Shown here one piece after another: positions 1 to 64,000 of a DNA stretch of 64,000 nt. Under the pieces are notes generated by a model, which ran no database searches, was not told the DNA's origin, and was given only the letters and a program-made list of their open reading frames with translations. Made by a program: the position numbers and the translations under genes. Position 1 is the stretch's first letter. Each line of letters opens with the position of its first letter. The stretch lies in assembly GCA_947488655.1 (NCBI GenBank), contig CANKZZ010000007.1:24928-88927 (forward strand), given 5' to 3'. This DNA comes from an uncultured Psychroserpens sp. Its GTDB lineage: Bacteria; Bacteroidota; Bacteroidia; Flavobacteriales; Flavobacteriaceae.

Positions 1-624
1 AACAACATTGGTGGTGTTTATGAGCATTACAAGGCTGCAGATCAAGCAGGAGCTGTTTATACAGCTGTACCTAAAGCAAAGCAAAAAGAAGCAATGCAAT
101 TTATCCAAGACAACTTATTTACAACTCAAGATTGGTTAATAAATAAAGATATTTTTGACCGTATTGAATTTACTGGATCTGTTGAGCGCGTTCGTGCAAT
201 TCAATCTAGAACTTTAAGAAACATAATAAGTTTAGGTAAAATGCAACGTTTAACCGAAGCGCATACGTATGATAGCAATGCATATTCTTTACCTGAAATG
301 ATGAGTGATCTTCGTAAAGGTATTTGGAGTGAGCTACGTACAGGAAGAAAAATTGACACCTACAGACGTAATTTACAACGCGCTCATATAGACAGATTAG
401 GAGAAATGATGACTGCGGAAAATCAAAGTGGCAGAACATTTAGTCCTTATGTTAAAGCTACTGCTGTAAACACAAGCCAATCTGATATTAGAGCGGTTGT
501 AAGAGCAGAATTAAAATCGTTACGTAGCCAGTTAAGAGCAGCTCGTGGAGGAGATACACTAAGTAGAATGCATATTGCAGATGCTTTAGAACGTATTGAT
601 GCTATCTTAAATCCTAACGGATAA
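1..624 (+). CDS. secreted zinc-dependent metalloprotease, C-terminal part (5' end outside window)
   Basis: Frame 1 is open from nt 1 (NNIGGVYEHYKAADQAG...) into the listed ORF 94..624. The tail resembles the conserved C-terminal region of Bacteroidota DUF5117/DUF4953-type metalloproteases (from memory). A strong terminator follows. Confidence 0.5.
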   Translation, partial: NNIGGVYEHYKAADQAGAVYTAVPKAKQKEAMQFIQDNLFTTQDWLINKDIFDRIEFTGSVERVRAIQSRTLRNIISLGKMQRLTEAHTYDSNAYSLPEMMSDLRKGIWSELRTGRKIDTYRRNLQRAHIDRLGEMMTAENQSGRTFSPYVKATAVNTSQSDIRAVVRAELKSLRSQLRAARGGDTLSRMHIADALERIDAILNPNG

Positions 625-675
625 TAGAGTAAGCTCAATAAACATCTTAGATGTTTAAACATAATTAAAAGAGAG

Positions 676-711
676 AAAAGCTTCAGAGAAATCTGAAGCT
701 TTTCCTTTTTT
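676..711 (+). terminator. rho-independent terminator
   Basis: 12-bp stem AAAAGCTTCAGA/TCTGAAGCTTTT with GAAA loop, followed by CCTTTTTT. Confidence 0.75.
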
Positions 712-742
712 AGTTTTTATCTTTACCCAATATCGTTAAAAC

Positions 743-1345
743 ATGAAAATAACCCATAAAAAATATCTTAATCACAACTTAGCAAATGAAAATGAACGTG
801 GTGAAAACTTAGGTGTTGATTTTATTTTATCTTCTATTTTAGGCATTATTGTAATTACAATTGCATACCTAATTTACCCGACCACTACAATAGATTTTTC
901 ATCATATCTTAAAGCCTTTGGTATTTATTTAGGCGTTAGGTTTGTTTATTATTTTGGATTCGAATTAGCATTTAATAGAACACCTGGCAAATTTCAAACT
1001 CAAACAATAGTAGTAGATAAAGATGGCAACAAGCCAAGTGTTTTACAATTACTTGTGAGAAGTTTGGCTAGATTTATAACCGTTATTTCTGGAATTAGCG
1101 ACGATGAAAGAGCTGTTCATGATCAAATTTCCAATACCTTTGTTGTTTACGACAACAATCTTAAAAAGATAGAATCTCGGCTATATATGATTCTCCTATT
1201 TAATATCTTACTTGGCGTTGGTTGGGTTTACTATTTTACAGAAACCACTTTTAAATCATCTGCAAAGTCTGCATTACTTACTGCCTTAATATTAGCAACT
1301 TTTTATGCCTTTGCTGTCATGTTTAGAAGAATTGGTAAAAAATAG
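743..1345 (+). CDS. RDD-family-like membrane protein
   Basis: ATG start. Has hydrophobic segments, and the motif FELAFNRTPGKF...VVDKDGNKPS...LVRSLARF resembles an RDD domain. Confidence 0.45.
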   Translation: MKITHKKYLNHNLANENERGENLGVDFILSSILGIIVITIAYLIYPTTTIDFSSYLKAFGIYLGVRFVYYFGFELAFNRTPGKFQTQTIVVDKDGNKPSVLQLLVRSLARFITVISGISDDERAVHDQISNTFVVYDNNLKKIESRLYMILLFNILLGVGWVYYFTETTFKSSAKSALLTALILATFYAFAVMFRRIGKK

Positions 1346-1358
1346 TAATTTAGATTAT

Positions 1359-2177
1359 CTACAATATTTTTTCAATTCCTTGTGTGTAATCATCAAAGTC
1401 AATTAAGTTATTATGACTACCACCATCAATAGTAATAAACGTAGTGTGTCTTGGCGCAACTATTTTTAATTTCTCTGCTGAAGAGTAAGGGACAACACCA
1501 TCATTTGTACCATGAAACATTGTAATGGGACAACTAACATTTATAATAAACTCATTTGAAGGAAATGTATATTTTAATAAAGACGTCACAGGAAATATAG
1601 GAAATCTATATTTAGCTACATCTAAAATACTGTAATAAGGTGTTTCTAAAATAAGTTGACTTGGATTGTTTTTTGAAGCCAAATAAGTTGAAATTCCTGT
1701 ACCCAAAGAGCGACCATAAATTGTAATTTCGTTTTCATTATAAGACTTTAACAAATAGTTATAGCAGTATTGCGCATCATCGTAAAATGCTTGCTCACTA
1801 AGCTTGCCTTTACTTTTTCCGTAGGTACGATAATCCATTATAAAAACATCATAGTTTTTGGCTACAAAAAATTCTGAGATTTTACCCCAACGACTCAAAT
1901 CACCAGCGTTTCCGTGAAAATATAATATGACTCCTTTTGGGTTTTTCGTTTTAAAATGTATAGCGTTAATAGATACATCTGCTTGAGGAGTTAAAAATAC
2001 TTCTTCAAACGGAAAATTGAATTCGTATTTATAATCCTGAGACAATTCCGTAGGAAGAAATAATAATTTTTCTTGTAAAAAATATAGAGATGCGCCTATC
2101 ATAACATATAATATTAACAGTACTTTAAATACCTTTTTAAGCCTTTTTTTTAGTCGGTTTTGAGGAGTGGATAACAT
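1359..2177 (-). CDS. alpha/beta hydrolase with N-terminal membrane anchor
   Basis: Has the FHGNAG oxyanion region, the nucleophile elbow GRSLG, and C-terminal HGTNDGVVP...GGSHNN (Asp/His of the triad). Confidence 0.8.
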   Translation of the reverse strand: MLSTPQNRLKKRLKKVFKVLLILYVMIGASLYFLQEKLLFLPTELSQDYKYEFNFPFEEVFLTPQADVSINAIHFKTKNPKGVILYFHGNAGDLSRWGKISEFFVAKNYDVFIMDYRTYGKSKGKLSEQAFYDDAQYCYNYLLKSYNENEITIYGRSLGTGISTYLASKNNPSQLILETPYYSILDVAKYRFPIFPVTSLLKYTFPSNEFIINVSCPITMFHGTNDGVVPYSSAEKLKIVAPRHTTFITIDGGSHNNLIDFDDYTQGIEKIL

Positions 2178-3015
2178 TTATGCTCGTGGTTTGTAAATCT
2201 ATGGTTTTAGGTGTTTTATTTAAAATATCATCTAACATATTGTGATACGATTCAAAATTATTTAGATTTTTGTGTCCGCCTCCAATAACAGTGTGCAGTT
2301 TTGTTAATTTTGGATTTACTTTAGATAATTTAATACTTGTTTTAAAAGGTATTAGTTTATCGTGTGTACCATGAATAATATGAATGGGACATTGCACATA
2401 TTTAAGCCATTTATAAGTTGGTAAAGGATATTTTATGAGCAAAGACAGAGGCATAAATGGTGCGTAACGTGCTGTAACCTTAGTTAAACTGTAATAAGGA
2501 GCATCAAGAATCAACATTTTGGGTTGATTCATTGACGCGAGTTTTGCTGCGAAGCCTGAGCCAAGTGATCTTCCGTAGAGAATAATACGATCTTCTGTTG
2601 TTTGCTCTTTTAGCTTATTATAAACTAATTGCAAATCTCGCTTTATAGCTTTTTGCGAACGTCTGCCTGTACTTTTACCGAAGCCACGATAATCTACCAT
2701 TAACACATTGTAACCGTGTCTTGTAAAATCTACAGCAAACTTGCCCCAACCCTTAATACTTTTAGAGTTTCCTTTAAGATACAAAACGACACCTTTGCTT
2801 TCTCCCTTCGGAAAAAATCGTAACCCATTAATTATGGCACCATCTCTAGTTTCTAGATTATACTCCTTGGTGTTTTGGTTTTCGTAGTTAAACTGAAAAT
2901 CGGCTGGCAACTTTTCTGGCTTAAACAACATATAATCTTGTAAATAATACAATGCAATACTAATTGCGATGTAAATAACAAGAATTGTTATAATGGTAGA
3001 AATCCAATAGGCCAT
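2137..3015 (-). CDS. alpha/beta hydrolase with N-terminal membrane anchor (tandem paralog)
   Basis: Same architecture as the neighbour (LKGNS, GRSLG, HGTHDKLIP, GGGHKN). Its 3' end overlaps the next gene by 41 nt. Confidence 0.8.
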   Translation of the reverse strand: MAYWISTIITILVIYIAISIALYYLQDYMLFKPEKLPADFQFNYENQNTKEYNLETRDGAIINGLRFFPKGESKGVVLYLKGNSKSIKGWGKFAVDFTRHGYNVLMVDYRGFGKSTGRRSQKAIKRDLQLVYNKLKEQTTEDRIILYGRSLGSGFAAKLASMNQPKMLILDAPYYSLTKVTARYAPFMPLSLLIKYPLPTYKWLKYVQCPIHIIHGTHDKLIPFKTSIKLSKVNPKLTKLHTVIGGGHKNLNNFESYHNMLDDILNKTPKTIDLQTTSINVIHSSKPTKKKA

Positions 3016-3052
3016 TGAGAGTAATTTGTTCTAACAAGATATAAAAAATATA

Positions 3053-3748
3053 TTATTGCAAATATTTTAAAAACACATCTGCAAAAGGGTCTTGGTTTAC
3101 AACCGTATAATAGAATAAAGCCCCTAACCAACCATGAAACAAACCTAAAACATACAAGTTTTTAGATTTTAGGTAAATGTACCCATAAAACAATGCTAAT
3201 ATAAAAGTGCCAATTAACAACCAAATAGAAGGGTAATGTACTAATGAAAACAAAGTTGCTGTGATTAAAATGACAATTTCTTTTTTAAGTTTTATCGTTT
3301 TTAGCGTACTTAAATTTCCTGCCACTAGACCAATAGTTAAAAACTGTTGAACTGTTCCCCAAATGGGATACGTAATAAGTAATGGTATAATATGCCATGT
3401 TGGGTTAAGCGTATCTTGAACATACCCAATTACCAAAAATGACACTATTGAGATAATTGCAAAAGGCAATACTAATTTTAAAACAGAAGTAAAATTATCG
3501 TGTCTAAATCCCCAATCTTTTAATATTTGGTTGTCTTTTTTATACCGATATCTTACATACAATGACCATGATAATATGGCAATAATAACAAATGGCAATC
3601 GCCAATTGAGATAATCCATAAATACGAACTTCCCTACTCCTGTTAGCGCTACAGCAAAGATTTCAAGTAATCTCACTTTATCGCTTGCTGGTCTTGTCAA
3701 ATTAAAATTCGAGAAATCTGTTAAGTATTTGGTGAGTTTTTGTTTCAT
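3053..3748 (-). CDS. CPBP family intramembrane glutamic endopeptidase (CAAX protease/bacteriocin-processing family)
   Basis: Multi-TM protein with the late motifs SLVHYP and FHGWLGALFY, typical of the CPBP/Abi family. Confidence 0.7.
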   Translation of the reverse strand: MKQKLTKYLTDFSNFNLTRPASDKVRLLEIFAVALTGVGKFVFMDYLNWRLPFVIIAILSWSLYVRYRYKKDNQILKDWGFRHDNFTSVLKLVLPFAIISIVSFLVIGYVQDTLNPTWHIIPLLITYPIWGTVQQFLTIGLVAGNLSTLKTIKLKKEIVILITATLFSLVHYPSIWLLIGTFILALFYGYIYLKSKNLYVLGLFHGWLGALFYYTVVNQDPFADVFLKYLQ

Positions 3749-3760
3749 ATTGGTACAGAT

Positions 3761-4096
3761 TTAATTTACTATGATTACCCAAGAAGTTATAATAAAATAT
3801 GCACTAATTAAAATAGCTGTTAAGATGAGATATGATTTACAAAAGCTTAATTTCTTTTTACGTTTTGCATAATAATAAAATATATACATTATACTTAGAA
3901 GGATTAGTAATACCGTTGTAAAGATGCTTAGGATTGTTAACCAAGAAAAACTTTCAAAAAAATCCATACAACAAAGCCATGTAAACAATACACTTAATAC
4001 AAATATGTCATAAGCCAAAAGACACGTAATTACTAATGACACTAAAAAGTGCGTTATGTTTAATTTAGATTGCCAAACTTGTATAAAATAATTCAT
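3761..4096 (-). CDS. hypothetical small membrane protein (3-4 TM)
   Basis: ATG start, almost entirely hydrophobic. I recognise no family. Confidence 0.45.
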   Translation of the reverse strand: MNYFIQVWQSKLNITHFLVSLVITCLLAYDIFVLSVLFTWLCCMDFFESFSWLTILSIFTTVLLILLSIMYIFYYYAKRKKKLSFCKSYLILTAILISAYFIITSWVIIVN

Positions 4097-4110
4097 ATTA
4101 ATTATGGTTT

Positions 4111-4145
4111 AAAACCTTTCGGGCTTTTCACACCCGAAAGGTTTT
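4111..4145 (-). terminator. hairpin terminator (potentially bidirectional)
   Basis: 13-bp stem AAAACCTTTCGGG/CCCGAAAGGTTTT with a 9-nt loop, flanked by A/T runs. It lies directly 3' of the 160-aa gene. Confidence 0.65.
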
Positions 4146-4167
4146 TGGGTTACTAACTAACCAATCA

Positions 4168-4650
4168 TCAAAATAAAAAAATCATGTAGACAATTATACC
4201 TTCGGCAATTCCTGTGATAATACTCATACCAAGAATGTCTTTAATTTTACTTCTTAAAAAGAATACAATACTTAAAATAGCCATTATTGCTGCCAATAGG
4301 ATTTCTAGAGCATCTATTTTTGATAGTAAAAAAGTAATTCCTGTAAATGCAGCAGTAATCCCGACTGTGATTAAACAAAATTTAATAATCTCATCTTTAG
4401 AGTAATTACCTTCTTTAAATCCCTTCCTTAAATCTCTTAGAATAGATAAAATAAAAAGTAATGGCACAACAGATAGAAATGGAGCAAAAATGACTTTAAT
4501 GCCTTTTACAATAGTTAAATCATAGTAAAAGAAAAACGCAATAGCTGTAAACGCTAATAAACCGGTTACGATTATAGATTGAAATGTAAATAACAATTCT
4601 CTTTTATTTGAATTACTTCTCGGTTTTGGTGGTTGAATAATTGGATTCAT
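4168..4650 (-). CDS. hypothetical membrane protein (4-5 TM)
   Basis: ATG start and hydrophobic profile. It has a weak paralogous stretch to the 155-aa neighbour (about 9/29 identities around ..K....IxA..L..P.LF). Confidence 0.5.
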   Translation of the reverse strand: MNPIIQPPKPRSNSNKRELLFTFQSIIVTGLLAFTAIAFFFYYDLTIVKGIKVIFAPFLSVVPLLFILSILRDLRKGFKEGNYSKDEIIKFCLITVGITAAFTGITFLLSKIDALEILLAAIMAILSIVFFLRSKIKDILGMSIITGIAEGIIVYMIFLF

Positions 4651-4692
4651 AATTTTAAATTTTTGATGATTATATTTTAATTTCTTATTGTA

Positions 4693-5160
4693 TTAAGCAG
4701 TTAGAAAAAACACATGAATAGCTAATGAGAGTAGAACACCACTTAAAATACCATTGACTCTCAAATTATTATACAAAATATAATTAAGCACATAACTACT
4801 TATGGTTGTGGAGTTAATAAGGTGTGCAAAAACAAGATGGTCTTCTAGTTTTTGACCACTTATCCACTCTATAAGTTGCATACTTACCACACCAATAACA
4901 ACACTCACAATGAGCAAAATTGTTGCTGGTCTTTGATGTTTAAGTTTGTATGCATCTGTATTTTGTGGTAAAAAATGTTCTATTAAAAGAAAACGCACAA
5001 AAAACAACATTGGCAATGGGAATAAGATGGATGCTATAATTTTAACTACATCTTTTAATGTTTTGATTTCGTCATATCCCAAAAACACCAAATAGACAAA
5101 TACAATTACAGACACTCCTGTAGTAGCTATAAATGCAGTATTTAATTTTTTAAGCTGCAT
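4693..5160 (-). CDS. hypothetical membrane protein (4 TM)
   Basis: ATG start and hydrophobic profile. It starts 1 nt after the stop of the unlisted small ORF 5162..5320. Confidence 0.5.
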   Translation of the reverse strand: MQLKKLNTAFIATTGVSVIVFVYLVFLGYDEIKTLKDVVKIIASILFPLPMLFFVRFLLIEHFLPQNTDAYKLKHQRPATILLIVSVVIGVVSMQLIEWISGQKLEDHLVFAHLINSTTISSYVLNYILYNNLRVNGILSGVLLSLAIHVFFLTA

Positions 5161-5161
5161 T

Positions 5162-5320
5162 TTAAAAACCTAATGGGTTCGTATTAGTCATTGTTAAACT
5201 CGCCAATTGCTCAACACTATTATTATAGCGTTCTACAATTTCATTTTGTATTTGTTTTGAAAACACAACCAGTGCGCTCATAACTATAATAAAACTGGTA
5301 ATTTTTATACACATTTTCAT
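5162..5320 (-). CDS. unlisted 52-aa ORF: MKMCIKITSFIIVMSALVVFSKQIQNEIVERYNNSVEQLASLTMTNTNPLGF
   Basis: Translated by hand from the reverse strand. ATG at 5320..5318 and TAA at 5164..5162. It has an N-terminal hydrophobic segment. Only 1 nt separates its stop from the ATG of the next gene, which suggests translational coupling. Confidence 0.35.
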   Translation of the reverse strand: MKMCIKITSFIIVMSALVVFSKQIQNEIVERYNNSVEQLASLTMTNTNPLGF

Positions 5321-5392
5321 ACTAAACTGTTTTGTTGATTACGAGACAAATATGCGATAGATCTCAAAGCCATGAAACACAGTTTTTTATAA

Positions 5393-5470
5393 AAACTGAC
5401 GATTAGATATATTACAAGACCTTATTTTATACTATATTTAATAACTCAAATAGATTTAAACTGACGATTA
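5393..5470. promoter_or_regulatory. two exact 13-nt direct repeats AAACTGACGATTA in a divergent promoter region
   Basis: Copies lie at 5393..5405 and 5458..5470, 65 nt apart, inside the 193-nt AT-rich spacer between the divergent genes 5320(-) and 5514(+). Confidence 0.35.
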
Positions 5471-5513
5471 ATTAACCTCCAAAAACAAGTTTCCGTCAAA
5501 ACAAAAAACAAAC

Positions 5514-7025
5514 ATGACAGACTTAAATGCTATAGTATCTACTTTTTCTTCGGAAGATGAGCAACGTTTTATAAATTATCTAGAAAAAAAGAATAAACGA
5601 AACGACACAAAAAATATTGAGCTATTTAAACTCTTAGTAGAAAACGAACTTTCTTCTAATGATATATGCAAAACCCTTTATAAAAAAGACAACAAAGTTG
5701 CCTACCACGCATTAAGAAAAAGATTGTATCAATCTCTTATAGATTTTATAGCAAACTTAAATCTCGAAGAGGAGAACTCTGTAGATATGCAAATTATCAA
5801 ATACATTTTAGCATCACGTACATTTCTCATTCATAAAAAGCCAGATATAGCTTATAAAATTCTTGATAAGGCTGAAGCTTTAGCACAAGAACATTTCTTG
5901 TTTCCAATACTTAATGAAATTTATCATACAAAAATTCAATATGCTTACATGAATCCTTCGGTAGATATTGATGTGTTGATTTCCAATTTCCGAAGTAATC
6001 AAAAACAACATTTTTTAGAAGAAGAGCTTAATATGGTTTATGCAAAAATTAGGCAAACCTTAAATGACATGACTTACAAGGGGAAAGTTTTAGATTTTAA
6101 CACCATACTTAGTAATACTTTAAAAGACTATAATATTGATGTATCTGAGTCTTTATCGTTTAAATCTTTATACCAGCTTGTAAGTATCGTAAGTTTATCT
6201 GCCCTTGCTACCAATGATTACTTAAAAATAGAACCCTTTTTAATTGATACGTATCAAAAAATTAAAAATCATAAAAACAAATACAAGCAATTAGCATTTC
6301 ATATTAAGGTGGTTTATATGATTGCCAACACGCTTTTTAGAAATAAAAAGTTTGAAGCCTCTTTAGAGTACTTAGAAATTATGAATGTCTTAATGCAAGA
6401 GCAGCGAAAAAAATACCACTCAACCTTTAAACTTAAATATGCATTATTAATTGCTCTTAATTACAATTACATAAATAAACAGGATGAGGCAATTTCTATT
6501 TTAGAATCTGTTAAACAAAGTAAACATACAGATATAGAATCTTTATTAGATATCCATTTAGGGCTAGTTATGTGCTACATGCAAAAATCTGATTTTAAAA
6601 GTGCAAAAACTATCTTCTCTAAGTTTTATCATACAGATAAGTATTATATTGAAAAAGCTGGAAAAGAATGGGTCATTAAAAAAAACTTAGCCGAAATTAT
6701 CCTTTTTATAGAACTAGGAGAGCTAGACTTAACCGAGTCTAGACTTAAGAGTTTTAAACGCTCTTATTTTGGATACTTAAAACAAATTAACCAAGAGCGC
6801 GTCATTACATTTATCAAAATTATTGAGTCTTTCTACAAAAACCCAAACCAAGTTAGGTCACCAAAGTTTGCAGAAAAAATAGAACATTCATTCACTTGGG
6901 TTAATGAGCAGCAAGAAGATATTTTTGTCATGAGTTTCTACGCATGGCTAAAAAGTAAGATGGAAAATACATCTCTTTATGAAAGCACATTAACTCTAGT
7001 TAAAAGAGCTCAAAATGTTAATTAG
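5514..7025 (+). CDS. hypothetical helical-repeat (TPR-like) protein
   Basis: 503-aa ORF with ATG start and no signal peptide. It looks all-helical and repeat-like. I recognise no specific family. Confidence 0.55.
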   Translation: MTDLNAIVSTFSSEDEQRFINYLEKKNKRNDTKNIELFKLLVENELSSNDICKTLYKKDNKVAYHALRKRLYQSLIDFIANLNLEEENSVDMQIIKYILASRTFLIHKKPDIAYKILDKAEALAQEHFLFPILNEIYHTKIQYAYMNPSVDIDVLISNFRSNQKQHFLEEELNMVYAKIRQTLNDMTYKGKVLDFNTILSNTLKDYNIDVSESLSFKSLYQLVSIVSLSALATNDYLKIEPFLIDTYQKIKNHKNKYKQLAFHIKVVYMIANTLFRNKKFEASLEYLEIMNVLMQEQRKKYHSTFKLKYALLIALNYNYINKQDEAISILESVKQSKHTDIESLLDIHLGLVMCYMQKSDFKSAKTIFSKFYHTDKYYIEKAGKEWVIKKNLAEIILFIELGELDLTESRLKSFKRSYFGYLKQINQERVITFIKIIESFYKNPNQVRSPKFAEKIEHSFTWVNEQQEDIFVMSFYAWLKSKMENTSLYESTLTLVKRAQNVN

Positions 7026-7123
7026 AGGTTAAAATCAAAACCTCCTTTAAACTTATTTAATGTTTTCTAGTCAAAGAAGTAATCGATTAAAAAACATATT
7101 AATAATTTAAAGTAAAACACATT

Positions 7124-7579
7124 ATGAAAAAATTAATTTTAATAGCAATTGCTTTTATTTCTTTACAAGCAGTCGCGCAGGATAAAAAAAGAGGTGACAG
7201 AGGAGAAAGAGGTGATAGAGAGATGATGAAAAATCTATCTGCTGAAGAAATCGCAACTATTGGCTCTAAAAAAATGACTCTTGCATTAGACTTAAACGCT
7301 AAACAACAAACTCAAGTAAAAACAGTTTTACTGGAGGAAGCTACATCTCGAAAAGAGAAAATGGCAGCACGTAAAGAAGCGAACAAGAATGATGACGCTA
7401 AAAAGCCTACAAAAGAAGAGCGTGTTAAAATGATGAATGCTAAATTGGATGAGCAAATTGCAATGAAGCAAAAAATGAAATCTATTTTAACTGCCGAGCA
7501 ATTTGAGAAATGGACTAAAATGCAAGCTAAGCGTAAGCATAAGTCAAAAGGTAAAAAAGGACGAAAAGGAAACAAATAA
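7124..7579 (+). CDS. periplasmic Spy/CpxP-like (LTXXQ motif) protein
   Basis: Has a signal peptide, a charged helical body, the motif LTAEQFEKW and a basic tail. Confidence 0.55.
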   Translation: MKKLILIAIAFISLQAVAQDKKRGDRGERGDREMMKNLSAEEIATIGSKKMTLALDLNAKQQTQVKTVLLEEATSRKEKMAARKEANKNDDAKKPTKEERVKMMNAKLDEQIAMKQKMKSILTAEQFEKWTKMQAKRKHKSKGKKGRKGNK

Positions 7580-7618
7580 ACTATTGTTTGAGATTGGTTT
7601 GAGATAGTTTTTGTTAAT

Positions 7619-7651
7619 AAGCATCGATTTTTATAGTCGATGCTTTTTTTT
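7619..7651 (+). terminator. rho-independent terminator
   Basis: Stem AAGCATCGA/TCGATGCTT followed by T8. Confidence 0.75.
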
Positions 7652-7704
7652 ATGACAAAAATCATTAATTTTATAACTTATAGAATTTTTTAGATTAAAC
7701 AACT

Positions 7705-8040
7705 ATGAAAAAAATAATTACACTTTGCATATTTGCTATTGCATTATTATTTAGCACCCAAAATATGACAGCGCAAAACACATTAGAAATTAATGCTGCT
7801 GCAAATACTAAAACCAAAGAGTTAAGAAAGATCGTCAAGTTTGATGAAACCAAAATGGATGACGTTTACCGAGTTTATCAAAATTATGGTATTGCTTACA
7901 AAAAAATAAGTAGTAATCTTGATGGTAACGCTGAGCGCTTAAAAAAAATTGATACTTATTTAGACAGTGAACTAGAAAAAATTCTTACTGAAGAGCAATA
8001 TATTACATATCTAAAATATTTTAGAGATACAGGTAGATAA
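7705..8040 (+). CDS. small secreted helical protein (LTXXQ-like motif LTEEQYITYLK)
   Basis: Has a signal peptide ending in AQ, and similar motif logic to 7124..7579 and 20863..21234. Confidence 0.5.
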   Translation: MKKIITLCIFAIALLFSTQNMTAQNTLEINAAANTKTKELRKIVKFDETKMDDVYRVYQNYGIAYKKISSNLDGNAERLKKIDTYLDSELEKILTEEQYITYLKYFRDTGR

Positions 8041-8061
8041 TACGAGTAACAACTTAAAAAG

Positions 8062-8096
8062 AAAGCGACAATTATGACAATTGTCGCTTTTTTTTT
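8062..8096. terminator. bidirectional hairpin terminator
   Basis: Stem AAAGCGACAATT/AATTGTCGCTTT flanked by A and T runs. It lies between the convergent genes 7705..8040(+) and hemL(-). Confidence 0.75.
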
Positions 8097-8130
8097 AAAC
8101 TATAAATTATAAGAATTCTAGATAAGTAAT

Positions 8131-9417
8131 CTATAAAGTTTGAGCCACCTTCTCAACCGCACTTATAGTTTCATCTAAATCCTCATACGTAAGTGCATCT
8201 GTAATAAACCAAGTCTCAAATGCACTTGGAGCAATATATATACCCTCGTTAAGCATACCATGAAAAAACGCTTTAAATGTATCATTATTCCCTTTGGCAG
8301 CACTCTCAAAATCGACCACTTGCTCTTCAGAAAAATGAATAGAAATCATAGATCCTTTTCTATTAATTGTATGAGTAATATTGTGCTTATTTAAGGCTGC
8401 AGCGCATCCTTTATGTAAATATTCGGTTTTCTCATCTAGCCTTTTAAATAAATCTTTATCATTATTAATAGCTGTTAACATTGCTAAACCTGCTGCCATA
8501 GCTAATGGGTTACCACTTAACGTACCTGCTTGATACACGTTACCCAAAGGCGCCAAATGATTCATGATTTCATTACGTGCTGCAAATGCACCAACTGGCA
8601 ATCCGCCACCTATGACTTTACCAAAACATACAATATCAGCATCAATTGCATAAAGCTCTTGCGCTCCTCCTTTTGCCAGTCTAAAACCGGTCATTACCTC
8701 ATCAAAAACAAGTAAAATTTCATGTTCGTCACAAAGATCTCTTAACTGTTGTAAGAAAACAGCCTTTGGAGGTATACAACCCATATTACCTGCAACTGGC
8801 TCTATAATTATACAAGCTATCTCGTTTTTGTTAGCTTCTATTAAAGTTTTCACATTGTCGATATTATTGTAAATAGCAAGTAGAGTATCTTTTGCTGTAC
8901 CAGAAGTAACACCAGGACTATTAGGGCTACCAAATGTGACAGCTCCACTTCCTGCTTGTATTAAAAAAGCATCACTATGGCCATGATAACAACCAGCAAA
9001 TTTTATAATTTTATCTTTACCTGTATAGCCTCTGGCTAATCTAACAGCGCTCATACAAGCTTCTGTACCTGAGTTTACAAATCTAATTTTATCAATATTA
9101 GACACCATAGAAACCGCCAATTCGGCAATTTTGGTCTCGATTTCGGTTGGCATCCCAAAGGAAGTTCCATTTTTTGCTTTCTCGATGACCGCTTTTACAA
9201 CTGGTTCATAAGCATGACCCAACAACATTGGTCCCCAAGAATTTATATAATCTATATAACGGTTATCGTCTTCATCATAGACATAGGCACCTTTTGCCGA
9301 TTTTGCAAAAATAGGCGTTCCGCCTACTGCCTTAAAAGCTCTCACTGGTGAATTAACACCTCCAGGAATAACGTTTTCGGCATCTTTAAATAACGCACTA
9401 CTACGTTGATATAACAT
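8131..9417 (-). CDS. hemL: glutamate-1-semialdehyde 2,1-aminomutase
   Basis: The N-terminus ...[13 protein letters not shown]..., the class-III aminotransferase body and the 428-aa length are typical of HemL. Confidence 0.95.
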
Positions 9418-9418
9418 A

Positions 9419-10216
9419 TTAATTTGATTTAATTACAAGAAGTTGACCTAGTGAAATATCATTAGATTCTAAGCGATTTAATCGCTTAAGCTCATCAACT
9501 GTTGTATTATATTTTTTAGATAATGAATATAAGGTATCACCCTTTATTACAATATGATTTATTTCTATATTCTCTATAGTTGATTTGTTTCCTAAAACCA
9601 TATCATCATAAGTATAGAGCCTATAACGCTCTATTAAACTAATAAGTTTTTCAGGATATCTTCTATCTGTTGCATAACCTGCTGCTCTTAATCCTTTTGC
9701 CCAACCCTTATAATCATTTGGTCTTAATTTAAAGAGTTTTGCATATCTACTTCTTCCAGTTAAAAACTCTGAGTGGTCTTCAAACGAAGAATTAGCGTGG
9801 TCATATTTTCTAAAACATTCTTGCGACGCATCATCATCATGATAGATTTTTTTACCTGTCCAACCATGGCATTTAATTCCAAAATGATTATTGGCCTCAA
9901 CAGATAAACGTCCTTTACCAGAGCCAGACTCCAAAATACCTTGTGCTAATGTAATACTTGCAGGAATTTTAGATTTTCGCATTTCATCCATAGCAATAGC
10001 ATTATATTTTAAAATATAAATGTCTACTGCACTTAAATTAGATGTATCTATTTTTGGAGTTTCATTTGTGTTGTTGGTATTTGGTGATGTATCTGGTTTC
10101 GCAACTACCTGTTCTGTCTTAGGAGTTCTCTTATCTTTTTTTGTCACCACTTTCTTCTTAGAACTACAACTAAAGGCTAAGAAGCTCACCAATAAAAACA
10201 CAATAATTTTCTTCAT
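9419..10216 (-). CDS. lipoprotein with glucosaminidase (GH73) domain and C-terminal LysM
   Basis: Lipobox LAFSC. Has [16 protein letters not shown]...NNHFGIK (GH73) and [26 protein letters not shown] (LysM). Confidence 0.85.
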
Positions 10217-10221
10217 AAATT

Positions 10222-11112
10222 TTAAACGATTAAAGGCTTATTTTGTTGTTTCAATCTTTGATTCATTCCTTCAATTCCTTGTAAGCCACCAGTATGGATA
10301 ATTAAAATTTTTGATGTCTTCGGAAAGTAGCCTTTCTCAATTAAATCGTTAATTCCAAACATCATTTTACCAGTATAGATAGGATCTAATGGTATATTAT
10401 GAGCTCTTTTGAAATTATTTATAAACTCAATTAATTGAGTATTAACTTTTCCGTAGCCACCAAAATGATAATTGGTAATTAACTCCCAATTTTCTTTACT
10501 TGCAAATTTAGCAATTTCTTCTTTTAAAAAATCACCTTTTAACGCAGGAAAACCAATAATTTTTTGATGTGGCAAAGCTGCATTTATTAATCCAGAAATT
10601 GTACCTCCTGTGCCAACTGAGCAACAGATGTAATCATAATCTTTATCTAAAGAAGTTAAAATTTCCTCACACCCTTTTACAGCCAATTTATTTGTCCCTC
10701 CTTCTGGTACAAGGTAAAAGTCTCCAAACTCATGTTCTAAGCTAGATATAAACTCGTCAGTATTTTTATTTCGGTAAGCAGCTCTTGTAACAAATTTAAA
10801 AGTCATATTACAAGATTGTGCAAATTTAAGTGTTGGGTTGGTTTCAATTTTAGATTCTAACTCCTCTCCTCTAATTATACCAAATGTTTTAAAACCTAAT
10901 TCTTGTCCTGCAAATGCAACTGCTGCAATGTGATTAGAAAATGCTCCACCAAATGTTAAAATGCTATGTCTTCCCTCTTTTTTTGCTTCAATGAGATTGT
11001 ATTTTAGTTTTCTTAATTTATTACCAGAAACAATGTCGTGATTGATATACTCAGGCTTTATAAACAACTGATTATCAATTTTAAAGTTCTTATAATCGAG
11101 AATTTCAATCAT
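10222..11112 (-). CDS. PLP-dependent ACC deaminase/D-cysteine desulfhydrase family enzyme
   Basis: Has the SGNKLRKL PLP-lysine motif and a GGTNK.. and TGGT loop. I prefer the ATG at 11112 (MIEILDY...) over the longer listed ORF. Confidence 0.8.
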   Translation of the reverse strand: MIEILDYKNFKIDNQLFIKPEYINHDIVSGNKLRKLKYNLIEAKKEGRHSILTFGGAFSNHIAAVAFAGQELGFKTFGIIRGEELESKIETNPTLKFAQSCNMTFKFVTRAAYRNKNTDEFISSLEHEFGDFYLVPEGGTNKLAVKGCEEILTSLDKDYDYICCSVGTGGTISGLINAALPHQKIIGFPALKGDFLKEEIAKFASKENWELITNYHFGGYGKVNTQLIEFINNFKRAHNIPLDPIYTGKMMFGINDLIEKGYFPKTSKILIIHTGGLQGIEGMNQRLKQQNKPLIV

Positions 11113-11266
11113 CTTAGCTAAATCTTCAATAAATATTAAAAAATATGTTAAAATTCTAATTATTTTTAATACTTTAACACATTCACAACCAAATCTATAC
11201 ATTTTAACACCTATTACTTAAGTTATCATAATTGTATAACAATTGGTGCGTTCAAAAATATAGATT

Positions 11267-11698
11267 ATGATTAAAAAACTACCTTATTTAATAGTATACT
11301 TTTTTATTAGTTGTATTACATATGCTCAACAAGTAGAGGCTAACCCTAATGATTGTATACAAAACTTTACTATTAATTCTAAAACACTTCCCGGAGACAA
11401 TCAACATATAGATGATATTGTTATCTCTTGGGATTTTTCTGATACATTAAATGCTCAAAACATTGAATTGAACTTTGAAATCCAACCTCTAAACGCTTGT
11501 TGGAAAGGGCTTGAGGCTCCAAATAGATCTGGATTAGAATCCTTTAAAATACCTAATGTATTAGAAAACGCAATTGGAAACAGAAAATTAGAATACAACA
11601 CTCTTAATTGTAAATGTATTAAATGGAGAGTCTTAATTATAGACACTTCCACAAATTGCGAAATCAAATCTAATTGGCAATATTCTAGCTTTCTATAA
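11267..11698 (+). CDS. hypothetical secreted Cys-containing protein
   Basis: Has a signal peptide. It ends 24 nt upstream of the 1373-aa T9SS gene. Confidence 0.45.
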   Translation: MIKKLPYLIVYFFISCITYAQQVEANPNDCIQNFTINSKTLPGDNQHIDDIVISWDFSDTLNAQNIELNFEIQPLNACWKGLEAPNRSGLESFKIPNVLENAIGNRKLEYNTLNCKCIKWRVLIIDTSTNCEIKSNWQYSSFL

Positions 11699-11722
11699 GT
11701 ATCAACACAGAATTATGATATT

Positions 11723-14700
11723 ATGAAAAAAATTACTCTAATACTTTTATGTTACCTCTCTATAAATTTTTCATTCTCTCAAGGAACTGATGTTTTAAGC
11801 GCTGAGCAATTTTGCTCTGGCACATCAGAACTTACATTTAACAATGTTTATGGATCACCAGATAATACTGCTGTAGGATGCTTAGGTTCTATTCCAAACG
11901 CTGCTTATTTTTATTTAGAAATTGACCAACCTGGTGATTTAATTTTCACAATAAGCCAAGAAGATAATCTTGGCTTTCCAATAGATGTAGATTTTATAGC
12001 TTGGGGACCTTTTACAGATGTAGCAGATGCTGATGCTAGTATTACATTCGCAGATTGTCCTACATGTCCTAATAACACTGCAGACCCATCATTTTACCCT
12101 TATGCTCCAGACGAAATAACAGACTGTAGCTTTAGTATTGCTCCAACTGAAACCTTAAATATTTTAAATGCTAATCAAGGCGAAATCTATGTAGTACTTA
12201 TCACCAATTATAATGGTAGCGAAGGCACAATAAATTTTCAACAAACTTCAGGTAATGGAACCACAACATGTACGTCACTACCAGTATGTGGTAGTCAATA
12301 TTTTGATCAAGGTGGAGCATCTGGACCATATTCCAGTAATGAAACTACAACAATAAACCCATATTTTGCTGGAGGAACGGTAACCGTAGATTTTACTATT
12401 GTTAACATTCCTGACGCAGGAGACGTACTTACAGTTTACAATGGACCAAATAACACGTTTCCTGTCTTAGGAACTGTAACTACTGCTCCAGTTACTTATA
12501 CATCCAATACAACAGGTAATCTTACAGGAAGCTTAACTTTTGAACTCATTACAGATGGTGATGCAAATGTAGGTGCTGGATGGGAAGCAGATATTACGTG
12601 TACTCCTCCTCCAACGCCTCCTACATGTGGATCTACATTTTATGATAGTGGAGGAGCTGGTGGAGATTATTCAAATTACGAATTAGAAACTACAACATTT
12701 TTTCCTGATACAGCTGGTGATGCTGTAACAGCAACGTTTACTTATTTTGATACTGAAAGTTGTTGCGATGAATTGAGAGTATATGACGGTCCCAACACCT
12801 CATTTCCGCTTTTAGGCGTATTCGCAGGCACAGGTATTCCCGGACCTTTTACTTCATCAGACGCTTCTGGCGCATTAACATTTGTATTTGAAAGCGACTT
12901 TCTAATAACTAATGGCGGATGGGCAGCAAATTTGACTTGTGCACCTTACGTTCCTCCAGTAATTTGTGGTTCTACGTTTTATGATAGTGGAGGAGCTGGT
13001 GGAGATTATTCTAACAACGAATTTACCACAACGACTTTGACTCCAGATGTTCCTGGCACTGCATTAACAGTAACATTTACTGCTTTCGAACTTGAAGATA
13101 CATATGACTTTTTAGAAATTTTTGATGGACCCAATAATACATTTCCAAGTTTAGGTAACTTTACAGGAAATACAATTCCTGGTCCATTTACTTCAAGTCA
13201 CCCAAGTGGTGCTTTAACTTTTGTATTTGATAGTGACGGATCTGTCACCGATCCAGGTTGGGCTGCAGATATAACTTGTATCGATAATTGCAATTTAATT
13301 ATTACAGATACTAATTACCCTATAGGATCTAGTGACTGTAATCTAGATTATGTAGAACTTACAACGAATGCTCCTCCTCCTCCTCCAACAAATAATATAT
13401 TCACAGAGAATTTTAATGCAAATGTATTTCCTCCAGGCTGGACCATGGTTAATGGCGGTACTGGTACAACTTGGATTATATCAAACACTAATGACGCTGG
13501 TGGGACAACCAACGAGGCAAAATTAGATTGGGACTCGGGCTTTGTGGTATCTACTTGGTCTATGACATCTCCATTAATTGACATTGCCACTTACACTAAT
13601 CTTCAACTTAGTTTTAAGCATGATCTATATCAATTTGGAACAGATTTTACAATTTTTGTAGAAACATCTTTAGATAATACTAATTGGACCACACAATACT
13701 TTGTTGCCAATCCACCAGATATTACTGAAACTAGAAACGTTGACATCTCTTCATTAGATGGAAATAACGATTTATATTTAAGATTTAGATTTACAGGAGA
13801 TTCTTTTGATTTATTCCATTGGGCAATTGACGATATTATTATTAGTGCAGATGGAGCACCTCAACCTCCACAAATCACATGGTCACCAACATTAGGACTA
13901 TACACAGACAGTGCTTTAACCAATTCTTACACTGGAGGATTTGCAGGAACAGTATATGCTGCGCCTAATGGTATCCAATTATATACCGCAACAGATGCTA
14001 ATGGGTGTACTGATAATGCTACTGTAATTTATAATAAAAAAACATGGAATGGCTCAGTTGACGACAATTGGTATATAGGAAATAATTGGACACCAGAAGG
14101 CGCACCAACAATAGACAATTGTATTGTTATACCAGATAATGGATCTGTACCAAACAATCCTATTGCAGATAGATTATCCTCTCCTCCTATCCCACTTCCT
14201 CCCGCTGAAGCAAGAAATCTAACACTATTGGCTGATGCATATCTCGAAATTGAAACCAACACAGAGCTAATAGTGCAAGAATGGATTAACGTTCAAAATA
14301 CTGGTATTTTAAATTTAAAAAGTAGCTCAAGTTTAATCCAAATAGAAAACTCTGCTGTAAACACAGGTGAAATTCATATGCAACGCTCACCTAACTTTAA
14401 TGAAAGTGCTGTAGCAAATTCAGAGTATATCTATTGGTCATCTCCTGTGGCAAACTTTCAAGTAACTAATATTTCTCCATCCTCAAGTCAATTATTTCGT
14501 TGGCAACCAACAGTTGCTGGAAATGGAGCAGGTAATCATGGATATTGGTATAATGCCTCAGGAACAATGGCTGACGGTGAAGGGTATATCGTAAGAGGGT
14601 TAGGTGGAACTCCAGCAACAATTCCTTCAACAACTTACACTATTTCTAACAATACTGCATTATTTAGTGGAGTACCAAATAACGGTATAATCACAAAACC

Positions 14701-15844
14701 TATTACACATGGTGGTTATAATGGAGGTCCATATGCTGGAGTTGGAAATACAGCTACAAATGAAGATGATAATTGGAATTTGCTTGGTAATCCATATCCT
14801 TCAGCAATTTCAGCAAATGCATTCACTAACTTTAATACAAATATAAACGGTACTGTCTACGTGTGGGACCATACAGGCGCGCCAAGTACAGCACTAGACC
14901 CATTTTATGAAGATTACGTTTATAACTACGATGGTAATGATTATATAGAACATAATAATACAGGCTCTAATCCTCCAGGTACTAATGATCTTTACATTGG
15001 TTCTGGACAAGCATTTTTTGTCCTAATGAATCACTCTGCTGCATCAGGAACAAACGTTACATTTAATAACAGCATGAGGCAGGTACTATCAAATTATAAC
15101 AATAATACATTTTTTAGAAATAGTGAAGAAGAAAATAGTACTAATGGCAACAGTAATCCAGGAAATAGAATTTGGTTAGACCTATTATCTCCAAATAATA
15201 TTACCAATACCATTTTAGTTGGCTATGTAGAAAATGCTACAAATAATTTTGACCGCTTATATGATGGTTATGACTTTAGTAGCGGAGATAACAGTGGGTT
15301 TTATTCAATAATAAACGATAAAACATTATCTATACAAGGTAGATCTCTTCCTTTTTCACAAGAAGACACTGTACCTTTAGGTTTAATAGCTAATGAAACA
15401 GGCACTCACACTATTGCCATTAATACGATAGATGGTCTATTCTTAACTCAAAATCAAAATATATATTTAGAGGATACCGTCTTAAATATAATTTATAATT
15501 TACGTCAATCTCCATACACCTTCACAATAGACCAAGGTGTACACAATGATCGATTTATTTTAAGATATACTAACGAAACTTTAGGTGTAAATATATTAGA
15601 TGATAATGATGGCATTACAATTACAGCACCTAAAAATGAGTATATAAAAGTAACTTCGGAAATTGGAAACATCAAAACCCTTGCTATTTATGATATCCTA
15701 GGCAGAGAAATCATTAAAACGGAAGATATTAATCAACCACAATTCATCTTGAACAAAATAAAATTGTCTGATGGAGCTTACATAGTTAAAGCAGCATTGT
15801 ATAATGGTAAACAAAAGATTCAAAAAGTCGTAATAAGGCAATAA
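11723..15844 (+). CDS. large T9SS-secreted surface protein with three CUB-like modules and a MAM/LamG-like region
   Basis: Has a signal peptide and three ~105-aa modules starting CGS(T/Q)(F/Y)(Y/F)D.GG. Pro-rich linkers are present. The C-terminal ~80 aa (..IYDILGREI...GAYIVKA....KVVI) look like a type A T9SS sorting domain. Confidence 0.85.
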   Translation: MKKITLILLCYLSINFSFSQGTDVLSAEQFCSGTSELTFNNVYGSPDNTAVGCLGSIPNAAYFYLEIDQPGDLIFTISQEDNLGFPIDVDFIAWGPFTDVADADASITFADCPTCPNNTADPSFYPYAPDEITDCSFSIAPTETLNILNANQGEIYVVLITNYNGSEGTINFQQTSGNGTTTCTSLPVCGSQYFDQGGASGPYSSNETTTINPYFAGGTVTVDFTIVNIPDAGDVLTVYNGPNNTFPVLGTVTTAPVTYTSNTTGNLTGSLTFELITDGDANVGAGWEADITCTPPPTPPTCGSTFYDSGGAGGDYSNYELETTTFFPDTAGDAVTATFTYFDTESCCDELRVYDGPNTSFPLLGVFAGTGIPGPFTSSDASGALTFVFESDFLITNGGWAANLTCAPYVPPVICGSTFYDSGGAGGDYSNNEFTTTTLTPDVPGTALTVTFTAFELEDTYDFLEIFDGPNNTFPSLGNFTGNTIPGPFTSSHPSGALTFVFDSDGSVTDPGWAADITCIDNCNLIITDTNYPIGSSDCNLDYVELTTNAPPPPPTNNIFTENFNANVFPPGWTMVNGGTGTTWIISNTNDAGGTTNEAKLDWDSGFVVSTWSMTSPLIDIATYTNLQLSFKHDLYQFGTDFTIFVETSLDNTNWTTQYFVANPPDITETRNVDISSLDGNNDLYLRFRFTGDSFDLFHWAIDDIIISADGAPQPPQITWSPTLGLYTDSALTNSYTGGFAGTVYAAPNGIQLYTATDANGCTDNATVIYNKKTWNGSVDDNWYIGNNWTPEGAPTIDNCIVIPDNGSVPNNPIADRLSSPPIPLPPAEARNLTLLADAYLEIETNTELIVQEWINVQNTGILNLKSSSSLIQIENSAVNTGEIHMQRSPNFNESAVANSEYIYWSSPVANFQVTNISPSSSQLFRWQPTVAGNGAGNHGYWYNASGTMADGEGYIVRGLGGTPATIPSTTYTISNNTALFSGVPNNGIITKPITHGGYNGGPYAGVGNTATNEDDNWNLLGNPYPSAISANAFTNFNTNINGTVYVWDHTGAPSTALDPFYEDYVYNYDGNDYIEHNNTGSNPPGTNDLYIGSGQAFFVLMNHSAASGTNVTFNNSMRQVLSNYNNNTFFRNSEEENSTNGNSNPGNRIWLDLLSPNNITNTILVGYVENATNNFDRLYDGYDFSSGDNSGFYSIINDKTLSIQGRSLPFSQEDTVPLGLIANETGTHTIAINTIDGLFLTQNQNIYLEDTVLNIIYNLRQSPYTFTIDQGVHNDRFILRYTNETLGVNILDDNDGITITAPKNEYIKVTSEIGNIKTLAIYDILGREIIKTEDINQPQFILNKIKLSDGAYIVKAALYNGKQKIQKVVIRQ
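12287..13279 (+). repeat. three tandem CUB-like coding modules (aa 189-296, 302-409, 415-519)
   Basis: Modules 2 and 3 share an identical 35-nt stretch TTTTATGATAGTGGAGGAGCTGGTGGAGATTATTC (about 12638 and about 12977). Confidence 0.8.
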
Positions 15845-16168
15845 CTATAAATAACCAACAAATGACCAGAAAGGCCTTGATTTTAAATAATTAAGGTCTT
15901 TTTCTTTTACATAAGCTTCACGTTCGAAAGAAATATTCTGATATGCTAAATACCATGAATTGTATTGTATTAATCGTATTACAAATTCAATAGTGTAAAA
16001 CATGTAAAAAGGAATCACTAACAATTCTATTTGTTGTCTCAAATGTATTTTCTCATGATTCATTAAAACAGGATTAGATTTCAAATTATAATATTTCAAG
16101 AATATAAACGGAAAAATTGTGATACCAACGTATCCTCTTGGAACTAAAAATTTTGAAACTACAACCAT
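15845..16168 (-). CDS. small membrane protein with HExxH motif (HEKIH)
   Basis: The listed ORF starts at GTG 16177, and the first ATG is at 16168. It has HEKIH plus a downstream FEREAY, which suggests a minimal metallopeptidase-like fold. Its stop abuts the stop of the convergent 1373-aa gene with 0 nt between them. Confidence 0.45.
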   Translation of the reverse strand: MVVVSKFLVPRGYVGITIFPFIFLKYYNLKSNPVLMNHEKIHLRQQIELLVIPFYMFYTIEFVIRLIQYNSWYLAYQNISFEREAYVKEKDLNYLKSRPFWSFVGYL

Positions 16169-16233
16169 ATAATTCACTAATCAAAAATCTTTCCAATTTA
16201 CGTAACTTTGTAAGAACACCTATTAAAATTATA

Positions 16234-16416
16234 ATGAAGAAAATAATTCCGTTAGAAGAAGGAGACTACTATCTCACACCTCAAGGGTATCGCTGTTTTA
16301 CTGAGCAATACCATCTAAAACGTGGTTATTGCTGTGAGAGTGGATGTAGACATTGCCCATACGGATTTAATGTCACTACAAGTTCAAAAAAAGACAAAAA
16401 AAATATTAAAAAATAA
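16234..16416 (+). CDS. small cysteine-rich protein (DUF5522-like)
   Basis: MKKIIPLEEGDYYLTPQGYRCFTEQYHLKRGYCCESGCRHCPYGF. The ATG at 16234 is preferred over the TTG-extended listed ORF. It ends 3 nt before hutU. Confidence 0.6.
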   Translation: MKKIIPLEEGDYYLTPQGYRCFTEQYHLKRGYCCESGCRHCPYGFNVTTSSKKDKKNIKK

Positions 16417-16419
16417 ATA

Positions 16420-18432
16420 ATGCCAACAACTAAAAAATCATTTAAGGATCAAGTATTAGAAGGTATTCCAGAAATTTTACCTGCACCAAAACCTTTTGAC
16501 ACATCTATAAATCATGCACCTAAGCGTAAAGCTATTTTATCTTTAGAGGAGCAAAAATTGGCATTAAAAAATGCACTTAGATATTTTGACAAGTCACAAC
16601 ATGAGACTCTAATTCCCGAATTTAAAAATGAATTAGATTCGTATGGCCGAATTTATATGTATCGTCTGCGTCCAGATTATAAAATGTTTGCAAGACCAAT
16701 TGATGATTATCCAGCAAAATCAAAACAAGCAGCTGCAATCATGCTAATGATTCAAAATAATTTAGATTACGCTGTTGCACAACACCCTCATGAGCTAATT
16801 ACTTATGGAGGTAATGGAGGTGTATTTTCAAATTGGGCTCAATATAGATTGACCATGAAATACCTTTGCGAAATGAATGATGAGCAAACATTAGTGATGT
16901 ATTCTGGACACCCAATGGGCTTATTCCCAAGTCATAAAGGTGCACCAAGAGTAGTTGTGACTAATGGCATGATGATACCTAACTATTCAAAACCTGACGA
17001 TTGGGAAAAATTTAATGCACTTGGAGTTACGCAATATGGTCAAATGACTGCTGGAAGCTTTATGTATATTGGACCTCAAGGTATAGTTCATGGAACAACA
17101 ATAACTGTTTTAAATGGTTTTAGAAAAATAAAAAAAGAGCCAAAAGGTAATTTATTTGTCACTTCTGGCTTAGGTGGTATGTCTGGTGCTCAACCAAAAG
17201 CTGGAAATATTGCAGGTTGTATAACTGTTTGTGCAGAAGTCAATCCTAAAATTACTCAAGTACGATTAGACCAAGGATGGATTGATGAAAAAATCACTGA
17301 TTTAAACCAATTAGTAAAACGGGTTAATAAAGCAAAAGCAGAAAAAGAAACCATTTCAATAGCCTATTTAGGGAACATTGTTGATGTTTGGGAAAAATTC
17401 GACGAAGCAGATATACATATAGATTTAGGGAGCGATCAAACATCTCTACACAACCCTTGGGCAGGAGGATATTATCCAGTAGGCATGTCTTTTGAAGATG
17501 CAAATGATTTGATGGCATCAAATCCAGAATTATTTAAAACAAAAGTGCAAGAAACATTACGCAGACACGCATCTGCAATAAACAAACATACTGCTAAAGG
17601 CACCTATTTTTTCGATTATGGTAATGCTTTTTTATTAGAAGCATCTCGAGCTGGAGCAGATGTAATGTCTAACAATCCTGCAATTGGTAAAGAGTTTAAA
17701 TACCCATCTTATGTACAAGATATTATGGGACCAATGTGCTTTGACTATGGCTTTGGCCCTTTTAGATGGGTTTGTACCTCTGGAAAACCCGAAGATTTAG
17801 CAAAAACAGATGAAATTGCCTGTAAAGTTTTAGAAGAGATAAAAAAGAACTCTCCAGAAGAAATACAGCAACAAATGGCAGACAATATAAAATGGATAAA
17901 AGGTGCACAAGACAACAATTTAGTTGTTGGATCACAAGCAAGAATATTATATGCTGATGCCGAAGGACGTACAAAAATAGCACAAGCTTTTAATAACGCT
18001 ATAAAAAACAAAGAAATAGGATACGTCGTTTTAGGTCGAGATCATCACGATGTTTCTGGTACAGATTCTCCGTACAGAGAGACAAGCAATATTTATGATG
18101 GTTCTCGTTTTACAGCAGATATGGCAATTCAAAATGTAATTGGAGATAGCTTTAGAGGTGCTACTTGGGTAAGTATTCACAATGGTGGTGGTGTTGGATG
18201 GGGAGAAGTTATAAATGGTGGTTTTGGTATGGTTCTTGATGGTAGTATAGAAGCAGAAAATCGCTTAAAATCAATGCTATTTTGGGATGTCAATAATGGA
18301 ATCTCAAGACGAAGTTGGGCTAGAAATGAAGAAGCGATTTTTGCCATTAAACGAGCTATGGAACATGAACCAAATTTAAAGGTTACACTTCCTAATATTG
18401 TTGATGATACATTATTAAACACATTAAATTAA
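16420..18432 (+). CDS. hutU: urocanate hydratase
   Basis: Long-form urocanase, 670 aa. Conserved stretches include YGGNGG, GLGGMSGAQ and HNGGGVGWG. Confidence 0.95.
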   Translation: MPTTKKSFKDQVLEGIPEILPAPKPFDTSINHAPKRKAILSLEEQKLALKNALRYFDKSQHETLIPEFKNELDSYGRIYMYRLRPDYKMFARPIDDYPAKSKQAAAIMLMIQNNLDYAVAQHPHELITYGGNGGVFSNWAQYRLTMKYLCEMNDEQTLVMYSGHPMGLFPSHKGAPRVVVTNGMMIPNYSKPDDWEKFNALGVTQYGQMTAGSFMYIGPQGIVHGTTITVLNGFRKIKKEPKGNLFVTSGLGGMSGAQPKAGNIAGCITVCAEVNPKITQVRLDQGWIDEKITDLNQLVKRVNKAKAEKETISIAYLGNIVDVWEKFDEADIHIDLGSDQTSLHNPWAGGYYPVGMSFEDANDLMASNPELFKTKVQETLRRHASAINKHTAKGTYFFDYGNAFLLEASRAGADVMSNNPAIGKEFKYPSYVQDIMGPMCFDYGFGPFRWVCTSGKPEDLAKTDEIACKVLEEIKKNSPEEIQQQMADNIKWIKGAQDNNLVVGSQARILYADAEGRTKIAQAFNNAIKNKEIGYVVLGRDHHDVSGTDSPYRETSNIYDGSRFTADMAIQNVIGDSFRGATWVSIHNGGGVGWGEVINGGFGMVLDGSIEAENRLKSMLFWDVNNGISRRSWARNEEAIFAIKRAMEHEPNLKVTLPNIVDDTLLNTLN

Positions 18433-18448
18433 CTCAAATATATAAGCT

Positions 18449-18997
18449 ATGAAAAATATATTAAAATTACTTCCTGTCTTAATTGTAGTTTTATCAATCT
18501 CATCTTGCAGTTCTGTAAGAGTTGCTGCAGATTATGATAAAAATGCAGAATTTAGTAATTACAAAACTTTTGCGTTTTTTAAAACAGGAATTGACAAAGC
18601 AGAAATTAGTGATTTAGACAAACGTAGAATCTTACGTGCGGTCGAAGCTGAGCTTTTAGCTCAAGGCTACACAAAATCTGAAAATCCAGATTTACTCGTA
18701 AGCATTTTTACTAAATCTAGAGAACGAGTAAATGTTTACAACAACGGTTATGGTGCATATGGTTATGGTTGGGGTTGGAATCCTTGGTACTGGAATAATT
18801 TCAACAACACATCTGTAACAACTAGAACAGAAGGTACTTTATTTGTAGACCTCATTGATGCTAATAAAAAAGAATTAGTTTGGCAAGGTATGGGAACAGG
18901 ACTTTTAAGCAGTAGAAGTGTTGAGAAAAAAGAAGCCAAAATAAACGAATTTGTCTCTAAAATTATGGAAAAATATCCGCCTACAATGGTAGAATAG
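18449..18997 (+). CDS. DUF4136-like lipoprotein
   Basis: Lipobox ISSC followed by VRVAADYDKNAEFSNYKTFAF, typical of DUF4136. Confidence 0.65.
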   Translation: MKNILKLLPVLIVVLSISSCSSVRVAADYDKNAEFSNYKTFAFFKTGIDKAEISDLDKRRILRAVEAELLAQGYTKSENPDLLVSIFTKSRERVNVYNNGYGAYGYGWGWNPWYWNNFNNTSVTTRTEGTLFVDLIDANKKELVWQGMGTGLLSSRSVEKKEAKINEFVSKIMEKYPPTMVE

Positions 18998-19015
18998 TTT
19001 ATTTTTTCCGCAGAT

Positions 19016-19052
19016 AAAAAAAGCATCAACACATATCGTTGATGCTTTTTTT
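19016..19052 (+). terminator. rho-independent terminator
   Basis: Stem AAGCATCAAC/GTTGATGCTT with a 7-nt loop, followed by T7. Confidence 0.8.
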
Positions 19053-19124
19053 ATGCTTTCTAGCACATCGTTTGCGCTTCATTTCTAAAAGCTTATCTTT
19101 GCCGACTTTTAAGAGACGTACATT

Positions 19125-20801
19125 ATGATACTAGGTCAAACAACCAGAAAAAACTTTACACAAAACCCTAAAAATGATATTCTTTCGGGTTTAACAGTAG
19201 CCTTAGCATTGGTTCCAGAGGCAGTTGCTTTTGCCTTTGTTGCTGGCATACCACCACTTGTAGGCCTTTATGGTGCATTTATGATGGGAATTATAACAGC
19301 GCTTTTTGGTGGTCGTCCTGGTATGATATCTGGTGCCACAGGAGCAATGGCAGTAGTTATGGTGCACCTCATACAAAAAGGGAATGAAGTTGGCGCAAAT
19401 CTCGATACTCCTATTGACCAACTTGGGTTACAGTGGTTATTTATCACTTTACTTTTTGTTGGAGGTATTCAAATTTTAGCAGGTGTTTTTAAGCTAGGGA
19501 AGTTTGTGCGTTTAATTCCGCATCCAGTAATGATGGGATTTGTAAACGGTTTAGCAATTGTAATTTTCATATCTCAGTTAGGTATGTTTCCAAATGCAGT
19601 ACCAAAAGATATTTCATTTTTAGACAATACATCGCAGTGGTTCTCTGCCCTTTTTGCTAACGGTTTGTTTTGGAGAATGATGGCATTTATTGGCCTTACT
19701 ATGGCCATAATGTTTGGTTTACCTAAATTAACAAAAAAAGTACCATCTGCACTAGTAGCAATAATTGTAGTAGCATGTATTACTATCTTTGGAGGTATTG
19801 AGATGAGTACCGTAGGATCATTTATAGTAGAAAAAGGTGGTCAAGGTTTAGAAGGTAGTTTACCAACATTTCAAGATCAAATTTTTGGTCTCTTCGGAAC
19901 AATAGCTGGCCACTGGGATTTAATATTCTCAACAGCATTTATACTTGCTGCTGTAGGTTTGATTGAGTCATTAATGACACTCAACCTCATTGACGAAATG
20001 ACAGAAACTAGAGGAAACGGAAACCGTGAATGTATTGCCCAAGGAGGAGCAAATATGCTTAACGGATTTTTTGGTGGTATGGGTGGATGCGCCATGATAG
20101 GACAATCAATTATCAACGTAGACTCTGGAGGACGCGGTCGTTTATCTGGTGCTGTAGCAGCTGTAACTTTACTGTGTTTTGTATTATTTGGAGCACCTTT
20201 AATTGAACAAATCCCTATAGCTGCATTAATTGGAGTAATGTTTATGGTTGTGATAGGAACCTTTGCCTGGAGTAGTTTCAGGATAATAAGAAAAATCCCA
20301 GTATCTGATGCCATCGTTCTCATAGCTGTATCTGCAATCACTGTTTGGCAAGATCTAGCAATTGCTGTTATAGCAGGTGTTATTATTTCTGCTTTAGTCT
20401 TTGCGTGGAAAAATGCTACAATGATTAGAGCTCGTAAACGTCTACAGCCTAATGGAACAAAAACTTATGAAATTTGGGGACCTTTATTCTTTGGTTCAAT
20501 TCAAAATTTCAACAGCAAATTCGATGTTAAAAATGACCCTCAAAATGTAGAGATAGATTTTGTTGAGTCTCGAGTAAGTGATCACTCTGCCTTAGAAGCC
20601 ATTTTTAATTTAGTAAACAAATATGAAGCCGAAGGTAAAAGCATTAAATTAAAACATCTTAGCGAAGACTGTAAGTTATTAATGTATAAGGCAAGCCCAA
20701 AGTTTAAAGAGGTAATAATAGATGCTATTGATGACCCTAGATATCACTTGGCTGCAGATCCCGAAAAATTTACTAAGCCACTTTCAGAATATAACATGTA
20801 A
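19125..20801 (+). CDS. SulP family anion transporter with C-terminal STAS domain
   Basis: The N-terminus ..DILSGLTVALALVPEAVAFAFVAG.. and the multi-TM body are typical. The C-terminus IWGPLFFGS...FVESRVSDHSALEA matches STAS. Confidence 0.9.
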   Translation: MILGQTTRKNFTQNPKNDILSGLTVALALVPEAVAFAFVAGIPPLVGLYGAFMMGIITALFGGRPGMISGATGAMAVVMVHLIQKGNEVGANLDTPIDQLGLQWLFITLLFVGGIQILAGVFKLGKFVRLIPHPVMMGFVNGLAIVIFISQLGMFPNAVPKDISFLDNTSQWFSALFANGLFWRMMAFIGLTMAIMFGLPKLTKKVPSALVAIIVVACITIFGGIEMSTVGSFIVEKGGQGLEGSLPTFQDQIFGLFGTIAGHWDLIFSTAFILAAVGLIESLMTLNLIDEMTETRGNGNRECIAQGGANMLNGFFGGMGGCAMIGQSIINVDSGGRGRLSGAVAAVTLLCFVLFGAPLIEQIPIAALIGVMFMVVIGTFAWSSFRIIRKIPVSDAIVLIAVSAITVWQDLAIAVIAGVIISALVFAWKNATMIRARKRLQPNGTKTYEIWGPLFFGSIQNFNSKFDVKNDPQNVEIDFVESRVSDHSALEAIFNLVNKYEAEGKSIKLKHLSEDCKLLMYKASPKFKEVIIDAIDDPRYHLAADPEKFTKPLSEYNM

Positions 20802-20805
20802 CAAT

Positions 20806-20842
20806 AAAAAAAGACCATAATAATTTAATATTATGGTCTTTT
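20806..20842. terminator. bidirectional hairpin terminator
   Basis: Stem AGACCATAATA/TATTATGGTCT flanked by A7 and T4, between convergent genes. Confidence 0.7.
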
Positions 20843-20862
20843 ATATTTAAAGCTAAAATAAC

Positions 20863-21234
20863 TTATTTAGCTACCGTATTTTTTAAATATATCTCAAATT
20901 GCTGAGCGTTTAAAACATTTTTTAATTTACCATTAATATAGTCTTGAAGCTTAGCTCTCTTCTCGTTTTTTAAGGTAGAATCTTCTATAGCCTCAACGCC
21001 TTTAACTTTTCTCTCTACTGAAGAAAAAATGCTATACACCTTCTTTACCTGCTCAGCCTCTAACTTGTTAGTTCTCTCTAACATATTAACTATTTGATTG
21101 GTCATCTTTTTAGGATACGTTTGAACTCTTGTTTTTGCAGATGTTGTTTCTAAAACAGCGTCTGTCTGTGCAAAAGATAATTGACTACCAGCAAACAAAA
21201 AACATGCAACGCTTAATAATATTAGTTTTTTCAT
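20863..21234 (-). CDS. small secreted helical protein (LNAQQFEIYLK motif)
   Basis: Has a signal peptide ending FAQ. This is the third member in the window of the L(T/N)xxQ(F/Y) small periplasmic protein type. Confidence 0.5.
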   Translation of the reverse strand: MKKLILLSVACFLFAGSQLSFAQTDAVLETTSAKTRVQTYPKKMTNQIVNMLERTNKLEAEQVKKVYSIFSSVERKVKGVEAIEDSTLKNEKRAKLQDYINGKLKNVLNAQQFEIYLKNTVAK

Positions 21235-21525
21235 GATATCGGTTAAATAATTAAAGGTCTAATATACAAAAATTGTTCTATCAAATCTATCTCTCAATAT
21301 AAATAATACCCAAGAAATTAAACATATGTCTCATAAATCGAGTATTAATTCTTAGGGTGTTTGACTCATTTTTCAGTTAATATTTTTAAGTAGTATTAAA
21401 GTTTATTTTTATCCCTACATCATCTCAATCAAATCAAATATTTCAATGATATAAATTTAATATTAAAAGAGATTCTCGTTTCTTATATTTTTTATAACTT
21501 ATCTCCTCATATAAATTCTTTTAAT

Positions 21526-21909
21526 ATGAATACAATTACTATACAAGATGAAAGTGCTGCTGGTGCGATTTTAAATGAAATAACGCTAAAGTTTAGTGAA
21601 GAATACATTTCTGTTTCGGCATTAATAAAAGCAAGAATAAAACAAGAAATTTTTCAGTATGAAAACAATGTAGAATCTTATAAAAAAGGCTTGGTTGTTC
21701 CTGGATCGCTAGAAAGCAAATTGAATAATAAAAAAGCTAAATCTATCGATGCAGAAAAACAACTATATATTGCTTTAGATGCATTTAAAAATAATGGATT
21801 TATTCTACTTGTGGATGATGAGCAGGTTGTTGACTTAGAACAAAAAGTATTAGTTGACGCTTCTACTGTAGTCTCATTTATAAAACTCACACCTCTTGTT
21901 GGTGGCTAA
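21526..21909 (+). CDS. ubiquitin-like (ThiS/MoaD-type beta-grasp) protein ending in Gly-Gly
   Basis: ATG at 21526. The last codons are GGT GGC TAA (21901..21909), giving ...GFILLVDDEQVVDLEQKVLVDASTVVSFIKLTPLVGG*. This tail matches the ThiS/MoaD logic (..N.e.v......l.dgD.v.i.p.v.GG). It sits 12 nt upstream of the next gene and in one operon with an E1. Confidence 0.6.
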   Translation: MNTITIQDESAAGAILNEITLKFSEEYISVSALIKARIKQEIFQYENNVESYKKGLVVPGSLESKLNNKKAKSIDAEKQLYIALDAFKNNGFILLVDDEQVVDLEQKVLVDASTVVSFIKLTPLVGG

Positions 21910-21921
21910 TTTAAAAATACT

Positions 21922-24504
21922 ATGTTTAATTTTTTTAAAAAGAAAAAAGTAGATTCAAAATTAGAGTATATAGAAGATGCTATAAATAAAATCAACAAAA
22001 ATTCTCGTTTTATTTATACTACAAATGATATTGCAGGCAATGATGATTATAATACATTAAAAAATGAATCTACGACGTATCAAAAAACGTTTATATATGA
22101 TAGCATAAATTATATTGAAACTATCCTTAATAAAGAGTATGACAATTCTAAAAAAGTTATAAAAAATAGAGATAATACTATTTACCATTACCGTTTAACT
22201 GCATTTGCTATAATAAGTGGTTTAATGCGAAAAAACTTAGATTATAATGAAGATGAATGGATAGAATTACTCAAATTAGTACATCAAAAGACAACTTCAC
22301 TAAAACGAAACGCTTACGGTTTTTCTCTTAGTGATTTCCCAATTAATTATGCTATACAGCAAATTGAGCGTTATATTAAAAAAGAAGGCTTATCTACAGA
22401 ACTCTCCAATTATATAAAAAGCATGCTCAAATGGGACGCTTTAAACAACACAAATAATGGGTATTGGGGAAGTGATTTAAAAAAATCTGTTGCTAAACTA
22501 AGTAAAATAGTACAGGTTGATGGTGAATTTGTTCCCTTTGTTTTAAAAACAGAAGACATAGGTCCTCAGGTTAATACGATTATCAATGCTAGTAAAAAGA
22601 GTAACGAGCTTCATCAATTGTTTTATTTAACCTATGGAGCTTCTAGCTCTAAACCTTCAAAAAAATTTAAAACCCAAACTGAAGACCTTATAAAAGTAAT
22701 TGGTAAAAATGAATACAGAAAAATTGCTCAAGACATTTTAACTGTTGCTATAGGCCATCCAATTGTAGAAGAAACAAAATCTTACACTTATAATAATCAG
22801 GTAAATGAATATAAACATTATACCTATTTATGTGATTCTAGCAAACAATTTATTAAAGGGATTGTTTGGACAGTTTCACCGTTTTCAGATAAAGAGACAC
22901 TTAATATTCTTAGCAATTTACTAGTTAAATCATACACCAAAATGCCAGGAGTTGGTCCTGCTGCAGCTGCTGTTGGTAATGCTTGTATTTATATAATGGG
23001 TAATATGCGAGGTAAAGATGGCTTAGGTGCTTTATCTCGTATAAAATTAAAACTAAAACAGAATAACGTAAAAAAGAGTATCGATAAATATTTAATTGAA
23101 GGCGCTAAAAAATACAATGTATCCGTAGAAGAACTCAAAGAAATGGCTGTTCCTGATTTTCAATTAAAAAACGGAATGAAAACTATAAACTTTGATGATT
23201 ATAAATTAAACATCTTTATTGCAAACAGTAAAGTAAATCAACAATGGCTAAAGCCTGATGGCAATAGCATGAAATCTGTTCCATCAATCGTAAAAAACTC
23301 CGGTAAGTTAACGAGTCTACTTAAAGACGTTAGAAAGGAGGTTAAAGAGATTCAAAAAGTATATACTGCTCAAAAACAAAGAATTGATAACCTATTTATT
23401 TTAAATCGATCTTGGGATTTACCAACATTTAAAAAATATTATTTAGATCATGGTGTTGTTAACCCTATAGCAACAAAACTAATCTGGACATTTCAAAATG
23501 ACACAAATAAAGAAGACGCGCTTTTTGTTAAAGGCAAATGGCAAAATGTCAATGGAAAAACATTATGCTGGATAGATGATAATACTATAGTTAAGTTATG
23601 GCATCCTGTTTTTGCCAAAGAAAAAGACATTGTAGAATGGAGAGATAAAATCATAGACTTAGAACTAAAACAACCTATTAAACAAGCGTTTAGAGAACTG
23701 TATATTTTAACAGATGCCGAATTAAACACACAAAATTATTCTAATAGAATGGCTGCCCATCTTTTAAAGCAACATCAATTTAATGCATTAGCAGGACTTC
23801 GTGGTTGGAAATATGCTTTAATGGGAGCTTATGATAATGGACGTTATGATGAATCTTGCAGCAAATATCTACCAGAATATAACATGACAGCAGAGTATTG
23901 GATAGATGAATTAAACGACCACGATGCTTTTAATGATGCTGGGATTTGGCTTTATGTAGCGACAGACCAGGTAAAATTTAAAGACCAAGACGGACACGTT
24001 ATAAATTTAATTGATGTACCAAAAATTGTGTTTTCAGAAATTATGCGAGATGTAGACTTGTTTGTTGGTGTAGCAAGTGTAGGTAATGATCCAGAATGGC
24101 AAGATAACAATGGAGATAGACAAAATCACAGAGATTATTGGACCTCGTATTCTTTTGGTGATTTAACTGAAATAGCAAAAACTAGAAAATCTATTTTAGA
24201 ACGATTGCTACCAAGACTTTCAAAAATTAAAAATAAAGCAACGATAGAAGGCAAATTTCTTATTGTTGAAGGCCATTTAAGAACCTATAAAATTCATATA
24301 GGAAGTGGCAATATTTTAATGGAACCTAATGACCAATATCTATGTATTGTCCCTTCTAGGTCACCTAATAAAGCTACAGATAAATTATTTATTCCCTTTG
24401 AAGGTGATAAAGGTTTATCTATAGTTCTAAGCAAAGCTTTTCTTCTTGCCGAAGACAATAAAATTACTGACACGACAATTTTAAGTCAAATAAACCGTAA
24501 TTAA
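21922..24504 (+). CDS. large DUF4132 domain protein (MolR/YehQ-like)
   Basis: 860 aa. Signature stretches I associate with DUF4132 and its C-terminal extension are WHPVFA...W.., QPIKQAFRELYILT, NRMAAHLLKQHQFNALAGLRGW, DVDLFVGVASVGNDPEW and RTYKIHIGSGNILMEPNDQYLCIVP. I saw no zinc-finger, E2 or JAB motif. Confidence 0.75.
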   Translation: MFNFFKKKKVDSKLEYIEDAINKINKNSRFIYTTNDIAGNDDYNTLKNESTTYQKTFIYDSINYIETILNKEYDNSKKVIKNRDNTIYHYRLTAFAIISGLMRKNLDYNEDEWIELLKLVHQKTTSLKRNAYGFSLSDFPINYAIQQIERYIKKEGLSTELSNYIKSMLKWDALNNTNNGYWGSDLKKSVAKLSKIVQVDGEFVPFVLKTEDIGPQVNTIINASKKSNELHQLFYLTYGASSSKPSKKFKTQTEDLIKVIGKNEYRKIAQDILTVAIGHPIVEETKSYTYNNQVNEYKHYTYLCDSSKQFIKGIVWTVSPFSDKETLNILSNLLVKSYTKMPGVGPAAAAVGNACIYIMGNMRGKDGLGALSRIKLKLKQNNVKKSIDKYLIEGAKKYNVSVEELKEMAVPDFQLKNGMKTINFDDYKLNIFIANSKVNQQWLKPDGNSMKSVPSIVKNSGKLTSLLKDVRKEVKEIQKVYTAQKQRIDNLFILNRSWDLPTFKKYYLDHGVVNPIATKLIWTFQNDTNKEDALFVKGKWQNVNGKTLCWIDDNTIVKLWHPVFAKEKDIVEWRDKIIDLELKQPIKQAFRELYILTDAELNTQNYSNRMAAHLLKQHQFNALAGLRGWKYALMGAYDNGRYDESCSKYLPEYNMTAEYWIDELNDHDAFNDAGIWLYVATDQVKFKDQDGHVINLIDVPKIVFSEIMRDVDLFVGVASVGNDPEWQDNNGDRQNHRDYWTSYSFGDLTEIAKTRKSILERLLPRLSKIKNKATIEGKFLIVEGHLRTYKIHIGSGNILMEPNDQYLCIVPSRSPNKATDKLFIPFEGDKGLSIVLSKAFLLAEDNKITDTTILSQINRN

Positions 24505-25202
24505 TGTCATCAATATTTGAAGTTCAAGATAAACTTATAGGGAAGACAAAATCTCAGCAATTAAAGAATTCTCGAATTGCAATTGTTGGTCTTGGTGGTC
24601 TTGGCTGCTCAGTTGCTATGGGAATAGTACGATTGGGTATTAATAATTTAGTTTTAATAGATAATGATAAAATAGAGGTATCAAATATTCCAAGGCAAAT
24701 TCTCTTCGAAAAAAAAGATATTGGTCACTCAAAAATTGTAACTGCAAAACAACAACTTTTAGACATTTTTGAAGATTTAACTATTAATTGTATTGACGAT
24801 TTTATAACCGTTAGTAATGGTACTAAACTTTTAGAAAATGTTGATATTGTAATAGATTGTACAGACAATTATATGGCGCGTTATGCTGTGAGTAAAACAT
24901 GTCTATCGCTAAAAATACCTATGATTTATGGAGGAGTTCAAGCCTTCGAAGGGCAGATAGGTACTTTTAATTACAATAAAAGCAAACCCTTTCACATACT
25001 GTTTCCTAACCTTAATACTCTACTATTAGAAGAAAAATGTGAAGCATCAGGTGTATTACCTTTTGTAGTACAAACTGTTGCCAATCTTCAAATTATTGAA
25101 GCCTACAAGATCATCTGTGGTGAACAAAATGTGCTTAGCAATCAACTTTTATGTATTAATACCTTATCTAATAAATCCAGAATTATAAATTTAAATCATT
25201 AG
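24504..25202 (+). CDS. ThiF/MoeB/HesA-family E1-like adenylyltransferase (minimal, 232 aa)
   Basis: The ATG shares one base with the upstream TAA (TAATG at 24502..24506). Has VGLGGLG (Rossmann), DNDKIEVSNIPRQ, CTDN and KCEASGVLPFV (Cys179, codon 25038..25040). It has no CxxC pair and no rhodanese domain. Confidence 0.85.
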   Translation: MSSIFEVQDKLIGKTKSQQLKNSRIAIVGLGGLGCSVAMGIVRLGINNLVLIDNDKIEVSNIPRQILFEKKDIGHSKIVTAKQQLLDIFEDLTINCIDDFITVSNGTKLLENVDIVIDCTDNYMARYAVSKTCLSLKIPMIYGGVQAFEGQIGTFNYNKSKPFHILFPNLNTLLLEEKCEASGVLPFVVQTVANLQIIEAYKIICGEQNVLSNQLLCINTLSNKSRIINLNH

Positions 25203-25235
25203 TTAAAGTTAAAATAACTTCAATTGCACCTAAAC

Positions 25236-25562
25236 TTACAATAAATAAGGTTGCGCATGTCCATTATCTAAAAGCCACCTATTTATGTCAATTCCATCAT
25301 AAATTATAGTTGCCAAATAACGACCATATTTACCTTGTTTATCTTTGTAAGAGTGTATCTCTACCTCTTTATCTAAAATCATTTCTCTCAAAATATCACG
25401 CACAACCTTGCCTTGCTCGCGTTCTTCCCCTCTAAGCTCTGGAGTGTCAATACCAAATAATCTTAATTTCATCTCTTGATAATGAAGAAACCCTAAATCT
25501 ACCATTGCAGTTACGGTATCTCCATCATATACACTTATAATTTTTGCTTTATAATGATACAT
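25236..25562 (-). CDS. staphylococcal-nuclease-like (thermonuclease family) protein, short form
   Basis: YDGDT, RLFGIDTPE and KYGRYLA match the SNase Ca/active-site motifs. It is only 108 aa and has no signal peptide. Confidence 0.75.
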   Translation of the reverse strand: MYHYKAKIISVYDGDTVTAMVDLGFLHYQEMKLRLFGIDTPELRGEEREQGKVVRDILREMILDKEVEIHSYKDKQGKYGRYLATIIYDGIDINRWLLDNGHAQPYLL

Positions 25563-25603
25563 AATTAATAATTTTATAAAGCAATATAAATGTAAATGCT
25601 TAA

Positions 25604-27655
25604 TTAATAACCAATTAGATTCATTATTTTAATTTTAACTTTTTCCGTAGAAGGAATCATTGTTTCTTCTAAAACAGAATTTAGAGGGATTGCAGGCATA
25701 TTTTCACTACCAATTGTCATTACAGGTGCGTCTAAATATTTAAAACACTCTTCTTGTATTTTACCAGATAAAGCTCTTGCAAAACTATTGTTTGATGGCT
25801 CCTCTGTGACCACTAAACATTTTCCTGTTTTTTTAACCGATGTCATTATCGTTTTTTCGTCTAAAGGGAATAAAGTTCTCAAATCAATAATCTCAATTTG
25901 ATCTTGCATATCTAATTCTTCACTAGCATTCATAGCCCAATGCACTCCCATACCATACGTTACAATAGTCAACGTTTCTACATTTTCTTGTTTCCAAATT
26001 TCTTGTAAAACCCAAGCTTTCCCAAAAGGCAATACATAATCTTCACTAGGCTCAATAGATGTTGCGCCTTTTGTACCAGGAACTTTTGACCAATACAAGC
26101 CTTTATGTTCTAGAATTACAACGGGATTTGGATCATAATAGGCAGCTTTCATTAAACCCTTTAAATCGGCTCCATTACTTGGATACGCTATTTTGATGCC
26201 ACGAATATTGGTTATCACACTTTCTACAGATGATGAATGATAAGGTCCACCACTTCCATAAGCACCAATTGGAACTCTAAGAATCATACTCACTGGCCAT
26301 TTACCGTTAGATAAGTAACAACTTCTACTTACCTCTGTAAATAATTGATTTAGTCCAGGCCAAATATAATCTGCAAACTGAACCTCAACTATTGGTTTTA
26401 AACCAACTGCACTCATACCAACGGTAGAACCAACAATAAATGCCTCTTGTATTGGTGTATTAAACACACGATCGTCTCCAAATTTTTGAGCCAAAGTTGC
26501 TGCTTCTCTAAAAACACCACCTAATCTCCCACCAACATCTTGTCCGTAGAGTAAACATTCCTTGTGCATTTTCATTAACTCTTCTACAGCAAATAGCGCA
26601 CAATCTACCATAACCACTTTATCGGCACCTTCTGGTGCACGAGTTCCTTTTTCTTCGGAAATTGGCGTTGGCACAAAATCGTGAGTAAACAAATCTTCAG
26701 GTTTTGGATCTTCAGCTTTCAATGCTTTTTCAAAATCTGATTGAACTTTCAATTTTGCAGAGTTTTCTATATCTTCAATATCTTCCGAAGAAAATCCCGC
26801 ATCAATTAATTGCTTCTTTAATACAGGATAAGGGTCACGAGAACGCGCTTCTTCAAGATCATCTCGATACCATTCCATTCTCACACCAGAAGTATGATGA
26901 TTTAATAAAGGTACTTTTGCATGTACCAAAAATGGTCTACGTTCTGTTCGAATCGTCTCTATAACTTTTTCTAATGCTTCATAACTTTCAGTAAAATTAG
27001 CGCCATCAATAGAGATAGCTTCTAACCCGTTGAATCCTCTAGCGTATTCAAAAGCATTCTGCGCTCTAGTTTCCGCAGCATTAGCACTAATATCCCAACC
27101 GTTATCTTGCACTAAATATAAAATTGGCATTTGCTTTAATGCTGCCATTTGAAACGCTTCTGCAATTTCACCTTCGGTCACTGAAGCATCACCTAATGAA
27201 CATACTACAAATGGCAAATCTTTGAGTGTTTTATCATCTAAACCTTGCAATTCCTTATACTGCATTCCCATTGCAACTCCTGTTGCTGGTATGGTTTGCA
27301 TACCGGTTGCAGATGATTGATGTGGAATTTTAGGTTTGTCATCATCCTTTAAACTCGGATGCGAATAATAGGTTCTTCCTCCAGAAAACGGATCGTCTTT
27401 TTTAGCCAATAATTGTAACATTAAATCATAAGGTTCTAAACCAAATGACAACAACATCGCATCATCCCTGTAATACGGAAACGCATAATCTTGAGGCAAC
27501 AATTGCATTCCTAAGGCAATCTGTATTGCTTCATGACCACGAGATGTCGCATGCACATATTTTGATACTTGCTTAAAATTAGCTTCGTATAATTCTGTCA
27601 TTGCCTTCGCAGTACAGAGTTTTGAAAATCCTTTTTTTAAAATCTTTTTATTCAT
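25604..27655 (-). CDS. alpha-keto acid dehydrogenase E1 component, alpha/beta fusion (TPP-dependent)
   Basis: 683 aa. The N-terminal half has the TPP motif (GDAS.TEG...N), and the C-terminal half is transketolase-pyrimidine/C-terminal-like. This fusion form is typical of Bacteroidota. Confidence 0.9.
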   Translation of the reverse strand: MNKKILKKGFSKLCTAKAMTELYEANFKQVSKYVHATSRGHEAIQIALGMQLLPQDYAFPYYRDDAMLLSFGLEPYDLMLQLLAKKDDPFSGGRTYYSHPSLKDDDKPKIPHQSSATGMQTIPATGVAMGMQYKELQGLDDKTLKDLPFVVCSLGDASVTEGEIAEAFQMAALKQMPILYLVQDNGWDISANAAETRAQNAFEYARGFNGLEAISIDGANFTESYEALEKVIETIRTERRPFLVHAKVPLLNHHTSGVRMEWYRDDLEEARSRDPYPVLKKQLIDAGFSSEDIEDIENSAKLKVQSDFEKALKAEDPKPEDLFTHDFVPTPISEEKGTRAPEGADKVVMVDCALFAVEELMKMHKECLLYGQDVGGRLGGVFREAATLAQKFGDDRVFNTPIQEAFIVGSTVGMSAVGLKPIVEVQFADYIWPGLNQLFTEVSRSCYLSNGKWPVSMILRVPIGAYGSGGPYHSSSVESVITNIRGIKIAYPSNGADLKGLMKAAYYDPNPVVILEHKGLYWSKVPGTKGATSIEPSEDYVLPFGKAWVLQEIWKQENVETLTIVTYGMGVHWAMNASEELDMQDQIEIIDLRTLFPLDEKTIMTSVKKTGKCLVVTEEPSNNSFARALSGKIQEECFKYLDAPVMTIGSENMPAIPLNSVLEETMIPSTEKVKIKIMNLIGY

Positions 27656-27715
27656 TTCTAGTTTTCTTAGACCTATCAGATTCTAAAAATCTAACCTGTC
27701 TATTAATTCTAATCC

Positions 27716-29020
27716 TTATATTTTTCTATTGATATCAAATTGCTCAAAATAATCAGCAACTCTCCTAACAAAACTTCCTCCTAAAAAGCCATCAACTACA
27801 CGATGATCAAAAGAAAGAGATAGATACATCATACTTCGAATAGCTATTTCATCTCCTTTTTTTGTCGTAATAACTTCTGGACGCTTTTTTATGATTCCTA
27901 ATGCTAAAATGGCAACTTCTGGTTGATTGATAATTGGTGTTCCCATAACACTACCAAAGGTTCCTACGTTAGAAATAGTGAATGTGCTGCCCTTAATATC
28001 GTCGCCTGCTAATTTGTTTTCTCTTGCTTTTCCTGCTAGTTCATTAACATTACTAGCAATAGTTTTTAAATCTTTAGTATCAGCATTTTTTACTACAGGA
28101 ACTATTAAATTCCCACTTGGTAATGCGGTTGCCATACCAATATTTATGTCTTCTTTTACAATAATGTTATTACCATCTACCGAAGCGTTAATGTTTGGAA
28201 AATCTTTTACTGCTTTGGCTACTGCTTCTACAAATAATGGTGTAAAGGTTAAGCGTTCACCATGCTTTTCTTGAAAAGCGACTTTGTTTGCATTTCGCCA
28301 GTTTACCATATTGGTCATATCTGCTTCTACATAAGCTGTAACGTGTGGCGACGTATGTTTTGAATACACCATGTGATCTGCAATCATTTGGCGCATGCGA
28401 TCCATTTCAATAACTTTTCCTTTGCCTTTATCAAACTGTAATTGCGGAATACGATAAGCTGTTGGATCTTTTTCAGCAACTGGTTGAGCGAATTTATATG
28501 GTCGACCTTCTTCTATATACTGAAACACATCACTTTTACGTAATCTGCCTTCGTGACCTGTTGCAGGAATACGTGCTAGCTCTTCAAAACTGATATGTTG
28601 TTCTTTTGCTATTTCTAAAACTAATGGCGAAAAAAATGTATTTGAATTTGAAACTGAAAAAGAATTAGATGTTGAAGCTTGTTGAACTGGCTTTGGTCTT
28701 TTTGCTGCCTTTACCTCTTTTTGAGGCTTCTGAGCCTCGCTTGATGAAGCTTTTGTTTTGTTAGTAGATTTTATTTCTTCTACAACTTCTAAAATCGCTA
28801 AAACCTCTCCAACTGGCACAACATCTTTGGCTTGAAATAAGGTTTCAACCAATGTTCCAGATGCTGGTGCAGGTACTTCGTTATCAACTTTATCTGTAGC
28901 TACTTCGAGTATAATATCTCCTTCATCAAAACTATCTCCTTTAGAAATTAACCAATTAATTATAGTTCCTTCTGTTATACTTTCGCCCATTTTAGGCATT
29001 TTTAATTCGAATTTCGACAT
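27716..29020 (-). CDS. dihydrolipoamide acyltransferase (E2) of a 2-oxo acid dehydrogenase complex
   Basis: Has a lipoyl domain (..EVATDKVDNEVPAP..), an E3/E1-binding domain, and a catalytic domain with the DHRVVDG motif. Confidence 0.9.
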   Translation of the reverse strand: MSKFELKMPKMGESITEGTIINWLISKGDSFDEGDIILEVATDKVDNEVPAPASGTLVETLFQAKDVVPVGEVLAILEVVEEIKSTNKTKASSSEAQKPQKEVKAAKRPKPVQQASTSNSFSVSNSNTFFSPLVLEIAKEQHISFEELARIPATGHEGRLRKSDVFQYIEEGRPYKFAQPVAEKDPTAYRIPQLQFDKGKGKVIEMDRMRQMIADHMVYSKHTSPHVTAYVEADMTNMVNWRNANKVAFQEKHGERLTFTPLFVEAVAKAVKDFPNINASVDGNNIIVKEDINIGMATALPSGNLIVPVVKNADTKDLKTIASNVNELAGKARENKLAGDDIKGSTFTISNVGTFGSVMGTPIINQPEVAILALGIIKKRPEVITTKKGDEIAIRSMMYLSLSFDHRVVDGFLGGSFVRRVADYFEQFDINRKI

Positions 29021-29053
29021 CTTTATTAACTAGCGTTTGTTAGTTTTTAAAAT

Positions 29054-29650
29054 TTATTTTTTCATAAAATCACGAAGCGTTTTATAAACATCTTCCTGAA
29101 TTTTCATGCTTTCTGGTATTTCTCTTAAAGGCTCAACTTCCTTTAAACTTTCGTGACAATCTGCTGGTAATTGTTGATATAATTGTGTTCCTTTTGTTTT
29201 CCATGCAATCATTTCGTCACTTACTTGCTTTATTACTTTTGCTGGATTACCAACTACTAAACTTCGCTTCGGAATTTTAGTTTCGGCTTTTACAAATGCC
29301 ATGGCTCCTACTATACTTTCATCTCCTATTTCGGCATCGTCCATGATAACGGTATTCATTCCAATAAGGCAATTTTTACCCAAATTGGCTCCATGTATAA
29401 TTGCTCCATGTCCAACATGCGCACTTTCTTTGAGTGTAATCGATTTACCTGGGAACATATGTACGGTACAGTTTTCTTGCACATTAACGCCATCTTCTAA
29501 AATAATTTGTCCCCAATCACCTCGAATGGCTGCTCCTGGACCAATGTAACAGTTTTTACCAATGATTATATTTCCTGTAACTGCAGCTAAAGGATGCACG
29601 AAACTTGATTTGTGAACGACTGGTGTATAACCTTTAAAACTGTAAATCAT
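29054..29650 (-). CDS. paaY: hexapeptide-repeat / gamma-carbonic-anhydrase-like protein, PaaY-type
   Basis: Left-handed beta-helix repeats with an IRGD...H..H pattern. The 198-aa length and its position next to paa genes fit PaaY. Confidence 0.7.
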   Translation of the reverse strand: MIYSFKGYTPVVHKSSFVHPLAAVTGNIIIGKNCYIGPGAAIRGDWGQIILEDGVNVQENCTVHMFPGKSITLKESAHVGHGAIIHGANLGKNCLIGMNTVIMDDAEIGDESIVGAMAFVKAETKIPKRSLVVGNPAKVIKQVSDEMIAWKTKGTQLYQQLPADCHESLKEVEPLREIPESMKIQEDVYKTLRDFMKK

Positions 29651-29697
29651 TTTTATAATATTTTTCTTTTAGAATATTAGCGAAGAATCTCTTTATA

Positions 29698-29726
29698 AGA
29701 TTTCTTCTTTCGTAGGAATTTGTTAT
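29698..29726 (-). repeat. degenerate copy of the GAGATTCCTGC-N4-GCAGGAATTTG hairpin element
   Basis: AAGATTTCTTCTTTCGTAGGAATTTGTTA matches the copy at 40690 plus 3 nt at 24/29 positions. Its TTA (29723..29725) is the stop codon of gene 29723..30475. Confidence 0.5.
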
Positions 29727-30475
29727 TTAAATCCTTTCAACTTCTCTTTTGTAAATTCTGAAAGCACAAGTCTACCGCTAATTGCAGCACGTTCTGCAAG
29801 CAAATCATCCCAATGATCTGTACCTTGCCAGAATACTTTTTTCATTTCTGTCATTGCTTCTGTGTTATATGTACATAAATGTTCTGCTGTTGTTTTAACA
29901 GCTTCATCTAGTTCTTCATTACTTTCAAAAACATGCGTGAATAAACCTTTTTGTTTTGCCCATTCTGCTGGATAAAATGTATTAGCATCAATTGCTATTT
30001 GAGACATACCGCTTAAACCTATTTTACGCTCTATTGCTGGTCCAACTACAAATGGTCCAATACCAATATTTAACTCACTTAACTTAATTGCTGCAAACTT
30101 TGAAGCCATACAATAATCTGTTGAAGCTGCTAATCCAACGCCACCACCAACAGTTTTACCTTGTATGCGACCAATAATAAATTTTGGACACTTACGCATC
30201 GCATTTATAACATTAGCAAAACCTGAAAAAAATACTTTTCCTGTTGCTTCGTCATTAATATTTATTAATTCTTTAAAACTTGCTCCAGCACAAAAGGTTC
30301 TGTCTTTTCCACTTTTAAGCACGATTACTTTAATAGCATCGTTAGTTCCTGCATCTGTTATAGTTTGTGCTAATTCTGCTAAAACATCTCCAGGTAACGA
30401 ATTATGAGCAGGATGAAAAAATTCTATGTATCCTACTTCGTTTTTTATTTCTAGTTTTACGTAAGGTTGTGTCAT
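29723..30475 (-). CDS. enoyl-CoA hydratase/isomerase (crotonase) family protein
   Basis: Has the crotonase fold motifs (FCAGASFKEL, GGGVGLA). The listed ORF starts at GTG 30478, and the adjacent ATG at 30475 is preferred. Confidence 0.8.
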   Translation of the reverse strand: MTQPYVKLEIKNEVGYIEFFHPAHNSLPGDVLAELAQTITDAGTNDAIKVIVLKSGKDRTFCAGASFKELININDEATGKVFFSGFANVINAMRKCPKFIIGRIQGKTVGGGVGLAASTDYCMASKFAAIKLSELNIGIGPFVVGPAIERKIGLSGMSQIAIDANTFYPAEWAKQKGLFTHVFESNEELDEAVKTTAEHLCTYNTEAMTEMKKVFWQGTDHWDDLLAERAAISGRLVLSEFTKEKLKGFK

Positions 30476-30484
30476 CACGATAGT

Positions 30485-30506
30485 GTTCCCGTGAAAACGG
30501 GAATCT
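30485..30506. repeat. short hairpin repeat GTTCCCGTGAAAACGGGAATCT
   Basis: 6-bp stem TTCCCG/CGGGAA with a 6-nt loop. A second copy at 33424..33445 has a compensatory stem change. Confidence 0.7.
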
Positions 30507-30520
30507 TATTAATTTTAGTT

Positions 30521-30808
30521 CTACTTAATTTTATTATACGAATCCTTCCATGTAGGATTCTTTTTTTCTATTAATTCAGTCTTCCAAGCTCTATTCCATT
30601 TCTTCATTTGCTTTTCTCTTAATTTAGCCTCTGCTTCCGTATTATATTCTTCAAAATAAATGAGCTTGTCTAAATTATATCTAGCTGAAAATGTTGTTGG
30701 ATGCGCTTTATTTTTATGTTGATTTATTCTTTTCTTTAATCGTTTTGTTTCTCCAATATATAAAACACCGTTTGGCTTATTACTTATTATGTAAACATAG
30801 TGTTTCAA
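30521..30808 (-). CDS. GIY-YIG nuclease domain protein (stand-alone, 95 aa)
   Basis: YVYIISNKPNGVLYIGETKRLKKRINQHK is a GIY-YIG/URI signature. The only possible start is TTG at 30808, because an in-frame TAA lies 4 codons upstream. Confidence 0.8.
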   Translation of the reverse strand: MKHYVYIISNKPNGVLYIGETKRLKKRINQHKNKAHPTTFSARYNLDKLIYFEEYNTEAEAKLREKQMKKWNRAWKTELIEKKNPTWKDSYNKIK

Positions 30809-30831
30809 ATTCTCTATTTTATTTTTTTAGA

Positions 30832-30849
30832 CACCCGATTTCTCGGGTG
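30832..30849. repeat. GC-rich hairpin CACCCGA-TTTC-TCGGGTG
   Basis: 7-bp stem with a 4-nt loop, between the paaZ stop and the GIY-YIG start. It has no U-run in the transcribed (minus) orientation. Confidence 0.5.
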
Positions 30850-30868
30850 CTTTGAGTAATTCAATCTT

Positions 30869-33406
30869 TTACAAAAGATTGAATTGCTCAAAGTGATGAT
30901 TTAAATGCTTGCGTTCTAAAAGATACGCTTCGTATTTATTCAATTCTCCGAAAACCAAATTTTTCAATTTCGCATCTGGATTCTCTTTATAAAATTCTAT
31001 GTATTTTTCTCTTTGTTGCTTAAATTTTTCAATAGCAGTTTCTAAATCTGGATGTTTTAAATCATCTAATTTATCTTTTTCTAACTGTGGAAATTGAGAA
31101 TTTTTAGGGAATTTTCTATAATCATATAAACTATGATGCACTTTCTCTAAAATCTTTTCTGGTGTTGCAATCTCAAAATCTTGAATGTCTCCAGAAGCAA
31201 TTTTATAGGTATATTCTAAATGCTCAATCATGTGTTGTGGTGTCATGATTCCCCATTTAGGTTTCGCATCTGCTTTCAAATTCGAAAGACATTCGTCAAT
31301 TTTTTCCGAAGTCATTTCAACAAAAGTTTCTTGCTTTTTCTCTACCATCGTTAATATGGTTGCAACAGCTACCAACGGACTATCTTTTTCTGTTTTCTGA
31401 CTTTCTGGACGATCTTCAAAATTAGCATCAAAAACCTCAACGTGCCATTTTACGATTCCGCTTGGATGTTCTGCTGAAGAAACATCTCTATCAACTTTTT
31501 CTTTACAAGTTAAACGCACATATATGGTATCATTATGATACAATGGTCTTAAAAATCGGATACTATCTAAACCATAATTAGCTGCTACAGGTCCTTTATT
31601 TGGGTATACAAATAATCCTGCTGCTGCAGAAATAATGAAATAACCATGCGCAGTTCTTTTTTCGAAAATACTACCATCTAAAGAGGTAATATCTGTATGT
31701 GCATAAAAATGATCCCAAGTTAAATTGGCAAAATTTTGAATGTCATTATCTGTAATTGTTCTTTTGTGGGTTTTTAGTGACATTCCTGGTTGAATATCTT
31801 CCCAATGGTATTGAAATGGATGCTGTTCTGCTTCTTTATATTTAGCGTTTTGCTGGTAAATACCAGTAATTTCAGTTATTGTTGTTGGCGAACCTTGAAT
31901 GGCTGTACGTTGTAAATAATGTTTTATTCCACGCATGCCTCCCATTTCTTCTCCACCTCCAGCACGACCAGGACCACCATGAACCAAATATGGTAAAGGC
32001 GAACCATGACCTGTACTTTGCTTTGCGCTTTCTCTGTTTAAGACTAAAATTCTTCCATGATGACTTGCTGCATTTATCACATAGTCTTTTGCTATCTTAT
32101 CGTCATTGGTTGCAATGGAAGACACTAACGAACCTTTACCCATTTGTGCCAAGGTAATGGCTTCATCTAAATTTTTATATGGCATTATGGTACTTACTGG
32201 ACCAAATGCTTCACGTTCATGAATCACTGTATTTTGAAAAGGGTTATCTGCTCGTAATAGAATCGGACTAATAAATGCGCCTTTTTTGGCATCTGCACCA
32301 ATAGTTTCAATTTTATCTAAATTTCCATATACAATTTGCGCTTCTTTTGACAAATCGTTAACCGAATCTCGAACAGCTTGTACTTGTTGATGACTGACTA
32401 AAGAACCCATTCTAACCTCTTTTAATCTTGGATCTCCAATAGTTACTTTATCTAGTTGTTTTGCTAACGCAGTTTGTACATCGTCAACTAATTTTTCTGG
32501 TACAATAATTCTACGAATAGCAGTACATTTTTGTCCAGCTTTAACCGTCATTTCTTTTCTGACTTCTTTTATAAACAAGTCAAATTCTGGTGTTCCAGGC
32601 ACTGCATCTTCACCTAAAATGGATGCATTTAAAGAATCGGCTTCCATGGTAAATGGTACAGATTCTTGTATTAATCTTGGATGTGCTTTTAGTAATCTTC
32701 CTGTTTGAGCAGAACCTGTAAAGGTGACTACATCCTGAGATTCGACCGTGTCTAGAATATTTTTAACCGTTCCGTTTATGATTTGTAATGCACCTTCTGG
32801 TAAAATTCCTGACTCTATAATAGTTCTTGCAACTGCTTCTGCTAAATACGATGATGAAGGTGCAGGTAACACTACTGCTGGTACTCCTGCCATCCAGTTA
32901 ACAGCACATTTTTCTAACATTCCCCATACTGGGAAATTGAAAGCGTTAATATGTACTGCAACTCCTTTTTTAGGCACCATAATATGATGCGCCATAAAGC
33001 GTCCACCACGAGATAAATCGATAGCGTCACCCTCTACGTGATAGGATTGGTTTGGAAACAACTTTCTAAGTGAAGCATTAGCAAACAGGTTACCAAAACC
33101 ACCTTCAATATCTATCCAACTATCTACTTTGGTTGCTCCAGTTCTATAGCTTAGTTCGTAAAACTGGTCTTTCATTTTGGTTAAATACAATGCTAATTTT
33201 TTAAGCATGTTTCCACGCTCTTGGAAGGTCATTTTACGAAGGACTTCTCCTCCTTTTGTTCTTCCATAGTTAAGAATTTCTGGCACATCTAATCCTTCAA
33301 TAGCAACGCTAGTAAAAGCTTCGCCAGTAATAGCATCTAGAATTGGTGTTCCTTCTTCTTTTCCTGTTGTCCATTGTCCTTGAACGTAGTGTTGTATTTT
33401 TTTCAT
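30869..33406 (-). CDS. paaZ: bifunctional aldehyde dehydrogenase / MaoC-hotdog oxepin-CoA hydrolase PaaZ with extra C-terminal DinB/DUF1569-like domain
   Basis: Domain order is ALDH (aa 1 to about 510), MaoC hotdog (about 530-685), then about 160 extra aa ending ...LLERKHLNHHFEQFNLL. Confidence 0.85.
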   Translation of the reverse strand: MKKIQHYVQGQWTTGKEEGTPILDAITGEAFTSVAIEGLDVPEILNYGRTKGGEVLRKMTFQERGNMLKKLALYLTKMKDQFYELSYRTGATKVDSWIDIEGGFGNLFANASLRKLFPNQSYHVEGDAIDLSRGGRFMAHHIMVPKKGVAVHINAFNFPVWGMLEKCAVNWMAGVPAVVLPAPSSSYLAEAVARTIIESGILPEGALQIINGTVKNILDTVESQDVVTFTGSAQTGRLLKAHPRLIQESVPFTMEADSLNASILGEDAVPGTPEFDLFIKEVRKEMTVKAGQKCTAIRRIIVPEKLVDDVQTALAKQLDKVTIGDPRLKEVRMGSLVSHQQVQAVRDSVNDLSKEAQIVYGNLDKIETIGADAKKGAFISPILLRADNPFQNTVIHEREAFGPVSTIMPYKNLDEAITLAQMGKGSLVSSIATNDDKIAKDYVINAASHHGRILVLNRESAKQSTGHGSPLPYLVHGGPGRAGGGEEMGGMRGIKHYLQRTAIQGSPTTITEITGIYQQNAKYKEAEQHPFQYHWEDIQPGMSLKTHKRTITDNDIQNFANLTWDHFYAHTDITSLDGSIFEKRTAHGYFIISAAAGLFVYPNKGPVAANYGLDSIRFLRPLYHNDTIYVRLTCKEKVDRDVSSAEHPSGIVKWHVEVFDANFEDRPESQKTEKDSPLVAVATILTMVEKKQETFVEMTSEKIDECLSNLKADAKPKWGIMTPQHMIEHLEYTYKIASGDIQDFEIATPEKILEKVHHSLYDYRKFPKNSQFPQLEKDKLDDLKHPDLETAIEKFKQQREKYIEFYKENPDAKLKNLVFGELNKYEAYLLERKHLNHHFEQFNLL

Positions 33407-33423
33407 CGATAAATTTATTTATC

Positions 33424-33445
33424 GTTTCCGTGAAAGCGGAAATCT
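33424..33445. repeat. short hairpin repeat GTTTCCGTGAAAGCGGAAATCT
   Basis: Same element as 30485..30506. The stem pair C-G is replaced by T-A (compensatory), and there is one loop change. Confidence 0.7.
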
Positions 33446-33583
33446 ATTTTTATGTCTTCTCGATACAATTTATTCATGCTTCATAAATCACTCGAAGTGA
33501 CGTTAAACTTATTATTAAACCGAACGACTGCGTTAGCGATTGAACGGTTTGTTTGAGCTCCTTTTTGTTTTTCTCAAAAAAAG

Positions 33584-33619
33584 AGCGAGTAGTGAAAGCG
33601 CGACCCTTGTGGTAACGCC
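33584..33619. repeat. 36-nt GC-rich conserved segment AGCGAGTAGTGAAAGCGCGACCCTTGTGGTAACGCC
   Basis: 28/36 identical to 40640..40675. In both copies a GAGCTC lies upstream of the segment (23 nt upstream here, 9 nt upstream at 40640). Confidence 0.55.
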
Positions 33620-33628
33620 CTAAATATG

Positions 33629-34843
33629 CTACTTACTCACATTTTCAATAATTGCAGCATAGCCTTGTCCAACACCAATGCACATTGTAATTAATGCGTA
33701 GCGTTTTTGTTGTTCTTGTAATTCTAAAGCAGCAGAATAGGCAATTCTTGCTCCTGTAACACCCAATGGATGACCAATTGCAATCGAGCCTCCATTTGGG
33801 TTTAATCTTGGGTCGTTATCTGCAATTCCCCAAGCTCTAGTACAAGCTAAAGCTTGAGCTGCGAAAGCTTCGTTAAGCTCAATAATATCCATATCGTCCA
33901 TAGTTAATCCTGCTTTTTCTAATGCTTTATTAGAAGCTTGCACTGGACCAATACCCATAATTCTTGGTTCGACACCAACCACTGCAGAACTCACTATTCT
34001 TGCTAGAGGTTTAAGATTGTATTTTTTTACTGCATCTTCGGATGCTATGATAGTTGCTGCTGCTCCATCGTTTAATCCTGATGAGTTTCCTGCGGTTACG
34101 CTTCCGCCTTCTTTTTTAAAGGCTGCTCTTAGTTTTCCTAAAACTTCTAAAGATGTGTTTGGTTTTACAAATTCATCTTTTGAAAATTGAATAGGATCTT
34201 TTTTACGTTGCGGAATTTCTACAGTGACTATTTCTTTTGCTAAGCGACCATTTTCTTGTGCTTTGGTTGCCTTTTGCTGACTCCAAAGTGCGAACTTATC
34301 TTGGTCTTCGCGAGAGATGTTATATTTTTCGACTAGATTTTCGGCAGTCATTCCCATGCCATCTGTACCATACATCTCGTGCATTTTCGGATTGATAAAG
34401 CGCCATCCGAAGGTCGAATCATACATTTTAGAATCGCCTCCAAATGCAGACGAAGGTTTTGCCATAACGTATGGACCACGTGTCATATTCTCTACACCTC
34501 CAGAAATAAATACGTCGCCATCTCCAGTTTTTATAGCACGATTTGCGTGAATAATTGCAGATAGTCCTGAACTACACAATCTGTTTACGGTCTCTCCAGG
34601 AACGGTAAACGGTAAGCCTGCTAAAAGTGAAGACATACGTGCTACATTACGGTTGTCTTCTCCAGCTTGGTTGGCACAACCCATAATAACATCGTCGTAT
34701 GCTTCTTTTGGGATGTTTGGATTTCGTTTTACAACTTCTGAGATTACTAATGCTCCTAAATCGTCTGTACGAACAGCAGATAATGTGCCTTTGTAGTTTC
34801 CTATTGGTGTTCTAATTCCGTCTATTATGTATGCTTCTTTCAT
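33629..34843 (-). CDS. paaJ: 3-oxoadipyl-CoA thiolase / acetyl-CoA C-acyltransferase
   Basis: Thiolase signatures are present: N-terminus YIIDGIRTPIG, active-site NRLCSSGL, and C-terminus GNSSGLNDGA...CIGVGQG. Confidence 0.9.
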   Translation of the reverse strand: MKEAYIIDGIRTPIGNYKGTLSAVRTDDLGALVISEVVKRNPNIPKEAYDDVIMGCANQAGEDNRNVARMSSLLAGLPFTVPGETVNRLCSSGLSAIIHANRAIKTGDGDVFISGGVENMTRGPYVMAKPSSAFGGDSKMYDSTFGWRFINPKMHEMYGTDGMGMTAENLVEKYNISREDQDKFALWSQQKATKAQENGRLAKEIVTVEIPQRKKDPIQFSKDEFVKPNTSLEVLGKLRAAFKKEGGSVTAGNSSGLNDGAAATIIASEDAVKKYNLKPLARIVSSAVVGVEPRIMGIGPVQASNKALEKAGLTMDDMDIIELNEAFAAQALACTRAWGIADNDPRLNPNGGSIAIGHPLGVTGARIAYSAALELQEQQKRYALITMCIGVGQGYAAIIENVSK

Positions 34844-35375
34844 TTTTTAGCTCTAGTTCTTTAATAATTAAATCTGCTAATTCTTTTGCTTCTGTGTAAT
34901 AATATTTATCTGTTCTAACTTTATACTTTCTTTTAACCAAAACTTTATTAGTAGTAAAATCAAATAATTTTATATAAAACAAAAATTCACATTTTTTATC
35001 TTCACAGAATTTCTTTTCGTCTTCATCGATAGTAGTTATATCAAAAAAGCAAACTGTATCATACCCTTTATTTTCAATAAATATCGTTTCTGAATTATAA
35101 AACAATTTTGAATTATCTGAATCTAAAACACTCTTAAAAGAGTATCCTGTCTTAATTTCTGACTTCTTAGTTTTTTTCCTAATTCTTTCAAAAATTAAAT
35201 CATATTGATAACTCATTTCAACATGATTAGCAGCATAGAATAATATAGAATCAGGAACCTTGTAGTTTTCAATAGTATTTGATTCTAGCAATTCAAAATT
35301 CTGCGATTCTTTTGTCTTATTTTGACCAAAAGCAGAATTGGTTACAATTAATATAATCAGTATCAATTTATTCAT
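34812..35375 (-). CDS. hypothetical secreted protein inserted in the paa cluster
   Basis: The ATG at 35375 gives MNKLILIILIVTNSAFGQ, a signal peptide. It starts 2 nt after the paaI stop, and its 3' end overlaps the paaJ start by 32 nt. It is Lys/Asp-rich and I recognise no family. Confidence 0.45.
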   Translation of the reverse strand: MNKLILIILIVTNSAFGQNKTKESQNFELLESNTIENYKVPDSILFYAANHVEMSYQYDLIFERIRKKTKKSEIKTGYSFKSVLDSDNSKLFYNSETIFIENKGYDTVCFFDITTIDEDEKKFCEDKKCEFLFYIKLFDFTTNKVLVKRKYKVRTDKYYYTEAKELADLIIKELELKNERSIHNRRN

Positions 35376-35377
35376 TC

Positions 35378-35779
35378 TTACCAATCTTTTTGAGTCCTAT
35401 AAACAACACCTTTAAATAGCGCTACTAATTCATCTCCTCGTTTGACTTCAATGATATTAAAGCCTAATTTATTTTTTACGTTTTCTATTACAGATTCTGC
35501 TGTTAAATAATCGCCTTCTTCCAATGCTTCAATATGGTTAATACTTGTTTCTATAGACACTGCATATTTACCATGTGTATTTGCTGCAAATCCGAAAGCT
35601 GTATCTGCCAATGAATAGCTTATTCCGCCATGTGCTTTACCCATACTGTTTAGCATTTCTTTTCTAATGGTCATGGCTACTTTGCAGCGACCAATTTCGC
35701 ATTCTAGGATTTCTATTCCTAGCCAAGTGCTGTAAGCATCTTGGGATAGCATTTTATGTGGAATGGCTTCGCCTTTCAT
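35378..35779 (-). CDS. paaI: hydroxyphenylacetyl-CoA thioesterase (hotdog fold)
   Basis: The HGG...LADTA motif, 133-aa length and paa context fit PaaI. Confidence 0.8.
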   Translation of the reverse strand: MKGEAIPHKMLSQDAYSTWLGIEILECEIGRCKVAMTIRKEMLNSMGKAHGGISYSLADTAFGFAANTHGKYAVSIETSINHIEALEEGDYLTAESVIENVKNKLGFNIIEVKRGDELVALFKGVVYRTQKDW

Positions 35780-36934
35780 TTAAAAAAAGGTTTTATTTTC
35801 TCTATTCATTTTTCGTAATAATGGGCTACAACGGTATCTATCTTCGTGGTATTCGTTATATAGAGCATCTAACTGTTCAACACACCAATCGATGCCTTTT
35901 TCGTCTGCCCAAGCCAATAATCCTTTAGGATAGTTGACACCTTTGGTCATTGCATTATCTATGTCTTCTGCTGAAGCAATATTTAAGAATAGTGCATCTG
36001 CTGCTTCGTTGATTAGCATGGCTAAAACTCTGTTGAAAATGGTTTCAGATAATGCTGCATCTTTTGTTGGTTCTGGTTTTACTGCTCCTTCAGAATAATC
36101 GTAATAACCTTTTCCTGATTTTCGACCTAAATAACCAGCTTCAGCAAAACGTTTTTGTGTGAATGCTGGCTTGTATCTTGGGTCGAAATAAAATGCTGTA
36201 AATACTGTTTCGGTTACTGTATAATTGACATCGTTTCCTATAAAATCCATAAGTTCAAATGGTCCCATTCTGAAACCTCCTAAACTTTTTAAACTGTAAT
36301 CTATAGTTGAGAAATCTGCTAATCCTTCTTCGTAAATACGTAATGCTTCACCATAAAAAGGTCTAGCGACTCTGTTTACAATAAATCCTGGCGTGTCTTT
36401 AGCTACAGCTACTACTTTTTTCCATTCTGAAATAGTTTGTATTGACTTTTCAAGAACCTCTTTAGACGTTTGAATAGCAGGAATAACCTCAACTAATTTC
36501 ATTAAGGGTGCAGGATTGAAAAAATGAATCCCTACGCAGCGTTCTGGTTTTTGTAATGATGCAGCAATAGAAGCAATGGATAAACTTGATGTGTTTGATG
36601 CTATGATGCAATCTTCAGAAACATAAGTTTCCAATTCTGAGAATACCTTCTTTTTAATCTCTAAATTCTCGATAATTGCTTCTATCGTTAAATTAGAATC
36701 TGCTAAATCTTTTAATGTATCAACGTAAGAAATATTAGATTGAATTCTATTTCTTTCTTCAGAATCTATTCGTCCTTTTTCAATAAGACGATTTAAAATT
36801 TTCTCTAAGGATCCTTTTGCTTTATCTAAAGCAGCTTGATTAGTATCGTATAATTTAACTGTACAACCAGAAGTTGCTGCGACTTGCGCAATACCACTTC
36901 CCATTGTTCCAGAACCTATTATTCCTACGTTCAT
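35780..36934 (-). CDS. paaH: 3-hydroxyacyl-CoA dehydrogenase (3-hydroxyadipyl-CoA dehydrogenase)
   Basis: Has an N-terminal IIGSGTMGSGIA Rossmann motif and the HFFNPAP motif, plus an extra C-terminal dimerisation repeat. Confidence 0.85.
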   Translation of the reverse strand: MNVGIIGSGTMGSGIAQVAATSGCTVKLYDTNQAALDKAKGSLEKILNRLIEKGRIDSEERNRIQSNISYVDTLKDLADSNLTIEAIIENLEIKKKVFSELETYVSEDCIIASNTSSLSIASIAASLQKPERCVGIHFFNPAPLMKLVEVIPAIQTSKEVLEKSIQTISEWKKVVAVAKDTPGFIVNRVARPFYGEALRIYEEGLADFSTIDYSLKSLGGFRMGPFELMDFIGNDVNYTVTETVFTAFYFDPRYKPAFTQKRFAEAGYLGRKSGKGYYDYSEGAVKPEPTKDAALSETIFNRVLAMLINEAADALFLNIASAEDIDNAMTKGVNYPKGLLAWADEKGIDWCVEQLDALYNEYHEDRYRCSPLLRKMNRENKTFF

Positions 36935-37717
36935 TTAATTTCCTTTAAAATTTGGTTTTCTTTTTTCTATAAATGCAGCAACGCCTTCTGCGTAATCATT
37001 GCTCTGTGCTGCTTCTATTTGTAATTTAGACTCTAAGGCTAATTGCGCTTCTAAATCGTTTGTCATAGACTTATTATATAACTCTTTTATTAACCCTAAT
37101 GCTTTGGTAGGCATGTTGGCTAATTTTACAGCTAACTTATTAATTGTTTCTTCGAATTCTTCCGTAGAAACACATTTGTAAATCATTCCCATTTTCTCCG
37201 CTTCTTCAGCTCCAATTTTATCACCTAACATGGCTAAAGCTAATGCCTTTTGAAAACCAATTAATCTTGGTAAAAAGAATGTTCCTGCACTATCTGGCAC
37301 TAAACCAATTAAACTAAATGCTTGAATAAAACTTACTTTTTCGTGAGCTACAACAATATCACAAGCTAAAGCAATATTGGCTCCTGCTCCTGCTGCCACA
37401 CCATTTACTGCTGCAATAATTGGTTTTTTAATTGCACGAATTCTAGTAATAATTGGGTTGTAGTGCTCATCTAATATTTTTTTAAATCCTGGATTTAAAT
37501 CTGGATCTGTAACTTCTTTTAAATCTTGACCTGCACAAAATGCTTTTCCGTTTCCTGTAAGTACAATCGCTCTAACATCTTCGTTTTTTTCGCACGCATC
37601 TAAAGTGTCGTGGAGACTAAATGCCATTTCACGATTGAAGCTATTGAATACTTCTGGTCTGTTTAGCGTGATATATGCTACTTTATTTTCAATTTTAAGC
37701 TCAATACTTTTACTCAT
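36935..37717 (-). CDS. paaG: crotonase-family 1,2-epoxyphenylacetyl-CoA isomerase
   Basis: ITLNRPEVFNSFNREM...FCAGQDLKE resembles E. coli PaaG (TLNRPERLNSFNDEM...FCAGQDL). Confidence 0.7.
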   Translation of the reverse strand: MSKSIELKIENKVAYITLNRPEVFNSFNREMAFSLHDTLDACEKNEDVRAIVLTGNGKAFCAGQDLKEVTDPDLNPGFKKILDEHYNPIITRIRAIKKPIIAAVNGVAAGAGANIALACDIVVAHEKVSFIQAFSLIGLVPDSAGTFFLPRLIGFQKALALAMLGDKIGAEEAEKMGMIYKCVSTEEFEETINKLAVKLANMPTKALGLIKELYNKSMTNDLEAQLALESKLQIEAAQSNDYAEGVAAFIEKRKPNFKGN

Positions 37718-37733
37718 ATTTATTTTTTATTAT

Positions 37734-37760
37734 GGATTCCGCATCAAGTGCGGAATGACA
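37734..37760. repeat. hairpin repeat GGATTCCGCA-TCAAG-TGCGGAATGACA
   Basis: 8-bp stem ATTCCGCA/TGCGGAAT. It shares the ATTCC...GGAAT arms and GACA tail logic with the other elements. Confidence 0.65.
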
Positions 37761-37796
37761 AATCGTTTTATTTAATAATCTCTCATTTGCTTTTTT

Positions 37797-37825
37797 GAGA
37801 TTCTTCGCTTCGCTCTGAATGACAT
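37797..37825. repeat. sequence repeat GAGATTCTTCGCTTCGCTCTGAATGACAT
   Basis: 26-nt core identical to 38340..38365. It abuts the paaD stop (37825..37827). Confidence 0.7.
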
Positions 37826-38325
37826 TACTTCAAACATTTAAAATAATCAAATGGTTCTTGGCAATCGTCGCACTGAAATTGTGCTTTACATGCTGTAGAA
37901 CCAAACTGACTTACTAATCTTGTATTTGTAGAGCCACAATTAGTACATTTTACCAATCGTTTTCCATTTAATAATACATCTTTATCTGCTTCTGCGTTTA
38001 AAGGTGCTGCTATACCGTAATCTTCTAATGCTTTTCGTCCTCTTGGTGTAATCCAATCGGTTGTCCAAGCTGGCGCTAAAATTAATTCGATTTCAGAATC
38101 GTATCCTGCAGCCTTTAATGCTGCTTTTATATCGTCTCCAATAACATCCATTGCTGGACAACCACTGTAAGTTGGTGTAATTTCAACTCTCACGATGTTA
38201 TTTTCGATAACAGCAGAACGTACAACTCCCATATCCATGATGGATAATACTGGAATTTCAGGATCTGAAACCTTTTCCAGAATTGGAATTAAAATTTCGT
38301 CTATGTTTTGTTCTGTTGTTGTCAT
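37825..38325 (-). CDS. paaD: 1,2-phenylacetyl-CoA epoxidase subunit D
   Basis: Has a SUF/MIP18-like N-domain (DPEIPVLSI.DMGVV) and a C-terminal Cys cluster (CTNCGS...CKAQFQCDDC). Confidence 0.85.
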   Translation of the reverse strand: MTTTEQNIDEILIPILEKVSDPEIPVLSIMDMGVVRSAVIENNIVRVEITPTYSGCPAMDVIGDDIKAALKAAGYDSEIELILAPAWTTDWITPRGRKALEDYGIAAPLNAEADKDVLLNGKRLVKCTNCGSTNTRLVSQFGSTACKAQFQCDDCQEPFDYFKCLK

Positions 38326-38336
38326 TTTATCTAAAT

Positions 38337-38365
38337 GAAATTCTTCGCTTCGCTCTGAATGACAT
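38337..38365. repeat. sequence repeat GAAATTCTTCGCTTCGCTCTGAATGACAT
   Basis: Second copy of the element at 37797..37825. Confidence 0.7.
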
Positions 38366-38380
38366 TTGGTTTTAATTTAT

Positions 38381-38406
38381 GAGATTCCTGCTTTCGCAGG
38401 AATTTT
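38381..38406. repeat. hairpin repeat GAGATTCCTGC-TTTC-GCAGGAATTTT
   Basis: 8-bp stem ATTCCTGC/GCAGGAAT. It runs directly into the paaC stop codon (38405..38407). Confidence 0.75.
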
Positions 38407-39157
38407 ACCATTCCATATTTGGATAGGTACGTTGCATATATTGTAAATCGCTTAGCAGGTAGCCTAAGTGTTCTGTATGAATACCTTGTTTACCTCCTTT
38501 TTGAAACCATTTTGATTCTGGAGTTTGTAATGTTGCTTCGTTTAATATTTCATCTACTTTTTTATAGTATGTTTCTTTTAAAGCGGTCACATCTACTCCA
38601 ATTCCTTCTGCGACCATTGCTTTATCTGCTTCGGTTTGATGGAATAATTCGTCTGTATATGTCCATAAACTATCTATAGCCTCTTGCGTTTTTTGATGAC
38701 TTACTTCTGTACCATCTCCTAAACGTTTTATCCAATCTGTAGAGAAACGTTGATGATAGCTCACTTCTTTAATTGATTTTTTTGCAATTGCCGACAGTGT
38801 TAAATCTTTACTTTTTTCTAATTGAGTTAAAAATAAATGATGATATACATCGAATAAAAACTGACGTGCCATTGTATATGCAAAATCTGTGTTTGGCTGT
38901 TCTACTAACAATACATTTACATATTCTCTCTCCTTACGTAGCATTGCAATATCATCTTCCGTTCGCTTATCTCCTGCAATTTTTGCTGCGTATTGGTAAT
39001 AACTTCTTACTTGACCGAATAAATCTAAAGAGATATTTGTACATGCAATATCTGTTTCTAAGCTTGGACCATGACCTGTTAGCGACCCTAATCTTTGCCC
39101 AAGAATTAAGGAATTATCTGCGACACCTAATATATAATTGTATAAATTTTGATTCAT
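38405..39157 (-). CDS. paaC: 1,2-phenylacetyl-CoA epoxidase subunit C
   Basis: 250-aa ferritin-like helical protein between paaB and paaD. The N-terminus LGVADNSLILGQRL is typical. Confidence 0.85.
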   Translation of the reverse strand: MNQNLYNYILGVADNSLILGQRLGSLTGHGPSLETDIACTNISLDLFGQVRSYYQYAAKIAGDKRTEDDIAMLRKEREYVNVLLVEQPNTDFAYTMARQFLFDVYHHLFLTQLEKSKDLTLSAIAKKSIKEVSYHQRFSTDWIKRLGDGTEVSHQKTQEAIDSLWTYTDELFHQTEADKAMVAEGIGVDVTALKETYYKKVDEILNEATLQTPESKWFQKGGKQGIHTEHLGYLLSDLQYMQRTYPNMEW

Positions 39158-39169
39158 AATTTCCTAAAT

Positions 39170-39195
39170 GAGATTCCTGCCTGCGCAGGAATTTG
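39170..39195. repeat. hairpin repeat GAGATTCCTGC-CTGC-GCAGGAATTTG
   Basis: Same stem as 38381 and 40690. It ends 1 nt before the paaB stop codon (39196..39198). Confidence 0.75.
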
Positions 39196-39486
39196 TTACA
39201 TATGTTTTACTTCGTCTGGTAAATCGTAAAATGTTGGATGACGATAAACTTTATCGTGAGCAGGCTCAAACATTTCGCCATTATTCTCTGGATTTGATGC
39301 TGTAATATGCTTAGATTCTACAACCCAAATGCTAACACCTTCACTTCTTCTTGTATAGACGTCTCTTGCATTTTCTAACGCCATGTCTTCATCTGCTGCG
39401 TGTAAACTTCCGCAGTGACGATGTTCTAATCCGTTTTTACTTCTTACGAAGACTTCCCAAAGTGGCCAGTTTTTTTTATCAGACAT
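39196..39486 (-). CDS. paaB: 1,2-phenylacetyl-CoA epoxidase subunit B
   Basis: WPLWEVFVRSK.GL.H.H.GSLHA and the 96-aa length are diagnostic of PaaB. Confidence 0.9.
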   Translation of the reverse strand: MSDKKNWPLWEVFVRSKNGLEHRHCGSLHAADEDMALENARDVYTRRSEGVSIWVVESKHITASNPENNGEMFEPAHDKVYRHPTFYDLPDEVKHM

Positions 39487-39554
39487 AATTTATATGTATT
39501 AATTTAAAATTGAATTTGAAATAAAAAAGTCTATAATTTCAATTTCAAGTTTTT

Positions 39555-40511
39555 TTATCCTACTTGTTTTTGTTTTCTCTCTTGTTTCTTTTCTGCGTAA
39601 GCCATAGCAGCATCTCTAACCCATTCTCCTTCTTCCCATGCATTTACTCTTGCTTTCATACGCTCTTTATTACATGGACCGTGACCTTTTACGACTTGCC
39701 AAAACTCGTCCCAATTAATCTCTCCAAAATCATAACTCTGGCGTTCTTCATTCCATTTTAAGTCTGGATCTGGAATGGTTAAACCAATTAAATCTGCTTG
39801 TGGAACGGTTTGATCTATAAATTGCTGACGTAAATCATCATTAGACTTACGTTTTAATTTCCATTTCATGGATTGTTCTGTATGAATAGATTCTGCATCT
39901 GTTGGACCTAACATCATAAGACTTGGCCACCACCAACGGTTTAGTGCATCTTGAGCCATTTCTTTTTGCTCTGGTGTACCGTTAGCCAACTTTATCATGA
40001 TTTCATAACCTTGACGTTGGTGAAAACTTTCTTCTTTACATACACGAATCATCGCTCTTGCATATGGTCCATACGATGTATTACAAAGTGGTACTTGGTT
40101 TATAATTGCTGCACCATCGACTAACCAACCTATAGCTCCCATATCTGCCCAAGTTACTGTTGGGTAATTAAATATTGAAGAATATTTTGCCTTACCTGTA
40201 TGAAGTTGATCGTATAATTCTTCTCGAGATACACCTAAGGTTTCGCAGGCAGAATATAAATATAATCCGTGTCCTGCTTCGTCTTGTACTTTTGCTAATA
40301 AGGCAACTTTACGACGTAAGGAAGGTGCTCTTGTAATCCAGTTTCCTTCAGGCAACATCCCAACAATTTCGGAATGTGCATGTTGAGACATTTGCCTAAT
40401 ATGCGTTTTGCGATATTTTTCTGGCATCCAGTCTTTTGGTTCGATTTTCTCGTCTCTTGCAATACGTTCTTCGAATTGCCTTTCTAAACTTCTAATTTGT
40501 TCTTCACTCAT
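39555..40511 (-). CDS. paaA: 1,2-phenylacetyl-CoA epoxidase catalytic subunit A
   Basis: Di-iron ferritin-like oxygenase (..QDEAGHG.., ..EESFHQRQG..), 318 aa. Confidence 0.95.
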
Positions 40512-40523
40512 CTTTCTAAGCTT

Positions 40524-40601
40524 TTAGCTAATGGCTTGTAACCTATAGCTGGTTGAACTTCTTTTTTATTAGCTGTTGGCTGTTGGCCTTTAGCTGATGG
40601 C
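40524..40601. promoter_or_regulatory. three direct copies of TTAGCTNNTGGC upstream of paaA
   Basis: The copies are TTAGCTAATGGC (40524), TTAGCTGTTGGC (40569) and TTAGCTGATGGC (40590). All lie within the 204-nt paaE-paaA spacer. Confidence 0.3.
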
Positions 40602-40639
40602 GCGTTAAGGATGGAGCAATTATTGGAGCTCATCTTTGA

Positions 40640-40675
40640 TAGCGACTTGCGAGAGCCTGACCCTTTGGGTAACGC
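40640..40675. repeat. 36-nt GC-rich conserved segment AGCGACTTGCGAGAGCCTGACCCTTTGGGTAACGCC
   Basis: 28/36 identical to 33584..33619. Confidence 0.55.
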
Positions 40676-40689
40676 CAAAATTATTATTT

Positions 40690-40715
40690 GAGATTCCTGC
40701 CTTCGCAGGAATTTG
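40690..40715. repeat. hairpin repeat GAGATTCCTGC-CTTC-GCAGGAATTTG
   Basis: Same stem as the other copies. It ends 1 nt before the paaE stop codon (40716..40718). Confidence 0.75.
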
Positions 40716-41789
40716 TTAGACGTCAAAATCGACGACTACTTTATTTGTTGTTGGTACTGCTTGACAACTTAATACCAAATTTTGCGCGACTTCTTTTTCG
40801 TCTAACGCATAGTTTATTTTCATTTCTACGTTTCCTTCTTTTACTTCACACTTACAGGTGCTGCAAACGCCACCTTTACAGGCGAATGGCAAATCGGCTC
40901 CTGCTCCTAAGGCTGCATCTAGAATATTATCATACTCTTTGGTCATTGTGAAGGAGAACTCTTTACCACCATCTACTATTGTTACTTGTGTTCCTTCTAC
41001 TTTTTGTTGTGCTAAACGCTCTGCTCTTTTTATATCTTCGTCTGAAAGTCCTGTTACGAATAACTCGAAATGGACTAATTCTTTTGGCAATCCAGCTTCT
41101 ATTAAATAGTTGCTTACATAGTTTACCATTTTTTCTGGCCCACATAAAAATACTTCGCTAGTGTCTGGAATATCAATAAATGTCTTGGTTAAGACTTGCA
41201 TTTTATCATCGTCAAAACGACCATTAAACAGCTCGATATCTCTACGCTCTTTGGTTAAGAAATAATAGATTTCTAATCTGCCAAAATATGTGTTTCTTAA
41301 TTGCTCTAGTTCTTCTTTAAAGATAATAGATTTTGCTGTTTTGTTAACGTAAAACAACTTGCAAGTTGCGTTTGGCTCTGCTTGCAAATGTGCTTTTACC
41401 ATGGATAGAACTGGAGTAATACCACTTCCTGCAGCAAAAAAGAGATAATTTTTTGAGGTTTCGGGCTGACAAGGCACACCAAATGTTCCGCTTGGCTCCA
41501 TAACTTCCATCATGTCTCCAATTTTTACATTTTGATTTATATAAGTAGAAAACTTACCTCCAGGAATTAACTTTACAGCGACTTGCCATTTGTTATCTAT
41601 TGGACTTGAACATAGTGAATATGATCTGCGTACATCTTCGCCATTAATATCTGCCTTTAACGTTAAATGCTGACCTTGCCGAAACTTAAAGACCTGTGTT
41701 AATTGTGCAGGTACTTTAAAAGTAACTACCGAAGTATCATCGGTTTCTTTATATATATCTTCAACTTCTAAGTTGTGAAAATCTGCCAT
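40716..41789 (-). CDS. paaE: 1,2-phenylacetyl-CoA epoxidase reductase subunit (FNR-like + plant-type 2Fe-2S)
   Basis: Has an FAD/NAD-binding FNR domain (RSYSLCS, GSGITP) and a C-terminal C.....GGVCSTCKC ferredoxin motif. Confidence 0.9.
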   Translation of the reverse strand: MADFHNLEVEDIYKETDDTSVVTFKVPAQLTQVFKFRQGQHLTLKADINGEDVRRSYSLCSSPIDNKWQVAVKLIPGGKFSTYINQNVKIGDMMEVMEPSGTFGVPCQPETSKNYLFFAAGSGITPVLSMVKAHLQAEPNATCKLFYVNKTAKSIIFKEELEQLRNTYFGRLEIYYFLTKERRDIELFNGRFDDDKMQVLTKTFIDIPDTSEVFLCGPEKMVNYVSNYLIEAGLPKELVHFELFVTGLSDEDIKRAERLAQQKVEGTQVTIVDGGKEFSFTMTKEYDNILDAALGAGADLPFACKGGVCSTCKCEVKEGNVEMKINYALDEKEVAQNLVLSCQAVPTTNKVVVDFDV

Positions 41790-41841
41790 TTCTTTGTTTA
41801 TTCTTTTTTCGAAGAAAAAAGAAATTTAAGTTATACATTTT

Positions 41842-41859
41842 AACTAACACTTGTTAGTT
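41842..41859. promoter_or_regulatory. perfect inverted repeat AACTAACA-CT-TGTTAGTT (candidate TetR/PaaR operator)
   Basis: 8-bp arms with a 2-nt spacer, 53-70 nt upstream of the paaE ATG and 7 nt downstream of a TATCTTTG -7 box. Confidence 0.45.
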
Positions 41860-41866
41860 TAGAGAA

Positions 41867-41874
41867 CAAAGATA
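41867..41874 (-). promoter_or_regulatory. candidate Bacteroidota -7 promoter box TATCTTTG (TAnnTTTG) for the paa operon
   Basis: The reverse complement of CAAAGATA matches the TAnnTTTG consensus. No clear -33 TTTG lies at the canonical spacing. Confidence 0.35.
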
Positions 41875-41890
41875 CAAAATTTCTTCTTAA

Positions 41891-42466
41891 TTAGATGTTA
41901 ATTCCTCCTATGAGTACTTCACTTAAATTTTGCGCTAAATTGGTTGCGTCGAGGTCTTCTTTTTTAGGTATCCAAAGATATAATGACCTTAGAGTTGTTA
42001 ACATTGAAAACATTATAATTTCTGGGTTTTTATCTTTAATTTCTAATGCTGCGATACCTTCTTTAATAATATTAAGAAAATTACTTTCGTACTCATTTCT
42101 AAGTTGGAGGTAGTGAGACAATTGATCTTCTAAATGCATCCAATCATTATTAAGAGATGCCATACCATTGGTGTTGTTTGCTGCAATATTAACGTGTAAG
42201 GCGACTATATTTTCTAGTTTTGAAATATTAGAATCTTTAGATTTTATTATAATGTCCATGCCATTTGTAAAATCTTCGGCAATGGAGATGATTATTGCTT
42301 TGAGAATTTCTTGCTTAGAATTGATATGATTATAGAGACTGGCTGCTTTTATTCCCATTGCGGTTGCTAAATCTCTCATAGTTACTGCGCTATAACCTTT
42401 TTCTTTAAAAAGTTTGGCTGCGGTTTGTATAATTTCGTCTTTTCTGGTTTCGGGTTTCAATGCCAT
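41891..42466 (-). CDS. TetR/AcrR family transcriptional regulator (candidate paa regulator)
   Basis: Has an N-terminal HTH (GYSAVTMRDLATAMGIKAASLYNHI). It lies directly upstream of paaE on the same strand. Confidence 0.85.
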   Translation of the reverse strand: MALKPETRKDEIIQTAAKLFKEKGYSAVTMRDLATAMGIKAASLYNHINSKQEILKAIIISIAEDFTNGMDIIIKSKDSNISKLENIVALHVNIAANNTNGMASLNNDWMHLEDQLSHYLQLRNEYESNFLNIIKEGIAALEIKDKNPEIIMFSMLTTLRSLYLWIPKKEDLDATNLAQNLSEVLIGGINI

Positions 42467-42506
42467 TTGCTTATAATTATTGTAAATTTATACAAAAAGA
42501 AAGACT

Positions 42507-42812
42507 ATGGGATTTTTAGAATTTATATTTGGCGCTAAAAAAAGGCAAGTTGAGGAATATGTGAGCAATGGCGCAGTTATTTTAGATGTAAGAACTCAGC
42601 GAGAATGGGATAATGGACATATAGAAAACTCGGTTCACATACCTTTAAACGAACTGAATAATCGTGTTGCAGAGGTTAAGGCATTAAATAAACCTGTGAT
42701 TGCTTGTTGCGAAAGTGGTGTACGCTCTGCTAAAGCTGCCAAGTTTTTAAAATTAAATAATATAAATGCTATTAATGGTGGTGGCTGGGTGAGTGTTAAG
42801 AATAAATTATAA
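42507..42812 (+). CDS. single-domain rhodanese-like sulfurtransferase
   Basis: Has ILDVRTQREWDNGHI and the active-site loop CCESGVRS. Confidence 0.85.
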   Translation: MGFLEFIFGAKKRQVEEYVSNGAVILDVRTQREWDNGHIENSVHIPLNELNNRVAEVKALNKPVIACCESGVRSAKAAKFLKLNNINAINGGGWVSVKNKL

Positions 42813-43421
42813 TTTTAATCCTTGTAAGGCCTCGGTTGATTCTATTGGGTTTTCATTGTACTCTAAAGTCCAACCCATTGTACTTGTAAGAATGTAAAAT
42901 TTTGCTAACTCGCTAAGTAATCTATTTTGTGCATTTGATTTAAGGTCTGACGCTTCAATTTTTTTCATTAAAGATTTATTCACGGTTTTTTTAATTTCGT
43001 TATAATCTTTAGCTTCAAATTGATTTAAAAAGTCTGCCTGAATATCATAATATTCGTAATCTGGACTAATTTTAATTTCTTCTTTTGGAATGCTTAAAAT
43101 ACGTAGTGTCTTAGTTAGCTCGTCTATTTCAAACTCTATTAGACTTAAATCATAACCAATAGTCACATCTGCATTTACAATTACTATAGCTCTTTTTTCG
43201 GCCTCTATAAAGTCACCAAAGATTGCTTTAGAGTTTTTGTAGGTAAAGACTTCACTAAAATGACCTTCGGTAACTACTAATTTACCTACATTTTTTACTT
43301 GTTCTTGAATGAGTGCAGTATTTTCTTGCAAGGTGATTCTATCTTCATTTTTATCTCCACAGTATTTAAATGTAAATAAAATGATTAGGGTAATTACAAC
43401 TCCAAAAAATACTTTTCTCAT
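42807..43421 (-). CDS. DUF4230-like membrane-anchored protein
   Basis: Has an N-terminal anchor, and VVTEGHFSEVFTY...IVNADVTIGYDL is typical of DUF4230. Confidence 0.55.
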   Translation of the reverse strand: MRKVFFGVVITLIILFTFKYCGDKNEDRITLQENTALIQEQVKNVGKLVVTEGHFSEVFTYKNSKAIFGDFIEAEKRAIVIVNADVTIGYDLSLIEFEIDELTKTLRILSIPKEEIKISPDYEYYDIQADFLNQFEAKDYNEIKKTVNKSLMKKIEASDLKSNAQNRLLSELAKFYILTSTMGWTLEYNENPIESTEALQGLKL

Positions 43422-43425
43422 TGTA

Positions 43426-43761
43426 CTATTTTTTTTTCAATTCTAATTTTTCTGCGAAGTAATCACAAAAATCCTTCATAGTTGCTGTCATTTTTTCGTC
43501 TTGAGTAGCTCTATGAAACGTGTTACTCATTTCTACCAATGTTTGATGAAAAAATTGTTTCATTTCATCTACAGGCATATCTTTTGTCCACAAATCTATA
43601 CGAAGTGTTTCTTTAGCTTTAGCATCCCAAACTGCGAGCATCATTGCTTTAGCTTCTTCATTAGAAATACCTCCATCTTGTGCTGTCCAGTTTAGTTTTT
43701 CTGGAACTCTGTTTTCATCGAGTTCTATATTAAGTTCTATTTTTGAAGTATGATTTGCCAT
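43426..43761 (-). CDS. gldC: gliding motility protein GldC
   Basis: 111 aa. The sequence ...IELDENRVPEKLNWTAQDGG... fits GldC. Its ATG overlaps the gldB stop (TAATG). Confidence 0.8.
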   Translation of the reverse strand: MANHTSKIELNIELDENRVPEKLNWTAQDGGISNEEAKAMMLAVWDAKAKETLRIDLWTKDMPVDEMKQFFHQTLVEMSNTFHRATQDEKMTATMKDFCDYFAEKLELKKK

Positions 43762-44720
43762 TATTTAGCTGGTTTATAATTTGATTTATTAAAAATTTCT
43801 ATTGCTTCTTTTTGCATCAGGTCTTGAAGAGACACATCGTTATTTTGCATATAAGCTCTTACAATTTGCCAACCTATAAATTGCCCTAATCGTCCTGGTG
43901 TTTGATTATCTAATTCTAACTGAAATTTAGAAAAAGGAGCATCTGCAATGAAACGCGCAGGCAAAGAACTATCTGTATTATACAACATTTCGTTTTCTAC
44001 AAACTCTGTCCAAATCATGTTTTCATTAGCATAAGCAAAGTCTAGTTGCTCATTTGAGTAACCAATTTTTTGAGCATCTGTTTTAAATGGAATGACCTTA
44101 TCCTTAAAGTATAGTTGTTTTCCGAAGTAAATCATTTCATCTAAAAATGTTTTTTTCTGCGATTGAAAAATTTGCTTCTCTGCGTATGATGATGCTAAAT
44201 CAACAACAATTTGAGAAGGCACCATATTTTGCACCAAATATCTCGGTAAATTGGCATAAAACTCGTGATTTGACCCTAAGTAATTATCTATTGCAATAAC
44301 CGCAACAGTATCTGTTACCGCTAATTTTTCTCTATATTTTACAAAATTAGTAAGTGTTATAACTCTTAGCTCTGAGAAAGTTTTATCGTAATATTTTAAA
44401 TGCCTAAATAAATCTCCTATTTCATTAGTTACCGTCTTAAAGTCGCCAAATTGTTTATGAGTTTCATTATTTAATATAACTTGAAAAGAATCTGTCATTC
44501 TCTCCACCCATAAGGAATCTGGAATTCTACTAGAAAACAAAAAGGGATATGTAGATTTAAGATTAGACAAATCATTTGGTGTAGCTTCTGCAAAAGCACG
44601 ATCAAAACGCTCTACGGTAAAGTCGACATCAATCTTTGCAATCTCTTCTTCTAATGCATTATCATTTTTGCAATTAAAAAAAGCTAATAGCACAAGAATA
44701 AATAGTGTTATTTTTTTCAT
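43761..44720 (-). CDS. gldB: gliding motility lipoprotein GldB
   Basis: Lipobox FFNC and 319 aa. The conserved gldB-gldC pairing next to nadE is as in Flavobacterium johnsoniae. Confidence 0.8.
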   Translation of the reverse strand: MKKITLFILVLLAFFNCKNDNALEEEIAKIDVDFTVERFDRAFAEATPNDLSNLKSTYPFLFSSRIPDSLWVERMTDSFQVILNNETHKQFGDFKTVTNEIGDLFRHLKYYDKTFSELRVITLTNFVKYREKLAVTDTVAVIAIDNYLGSNHEFYANLPRYLVQNMVPSQIVVDLASSYAEKQIFQSQKKTFLDEMIYFGKQLYFKDKVIPFKTDAQKIGYSNEQLDFAYANENMIWTEFVENEMLYNTDSSLPARFIADAPFSKFQLELDNQTPGRLGQFIGWQIVRAYMQNNDVSLQDLMQKEAIEIFNKSNYKPAK

Positions 44721-44846
44721 GAATTAGGTTTTCAAAAACTTAATAAAAGTAATTACGTTTTACTAACGAGATTTTTAAACTTATCTTATTGAATTCATTA
44801 TTTTTGTTAAACAAAGGTACTATTCTTTAACTAAAAACTCATTAGA

Positions 44847-45635
44847 ATGCAAACAGAAAAAGTTGTTGATTATATCGTAAATTGGCTCAAGGACTATGCT
44901 ACCAAAGCTGGTGTAAATGGTTTTGTAATTGGCATATCTGGAGGTGTAGACTCTGCAGTGACCTCAACATTGTGTGCAAAAACAGGTTTAGATTTATTGT
45001 GTATTGAAATGCCAATACATCAAGCTGCAAGCCATGTAACTAGAGCTCAAGAGCATATTGCACAATTAAAACAACGTTTTAATAATGTTAAAGATACTAG
45101 AGTAGACCTTACTCCTGTGTTTGAAGAGTTTAAAACAGAAGTATCTCTAGAGGGAAAACAAGCAACAGTAGATATGGCATTAGCCAATACCAGAGCAAGG
45201 TTAAGAATGACTACTTTATATTATCATGCAGGTCTTTTAGGGCTTTTAGTTGCTGGAACGGGAAATAAAGTAGAAGATTTTGGAGTTGGATTTTATACAA
45301 AATATGGTGATGGCGGAGTAGATTTGAGTCCTATTGCAGATTTAATGAAATCTGAAGTATATGCCATTGGAGAGTATTTAGACGTCCCAGAATCTATTAT
45401 GAAAGCTGCACCAAGTGATGGCTTATTTGGAGATGCACGAAGTGATGAAGATCAAATAGGTGCTACATATCCTGAACTGGAATGGGCAATGACAATGAAA
45501 GACGAGGGTAAGACAGCAAATGATTTTGAAGGTCGCCAAAAAGAAGCTTTTGAAATCTATATGAGATATAATCGTGCTAACACGCACAAAATGATACCGA
45601 TACCAATTTGCGAAATCCCTAATGATTTAAAATAA
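44847..45635 (+). CDS. nadE: ammonia-dependent NAD+ synthetase
   Basis: Has the SGGVDS PP-loop and the ..GTGNKVED..G..TKYGDGG.. motif. Confidence 0.9.
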   Translation: MQTEKVVDYIVNWLKDYATKAGVNGFVIGISGGVDSAVTSTLCAKTGLDLLCIEMPIHQAASHVTRAQEHIAQLKQRFNNVKDTRVDLTPVFEEFKTEVSLEGKQATVDMALANTRARLRMTTLYYHAGLLGLLVAGTGNKVEDFGVGFYTKYGDGGVDLSPIADLMKSEVYAIGEYLDVPESIMKAAPSDGLFGDARSDEDQIGATYPELEWAMTMKDEGKTANDFEGRQKEAFEIYMRYNRANTHKMIPIPICEIPNDLK

Positions 45636-45763
45636 ATACTGAGATAATCGCAAAGAACGTTAAATTTTTTTGTAATTTTGTAGAGCAAATTCCCACATTC
45701 TCGAATTTATTTAAAACATAGATTCTTGTACACTTATACTAAGTAACCAATTAAAAATGTATT

Positions 45764-46393
45764 ATGATTAAGGTATTAGTCGTTGACAACCATCCAATCG
45801 TAACTACTGGCTTTCAATTATTGTTTGAAAATCACGACGAAATAAGGGTGATAGGAACTGTTGGCAGTGGTGTTGAAATTTTTGAATTTGTACGAAGACA
45901 TGACGTTGATGTAATCGTTTCTGAAATTGAATTACCTGAGCTTAATGGTATTACTGCTCTAAGAGCTATTAAAAAAGAACATAGTAATATTAATATTATC
46001 ATGTTTAGCTATCATCCTGAAGAAATTTATGCCATTAGTACAATTAAAGCTGGAGCTTCTGGCTATGTTTCAAAATCTGAATCTACAGATGTCATTATTA
46101 AAGCTATAAAAAGTGCTTATAAAGGGGATATTTATTTAAGTGAAAAAATGTCTAAACACTTAAAATATAATGACACCAAACAATCTAAAAGTAGAATTTA
46201 CAAACGATTATCAACTAGAGAGGTTGAAGTTTTGAAACTATTATCATCTGGTAAAAAGAACAAGGAAATTGCTCAAGAACTAGATATCAATGAAAAAACA
46301 GTTAGTACTTATAAAGCAAGGTTATTCAAAAAACTCAATGTTACCAATCTTATAGATTTAGTAAATCAAGGTAAGCACATGGATTTAACTTAA
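45764..46393 (+). CDS. NarL/FixJ-type response regulator (receiver + LuxR HTH), atypical receiver
   Basis: The receiver aligns to NarL, but the phospho-acceptor Asp position is Glu (VIVSEIELPELNG versus LILLDLNMPGMNG) and the DD pair is DN. The LuxR HTH is LSTREVEVLKLL..G..NKEIA..L.I.EKTV.TYK. Confidence 0.85.
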   Translation: MIKVLVVDNHPIVTTGFQLLFENHDEIRVIGTVGSGVEIFEFVRRHDVDVIVSEIELPELNGITALRAIKKEHSNINIIMFSYHPEEIYAISTIKAGASGYVSKSESTDVIIKAIKSAYKGDIYLSEKMSKHLKYNDTKQSKSRIYKRLSTREVEVLKLLSSGKKNKEIAQELDINEKTVSTYKARLFKKLNVTNLIDLVNQGKHMDLT

Positions 46394-48363
46394 ACCTTAC
46401 CTCCTACAACTTTACCAAGTTTTCTGGACAGTAGCATTTTAAGCCCTAAATAATCTTTTACATCCTCTAAAATACTTCTAGCATTTGCATCTTCTCGTAA
46501 GGTGTCATTTTGATATTCTAATACTTTTTTATCAATTAAAAAACAGCGCAAAGTTAGTATAGTTTGAGTCACCAATTGAGCAATAGAATGTTGTTTTTCT
46601 TTCGGAATAATATGGTTTCGCTCCCAATCGTGCAACGTGTATCGCTCATCATTCATCAAAATTGTTGTAACATCACTTGCCAATTGTTGATCTAATTTAT
46701 TTACAAAATTTCTGGTAGAAAATTCTGGCTCTTGGTGCAATGTATCTATGATAGAATAATATAAGGTCTTAAAATTAGAGTTTGTAAATTGCATTTCGTC
46801 TTCTTGCAAATCCAGGTAAATCTTTTCGAAAACTTTTGCATTATGAATAACTGGCTCTAATTGAAGTTCTCCATCCTCTGTCTCCTTTAAAACTAAGTCT
46901 TCGAAATCCTCAACTTTTGTTCCGTAAAGCAAAAGTATTTCAATAATTTTACGTTCAAGCTCATATTGTAAATCTACTTTTTGTGCTTTAGGCTCTGATT
47001 TTACAACTTGAAAAGTATTTTGTTTTTGCTCATTTTTATAACTTTTATTTGCCTCTTGAGTGTCCTTTTTATTAATTTGAGCAAGAGTTGTGAACAATAC
47101 ATCTTCACTAATATCCATGATACGAGAGCACTCTTGTACATAGATTTCTTTTTTTATTTGATCTGGAATTTTAGAAATGCTATTTACAATTTCTCTAATG
47201 GTTTCAGCCTTTTTAATGGGATCGTTATTAGCTTCTTTTACCAATAATGACGCCTTAAACTGAATAAAATCTTTAGAGTTTTCGTTAAGATAGGTTGTTA
47301 ACTCCTCTAAGGTATTTTGTTTTGCAAAACTATCTGGATCTTCACCTTCTGGAAAACCACAAACCTTAACATTCATACCTTGCTCAAGAATTAAATCTAT
47401 ACCTCTTATAGAAGCTCTAATACCTGCAGCATCACCATCAAAAAGTACCGTAATATTATTTGTTAACCTATTAACAAGTCTAATTTGCTCTGGAGTTAAA
47501 GCTGTACCAGAAGATGCCACAACATTCGTAATTCCAGTTTGATGAAACTGGATAACATCTGTATAACCTTCTACTAAATAACAATTATCCTCTTTAGCAA
47601 TAGATTGTTTTGCCTGGAATATACCGTAAAGAATTTTACTCTTATGATAAACCTCACTCTCTGGTGAATTTAAATACTTAGCTGCTTTTTTATCTGTTTT
47701 TAAAATACGTCCTCCAAAGCCTAGAACTCGACCACTCATACTTTGAATAGGAAACATAACTCGACCTTTAAAACGATCAAATTTTTTGTCTGGCTTAACG
47801 ATTGAAAGTCCTGTTTTCTCTAAGAATTCTATTTGATACCCTTTTTTTAAGGCTTCATCTGTAAAAGCTTGCCACTCATCTAAGGAGTATCCTAAACTAA
47901 ATTGTTTAATTGTTTCGTTTGTAAACCCACGTTCTTTAAAATAACTTAAACCAATAGCTTGTCCTTGATCGGTTTTTAGCATGATACGTTGAAAATAATC
48001 TTTAGCAAACTCGTTTACTAAATACAAACTCTCTCGCTCATTTGCTTCTTGTTTTTGTTCATCTGTTTGCTCAGTTTCTTCTATTTCTATATTATACTTT
48101 TTAGCAAGGTATTTTATGGCTTCTGGGTAAGTAAAATGCTCATGCTCCATCAAAAAAGTGACTGCATTACCTCCTTTTCCGCTAGAGAAATCTTTCCAAA
48201 TTTGTTTTACAGGAGACACCATAAAACTTGGTGAGCGTTCATCACTAAATGGACTCAAACCTTTAAAGTTACTGCCAGATTTTTTTAACTGTACAAAATC
48301 GCCAATAACCTCCTCTACCCTTGAGGTTTCAAAAACTTGTTCTATCGTAGATTTTGATATCAA
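46390..48363 (-). CDS. dnaG: DNA primase
   Basis: Has an N-terminal primase zinc-binding-domain homolog, a TOPRIM core (EGYTDV, DGDAAG) and a C-terminal helical domain. TTG is the only possible start, because an in-frame TAG lies 3 codons upstream. The 3' end overlaps the convergent regulator by 4 nt. Confidence 0.95.
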   Translation of the reverse strand: MISKSTIEQVFETSRVEEVIGDFVQLKKSGSNFKGLSPFSDERSPSFMVSPVKQIWKDFSSGKGGNAVTFLMEHEHFTYPEAIKYLAKKYNIEIEETEQTDEQKQEANERESLYLVNEFAKDYFQRIMLKTDQGQAIGLSYFKERGFTNETIKQFSLGYSLDEWQAFTDEALKKGYQIEFLEKTGLSIVKPDKKFDRFKGRVMFPIQSMSGRVLGFGGRILKTDKKAAKYLNSPESEVYHKSKILYGIFQAKQSIAKEDNCYLVEGYTDVIQFHQTGITNVVASSGTALTPEQIRLVNRLTNNITVLFDGDAAGIRASIRGIDLILEQGMNVKVCGFPEGEDPDSFAKQNTLEELTTYLNENSKDFIQFKASLLVKEANNDPIKKAETIREIVNSISKIPDQIKKEIYVQECSRIMDISEDVLFTTLAQINKKDTQEANKSYKNEQKQNTFQVVKSEPKAQKVDLQYELERKIIEILLLYGTKVEDFEDLVLKETEDGELQLEPVIHNAKVFEKIYLDLQEDEMQFTNSNFKTLYYSIIDTLHQEPEFSTRNFVNKLDQQLASDVTTILMNDERYTLHDWERNHIIPKEKQHSIAQLVTQTILTLRCFLIDKKVLEYQNDTLREDANARSILEDVKDYLGLKMLLSRKLGKVVGGKV

Positions 48364-48530
48364 TACTCTCTAATTTAATTTTAAATTGCTGCTAAAGACA
48401 CAAATTTAATCATATTAATATTACTGTATTCTTTTCTTTGTAGAAACTTAAAATAGTAGAAAGCTCGTCATTTTTATTCGTTGTAATAAAGTAAGCTAAT
48501 TTTGTTTAATTTTATCTTTCAAAAACATCT

Positions 48531-49811
48531 ATGAAAAATTTAAACATACTAAATCTCGTCATCATACTTATCCTTACATTTTACAGTTGTAAAAATGATG
48601 ATGATATTTCTCTTCCTGAAGAACAAGAGATTGAATTGACAGAAAACGTAGAGGTTTACAATGCCAACCTAATAGATAATGGATATACTCTTGCGGTTGA
48701 AAATGGTGGAATTACAGCATATTTATTAGATAAAAATGGAAATAAAGTTAAAGAGTGGAATTTTGAAGACAACCTAGGTAATGACTTACAGCTTTTACCA
48801 TCTGGCAAACTATTAGGCATGTTTAAATCTGATAGTCCAGATCTTAATTTTGGTGGTTTTGGTGGCTTATTAAAAATTATAGACACTAACGGTGAAGTAG
48901 AATGGGAATATTTACATGCAAGCCCAAACTATATAGCACATCACGATTTAGAACTACTTCCAAATGGCAATGTATTATTTATATCTTGGGAACGTATAAA
49001 TACTTTTGTTGCTCCGTTTGAAGGTGTTGTTTCTAATGTAGACATTTTTCCAGAAACTTTAATTGAAATAAATCCAAATACCAATGAAATTGTTTGGGAG
49101 TGGAAAAGTTTTGATCACATTATCCAAGACCAAGCACCTACTGCCAATAATTTTGGTGTAGTTAGTGATCACCCAGAACTCATAGATATAAATTACAACA
49201 TTGCAGATAATGGAGATATTATGCATGCTAATGGTATAGATTACGACCCAGTTAACGATGTCATCTTTTTAAGTGTTAATTATTTTCATGAAATATGGGT
49301 TATTGATCATAGTACGACTATTGAAGAAGCTGCATCGCACTCTGGCGGTAATTATAACAAAGGAGGAGATTTGCTCTATCGTTTTGGTAATCCAGATGCG
49401 TATCAAAACCCAGCAGGAACTAGATTATTTTACAATAATCACTTTCCTAACTTTCTTCAAAATGATGAGCCTGGAGCTGGTAACGTTCTCGTTTATGGTA
49501 ATGGAAACAACATTAACCAATCTACGGTTTATGAATTAGAAATGCCTCAAAACTATAATCTTATTCCTAATGCAGATAACGAACCAAATATTGTTTGGAG
49601 TTATACAAACGAAGATTTATACTTCGGAAGAATATCTGGTGCAGATCGTTTAGCAAACGGAAATACGATAATTGCCGAAGGAGATTATGGCTTTTGGGAA
49701 GTGACAACTCAAGGCGAAATTGCCTGGAAATATAATGGCTTGGGACCTAACTTTTGGAGGTGTTATGGTTTTAGTCCAGATGATATTGAAATTCTTGATT
49801 TAAATTTATAA
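48531..49811 (+). CDS. arylsulfotransferase (ASST)-like beta-propeller lipoprotein
   Basis: Lipobox FYSC. Has repeated ..HHD.ELLPNGN.. and ..MHANGIDY.. motifs resembling the ASST family. Confidence 0.55.
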   Translation: MKNLNILNLVIILILTFYSCKNDDDISLPEEQEIELTENVEVYNANLIDNGYTLAVENGGITAYLLDKNGNKVKEWNFEDNLGNDLQLLPSGKLLGMFKSDSPDLNFGGFGGLLKIIDTNGEVEWEYLHASPNYIAHHDLELLPNGNVLFISWERINTFVAPFEGVVSNVDIFPETLIEINPNTNEIVWEWKSFDHIIQDQAPTANNFGVVSDHPELIDINYNIADNGDIMHANGIDYDPVNDVIFLSVNYFHEIWVIDHSTTIEEAASHSGGNYNKGGDLLYRFGNPDAYQNPAGTRLFYNNHFPNFLQNDEPGAGNVLVYGNGNNINQSTVYELEMPQNYNLIPNADNEPNIVWSYTNEDLYFGRISGADRLANGNTIIAEGDYGFWEVTTQGEIAWKYNGLGPNFWRCYGFSPDDIEILDLNL

Positions 49812-49818
49812 TTAAAAT

Positions 49819-49853
49819 AAAAAGCCAATTCAAAACGTCTTGAATTGGCTTTT
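49819..49853. terminator. bidirectional hairpin terminator
   Basis: 10-bp stem GCCAATTCAA/TTGAATTGGC flanked by A and T runs, between convergent genes. Confidence 0.75.
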
Positions 49854-49872
49854 AAAATTTAAAAAATAACGA

Positions 49873-50949
49873 TTAGTCTAAATCAAATCTTAAACCTATT
49901 GACAGGTTGTGTTGATCAAATGTTTGGTCTTTAAAAACGGGACTCAAATCATACTTAGCATAAACTCCTAATCCTCCATAACCAACATAAGCACTTAAGC
50001 CATAAACAAAGGAAGTTGCATTATAGTCTCGTCTTATTTTCTGCTTTACACGGTCTCCATTTTCTTCAAACCTTAGTTTTTGTTGTGTACCTATATTAAA
50101 ACCAGCGTAACCACCTAAACCTACTTTAAAATGCTTAGCAGTACTGTATCTAAAGTAATTTTTACGTTCTATTTTTTCTGAAGGACCAAATTCAAAATGT
50201 AATGGGAATACCAGGTTTGTAATTCTAAATTCTGACTCTTTTAATTCACTAGGAAAAGCCTCTAAAGTTGTTACATTTCCGTCTTGAACAAAATAACGAT
50301 CATTTTTAGGTGTTAATTTATTCCATTGAAAAGAAAAACCATATTTAACTCTCACTGCATTTGACTCTTTAAAAAGTCTGGTTTTCCATGCTATTCCTAA
50401 TTCTACAAATCCAGAACCAGCAAATGAGTACTCATCTCCAATTTTTTGACCGTCTCCAATTGCATTATTAAATCCTGCAGCAAAAACCAAATCACTGGTT
50501 GTACGTTTATCATAAACTCTAGACTTATTTCTATTATTTATATTTACTCCTGTAAATTTCCCTAAACTAAATCCAAATTGCACTGTTTCATCAGAGTAAC
50601 CAGAGTCATTTCGCTCCAAGAGAGCTATTTTATTATCGATAATTGCTATACGATTTTCAATATTTAATGCTCTTTTTTTAGCTGCCTCTTTTTTAAGTTT
50701 ATCAGCTTCTTCTTTTGTTATGTTACCCGCTTCTAATCGCTTATTAATGTCTTCTACTTCTGTTTTTAAAAATTCGCGTTCTTCATTCTCAATAGTTTTT
50801 TTAAGCTCAATTAATCGATCTATTTCTAGACCATTTTCTCTAAAATCTATAGCTATTTTAGTAGAATCGGTTTGTGTTTCTTGTGCACTCATATTACTTA
50901 CAATTAAGCATAGCAAGAGTAGCACTAAAGGTTTTGTGATAGTGTTCAT
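49873..50949 (-). CDS. putative outer-membrane beta-barrel protein with N-terminal coiled coil
   Basis: Has a signal peptide, a charged helical region, then alternating-hydrophobicity strands. It is the last gene of the ECF sigma module. Confidence 0.45.
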   Translation of the reverse strand: MNTITKPLVLLLLCLIVSNMSAQETQTDSTKIAIDFRENGLEIDRLIELKKTIENEEREFLKTEVEDINKRLEAGNITKEEADKLKKEAAKKRALNIENRIAIIDNKIALLERNDSGYSDETVQFGFSLGKFTGVNINNRNKSRVYDKRTTSDLVFAAGFNNAIGDGQKIGDEYSFAGSGFVELGIAWKTRLFKESNAVRVKYGFSFQWNKLTPKNDRYFVQDGNVTTLEAFPSELKESEFRITNLVFPLHFEFGPSEKIERKNYFRYSTAKHFKVGLGGYAGFNIGTQQKLRFEENGDRVKQKIRRDYNATSFVYGLSAYVGYGGLGVYAKYDLSPVFKDQTFDQHNLSIGLRFDLD

Positions 50950-50976
50950 AATGTTTGTTTTAAAGTTGATGATTAT

Positions 50977-51798
50977 TTAATTGTTGCGCTCAGCAACTGC
51001 TGTCCCAAAAGATTTAAGTCTTGATTTTAAGCCTTCAAAAACTCGGGTTCTAAACGATTGTTCCAGATCATCTTCAACGTCTTGAAGTAAAGCATCTGCG
51101 TCTACCGTTTTTGTGGTTTTATTGTATATACGTTCTCTTAAAATATCTCGTTCTGCCTGTTTTAACAGGTTTTCTATTTCGGCATCTGTAACAACGCCAT
51201 TTTTTATTTCGAGGTTTTTAATTTGATTTACCACCTCAACTGCTTTAAGCTCTTCAAAAGATAATGAGCTCACAGCAGACTCTTGTTTTTTATGGTTAAC
51301 ACTGTTTAAATGCGCTACAGATTGCTTGGTTTCACTTAAAAGATCGCGATTTTCATTTAAAATTTTATCAGTATTATTTTTAACGCTACGCTTACTGGGT
51401 TGATTTAATGTAGTGGCTAACTTAGGTTCGTTATTTATTGATGAATTATTGTGTTGTCTATTAATATCTATATTTTCTTCGGAAATTTTAGTCACCTCTT
51501 CCTTTGTTATAGTTTCATTATTAGTGCCTTTTACTTTAATTGGAGATGTGTTACTATTAGTATTTACCAAAATTGGGTTTTCAATTTGATTTTCCGCAGA
51601 TTTAAACATAACTGTTGTAACTAAAAGCACTCCAATAATACTTGCTGCGATACCTACGTAAAAAATAAAACCTCGTTTATTCTTTTTATCATTGGCATTA
51701 AGATTTGCAGACAATTTATCCCAAGCGTCAGTTGAAGGCTGTATACTTCGTTTTTCTAACTTATCTTTTATATTTTCTTCAAATTTAATTGGTGCCAT
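50977..51798 (-). CDS. putative anti-sigma factor (single-pass membrane protein)
   Basis: Overlaps the sigma gene by 14 nt. It has a short cytoplasmic N-terminus, one TM segment (FIFYVGIAASIIGVLLV), and a low-complexity periplasmic part. Confidence 0.5.
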   Translation of the reverse strand: MAPIKFEENIKDKLEKRSIQPSTDAWDKLSANLNANDKKNKRGFIFYVGIAASIIGVLLVTTVMFKSAENQIENPILVNTNSNTSPIKVKGTNNETITKEEVTKISEENIDINRQHNNSSINNEPKLATTLNQPSKRSVKNNTDKILNENRDLLSETKQSVAHLNSVNHKKQESAVSSLSFEELKAVEVVNQIKNLEIKNGVVTDAEIENLLKQAERDILRERIYNKTTKTVDADALLQDVEDDLEQSFRTRVFEGLKSRLKSFGTAVAERNN

Positions 51799-52351
51799 AA
51801 CTTGCTGTATTTATGTCCTTAATTTTTTTCTGTAGCATTTGTCTTGCCTTAAATAATTGCGATTTTGAAGTACCTTGAGAAATTTCTAATATCTCTGCTA
51901 TTTCTTGATGTTTATAACCTTCAATTGCATACATGACAAAAACCATTTTGTAACCTTCTGGTAGCTCATCAATAAGCTGCTGAATTTGAGCCACCTCTAT
52001 TTGCGAGTCTACATTATTATATTGCTCTTGATGAATAACTTCATCTTCAACCGAAAATTCTATGTGTTTTTCTTGTCTTAAAAAAGATATAGATTCTCTA
52101 ACCATGATGCGCCTTAACCAACCCTCAAAACTACCTTCGTTTTTAAAATTTTTAAGATTTGTAAACGCTTTGAAAAAACCTTGTAACATCACAGACTCTG
52201 CATTTTGCATGTCTTTAATATAAAACCGACAAATACTAAGCATTTTTGGTGCATGAATTTCAAACAACGTGTGTTGAGCATCACGCTTGCCTTTAGCTGC
52301 TCTTTTAATGAGCGTCGTATTATTTTTATGATGTAATTGAATTACTTTCAA
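51785..52351 (-). CDS. ECF-type RNA polymerase sigma-70 factor
   Basis: Has region 2 (..AESVMLQGFFKAF.., W..RI..R) and region 4 (Y.HQEIAEILEISQGTSKSQL.KAR). The listed start is TTG. Confidence 0.85.
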   Translation of the reverse strand: MKVIQLHHKNNTTLIKRAAKGKRDAQHTLFEIHAPKMLSICRFYIKDMQNAESVMLQGFFKAFTNLKNFKNEGSFEGWLRRIMVRESISFLRQEKHIEFSVEDEVIHQEQYNNVDSQIEVAQIQQLIDELPEGYKMVFVMYAIEGYKHQEIAEILEISQGTSKSQLFKARQMLQKKIKDINTASYGTN

Positions 52352-52457
52352 AATAACTTTAGTTTGGTCTTCTATTTATAAAGACGTCAATATTGGTAAA
52401 AAGGTTGCCTAAAGTTTAAAATAATTTTTAAATAACTGATTTATAGTTAATTAAATA

Positions 52458-53435
52458 TTATTTTTTTCTATCAATAACATAATTTACCATCAATTCTAAT
52501 GAAGTTTTATATTGAGAATCTGGGTAAGTGTGTAAAATCTCTAATGCTTCACCTTGAAATTGCTTCATTTTATTAGTAGCATAATCCAACCCATTATTAT
52601 CTTTTACAAAAGCAATAACCTCTTTAACTCTCTTTTTATCTTTATTATGCCTTTTAATAGAATTAATGAGCCAAGACTTTTCTTTTTTAGAGCATGTGTT
52701 TAATACATGAATAAGCGGTAAAGTCATTTTTTGTTCTTTTATATCTATTCCTGTAGGTTTACCTATGGCCTCATCGCCATAATCAAATAAATCATCTTTT
52801 ATTTGAAAAGCCATACCAATGAGTTCACCAAATTTTCTCATGGACTCAACGTGGTCTGAATTTGGTTTTACAGATGCAGCTCCTAAACTGCAACAAGCTG
52901 CAATAAGTGTCGCAGTTTTTTGTCTAATTATCTCGTAATAAATATCCTCTGTAATATCTAATTGTCTTGCTTTTTCTATTTGTAGTAATTCGCCTTCGCT
53001 CATTTCGCGAACAGCAACCGATATAATTTTTAATAAATCAAAGTCATTATTATCAATTGAGAGCAATAGACCTTTAGACAGTAAAAAATCACCTATGAGA
53101 ACAGCAATTTTATTTTTCCAAAGTGCATTAACAGAGAAAAAACCTCGTCTACGATTACTATCATCAACCACATCATCATGCACTAAAGTAGCAGTATGAA
53201 TTAACTCAATTACCGAAGCGCCTCTATACGTACGCTCACTCACTTGACCATTATCAACCATTTTAGCAACCAAAAACACAAACATTGGTCGCATTTGTTT
53301 GCCTTTACGGTTTACAATGTAGTGTGTTATACGGTTTAATAAAGCAACCTTGCTTGACATAGACAGGAGAAACTTTTGCTCAAAAAGTTCCATCTCGTAA
53401 GCAATTGGTTGTTTTATTTGTTCTGTAATTTTCAA
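52458..53435 (-). CDS. ispB: polyprenyl diphosphate synthase
   Basis: Has both DDxxD motifs (LVHDDVVDDS and QIKDDLFD). TTG is the only start upstream of the conserved N-terminus. Confidence 0.85.
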   Translation of the reverse strand: MKITEQIKQPIAYEMELFEQKFLLSMSSKVALLNRITHYIVNRKGKQMRPMFVFLVAKMVDNGQVSERTYRGASVIELIHTATLVHDDVVDDSNRRRGFFSVNALWKNKIAVLIGDFLLSKGLLLSIDNNDFDLLKIISVAVREMSEGELLQIEKARQLDITEDIYYEIIRQKTATLIAACCSLGAASVKPNSDHVESMRKFGELIGMAFQIKDDLFDYGDEAIGKPTGIDIKEQKMTLPLIHVLNTCSKKEKSWLINSIKRHNKDKKRVKEVIAFVKDNNGLDYATNKMKQFQGEALEILHTYPDSQYKTSLELMVNYVIDRKK

Positions 53436-53594
53436 GTATTAATAGTTTTTGAAAGTATTATTACAAAATTACTAATTAAGTACTTACTCTAATTATTTAT
53501 GTCGTAATTAATAGTTAAAACTTTTATCTCGTAAATAGTTACGCTCTTTTTTTCATATATTTAATAATTAATTAATCAAAAAATCATAGATCTT

Positions 53595-54836
53595 ATGAAA
53601 AAAATTACTCTACTATTAATTACTTTTTTAGCATTTACTTTAGGTAATGCTCAAACGACTTGTTCCACAGCTATTCCAGTTAGTGCAGGGACTACTACTG
53701 TACCTACGTTAACAGGTTCAGAAATTCCAGATCCAATTTGTGCTGAGAATGGTGCAGGTGCTAGTGTTTCAGAATGGTACAGTTATACAGCAACTGTAAA
53801 TGGTGTAGCAAATGTTACGACTAATATCGCTGCAAATACAGGTGGAGATACGCGTGTACACGTTTATTCAGGAACTTGTGCTGCATTAGAATGCGTTGGA
53901 GGAAATGATGATGCAGATGTTGCAAGTATGAATTATTTATCTGATTTAACTTTTCCTGTATCATCTGGAGTTACTTATCTAATCGCATGGGATGACAGAT
54001 GGGATGATGGAGGTTTTGACTTTGTACTTACTGAGACTGCAGTTACATGTCCAGACGGTTCTGTGCCTATCGACGAAGAATTTGATGATGCTAACCAATT
54101 TGTAACTTGCTATGTGACTGAAGATGTTGATGGTAACGATTTATCTTGGATCCAACAAGAATTAGATGTCGATGGTGATTCAACACTTGAGTATTTTGCA
54201 ACTAACGCTGCTAATACAGCATTTGGAGCATTACCAAAGGATGATTGGTTATTTTCTCCTGCAATTACTTTAGTTGATGGTGCTACTTATAACTTTACAT
54301 TCAAATTTAATGGAGCAAATGCCGAAGGAGGAACTGCTAGTGAAGATTTCGAAATTGTATTAATTGACACTGCAGATTCTGGAGGGACAGTATTAACTAC
54401 CTTAACTACTCAGACTGATGTTGTACAAAGTGGAACATTTGCTGAAGTTGAAATGATGGCAACTGAAGTTCCTGCTAGTTACGTATCTAACGTTGACGGT
54501 AGTTACTATATTGGTGTACATGTTACTACACCTGCTCCAAGTGGATTTCTTTTACTGTTTAATTATACAGTGCAAGCAACATTAAGTGTTGATGATTTTG
54601 CTGCTAATAACTTTAATCATAGCTACAATAAAGATACAGATGTTCTTAAATTAGAATCATCACTTCTACCTTTAGAAAACATATCTTTATATAACATTTT
54701 AGGTCAAAATGTAATTAACAAGACATTATCACAAAACAATGAATTAGTTGATTTATCAAGCCTTAAAGATGGTGTTTATTTAGCCAAAATTACAATGGAA
54801 GGTAAAACGCAAACCGTTAAAATATTAAAACAGTAA
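53595..54836 (+). CDS. T9SS-secreted protein (pre-peptidase-like N-domain, adhesin-like middle, type A sorting domain)
   Basis: Has a signal peptide. The C-terminus SLYNILGQNV...LKDGVYLAKI....QTVKILK is a T9SS CTD signature. Confidence 0.75.
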   Translation: MKKITLLLITFLAFTLGNAQTTCSTAIPVSAGTTTVPTLTGSEIPDPICAENGAGASVSEWYSYTATVNGVANVTTNIAANTGGDTRVHVYSGTCAALECVGGNDDADVASMNYLSDLTFPVSSGVTYLIAWDDRWDDGGFDFVLTETAVTCPDGSVPIDEEFDDANQFVTCYVTEDVDGNDLSWIQQELDVDGDSTLEYFATNAANTAFGALPKDDWLFSPAITLVDGATYNFTFKFNGANAEGGTASEDFEIVLIDTADSGGTVLTTLTTQTDVVQSGTFAEVEMMATEVPASYVSNVDGSYYIGVHVTTPAPSGFLLLFNYTVQATLSVDDFAANNFNHSYNKDTDVLKLESSLLPLENISLYNILGQNVINKTLSQNNELVDLSSLKDGVYLAKITMEGKTQTVKILKQ

Positions 54837-54850
54837 AATTTTATTACTAT

Positions 54851-54881
54851 AAAAAAAAGCGACCTAACGGTCGCTTTTTTT
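54851..54881. terminator. bidirectional hairpin terminator
   Basis: A8-GCGACC-TAAC-GGTCGC-T7, between convergent genes. Confidence 0.8.
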
Positions 54882-55920
54882 ATGTCTTATTGGCAAGCTG
54901 CCCACAGGCAGCATCTATATCTTTTCCACGAGAACGCCTTACGGTTACCGTTATATTCTCTGCCTCTAGCATATCAACATACATATCTATTGCTTTTGAA
55001 CTCGCTTGCTGAAATTCGCCATCATCAATAGGGTTATATTCTATCAAATTAACTTTGCTTGGCGCAAATTTGCAAAATTTAATAAGAGCTTCTACGTCAT
55101 TTTTGGTATCATTAATACCGTCCCAAACAACATATTCATAAGTTATTCTGTTCTTAGTTTTTTCATACCAATATTCTAAAGCCTCTCTTAAATCTGCTAA
55201 AGGAAAGGTGGCATTAAATGGCATAATAGACGTTCTAATCTCATCTATTGCAGAATGTAATGATACAGCGAGTTTAAATTTCACCTCATCATCTGCCATT
55301 TTTTTTATCATTTTTGGCACTCCAGATGTGGAAACTACAATTCGTTTTGGCGACATTGCTAAACCTTCTGGCGAAGTAATTTTATCTATGGCTTTTAGTA
55401 CGTTGTTATAATTCATGAGCGGTTCTCCCATACCCATAAATACAATATTAGATAAGGGACGATTATGATATAATCTGCTTTCTTTATCTATGGCAACAAC
55501 TTGATCATATATTTCATCTGGATTGAGATTACGCATTCGTTTTAATCGAGATGTAGCACAAAATCTACAATCTAAACTACAACCAACTTGACTAGACACA
55601 CAAGCTGTAGTACGATTTTTGGCAGGTATTAATACTGACTCTACAATTAAGCCATCATGTAAACGTACTGCGTTTTTAATAGTACCATCATTACTTTTTT
55701 GCATTTGATCTACTTTGATATGATTTATAACAAAGTTGTTTTCTAACATCTCTCTGGTAGATAAAGAAAGGTTAGTCATATCCTCAAAAGTATGAGCACC
55801 TTTACTCCATAGCCATTCGTAAACTTGATTACCTCTAAATGCCTTATCTCCTTCTTTAACAAAAAAATCTCTTAGTTGTTCTTTTGTTAATGCTCTTATA
55901 TCTTTCTTTTTAATCTCCAT
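54880..55920 (-). CDS. rlmN: 23S rRNA/tRNA (adenine-C2)-methyltransferase, radical SAM
   Basis: Has the CxxxCxxC motif (GCSLDCRFCAT), GMGEPL, and a C-terminal ..DIDAACGQL. Confidence 0.95.
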   Translation of the reverse strand: MEIKKKDIRALTKEQLRDFFVKEGDKAFRGNQVYEWLWSKGAHTFEDMTNLSLSTREMLENNFVINHIKVDQMQKSNDGTIKNAVRLHDGLIVESVLIPAKNRTTACVSSQVGCSLDCRFCATSRLKRMRNLNPDEIYDQVVAIDKESRLYHNRPLSNIVFMGMGEPLMNYNNVLKAIDKITSPEGLAMSPKRIVVSTSGVPKMIKKMADDEVKFKLAVSLHSAIDEIRTSIMPFNATFPLADLREALEYWYEKTKNRITYEYVVWDGINDTKNDVEALIKFCKFAPSKVNLIEYNPIDDGEFQQASSKAIDMYVDMLEAENITVTVRRSRGKDIDAACGQLANKT

Positions 55921-56040
55921 AGCTGAATTAATTATTTAAGCTTAGATTTTACCTTTATCTTATTGCAAAAGTAATCAAACCATTTTTCTGTTTGTAATAT
56001 GGCTTTTAGGTTTAATCCAGATAGCTATCGGGACCGAAGC

Positions 56041-56070
56041 AAAAAAAAGCCTTACTATGACATAAGGCTT
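56041..56070 (-). terminator. rho-independent terminator of queA
   Basis: On the minus strand the stem is AGCCTTA/TAAGGCT, followed by T8. Confidence 0.7.
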
Positions 56071-56094
56071 CTATTTATAATTTTAAATGATAAG

Positions 56095-57144
56095 TTATAT
56101 AATTAACATAGCATCACCATAAGTGTAAAAACGATATTTTTCTTTTACCGCTATTTCATAAGCTTCTTTCATAAAATCATGACCTGCAAATGCAGATACC
56201 ATCATTAATAAAGTAGACTTTGGTGTATGGAAATTAGTAATCATACTATTAGCTATACTAAAATCATACGGAGGAAAAATAAATTTATTTGTCCAACCAG
56301 TAAATTCATTAAGTGTTCCGCTAGATGAAACAGAACTTTCTATAGCTCTCATTGCAGTTGTACCTACAGCACAAATACGTCTTTTCTCGGCTATACCTTG
56401 GTTAATGATATCTGTTGCTGGTTTTGTTACGTAAATCTCTTCGCTATCCATTTTATGCTTAGATAAATCTTCTACCTCAACTGGGTTAAAAGTACCTAAA
56501 CCAACATGTAATGTAACTTCTGGTAACTTTACTCCTTTTATTTCTAAACGTTTAAGTAAATGCTTTGAGAAGTGTAAACCTGCTGTTGGTGCTGCTACTG
56601 CTCCTTCATTTTTAGCAAAAATGGTTTGGTAACGCTCAGAATCTTCTGGCTCTACTTCTCTTTGTATGTATTTTGGTAAAGGAGTTTCTCCTAGCTCTGT
56701 TAATTTTCTTCTAAATTCATGGTATGAACCATCGTATAAGAAACGTAATGTTCTACCTCTAGAAGTTGTATTATCAATAACCTCTGCTACTAGAGTTTCG
56801 TCATCTCCAAAATATAATTTATTACCAATTCTAATTTTACGTGCAGGATCTACTAATACATCCCAAAGACGCTGCTCTTCGTTTAATTCTCTAAGTAAGA
56901 ACACTTCTATTCTTGCACCTGTTTTTTCTTTATTACCAAATAAACGTGCAGGAAACACTTTGGTATTATTTAAAATCATCACATCATCTTCTTCAAAATA
57001 ATCAATGACATCTTTAAAAAGTTTATGCTCGATTGTTTGATTTTTTCTATCTAAAACCATTAGTCTTGACTCGTCTCTAATATCTGAAGGACGCTCAGCT
57101 AATAATTCATCTGGTAGATCAAAATGGAAGTGTGATAATTTCAT
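56095..57144 (-). CDS. queA: S-adenosylmethionine:tRNA ribosyltransferase-isomerase
   Basis: The N-terminus MKLS.F.F.LP..LIA..P, the ...AAPTAGLHF... motif and the 349-aa length fit QueA. Confidence 0.95.
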
Positions 57145-57246
57145 AAGTATTATTTATTTTTTTAAGTCATACGTGATAAAAATAATTTAAATGATAATTA
57201 CTATTCTCATCAATTAAATTAATATCCCATAATTTTTTAGAAGTTG

Positions 57247-57254
57247 CAAATATA
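57247..57254 (-). promoter_or_regulatory. candidate -7 box TATATTTG (TAnnTTTG) upstream of queA
   Basis: The reverse complement of CAAATATA matches the consensus. A TTG lies 21 nt upstream (57276..57278). The box is about 100 nt from the queA ATG, so a long leader would be required. Confidence 0.3.
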
Positions 57255-57292
57255 CAATCTCAAGATAGGCGTTGTCAAGTAAAACGCAGTAT

Positions 57293-58519
57293 TTATTTAG
57301 AAAATTTAAAACCCAGTACTTTTAAATCGTCCCAAAACGTAGGATATGATTTTGAAACCACCATATGATCTTCAATATTTAAATTGGTTTTTAATGCCAA
57401 AGGCGCAAATGCCATTGCCATTCTATGATCGTTATACGTAGCTATAGTAACGTCTTTTGTAATTTGTGATGATTTATAAAGTGTTAAAGAGTCGTTAGTA
57501 ATATCAACCTCAGCACCCAACTTTTGCAATTCATTTTTAAGTGCAACCAACCTATCGGTTTCTTTAATTTTTAGCGTATGTAAACCTGTTAGATGACACT
57601 TTATGCCCAATCCTAAGCAAGTTACTGCTATAGTTTGAGCTATATCTGGCGAATTATTAAGTTGAAATTCTACAACAGCATCTAGATTATCATCTATTTT
57701 TTTTAGTACAATTACCTTTTCTTTAAACACTGTTTCTACACCAAATGACAAATAAATCTCTGCCAAAACCGAATCTCCTTGCAATGATTTCTCTTTGTAT
57801 GAGGTTAATTCAATTTCTGTTCCCAGAGGACTCAAAGCTACAATACTATAAAAATAAGATGCAGATGACCAGTCTGATTCTACAGTAAGACGATTTGATT
57901 TAAGTGCATCTTTTTTTGGTTGCACAGTGATTACTTGATCATTAAAGGTCGTTTCAATTCCTACCTGATTTAATAAATCTAAGGTCATATTTATATATGG
58001 AATAGATGTTATTTTACCATCCAATGTTAACTCTAGTCCGTTTTCTAATCGAGATGCAATTAATAATAATGCTGAAATGTACTGACTACTAACATTTGCA
58101 TTTAAAGTAACCTTAGATTTAGTAAGCGTTTTCCCTTTTATACTAATTGGCGGACAACCATGTGTTTCTAAATAAGAAATCTCTGCTCCTAATTGATTCA
58201 AAGCATCAACCAAAATCTCAATTGGTCTTTCTTTCATACGTGCAGAACCTGTAAGTACAACCTCTCGACCTTCTTTACTGGCAAAATAAGCAGTTAAAAA
58301 ACGCATTGCAGTACCAGCATGATGAATGTCTATAATTTTTTCTTCGGAAGCTAAAGCCTTTTGCATTACTTGAGAATCATCAGAGTTTGACACGTTCTCG
58401 ACCTCAAGTTCTGGATATAATGCTTGGAGTAATAACAATCTATTAGATTCACTTTTTGAACCAGTAATTGTAATGTTTGATTGTTTTTTTATTGAAGAAT
58501 TGAGAAGTTGTAGTGTCAT
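57293..58519 (-). CDS. aroA: 3-phosphoshikimate 1-carboxyvinyltransferase
   Basis: EPSP synthase motifs are present (GSKSESNR, HAGTAMRF, NDHRMAMAF). 408 aa. Confidence 0.95.
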   Translation of the reverse strand: MTLQLLNSSIKKQSNITITGSKSESNRLLLLQALYPELEVENVSNSDDSQVMQKALASEEKIIDIHHAGTAMRFLTAYFASKEGREVVLTGSARMKERPIEILVDALNQLGAEISYLETHGCPPISIKGKTLTKSKVTLNANVSSQYISALLLIASRLENGLELTLDGKITSIPYINMTLDLLNQVGIETTFNDQVITVQPKKDALKSNRLTVESDWSSASYFYSIVALSPLGTEIELTSYKEKSLQGDSVLAEIYLSFGVETVFKEKVIVLKKIDDNLDAVVEFQLNNSPDIAQTIAVTCLGLGIKCHLTGLHTLKIKETDRLVALKNELQKLGAEVDITNDSLTLYKSSQITKDVTIATYNDHRMAMAFAPLALKTNLNIEDHMVVSKSYPTFWDDLKVLGFKFSK

Positions 58520-58567
58520 AAAAAAAATAGTCGTCTTTTAATCTTAACAATTGCAAAGACGTAAGTT

Positions 58568-58894
58568 TTATTTTAATTTATCATTATTGTGATGCCTATT
58601 ATGATCTCGTTTAGTTTTTAAATCTAATTTTTTATCAAAAGCACTTTGCAGATCAATACCTGTTTGATTTGCCAAACACAAAACTACAAAAACTACATCT
58701 GCTAGCTCTTCTCCTAAGTCTTTATTTTTATCACTTTCTTTTTCGCTTTGCTCACCGTAGCGTCTTGCAATTATTCTTGCAACCTCACCAACTTCTTCTG
58801 TGAGTTGCGCCATATTAGTGAGCTCGTTAAAATAACGTACACCATGTTCTTTAATCCATGTGTCAACTTCTAATTGTGCGTTTTTGATATCCAT
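58568..58894 (-). CDS. MazG-like nucleotide pyrophosphohydrolase
   Basis: Has E..EEVGE......E..E.GEELADV, the all-alpha NTP-PPase EExxE motifs. Confidence 0.8.
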   Translation of the reverse strand: MDIKNAQLEVDTWIKEHGVRYFNELTNMAQLTEEVGEVARIIARRYGEQSEKESDKNKDLGEELADVVFVVLCLANQTGIDLQSAFDKKLDLKTKRDHNRHHNNDKLK

Positions 58895-58895
58895 T

Positions 58896-59435
58896 CTAAA
58901 TTGGTTTAAGTACTATTTTTTCAGATTCTTTCTCAATGGCTTGAACGAAGAATTGTTTAAAGAACGTATAATTTTCAGCAAGAATAAAAGAAGAATTGAT
59001 ATTTAACTCGACGTTAATTTGTAAAAAGCGTCCGTTTTGATTTATTAGGTATTTAAATTCTCCTGTATGATCTGCAAAATCTAAAGCCACATTTTCTGGT
59101 AAAGATTCAACGTCATAACCTTCGGGCAGCATAATGTTAACCATATATTTATCAGACATTGGGTAGATCAAATCAATTGGTAACATACGTTCATCCTGCT
59201 TAAATGGGTTTTCTTGAGTTGCTAAAAATAGTAATGGAGAAAAGTAAAGCTTATCTCCTTTTCTATAGTCAAATCGTATACTTTCCCTTTTAAATAAAAC
59301 AGCAGCATTAGCTGTTGGATCTTTAGGGTGCTCCTTTTCGGCAAGTTCAGCTTTAGAAACTTTACCAAATTTAAAATTTTGAGCTTGTAAATTTAAAGCA
59401 ATAAGCAGTAGCAATGAGGTAATAAGAACTCTCAT
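58896..59435 (-). CDS. internally deleted DUF3857/DUF3858-family paralog (N-terminal about 60 aa joined to C-terminal about 115 aa)
   Basis: Signal peptide plus FKFGKVSKAELAEKEHPKDPTANAAVLF (family N-terminus) runs directly into NPFKQDERMLPIDLIYP...LPEGYDVESLPE...IVLKPI (DUF3858-like C-terminus). The transglutaminase-like core seen in the 634-aa neighbour is missing. Confidence 0.5.
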   Translation of the reverse strand: MRVLITSLLLLIALNLQAQNFKFGKVSKAELAEKEHPKDPTANAAVLFKRESIRFDYRKGDKLYFSPLLFLATQENPFKQDERMLPIDLIYPMSDKYMVNIMLPEGYDVESLPENVALDFADHTGEFKYLINQNGRFLQINVELNINSSFILAENYTFFKQFFVQAIEKESEKIVLKPI

Positions 59436-59438
59436 AGT

Positions 59439-61343
59439 TTAGGTTTTAGAAATCAATACAATTTTAGATTTATCATGTTTTACCATGGTTGACATAAATG
59501 TCCTAAAATCATCATAAGCGTCTTTAGAGAAGTAGCCTTTATTTAGAATTTGTGTGCGTTTATAAAGTAACTTATTATCAGATAATTTTTCAATAGAAAA
59601 AGAGTAGCTTCCAAATTTATTTGAGATTTCAACTGGATTTGGCATCGCTTCAATTTCAAAATTTGGACCTATATTAATAACAAACTCATCTTCGTCTTTA
59701 TAACCTCTATCTATTTCAAAATCTAAAGTTCTCTCTTTATATCGCGTTGGGATTCTTGTTACTCTATTAAAAGCATTTGGCTGAAATAACAATCGTTTCC
59801 CACTCTTTGTAGCAAAATTAGAAGTCGTAACACTCACAATCTCTGTAAAAACAACATTATTTTTATCATTTTCAAATTTTATATTTTCTACGGAAATGTT
59901 ATTTATATAATCCCAATAGTCTTTAAAATACAATTCTTGATCGCGTAAGGGTTTATTTTGAATCCCTTCGTGAAGCGCATATTTAAACCCTTGTGTTTTA
60001 ATTACTACTTCTGCGGAAATGGAACCGTCCTCAACAATGTCTATAATTGCATTAGTAGTTTGTAAATTATCCTCAGTCTCGTAAACTGTGGTGTGTATAA
60101 TTTTACCGCCTTCTGGTGTAATAAGCAATGCATCTCTATCGTCGGTAAAACCAGCGATAAAACCAAACGGATTAGTTTGACTAGTACATTCCAACCAAAT
60201 ATCCTTAGTTTCATTTGGTATACACAAAACTGCATGATTACCTTCGGTTGCAGAAAACTCATTATCAAAACTTGTTAAATCTCTACCATCATAAATAACT
60301 GCGTAGTATGATTTTACACCAACCTCATCCAAAAGTGATTTTGTATAATTAGATAAACCTTTACAATCTGCATAACCTAAACGTTGTACATCTCCTGCTA
60401 ACATAGGTTTCCATCCTCCAATACCAACTTGCACGCTAATATAACGCGTTTTGTCTTGCATATAATTATAAACAATTCTAGCTTTATCAGCATCTGTAGT
60501 TGCCTCTTTTGTTAGCGCTTTAATTTCTTCTTTTACTTCAATTGGTATCATTTCTGTACCAGTTAAAAGCTCATCATACATCCATTTTCCAAAATCTTGC
60601 CAATTGGTGTTGACACCTTTAACTCCTTCCATATCAAAGTCTGTTAAGGCAGCTCTCACTTTAGGAGCATAACTTTGAAAAGCTGGACTAAAAGCTTCAG
60701 GTTTTATGGATTTTAAATGATTAGCCGAATAATGAAAATCACTGTGTGTTTTAATAGCATAATCATCAATGTTTATAGCTTTGATTTTGACCTTTGTATC
60801 AGAGTTGTTAATGATTTTATATTCTGAATTTTCTGTACTTACATAAAAGCCCCTAAGAGGTCTCCAAGATGGCACAAAAGCAGTACTTCTAAATTCTACT
60901 TCTGTTTCAAAAACTATAGTATATGGATAATTTATTGGTGTATAATTAAGATATTTTAATCGATTTTCAGAATATAATGTTCCTCCACTTACAGCACTCA
61001 CATCTTCAAAATCCTTTTCTTTAAACTTCTTTATTTCTTCGCCATTACTATTGTAGATTCTAGCTTCTAAGGTTTTAATCTTTCTATTTTCGTCATATCC
61101 TACAACAGTACCTTGATCTGATATCCCATTTTCATTATAGACAGTTACGATACGTTTATTACTATATAAAAAATTATTATAAGCTTTTACTTCTATAAGT
61201 GTATTGTCATACCTAACAACTGCATTAGCTTTTATTCTTAATTGTAAAGGAACAGTAGAAGATTTAAGAAGATTTTCATCTTGAGCGTTAACAAAAGGAG
61301 AGATTAATATTGCGAACAATATTACGCAGAGTTTTAAGGGCAT
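59439..61343 (-). CDS. DUF3857 / transglutaminase-like / DUF3858 domain protein
   Basis: 634 aa with a signal peptide. Has a transglutaminase-like core (..GYADCKGLSNY.., ..GNHAVL..) and a C-terminal DUF3858-like region. Confidence 0.75.
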   Translation of the reverse strand: MPLKLCVILFAILISPFVNAQDENLLKSSTVPLQLRIKANAVVRYDNTLIEVKAYNNFLYSNKRIVTVYNENGISDQGTVVGYDENRKIKTLEARIYNSNGEEIKKFKEKDFEDVSAVSGGTLYSENRLKYLNYTPINYPYTIVFETEVEFRSTAFVPSWRPLRGFYVSTENSEYKIINNSDTKVKIKAINIDDYAIKTHSDFHYSANHLKSIKPEAFSPAFQSYAPKVRAALTDFDMEGVKGVNTNWQDFGKWMYDELLTGTEMIPIEVKEEIKALTKEATTDADKARIVYNYMQDKTRYISVQVGIGGWKPMLAGDVQRLGYADCKGLSNYTKSLLDEVGVKSYYAVIYDGRDLTSFDNEFSATEGNHAVLCIPNETKDIWLECTSQTNPFGFIAGFTDDRDALLITPEGGKIIHTTVYETEDNLQTTNAIIDIVEDGSISAEVVIKTQGFKYALHEGIQNKPLRDQELYFKDYWDYINNISVENIKFENDKNNVVFTEIVSVTTSNFATKSGKRLLFQPNAFNRVTRIPTRYKERTLDFEIDRGYKDEDEFVINIGPNFEIEAMPNPVEISNKFGSYSFSIEKLSDNKLLYKRTQILNKGYFSKDAYDDFRTFMSTMVKHDKSKIVLISKT

Positions 61344-61420
61344 TGATAAGCATTTTAGTTAAGTGGGTTTTCAAATATATAATTTTTACATAAACAGCAT
61401 GTGTAAATGGTCGTAAAAAT

Positions 61421-61951
61421 TCATAAATTATTAGAGGTCAGCTTTTTTGATAAAAAATAATGCATCAACAAAATGATTCCACAAGGCATAGCAATGTATT
61501 GAATCTCACTCAAAATAACTCTAATTCCCCATTGCGAAAAGAAATTTTCTATGCCTATTGGTGACACTTTAATCTCTCTAAAAGTGAAGAAATATCGAGA
61601 ATTATCAAAAGGAATAAAAAAACCTACGCCTTTTCCTCCAGATGTCATTGCATCTAATAAACCATGTGATATAGTTGATATAAATAAAACAATTGCAAAA
61701 ATTAGTTTTTTAGATTTTCCGAAGAAAAAAGTAAGTAACGCACTCCATAACAAAGCAAACAAGATAGAATGTGTAAAACCACGATGGCCTAAAGGGTGTA
61801 AATAGTCTATACCAATTGAAAAACCTATTACATCTATATCTGGCAGAATTGACGACAATATTGCCAAAAAGACCAATGATTTACTCGTCTTAGAATCTGC
61901 AACTTTTGCTACTGTGTATGCCACCAAACCATGACCGAAAATTGATGCCAT
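61421..61951 (-). CDS. membrane-bound metal-dependent hydrolase (YdjM/DUF457 family)
   Basis: Has GHGLV..., LPDIDVIG and HRGFTHS motifs. Its ATG overlaps the dtd stop (TAATG). Confidence 0.7.
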   Translation of the reverse strand: MASIFGHGLVAYTVAKVADSKTSKSLVFLAILSSILPDIDVIGFSIGIDYLHPLGHRGFTHSILFALLWSALLTFFFGKSKKLIFAIVLFISTISHGLLDAMTSGGKGVGFFIPFDNSRYFFTFREIKVSPIGIENFFSQWGIRVILSEIQYIAMPCGIILLMHYFLSKKLTSNNL

Positions 61952-62403
61952 TACACTTTATCTTTTGTATCTATGATAATAGTTACTGGACCATCATTGA
62001 GCAATTCTACTTTCATATCTGCTCCAAACTCACCTGTTTGTACTGGTTTTCCTAAATCTGTTTCTAATTGTGTTACAAAGGCTTCGTACAATGGTATTGC
62101 AACATCTGGTTTTGCTGCTTTTATATAACTAGGTCTGTTGCCTTTTTTTGTACTTGCCTGTAATGTAAATTGACTAACAACAATGGCGTCTCCTTGGGTT
62201 TGAAGTAGTGAGGTATTCATTACACCACCTTCATCTGAAAAAATTCGAAGATTGGAAATTTTATTTGAGAGCCATTTAATATCTTCTTGTGAATCATCAT
62301 TAACAATACCAAGTAAAACTAATAATCCAGAATTAATATTGGCTACTTTTTTACCTTCTATGGCTACTGAGGCGTTTGCGACGCGTTGAATGACTGCTTT
62401 CAA
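61951..62403 (-). CDS. dtd: D-aminoacyl-tRNA deacylase
   Basis: MKAVIQRV..., VSQFTL and GADM.V.L.NDGPVT are typical. TTG is the only possible start, because a TAA lies 4 codons upstream. Confidence 0.95.
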   Translation of the reverse strand: MKAVIQRVANASVAIEGKKVANINSGLLVLLGIVNDDSQEDIKWLSNKISNLRIFSDEGGVMNTSLLQTQGDAIVVSQFTLQASTKKGNRPSYIKAAKPDVAIPLYEAFVTQLETDLGKPVQTGEFGADMKVELLNDGPVTIIIDTKDKV

Positions 62404-62416
62404 AATGGTTGTTTAA

Positions 62417-63367
62417 TTATTTTTCTTCCCAATTATCTGTTCTATAATGCTCATCTTCGCCTTCTAAAATTTGAAGATAACTACGATATCTAGAATAGGA
62501 CACTTCATCATTTTCTAAGGCATCTTTTACTGCACATTTAGGCTCCTCTACATGTAAACAGTTATTAAATTTACAGTCTTGTTTAAGTTCAAAAAACTCT
62601 GGAAAATAATCTGCTACTTCTTCTTTATCCATATCAACGATACCAAACCCTTTAATACCAGGTGTATCAATAATTTTTGCATTAAATGAAAGGTCAAACA
62701 TTTCGGCAAATGTTGTGGTATGCTGTCCTTGGCTATGTTGCAAAGAAATGGCTTTGGTTTTTAAATCTAATCCTGGCTCTATAGCATTGACCAAAGTAGA
62801 TTTACCAACACCAGAGTGTCCTGCAAACATACTTACCTTATCTATCATTAATGCTTTTACCTTATCTATATTTTTTCCTGTTTCGGCAGAAATACCAATA
62901 CATTCATAACCAATTTTACGGTACACATGAGCTAAATATCTCACCTCATCTAGAGTCTCTTCGTTATAAGTATCTACTTTATTAAAAAGTAAAACGGTTT
63001 TAACTTGATAAGCCTCTGCAGTTACTAAAAAACGATCTATAAAACTTGTAAAAGTTGGCGGATTATCTATTGTAATTAACAAAAATACCTGATCTACGTT
63101 TGACGCTATTATATGAGTTTGTTTTGATAAATTAACCGATTTACGAACTATATAATTGCTACGATCATGAATTGTGTTTATAACACCAGTTACATCATCG
63201 TTATTAGTTTCTAGTTCAAAATCTACAATATCTCCCACAGCAATAGGATTGGTGCTTTTGATACCTTTTAATCTAAATTTACCTTTAATTCTGCATTGGT
63301 ATGTAGCCCCTAAATTATTTTTTACGGTATACCAACTTCCTGTAGATTTATAAACGAGTCCTGTCAT
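62417..63367 (-). CDS. rsgA: ribosome small-subunit-dependent GTPase A
   Basis: Circularly permuted GTPase (NKVD, GHSGVGKS) with a C-terminal zinc knuckle (C.F..C.H..EP.C). The ATG at 63367 (MTGLVYKSTGSWY) is preferred over the longer listed ORF. Confidence 0.9.
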   Translation of the reverse strand: MTGLVYKSTGSWYTVKNNLGATYQCRIKGKFRLKGIKSTNPIAVGDIVDFELETNNDDVTGVINTIHDRSNYIVRKSVNLSKQTHIIASNVDQVFLLITIDNPPTFTSFIDRFLVTAEAYQVKTVLLFNKVDTYNEETLDEVRYLAHVYRKIGYECIGISAETGKNIDKVKALMIDKVSMFAGHSGVGKSTLVNAIEPGLDLKTKAISLQHSQGQHTTTFAEMFDLSFNAKIIDTPGIKGFGIVDMDKEEVADYFPEFFELKQDCKFNNCLHVEEPKCAVKDALENDEVSYSRYRSYLQILEGEDEHYRTDNWEEK

Positions 63368-63431
63368 TACAACAAAGATGGTAATTATTTGGCATTTACC
63401 AACAAAAACCAATCATCAAAAGTTTCTCGTT

Positions 63432-64000
63432 TTACAATCTAATAGCCTTTTTAGAAGTTAAACGCTCTCCATTCGTAAAAATGTTTACAATGTAAATCCC
63501 AGTTGGTTGATTTGACAAATCTACATGAACACTAGAACTAGGTCTGCTTATTGCTTGACTTAAAATTATACGACCGGTTAAATCTGCTACTTCAATATGT
63601 AGTGCCGAAATATCTTCTAAAAGTTTAATATTAAAAACACCATTTTTTGAAGGGTTTGGATAGAGTTTATAACCATCATCATTATTATCTCTATTATACC
63701 AATACTCTTCAACTATAGAATAACCACAACATATGTTTGTACACCTTGTTGTCGTGCCATGATACCCAACTATAATGACCTCATCAAGTTTTTCATAATT
63801 GTCGAGTAAAATATCGCTATTGTCTAAATTACAAACAACAACTTCTTTATTTTGATAACCCAAATAACTAATTTGCAGTGTATCTGTAAGCTTAGCTTCT
63901 ATAGAAAAATAGCCAGTATCATTAGTAAAAGTTCCCTTTAGTGAGTTTTTAATTGTAATATTTGCCAATGGTAATTTTCCCGAGCTGTCTGAAACGGTTC
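63432..64000 (-). CDS. T9SS-secreted protein, C-terminal part (5' end outside window)
   Basis: The frame stays open to nt 64000 (..VSDSSGKLPLANITIKNSLKGTFTNDTGYFSIEA, CarboxypepD_reg-like). The C-terminus LYPNPSKNGVFNI....GIYIVNI is a T9SS CTD. Confidence 0.65.
   Translation of the reverse strand, partial: TVSDSSGKLPLANITIKNSLKGTFTNDTGYFSIEAKLTDTLQISYLGYQNKEVVVCNLDNSDILLDNYEKLDEVIIVGYHGTTTRCTNICCGYSIVEEYWYNRDNNDDGYKLYPNPSKNGVFNIKLLEDISALHIEVADLTGRIILSQAISRPSSSVHVDLSNQPTGIYIVNIFTNGERLTSKKAIRL

Follow-up and report, generated by a model that had tools for sequence, protein, structure and literature searches.

Sulfur-carrier systems such as MoaD-MoaE/MoeB and ThiS-ThiF combine a Gly-Gly-ended beta-grasp carrier with an adenylating E1 enzyme bearing a cysteine in its crossover loop; the carrier gene adjoins that of its partner and the E1 gene is sometimes unlinked, as is moeB with respect to E. 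coli moaDE. In Atg12-Atg5, a single ubiquitin-like protein (Ubl) is dedicated to a single partner, and in some lineages the Ubl has lost the terminal glycine and forms a non-covalent complex. Minimal pairs of Ubl and E1, without E2 or E3 and with possible dual roles as sulfur carrier and modifier, are represented by Urm1-Uba4, TtuB-TtuC and SAMP-UbaA; these E1s act in tRNA thiolation or cofactor synthesis, and in most cases contain or recruit a rhodanese domain. In the Bil, Bub and 6A-6E (Iyer et al. 2006) and CBASS Cap2/Cap3 systems, a Ubl with a C-terminal glycine is encoded in one operon with its E1.

The locus described here (positions 21526-25202 of the window, i.e. the whole 64,000-nt stretch that was analysed, from an uncultured Psychroserpens sp.) shares with these systems, Atg12-Atg5 excepted, a Ubl ending in glycine (here Gly-Gly) and an E1, encoded by closely packed genes in the same direction on either side of a gene for an 860-aa DUF4132/DUF7737 protein. 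Compared with MoaD-MoaE/MoeB and ThiS-ThiF, it has no MoaE, ThiG, cofactor genes or ThiS/MoaD sequence match, its E1 scores below family cut-offs and has no zinc site, and its partner is an 860-aa protein composed of a solenoid, DUF4132 and DUF7737. Unlike the Bil, Bub, 6A-6E and Cap2/Cap3 operons, among whose classes a DUF4132/DUF7737 component is not listed, it has no E2, JAB or other peptidase, or CD-NTase, and its E1 is a single-domain protein of 232 aa. It also differs from Urm1-Uba4, TtuB-TtuC and SAMP-UbaA in having an obligatory large partner and no rhodanese or thiolation enzyme, whereas the oxidative-stress link of its Deinococcus member (see below) is a likeness to them. The resemblance to Atg12-Atg5 is one of analogy only, and lies in the occurrence of a GG/Cys and a non-GG subtype; the partner is unrelated to Atg5 in sequence and fold, Atg7/Atg10-type enzymes are absent and the setting is bacterial.

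Organisation of the locus and its three proteins

The Ubl gene (127 aa; plus strand, 21526..21909) ends in codons for KLTPLVGG, immediately followed by TAA. The gene for the 860-aa protein (plus strand, 21922..24504) starts 12 nt further on, and its TAA stop (24502-24504) shares one A with the ATG (24504-24506) of the minimal ThiF-family E1 gene (232 aa; plus strand, 24504..25202), giving TAATG. The unit is preceded by a gene-free, AT-rich spacer of 291 nt (21235..21525, no strand assigned), the presumed promoter/leader, which has a GC content of 21% compared with 33% window-wide and of which the final ~95 nt are kept in close relatives; Bacteroidetes SOS operator motifs were not enriched in this spacer or in 80 related Bacteroidota loci. 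Downstream, the unit is bounded by a convergent gene for a 108-aa SNase-like nuclease (ORF and Pfam; minus strand, 25236..25562), located 33 nt beyond the E1 gene and not conserved with the module (no snase match in 80 loci). The layout given in the original prediction, from coordinates to convergent gene, was thus correct throughout. The flanking genes, which encode urocanase, a DUF4136 protein, a SulP transporter and 2-oxoacid dehydrogenase E1 and E2, include no thi or moa gene, and the window holds no second ThiF-type E1.

A Pfam search with the 127-aa protein returned no match, and thus not the anticipated ThiS or MoaD, although PF13569 and PF00899 were found in the other two proteins as expected; the Ubl family is large (1965 clusters) and has no Pfam model. 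The AF2 model (pLDDT 78.7) shows a beta-beta-alpha...beta fold with a disordered tail, and of the 50 best Foldseek matches in the PDB almost every one was a beta-grasp Ubl (MOCS2A, NEDD8, SUMO and ubiquitin), at weak E-values of 0.015 or higher. A beta-grasp fold, as originally proposed, is therefore a prediction from structural modelling. The 11-residue tail, SFxKLTPLVGG, is invariant and leaves the Gly-Gly free at the C-terminus. Conservation of this terminus had been anticipated, and L-[TV]-P-L-V-G-G was shown to close the protein in 265 of 269 Ubl sequences, with GG-ended tails seen in Bacteroidota, Chloroflexota, Alpha- and Gammaproteobacteria, Actinomycetota and Deinococcota.

The N-terminal part of the 860-aa protein (residues 1 to ~410; plus strand, 21922..23151) was modelled by AF2 as an alpha-solenoid (pLDDT 82) of HEAT/ARM-like type, its best Foldseek matches being ARM/HEAT proteins at weak E-values (~0.01); the full-length model gave solenoid matches only. 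It is followed on the same strand by DUF4132 (PF13569, residues 447-629; 23260..23808; Pfam E 1.6e-37) and DUF7737 (PF24879, residues 752-857; 24175..24492; Pfam E 4.7e-39). The most conserved stretch (residues ~551-752; plus strand, 23572..24177) contains the motifs WHP, QPxKQAFRExYxLTxAE, YSNRxAAH and FSExMRDVDLFVGVASVGNDP, and has no PDB or Pfam relative except DUF4132. DUF7737 is characterized by the motif YKIHxGSxNILMEPNDQYLCIVP and carries His792 (24295-24297, plus strand) and Cys808 (24343-24345, plus strand); Pfam and PDB searches returned no relatives, comparison with UBC by hhalign gave a probability of 0.3%, and the searches revealed no fold of the E2, E3 or deubiquitinase type. The DUF4132 protein had been named as the partner of the Ubl, and it is indeed that protein, but it is apparently DUF7737, absent from the original prediction, and not DUF4132 as such, whose presence goes with that of the Ubl. 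This view is based on one counter-example only, E. coli YehI, which with MolR forms a pair of DUF4132 paralogs in the yeh locus, in a MoxR-VWA-SWIM context: the DUF4132 region is common (residues 317-654, E 4e-10), whereas DUF7737 and a GG-ended neighbour are missing (YehK ends in NQEIE).

The 232-aa protein matched ThiF (PF00899, Pfam E 6.7e-62) and contains the motifs GLGGLG (residues 29-34), RQ and DCTDN, as well as a crossover-loop cysteine, Cys179 (nt 25038-25040), which aligns with C187 of MoeB and C184 of ThiF; it has neither a CxxC zinc site nor a rhodanese domain. All 18 cassette E1s keep the crossover-loop cysteine and the motifs for ATP binding and catalysis. ThiF and MoeB were the best NCBIfam matches, but the scores fell below every equivalog cut-off (175.5 versus 275.25 and 143.7 versus 376.55, respectively). 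Relatives of ~230 aa with at least 41% identity are encoded beside DUF4132 or, by indirect judgement, on contigs also bearing DUF4132, and the next-best matches are ThiF+rhodanese proteins with 36% identity. The cassette E1s are a distinct short clade, found beside DUF4132 in every member with checkable context, in agreement with the earlier view that this is no ordinary ThiF or MoeB.

Conservation of the module and its Deinococcus member

The Ubl gene and the DUF4132/DUF7737 gene, the latter ~12 nt downstream, are adjacent in 70 of 74 loci; the pair occurs in seven phyla, and the same arrangement was found again in hundreds of genomes, so that it is not due to chance. The conserved core is this two-gene pair, near which no other conserved gene cluster was found in the neighbourhoods; E2, JAB, rhodanese, thi and moa genes, reported missing from the cassette itself, were not associated with the module either. 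The E1 is a facultative part, its gene being present in 17 of 62 loci, in several families, and translationally coupled to the partner gene. The three-gene synteny put forward originally thus holds across phyla for the Ubl and DUF4132 genes, but not for the E1 gene. The two-component module is widespread, and the present cassette is a self-contained example of it that brings its own E1. None of the four outcomes named beforehand as fatal to the original prediction (no predicted beta-grasp fold, no conserved Gly-Gly, no synteny, or ordinary cofactor orthologs) was observed.

GG-type Ubls were always paired with a cysteine at position 808 (32/32 in A2), a combination also present in Deinococcus, Nonomuraea, Anaerolineales and a gammaproteobacterium. 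In a giant Bacteroidota subtype, the Ubl tails read L[SA]G[RS]x[WY] without terminal GG, the position of the DUF7737 cysteine is occupied by A, S, N, L or H, and the E1 is found in 0 of 80 loci (Fisher's test of E1 linkage, p = 2.6e-5). Terminal GG, DUF7737 cysteine and E1 linkage go together, over few independent lineages and with the non-GG cases all from one Bacteroidota giant clade.

Alignment of D. radiodurans DR_A0165 (SEP068184) with the Ubl family by hhalign (probability 96.9%, E 1.6e-10) extended up to the terminal GG, and its gene lies directly upstream of that for DR_A0166, a DUF5724, DUF4132 and DUF7737 protein. On sequence grounds, DR_A0165/DR_A0166 belongs to the same family of modules, differing in its partner of 1626 aa with an N-terminal DUF5724 and in having no adjoining E1. 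A DdrO operator (RDRM) was located 63-82 nt upstream of the D. radiodurans Ubl gene, and D. ficus has a palindrome similar to RDRM. The pair is DdrO/IrrE-dependent and induced by mitomycin C (PMC8533742), and the Deinococcus member is also induced by gamma rays and H2O2 (PMC9650054). The structural matches reported earlier for DR_A0165 are the same MoaD-type proteins as those of the Ubl studied here. These papers treated DR_A0165 as a Deinococcus-only peptide, without linking it to an E1, to DUF4132 or to its Gly-Gly end (PMC8533742, PMC9650054). The module had been put forward as undescribed, and no published description of a Ubl with a DUF4132/DUF7737 protein was found in the literature, but DR_A0165/DR_A0166 had been studied, though unrecognised as such a system.

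Possible fates of the Ubl

The reading that we favour, with a probability of about 0.4, is that the Ubl, once activated by the E1, is transferred in covalent form onto the DUF7737 cysteine or by way of it. The E1 would adenylate the C-terminal glycine of the Ubl, which may be held transiently by the invariant Cys179; the Ubl tail would dock onto the C-terminal half of the partner, and the activated carboxylate would be handed to Cys808 as a thioester. The DUF4132 protein, a putative target, scaffold or ligase-equivalent, would act as an E2/E3-equivalent or itself be the single dedicated target, and from there the Ubl may be attached to a lysine, either in the partner or in proteins held by the solenoid. 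As 73% of loci have no adjacent E1, activation there by a housekeeping MoeB/ThiF-type E1 in trans is an assumption.

An acyl-disulfide formed with a thiocarboxylate would account just as well for the tracking of the cysteine with the GG terminus. The chief alternative to covalent transfer via the DUF7737 cysteine is a role as sulfur carrier, which we consider rather doubtful: the E1 would adenylate the Ubl, a sulfurtransferase in trans would generate the thiocarboxylate, and the DUF4132/DUF7737 protein would be the sulfur user or acceptor, with Cys808 forming an acyl-disulfide or receiving a persulfide by analogy with MoaD-MoaE/MoeB, ThiS-ThiF and Urm1. The best structural matches of the Ubl, and likewise of DR_A0165, are MoaD-type (5mpo_A, 6jc0, 6jbz), the E1 is nearest to MoeB and ThiF, and a tightly linked carrier and partner with the E1 often elsewhere is the layout of E. 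coli moaDE. YeeE/YedE and thioredoxin genes adjoin the D. radiodurans module, thioredoxin/TlpA genes lie near it in loci L093 and L096, and DR_A0165 pulled down Trx1 and altered H2O2 resistance when deleted (PMC9650054). However, no rhodanese, cysteine desulfurase, PP-loop ATPase or cofactor gene is conserved across 80+80 loci, the rhodanese domain borne by the closest relatives of the cassette E1 clade is missing specifically from that clade, and a ~400-residue solenoid and an invariant 11-residue Ubl tail are not what is usually seen with an enzyme that inserts sulfur into small molecules. That the pair can function without carboxylate chemistry is shown by the non-GG subtype.

That giant subtype, which keeps the pair without GG, cysteine or E1, is also consistent with a non-covalent two-subunit complex, in which the Ubl would be a regulatory or structural subunit with its tail plugged into the partner, and the E1 of some loci only a modulator (e.g. 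an adenylation switch) or a secondary acquisition. The majority of loci without E1 and the invariance of all 11 tail residues, beyond GG alone, fit such a complex. Nevertheless, the free GG kept in 265/269 sequences from seven phyla, the existence of an E1 clade dedicated to the module, its catalytic motifs intact, and the co-varying cysteine, hard to account for without carboxylate chemistry, make it improbable.

Conjugation of the Ubl to invader proteins, in an anti-phage or conflict system of the Bil/Bub/Cap2 kind, is very unlikely: the cassette E1 matches the E1 part of PADLOC Cap2-type E1-E2 models (E ~1e-20), but the Ubl and partner have no PADLOC match and E2 and JAB genes are absent. 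The trio in loci L086-L088 adjoins an integrase, a TraG-like protein and RadC, a few flanking genes match DarT, PtuA, WYL or PD-T4-2_B models, and flanking genes differ between loci; yet the 110 immediate neighbours are mostly housekeeping genes, the module lies between catabolic genes with conserved synteny in the window and its relatives, and in Deinococcus the module is part of a DNA-damage regulon, not of a defence island. Finally, chance placement of ordinary ThiS/ThiF or MoaD/MoeB cofactor genes beside a DUF4132 gene, suggested by the match to the ThiF Pfam model, the GG terminus and the best NCBIfam matches, is effectively refuted by the E1 scores far under the equivalog cut-offs, the missing zinc CxxC, the Ubl without ThiS/MoaD match, the absence of nearby thi/moa genes, and the tie of the Ubl family and, where context is checkable, the E1 clade to DUF4132/DUF7737.

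Because the Deinococcus member is induced by DNA damage and by oxidative agents, a stress response is a lead to the physiological setting, and since no SOS-type operator was found upstream in Bacteroidota, this link may be Deinococcus-specific. Widespread in bacteria, the module has the look of a protein-tagging (or sulfur-carrier) system not described before.

Cassette organization and the ubiquitin-like family

The three forward-strand ORFs of the cassette were found exactly as originally predicted, i.e. an ORF for a 127-aa ubiquitin-like protein (Ubl; 21526..21909) ending in KLTPLVGG-TAA, an ORF for the 860-aa DUF4132/DUF7737 partner (21922..24504) starting 12 nt after it, and an ORF for the 232-aa ThiF-type enzyme (E1; 24504..25202), the ATG of which has its A in common with the preceding TAA. 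The Ubl ORF is preceded by a 291-nt spacer (21% GC), the cassette is directly followed by a convergent SNase-like gene (25236-25562), and its neighbours encode urocanase, a DUF4136 protein, a SulP transporter and 2-oxoacid dehydrogenase subunits. Database entries that are 100% identical exist for all three proteins. No thi or moa gene was present near the cassette, nor a second E1 within the window, and its proposed location outside a thiamine or molybdopterin context was corroborated by the absence of thiG, thiH, thiC, thiE and moa neighbours from both its surroundings in the window and the conserved or flanking genes of 80 compared loci.

Across six Flavobacteriaceae relatives, the ~95 nt located 5' of the Ubl start (window 21430-21525 and the equivalents in loci L001-L005) are conserved and contain the blocks TAAAATTTAA and ATAACTTAACT, neither of which was assigned to a known motif; the region may be a promoter or operator. 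Elsewhere in the window, a 1373-aa ORF (11723-15844) has as its sole Pfam match a CUB domain (residues 444-515), a domain that is unusual in bacteria.

An AlphaFold2 model of the Ubl, built from an alignment of 26 homologs (pLDDT 78.7), was shown to consist of a beta-beta-alpha...alpha-beta-beta-beta-beta arrangement with its last five residues disordered. In a Foldseek search of the PDB, beta-grasp Ubls made up almost the entire top 50, with human MOCS2A (MoaD) ranked first and NEDD8, SUMO and ubiquitin behind it; the anticipated beta-grasp fold was thereby supported by both methods, though with weak E-values (≥0.015; target-normalised TM 0.64). The ThiS/MoaD-like HMM match that had also been expected was not obtained, as the protein matched none of the Pfam, NCBIfam or PADLOC models, and ThiS (PF02597) matched only one of 26 family members, with an E-value of 0.48.

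When 1.84 billion cluster representatives were searched with the family profile, 1965 Ubl clusters (defined at 50% identity) passed E ≤1e-3 and 928 passed E ≤1e-10, and in nearly every case the aligned region extended to the protein's last residue. Conservation of the terminal Gly-Gly, as postulated, was evident in 265 of 269 inspected sequences and across seven phyla, with a tail consensus of L-[TV]-P-L-V-G-G (SF-K-TPLVGG being the invariant end in the 26-sequence alignment); two of the four sequences that deviate are fragments. Scanning GTDB with a single genome for each species gave at least 475 species that encode a Ubl relative, the matches listed being mostly from Bacteroidota, with some from cyanobacteria. 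One candidate DUF4132-Ubl fusion, P0348, was rejected, since it looks like a gene call with a frame shift in GC-rich DNA.

The DUF4132/DUF7737 partner and its linkage to the Ubl

Among the 74 loci with enough downstream sequence, the Ubl gene is immediately followed by a DUF4132/DUF7737 gene in 70 (including L051 and L057, which carry paralogs), typically after a gap of ~12 nt, the exceptions being L021, L032, L050 and L072. Clustering of neighbouring ORFs from 80 loci yielded only three recurrent clusters, namely Ubl (77 loci), DUF4132 (66) and E1 (17), and the remaining flanking genes are unrelated to one another across loci. The Ubl(GG)-partner pair was also identified in an Anaerolineales MAG, a gammaproteobacterial MAG, Nonomuraea (Actinomycetota), Novosphingobium (Alphaproteobacteria) and Deinococcus. 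The predicted three-gene synteny therefore held across phyla for the Ubl-partner pair, but not for the E1, which directly follows the partner gene in only 17 of the 62 loci where that position is covered.

The four exceptions are orphan GG-terminated Ubl genes, followed by an FGGY carbohydrate kinase gene (Pfam) in L032 (10433-11917) and by a gene for a 495-aa protein in L050. In Rapidithrix thailandica (L057), one Ubl gene has four DUF4132/DUF7737 genes around it, and two Saprospiraceae loci (L051 and L052) each encode two paralogs plus an E1. Genes of DNA metabolism adjoin the module at L094:13198-13782, L082:8565-9652, L086:6863-7354 and window 25236-25562 (endonuclease dU, MazG with an HhH-GPD glycosylase, RadC and the SNase-like nuclease); these loci are unrelated and none of the genes is conserved. 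Furthermore, in L086-L088 (Logan SRR146102xx contigs), the full trio lies beside genes for a phage-type integrase, a TraG/VirD4-like ATPase, RadC and a DUF6443 (RHS-associated) protein, the mobile-type neighbours suggesting carriage on an integrative element.

As expected, DUF4132 (PF13569) was detected in the 860-aa protein (residues 447-629; 129.6 bits, cut-off 27), together with a DUF7737 domain (PF24879; residues 752-857; 133 bits, cut-off 27) that the original prediction had missed, and both domains are present in all 32 aligned homologs. The AlphaFold2 model (pLDDT 82.1) is represented by an alpha-solenoid from residue 1 to ~410, followed by alpha/beta domains; Foldseek searches against the PDB and BFVD returned only weak solenoid matches, to ARM/HEAT proteins. 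No sequence relatives of the protein were found among solved structures, and the conserved middle region (residues 551-752) gave only a chance-level GNAT match (3dsb_A, E 0.025) in PDB and Pfam searches. Cys808 of DUF7737 is invariant in 32/32 homologs of the 860-aa type and in every distant member checked. Because the order of one alpha-helix, four or five beta strands, His...Cys and two helices resembles that of UBC, an E2-like fold was considered for DUF7737 and rejected, as hhalign against five UBC sequences gave a probability of 0.3% and Pfam and PDB sequence searches with the domain were empty; the likeness to E2 would thus be a functional analogy only.

E. coli YehI has the DUF4132 region in common with the partner, lacks DUF7737 and has no GG-ending neighbour, and on this one comparison the Ubl appears to track the DUF4132+DUF7737 architecture rather than DUF4132 alone. 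YehK, encoded adjacent to YehI, was discarded as a Ubl candidate, as it has no GG terminus and YehI is without DUF7737.

The E1 and co-variation across subtypes

The 232-aa protein was confirmed to be a ThiF-family adenylating enzyme (Pfam, E 6.7e-62), which scores below every cut-off of the NCBIfam equivalogs ThiF, MoeB, MoeZ and UbaA (e.g. 175.5 versus 275.25 bits for ThiF TIGR02356, 143.7 versus 376.55 for MoeB TIGR02355, and 162.3 versus 266 for NF004281). Alignment to E. coli MoeB and ThiF revealed that the nucleotide-binding and catalytic motifs are retained, with crossover-loop Cys179 as the counterpart of MoeB C187 and ThiF C184; the MoeB zinc motif CYRC aligns to FHIL, and the protein stops short of the second CxxC. 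The catalytic motifs and the crossover-loop Cys are present in each of the 18 cassette E1s, and CxxC occurs in none of them. These E1s come from Flavobacteriaceae, Sphingobacteriaceae, Chitinophagaceae, Saprospiraceae and others, and the E1 start usually overlaps the upstream stop codon.

A database-wide search separated two groups of E1s: proteins of ~230 aa with at least 41% identity and no rhodanese domain (PF00581), members of which were seen directly beside a Ubl and a DUF4132/DUF7737 gene, and proteins with 36-38% identity, mostly 381-aa ThiF+rhodanese proteins. For further ~230-aa E1s, the longest contig listed is equal in length to that of a DUF4132 entry, which suggests that the two share a contig. 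Judged by these sequence comparisons, the E1 appears to be facultative but dedicated to the Ubl-DUF4132/DUF7737 context, and adenylation of the Ubl at its C-terminus by this translationally coupled enzyme is the candidate reaction. An ordinary ThiF/ThiS or MoeB/MoaD identity is therefore ruled out, as far as testable here, by the sub-cut-off scores and the dedicated clade without CxxC found beside DUF4132/DUF7737. The gammaproteobacterial MAG locus L083 encodes a 250-aa ThiF (4347-5099) ~500 nt upstream of the Ubl and, as the only such locus, a rhodanese (2215-2532) ~3 kb from it; as this ThiF is without the crossover-loop Cys, it could represent a housekeeping E1, or else an E1 recruited independently for the third time.

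For bacterial Ubl+E1 pairs, the known roles are sulfur carriage and, described more recently, conjugation in anti-phage systems that also have E2 and JAB proteins. By sequence, the module resembles a working Ubl/E1 system, yet it falls outside each of the types compared. The cassette Ubl and E1 fall outside ThiS PF02597 and TIGR02356, with no thiG/thiH/thiC/thiE linkage, and, unlike MoaD/MoeB, the E1 is below equivalog scores and has no zinc CxxC, while a MoaE partner and a moa operon are absent. In contrast to Bil, Bub, 6A-6E and Cap2 operons, the cassette has no E2 (no PADLOC or Pfam match; hhalign 0.3%) and no JAB or other Ubl peptidase, and, unlike Urm1/TtuB/SAMP systems, its ~230-aa E1 lacks PF00581, a domain carried by the nearest outgroup E1s. 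The absence of E2, JAB/DUB and rhodanese from the cassette, as originally noted, stood, and no fourth conserved cluster emerged from the 80 loci.

A giant subtype combines a 134-157-aa Ubl-like protein with a DUF5724-DUF4132-DUF7737 partner of ~1650-1700 aa, e.g. at L093:7144-7617(-) with 1929-7043(-), L095:7839-13356, L096:6833-12387 and L098-L177. The Deinococcus representatives have a terminal GG and the DUF7737 motif FLCIVP. The Bacteroidota representatives (three plasmid records and 80 metagenome loci) end in L[SA]G[RS]x[WY], not GG, carry A, S, N, L or H at the position aligned to Cys808, and have no E1 in any of the 80 metagenome loci; His792 is retained in the 860-aa and giant non-GG subtypes alike. 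E1 linkage was observed in 0/47 non-GG versus 17/62 GG loci (Fisher's test, p = 2.6e-5). Terminal GG, DUF7737 Cys and E1 linkage therefore go together, with few independent events behind this co-variation, as all non-GG cases form one clade.

The giant non-GG subtype is common in gut Bacteroidales metagenomes, where 11 loci (within L098-L177, clusters 12-13) contain YeeE/YedE and thioredoxin/TlpA genes ~6 kb upstream of the module. Such genes also occur near the module in Fulvitalea and Chondrinema (L093:409-1815 and L096:2277-3520), and the order in Deinococcus radiodurans is two YeeE/YedE genes, trxC and Ubl (L094:6191-7720). These recurring neighbours may reflect a sulfur or redox link, or chance.

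Candidate mechanism, stress link and significance

E1 activation, tail docking and acyl transfer to Cys808, taken as a whole, represent our best reading, with a probability of roughly 40%. The E1 would adenylate the GG terminus of the Ubl, the invariant Ubl tail would dock onto the conserved C-terminal half of the partner, and the acyl group would move onto Cys808 of DUF7737, from where the Ubl could possibly move on to a lysine in the partner or in solenoid-bound proteins; loci without an E1 would borrow a housekeeping E1.

The main rival, which we regard as unlikely, is a MoaD-like sulfur carrier in which a Ubl thiocarboxylate would react with the same Cys808. The MoaD-like structural matches of the Ubl, a gene layout like that of moaDE, and the presence in Deinococcus of neighbouring thioredoxin and YeeE/YedE genes are consistent with such a role; however, a sulfurtransferase is not conserved nearby, and it is specifically the E1 clade without a rhodanese domain that accompanies the module. 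A purely non-covalent Ubl-partner complex would suit the non-GG subtype, but is difficult to reconcile with the conservation of GG, Cys and a dedicated E1, and is considered improbable. Enrichment near defence islands had been put forward as a check, and only ~8 of 110 flanking proteins match PADLOC defence models, the E1 alone of the module doing so and only to the E1 part of E1-E2 models; with such weak context, and a single mobile-element locus group (L086-L088) in its favour, an anti-phage role is very improbable.

A stress link is suggested by the Deinococcus member. The 83-residue SEP068184 (DR_A0165; PMC9650054 supplement) matches the C-terminal half of the Ubl family profile, the alignment extending to and including the terminal GG (hhalign probability 96.9%, E 1.6e-10); the annotated DR_A0165 is 134 aa long, ends in LTALAGG and lies 3 nt upstream of the partner gene DR_A0166. 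An RDRM operator is reported for the drA0165-drA0166 operon, the expression of which rises strongly on DdrO depletion; the DRA0166 protein increases after mitomycin C in an IrrE-dependent manner, and E. coli molR is noted to have been described as a LexA-regulon member (PMC8533742). The reported operator was confirmed 63-82 nt 5' of the D. radiodurans Ubl start, and D. ficus has a similar palindrome at the same position. DR_A0165 is induced by gamma rays and H2O2, its deletion mutant is more H2O2-resistant, its predicted structure is MoaD/SAMP1-like, and it was pulled down with thioredoxin DR_A0164; the peptide was concluded to be Deinococcus-restricted (PMC9650054). Neither study links DR_A0165 to DUF4132, a GG terminus or an E1, and neither DR_A0166 nor an E1 was found in the accessible part of the co-IP supplement of PMC9650054. 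The Bacteroidetes SOS motifs CTAA-N5-TTAG and GGA-N5-TCC are about as frequent in 81 regions upstream of Ubl genes as in shuffled sequence, and the stress link is therefore not transferable to the organism of the window.

The Ubl family, its dedicated E1 clade and its obligatory partner are new here. DUF7737, DUF5724 and the PF numbers were not found mentioned in the searchable literature, where five papers name DUF4132, and the related names and taxa that were looked for are all absent from a 2006 census of prokaryotic Ubl operons. A Ubl family that has no Pfam model is now linked to DUF4132 and DUF7737, both of unknown function; for these domains, a candidate Cys/His pair for catalysis and a minimal, dedicated E1 provide the first concrete functional lead. 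The family is also linked to the Deinococcus radiation/desiccation regulon, the genes of which had been studied without recognition of the family (PMC8533742, PMC9650054), and the natural GG/Cys/E1 and non-GG subtypes offer a ready contrast between covalent and non-covalent action. More tentatively, and with rather doubtful confidence, the module may represent a broad, unrecognised bacterial Ubl-conjugation pathway without canonical E2, E3 or deubiquitinase, in which the partner would hold the thioester Cys and pick targets, for use in stress or DNA damage. If true, the pathway would be a bacterial equivalent of ubiquitylation triggered by damage, with the non-GG subtype as its natural non-covalent variant.
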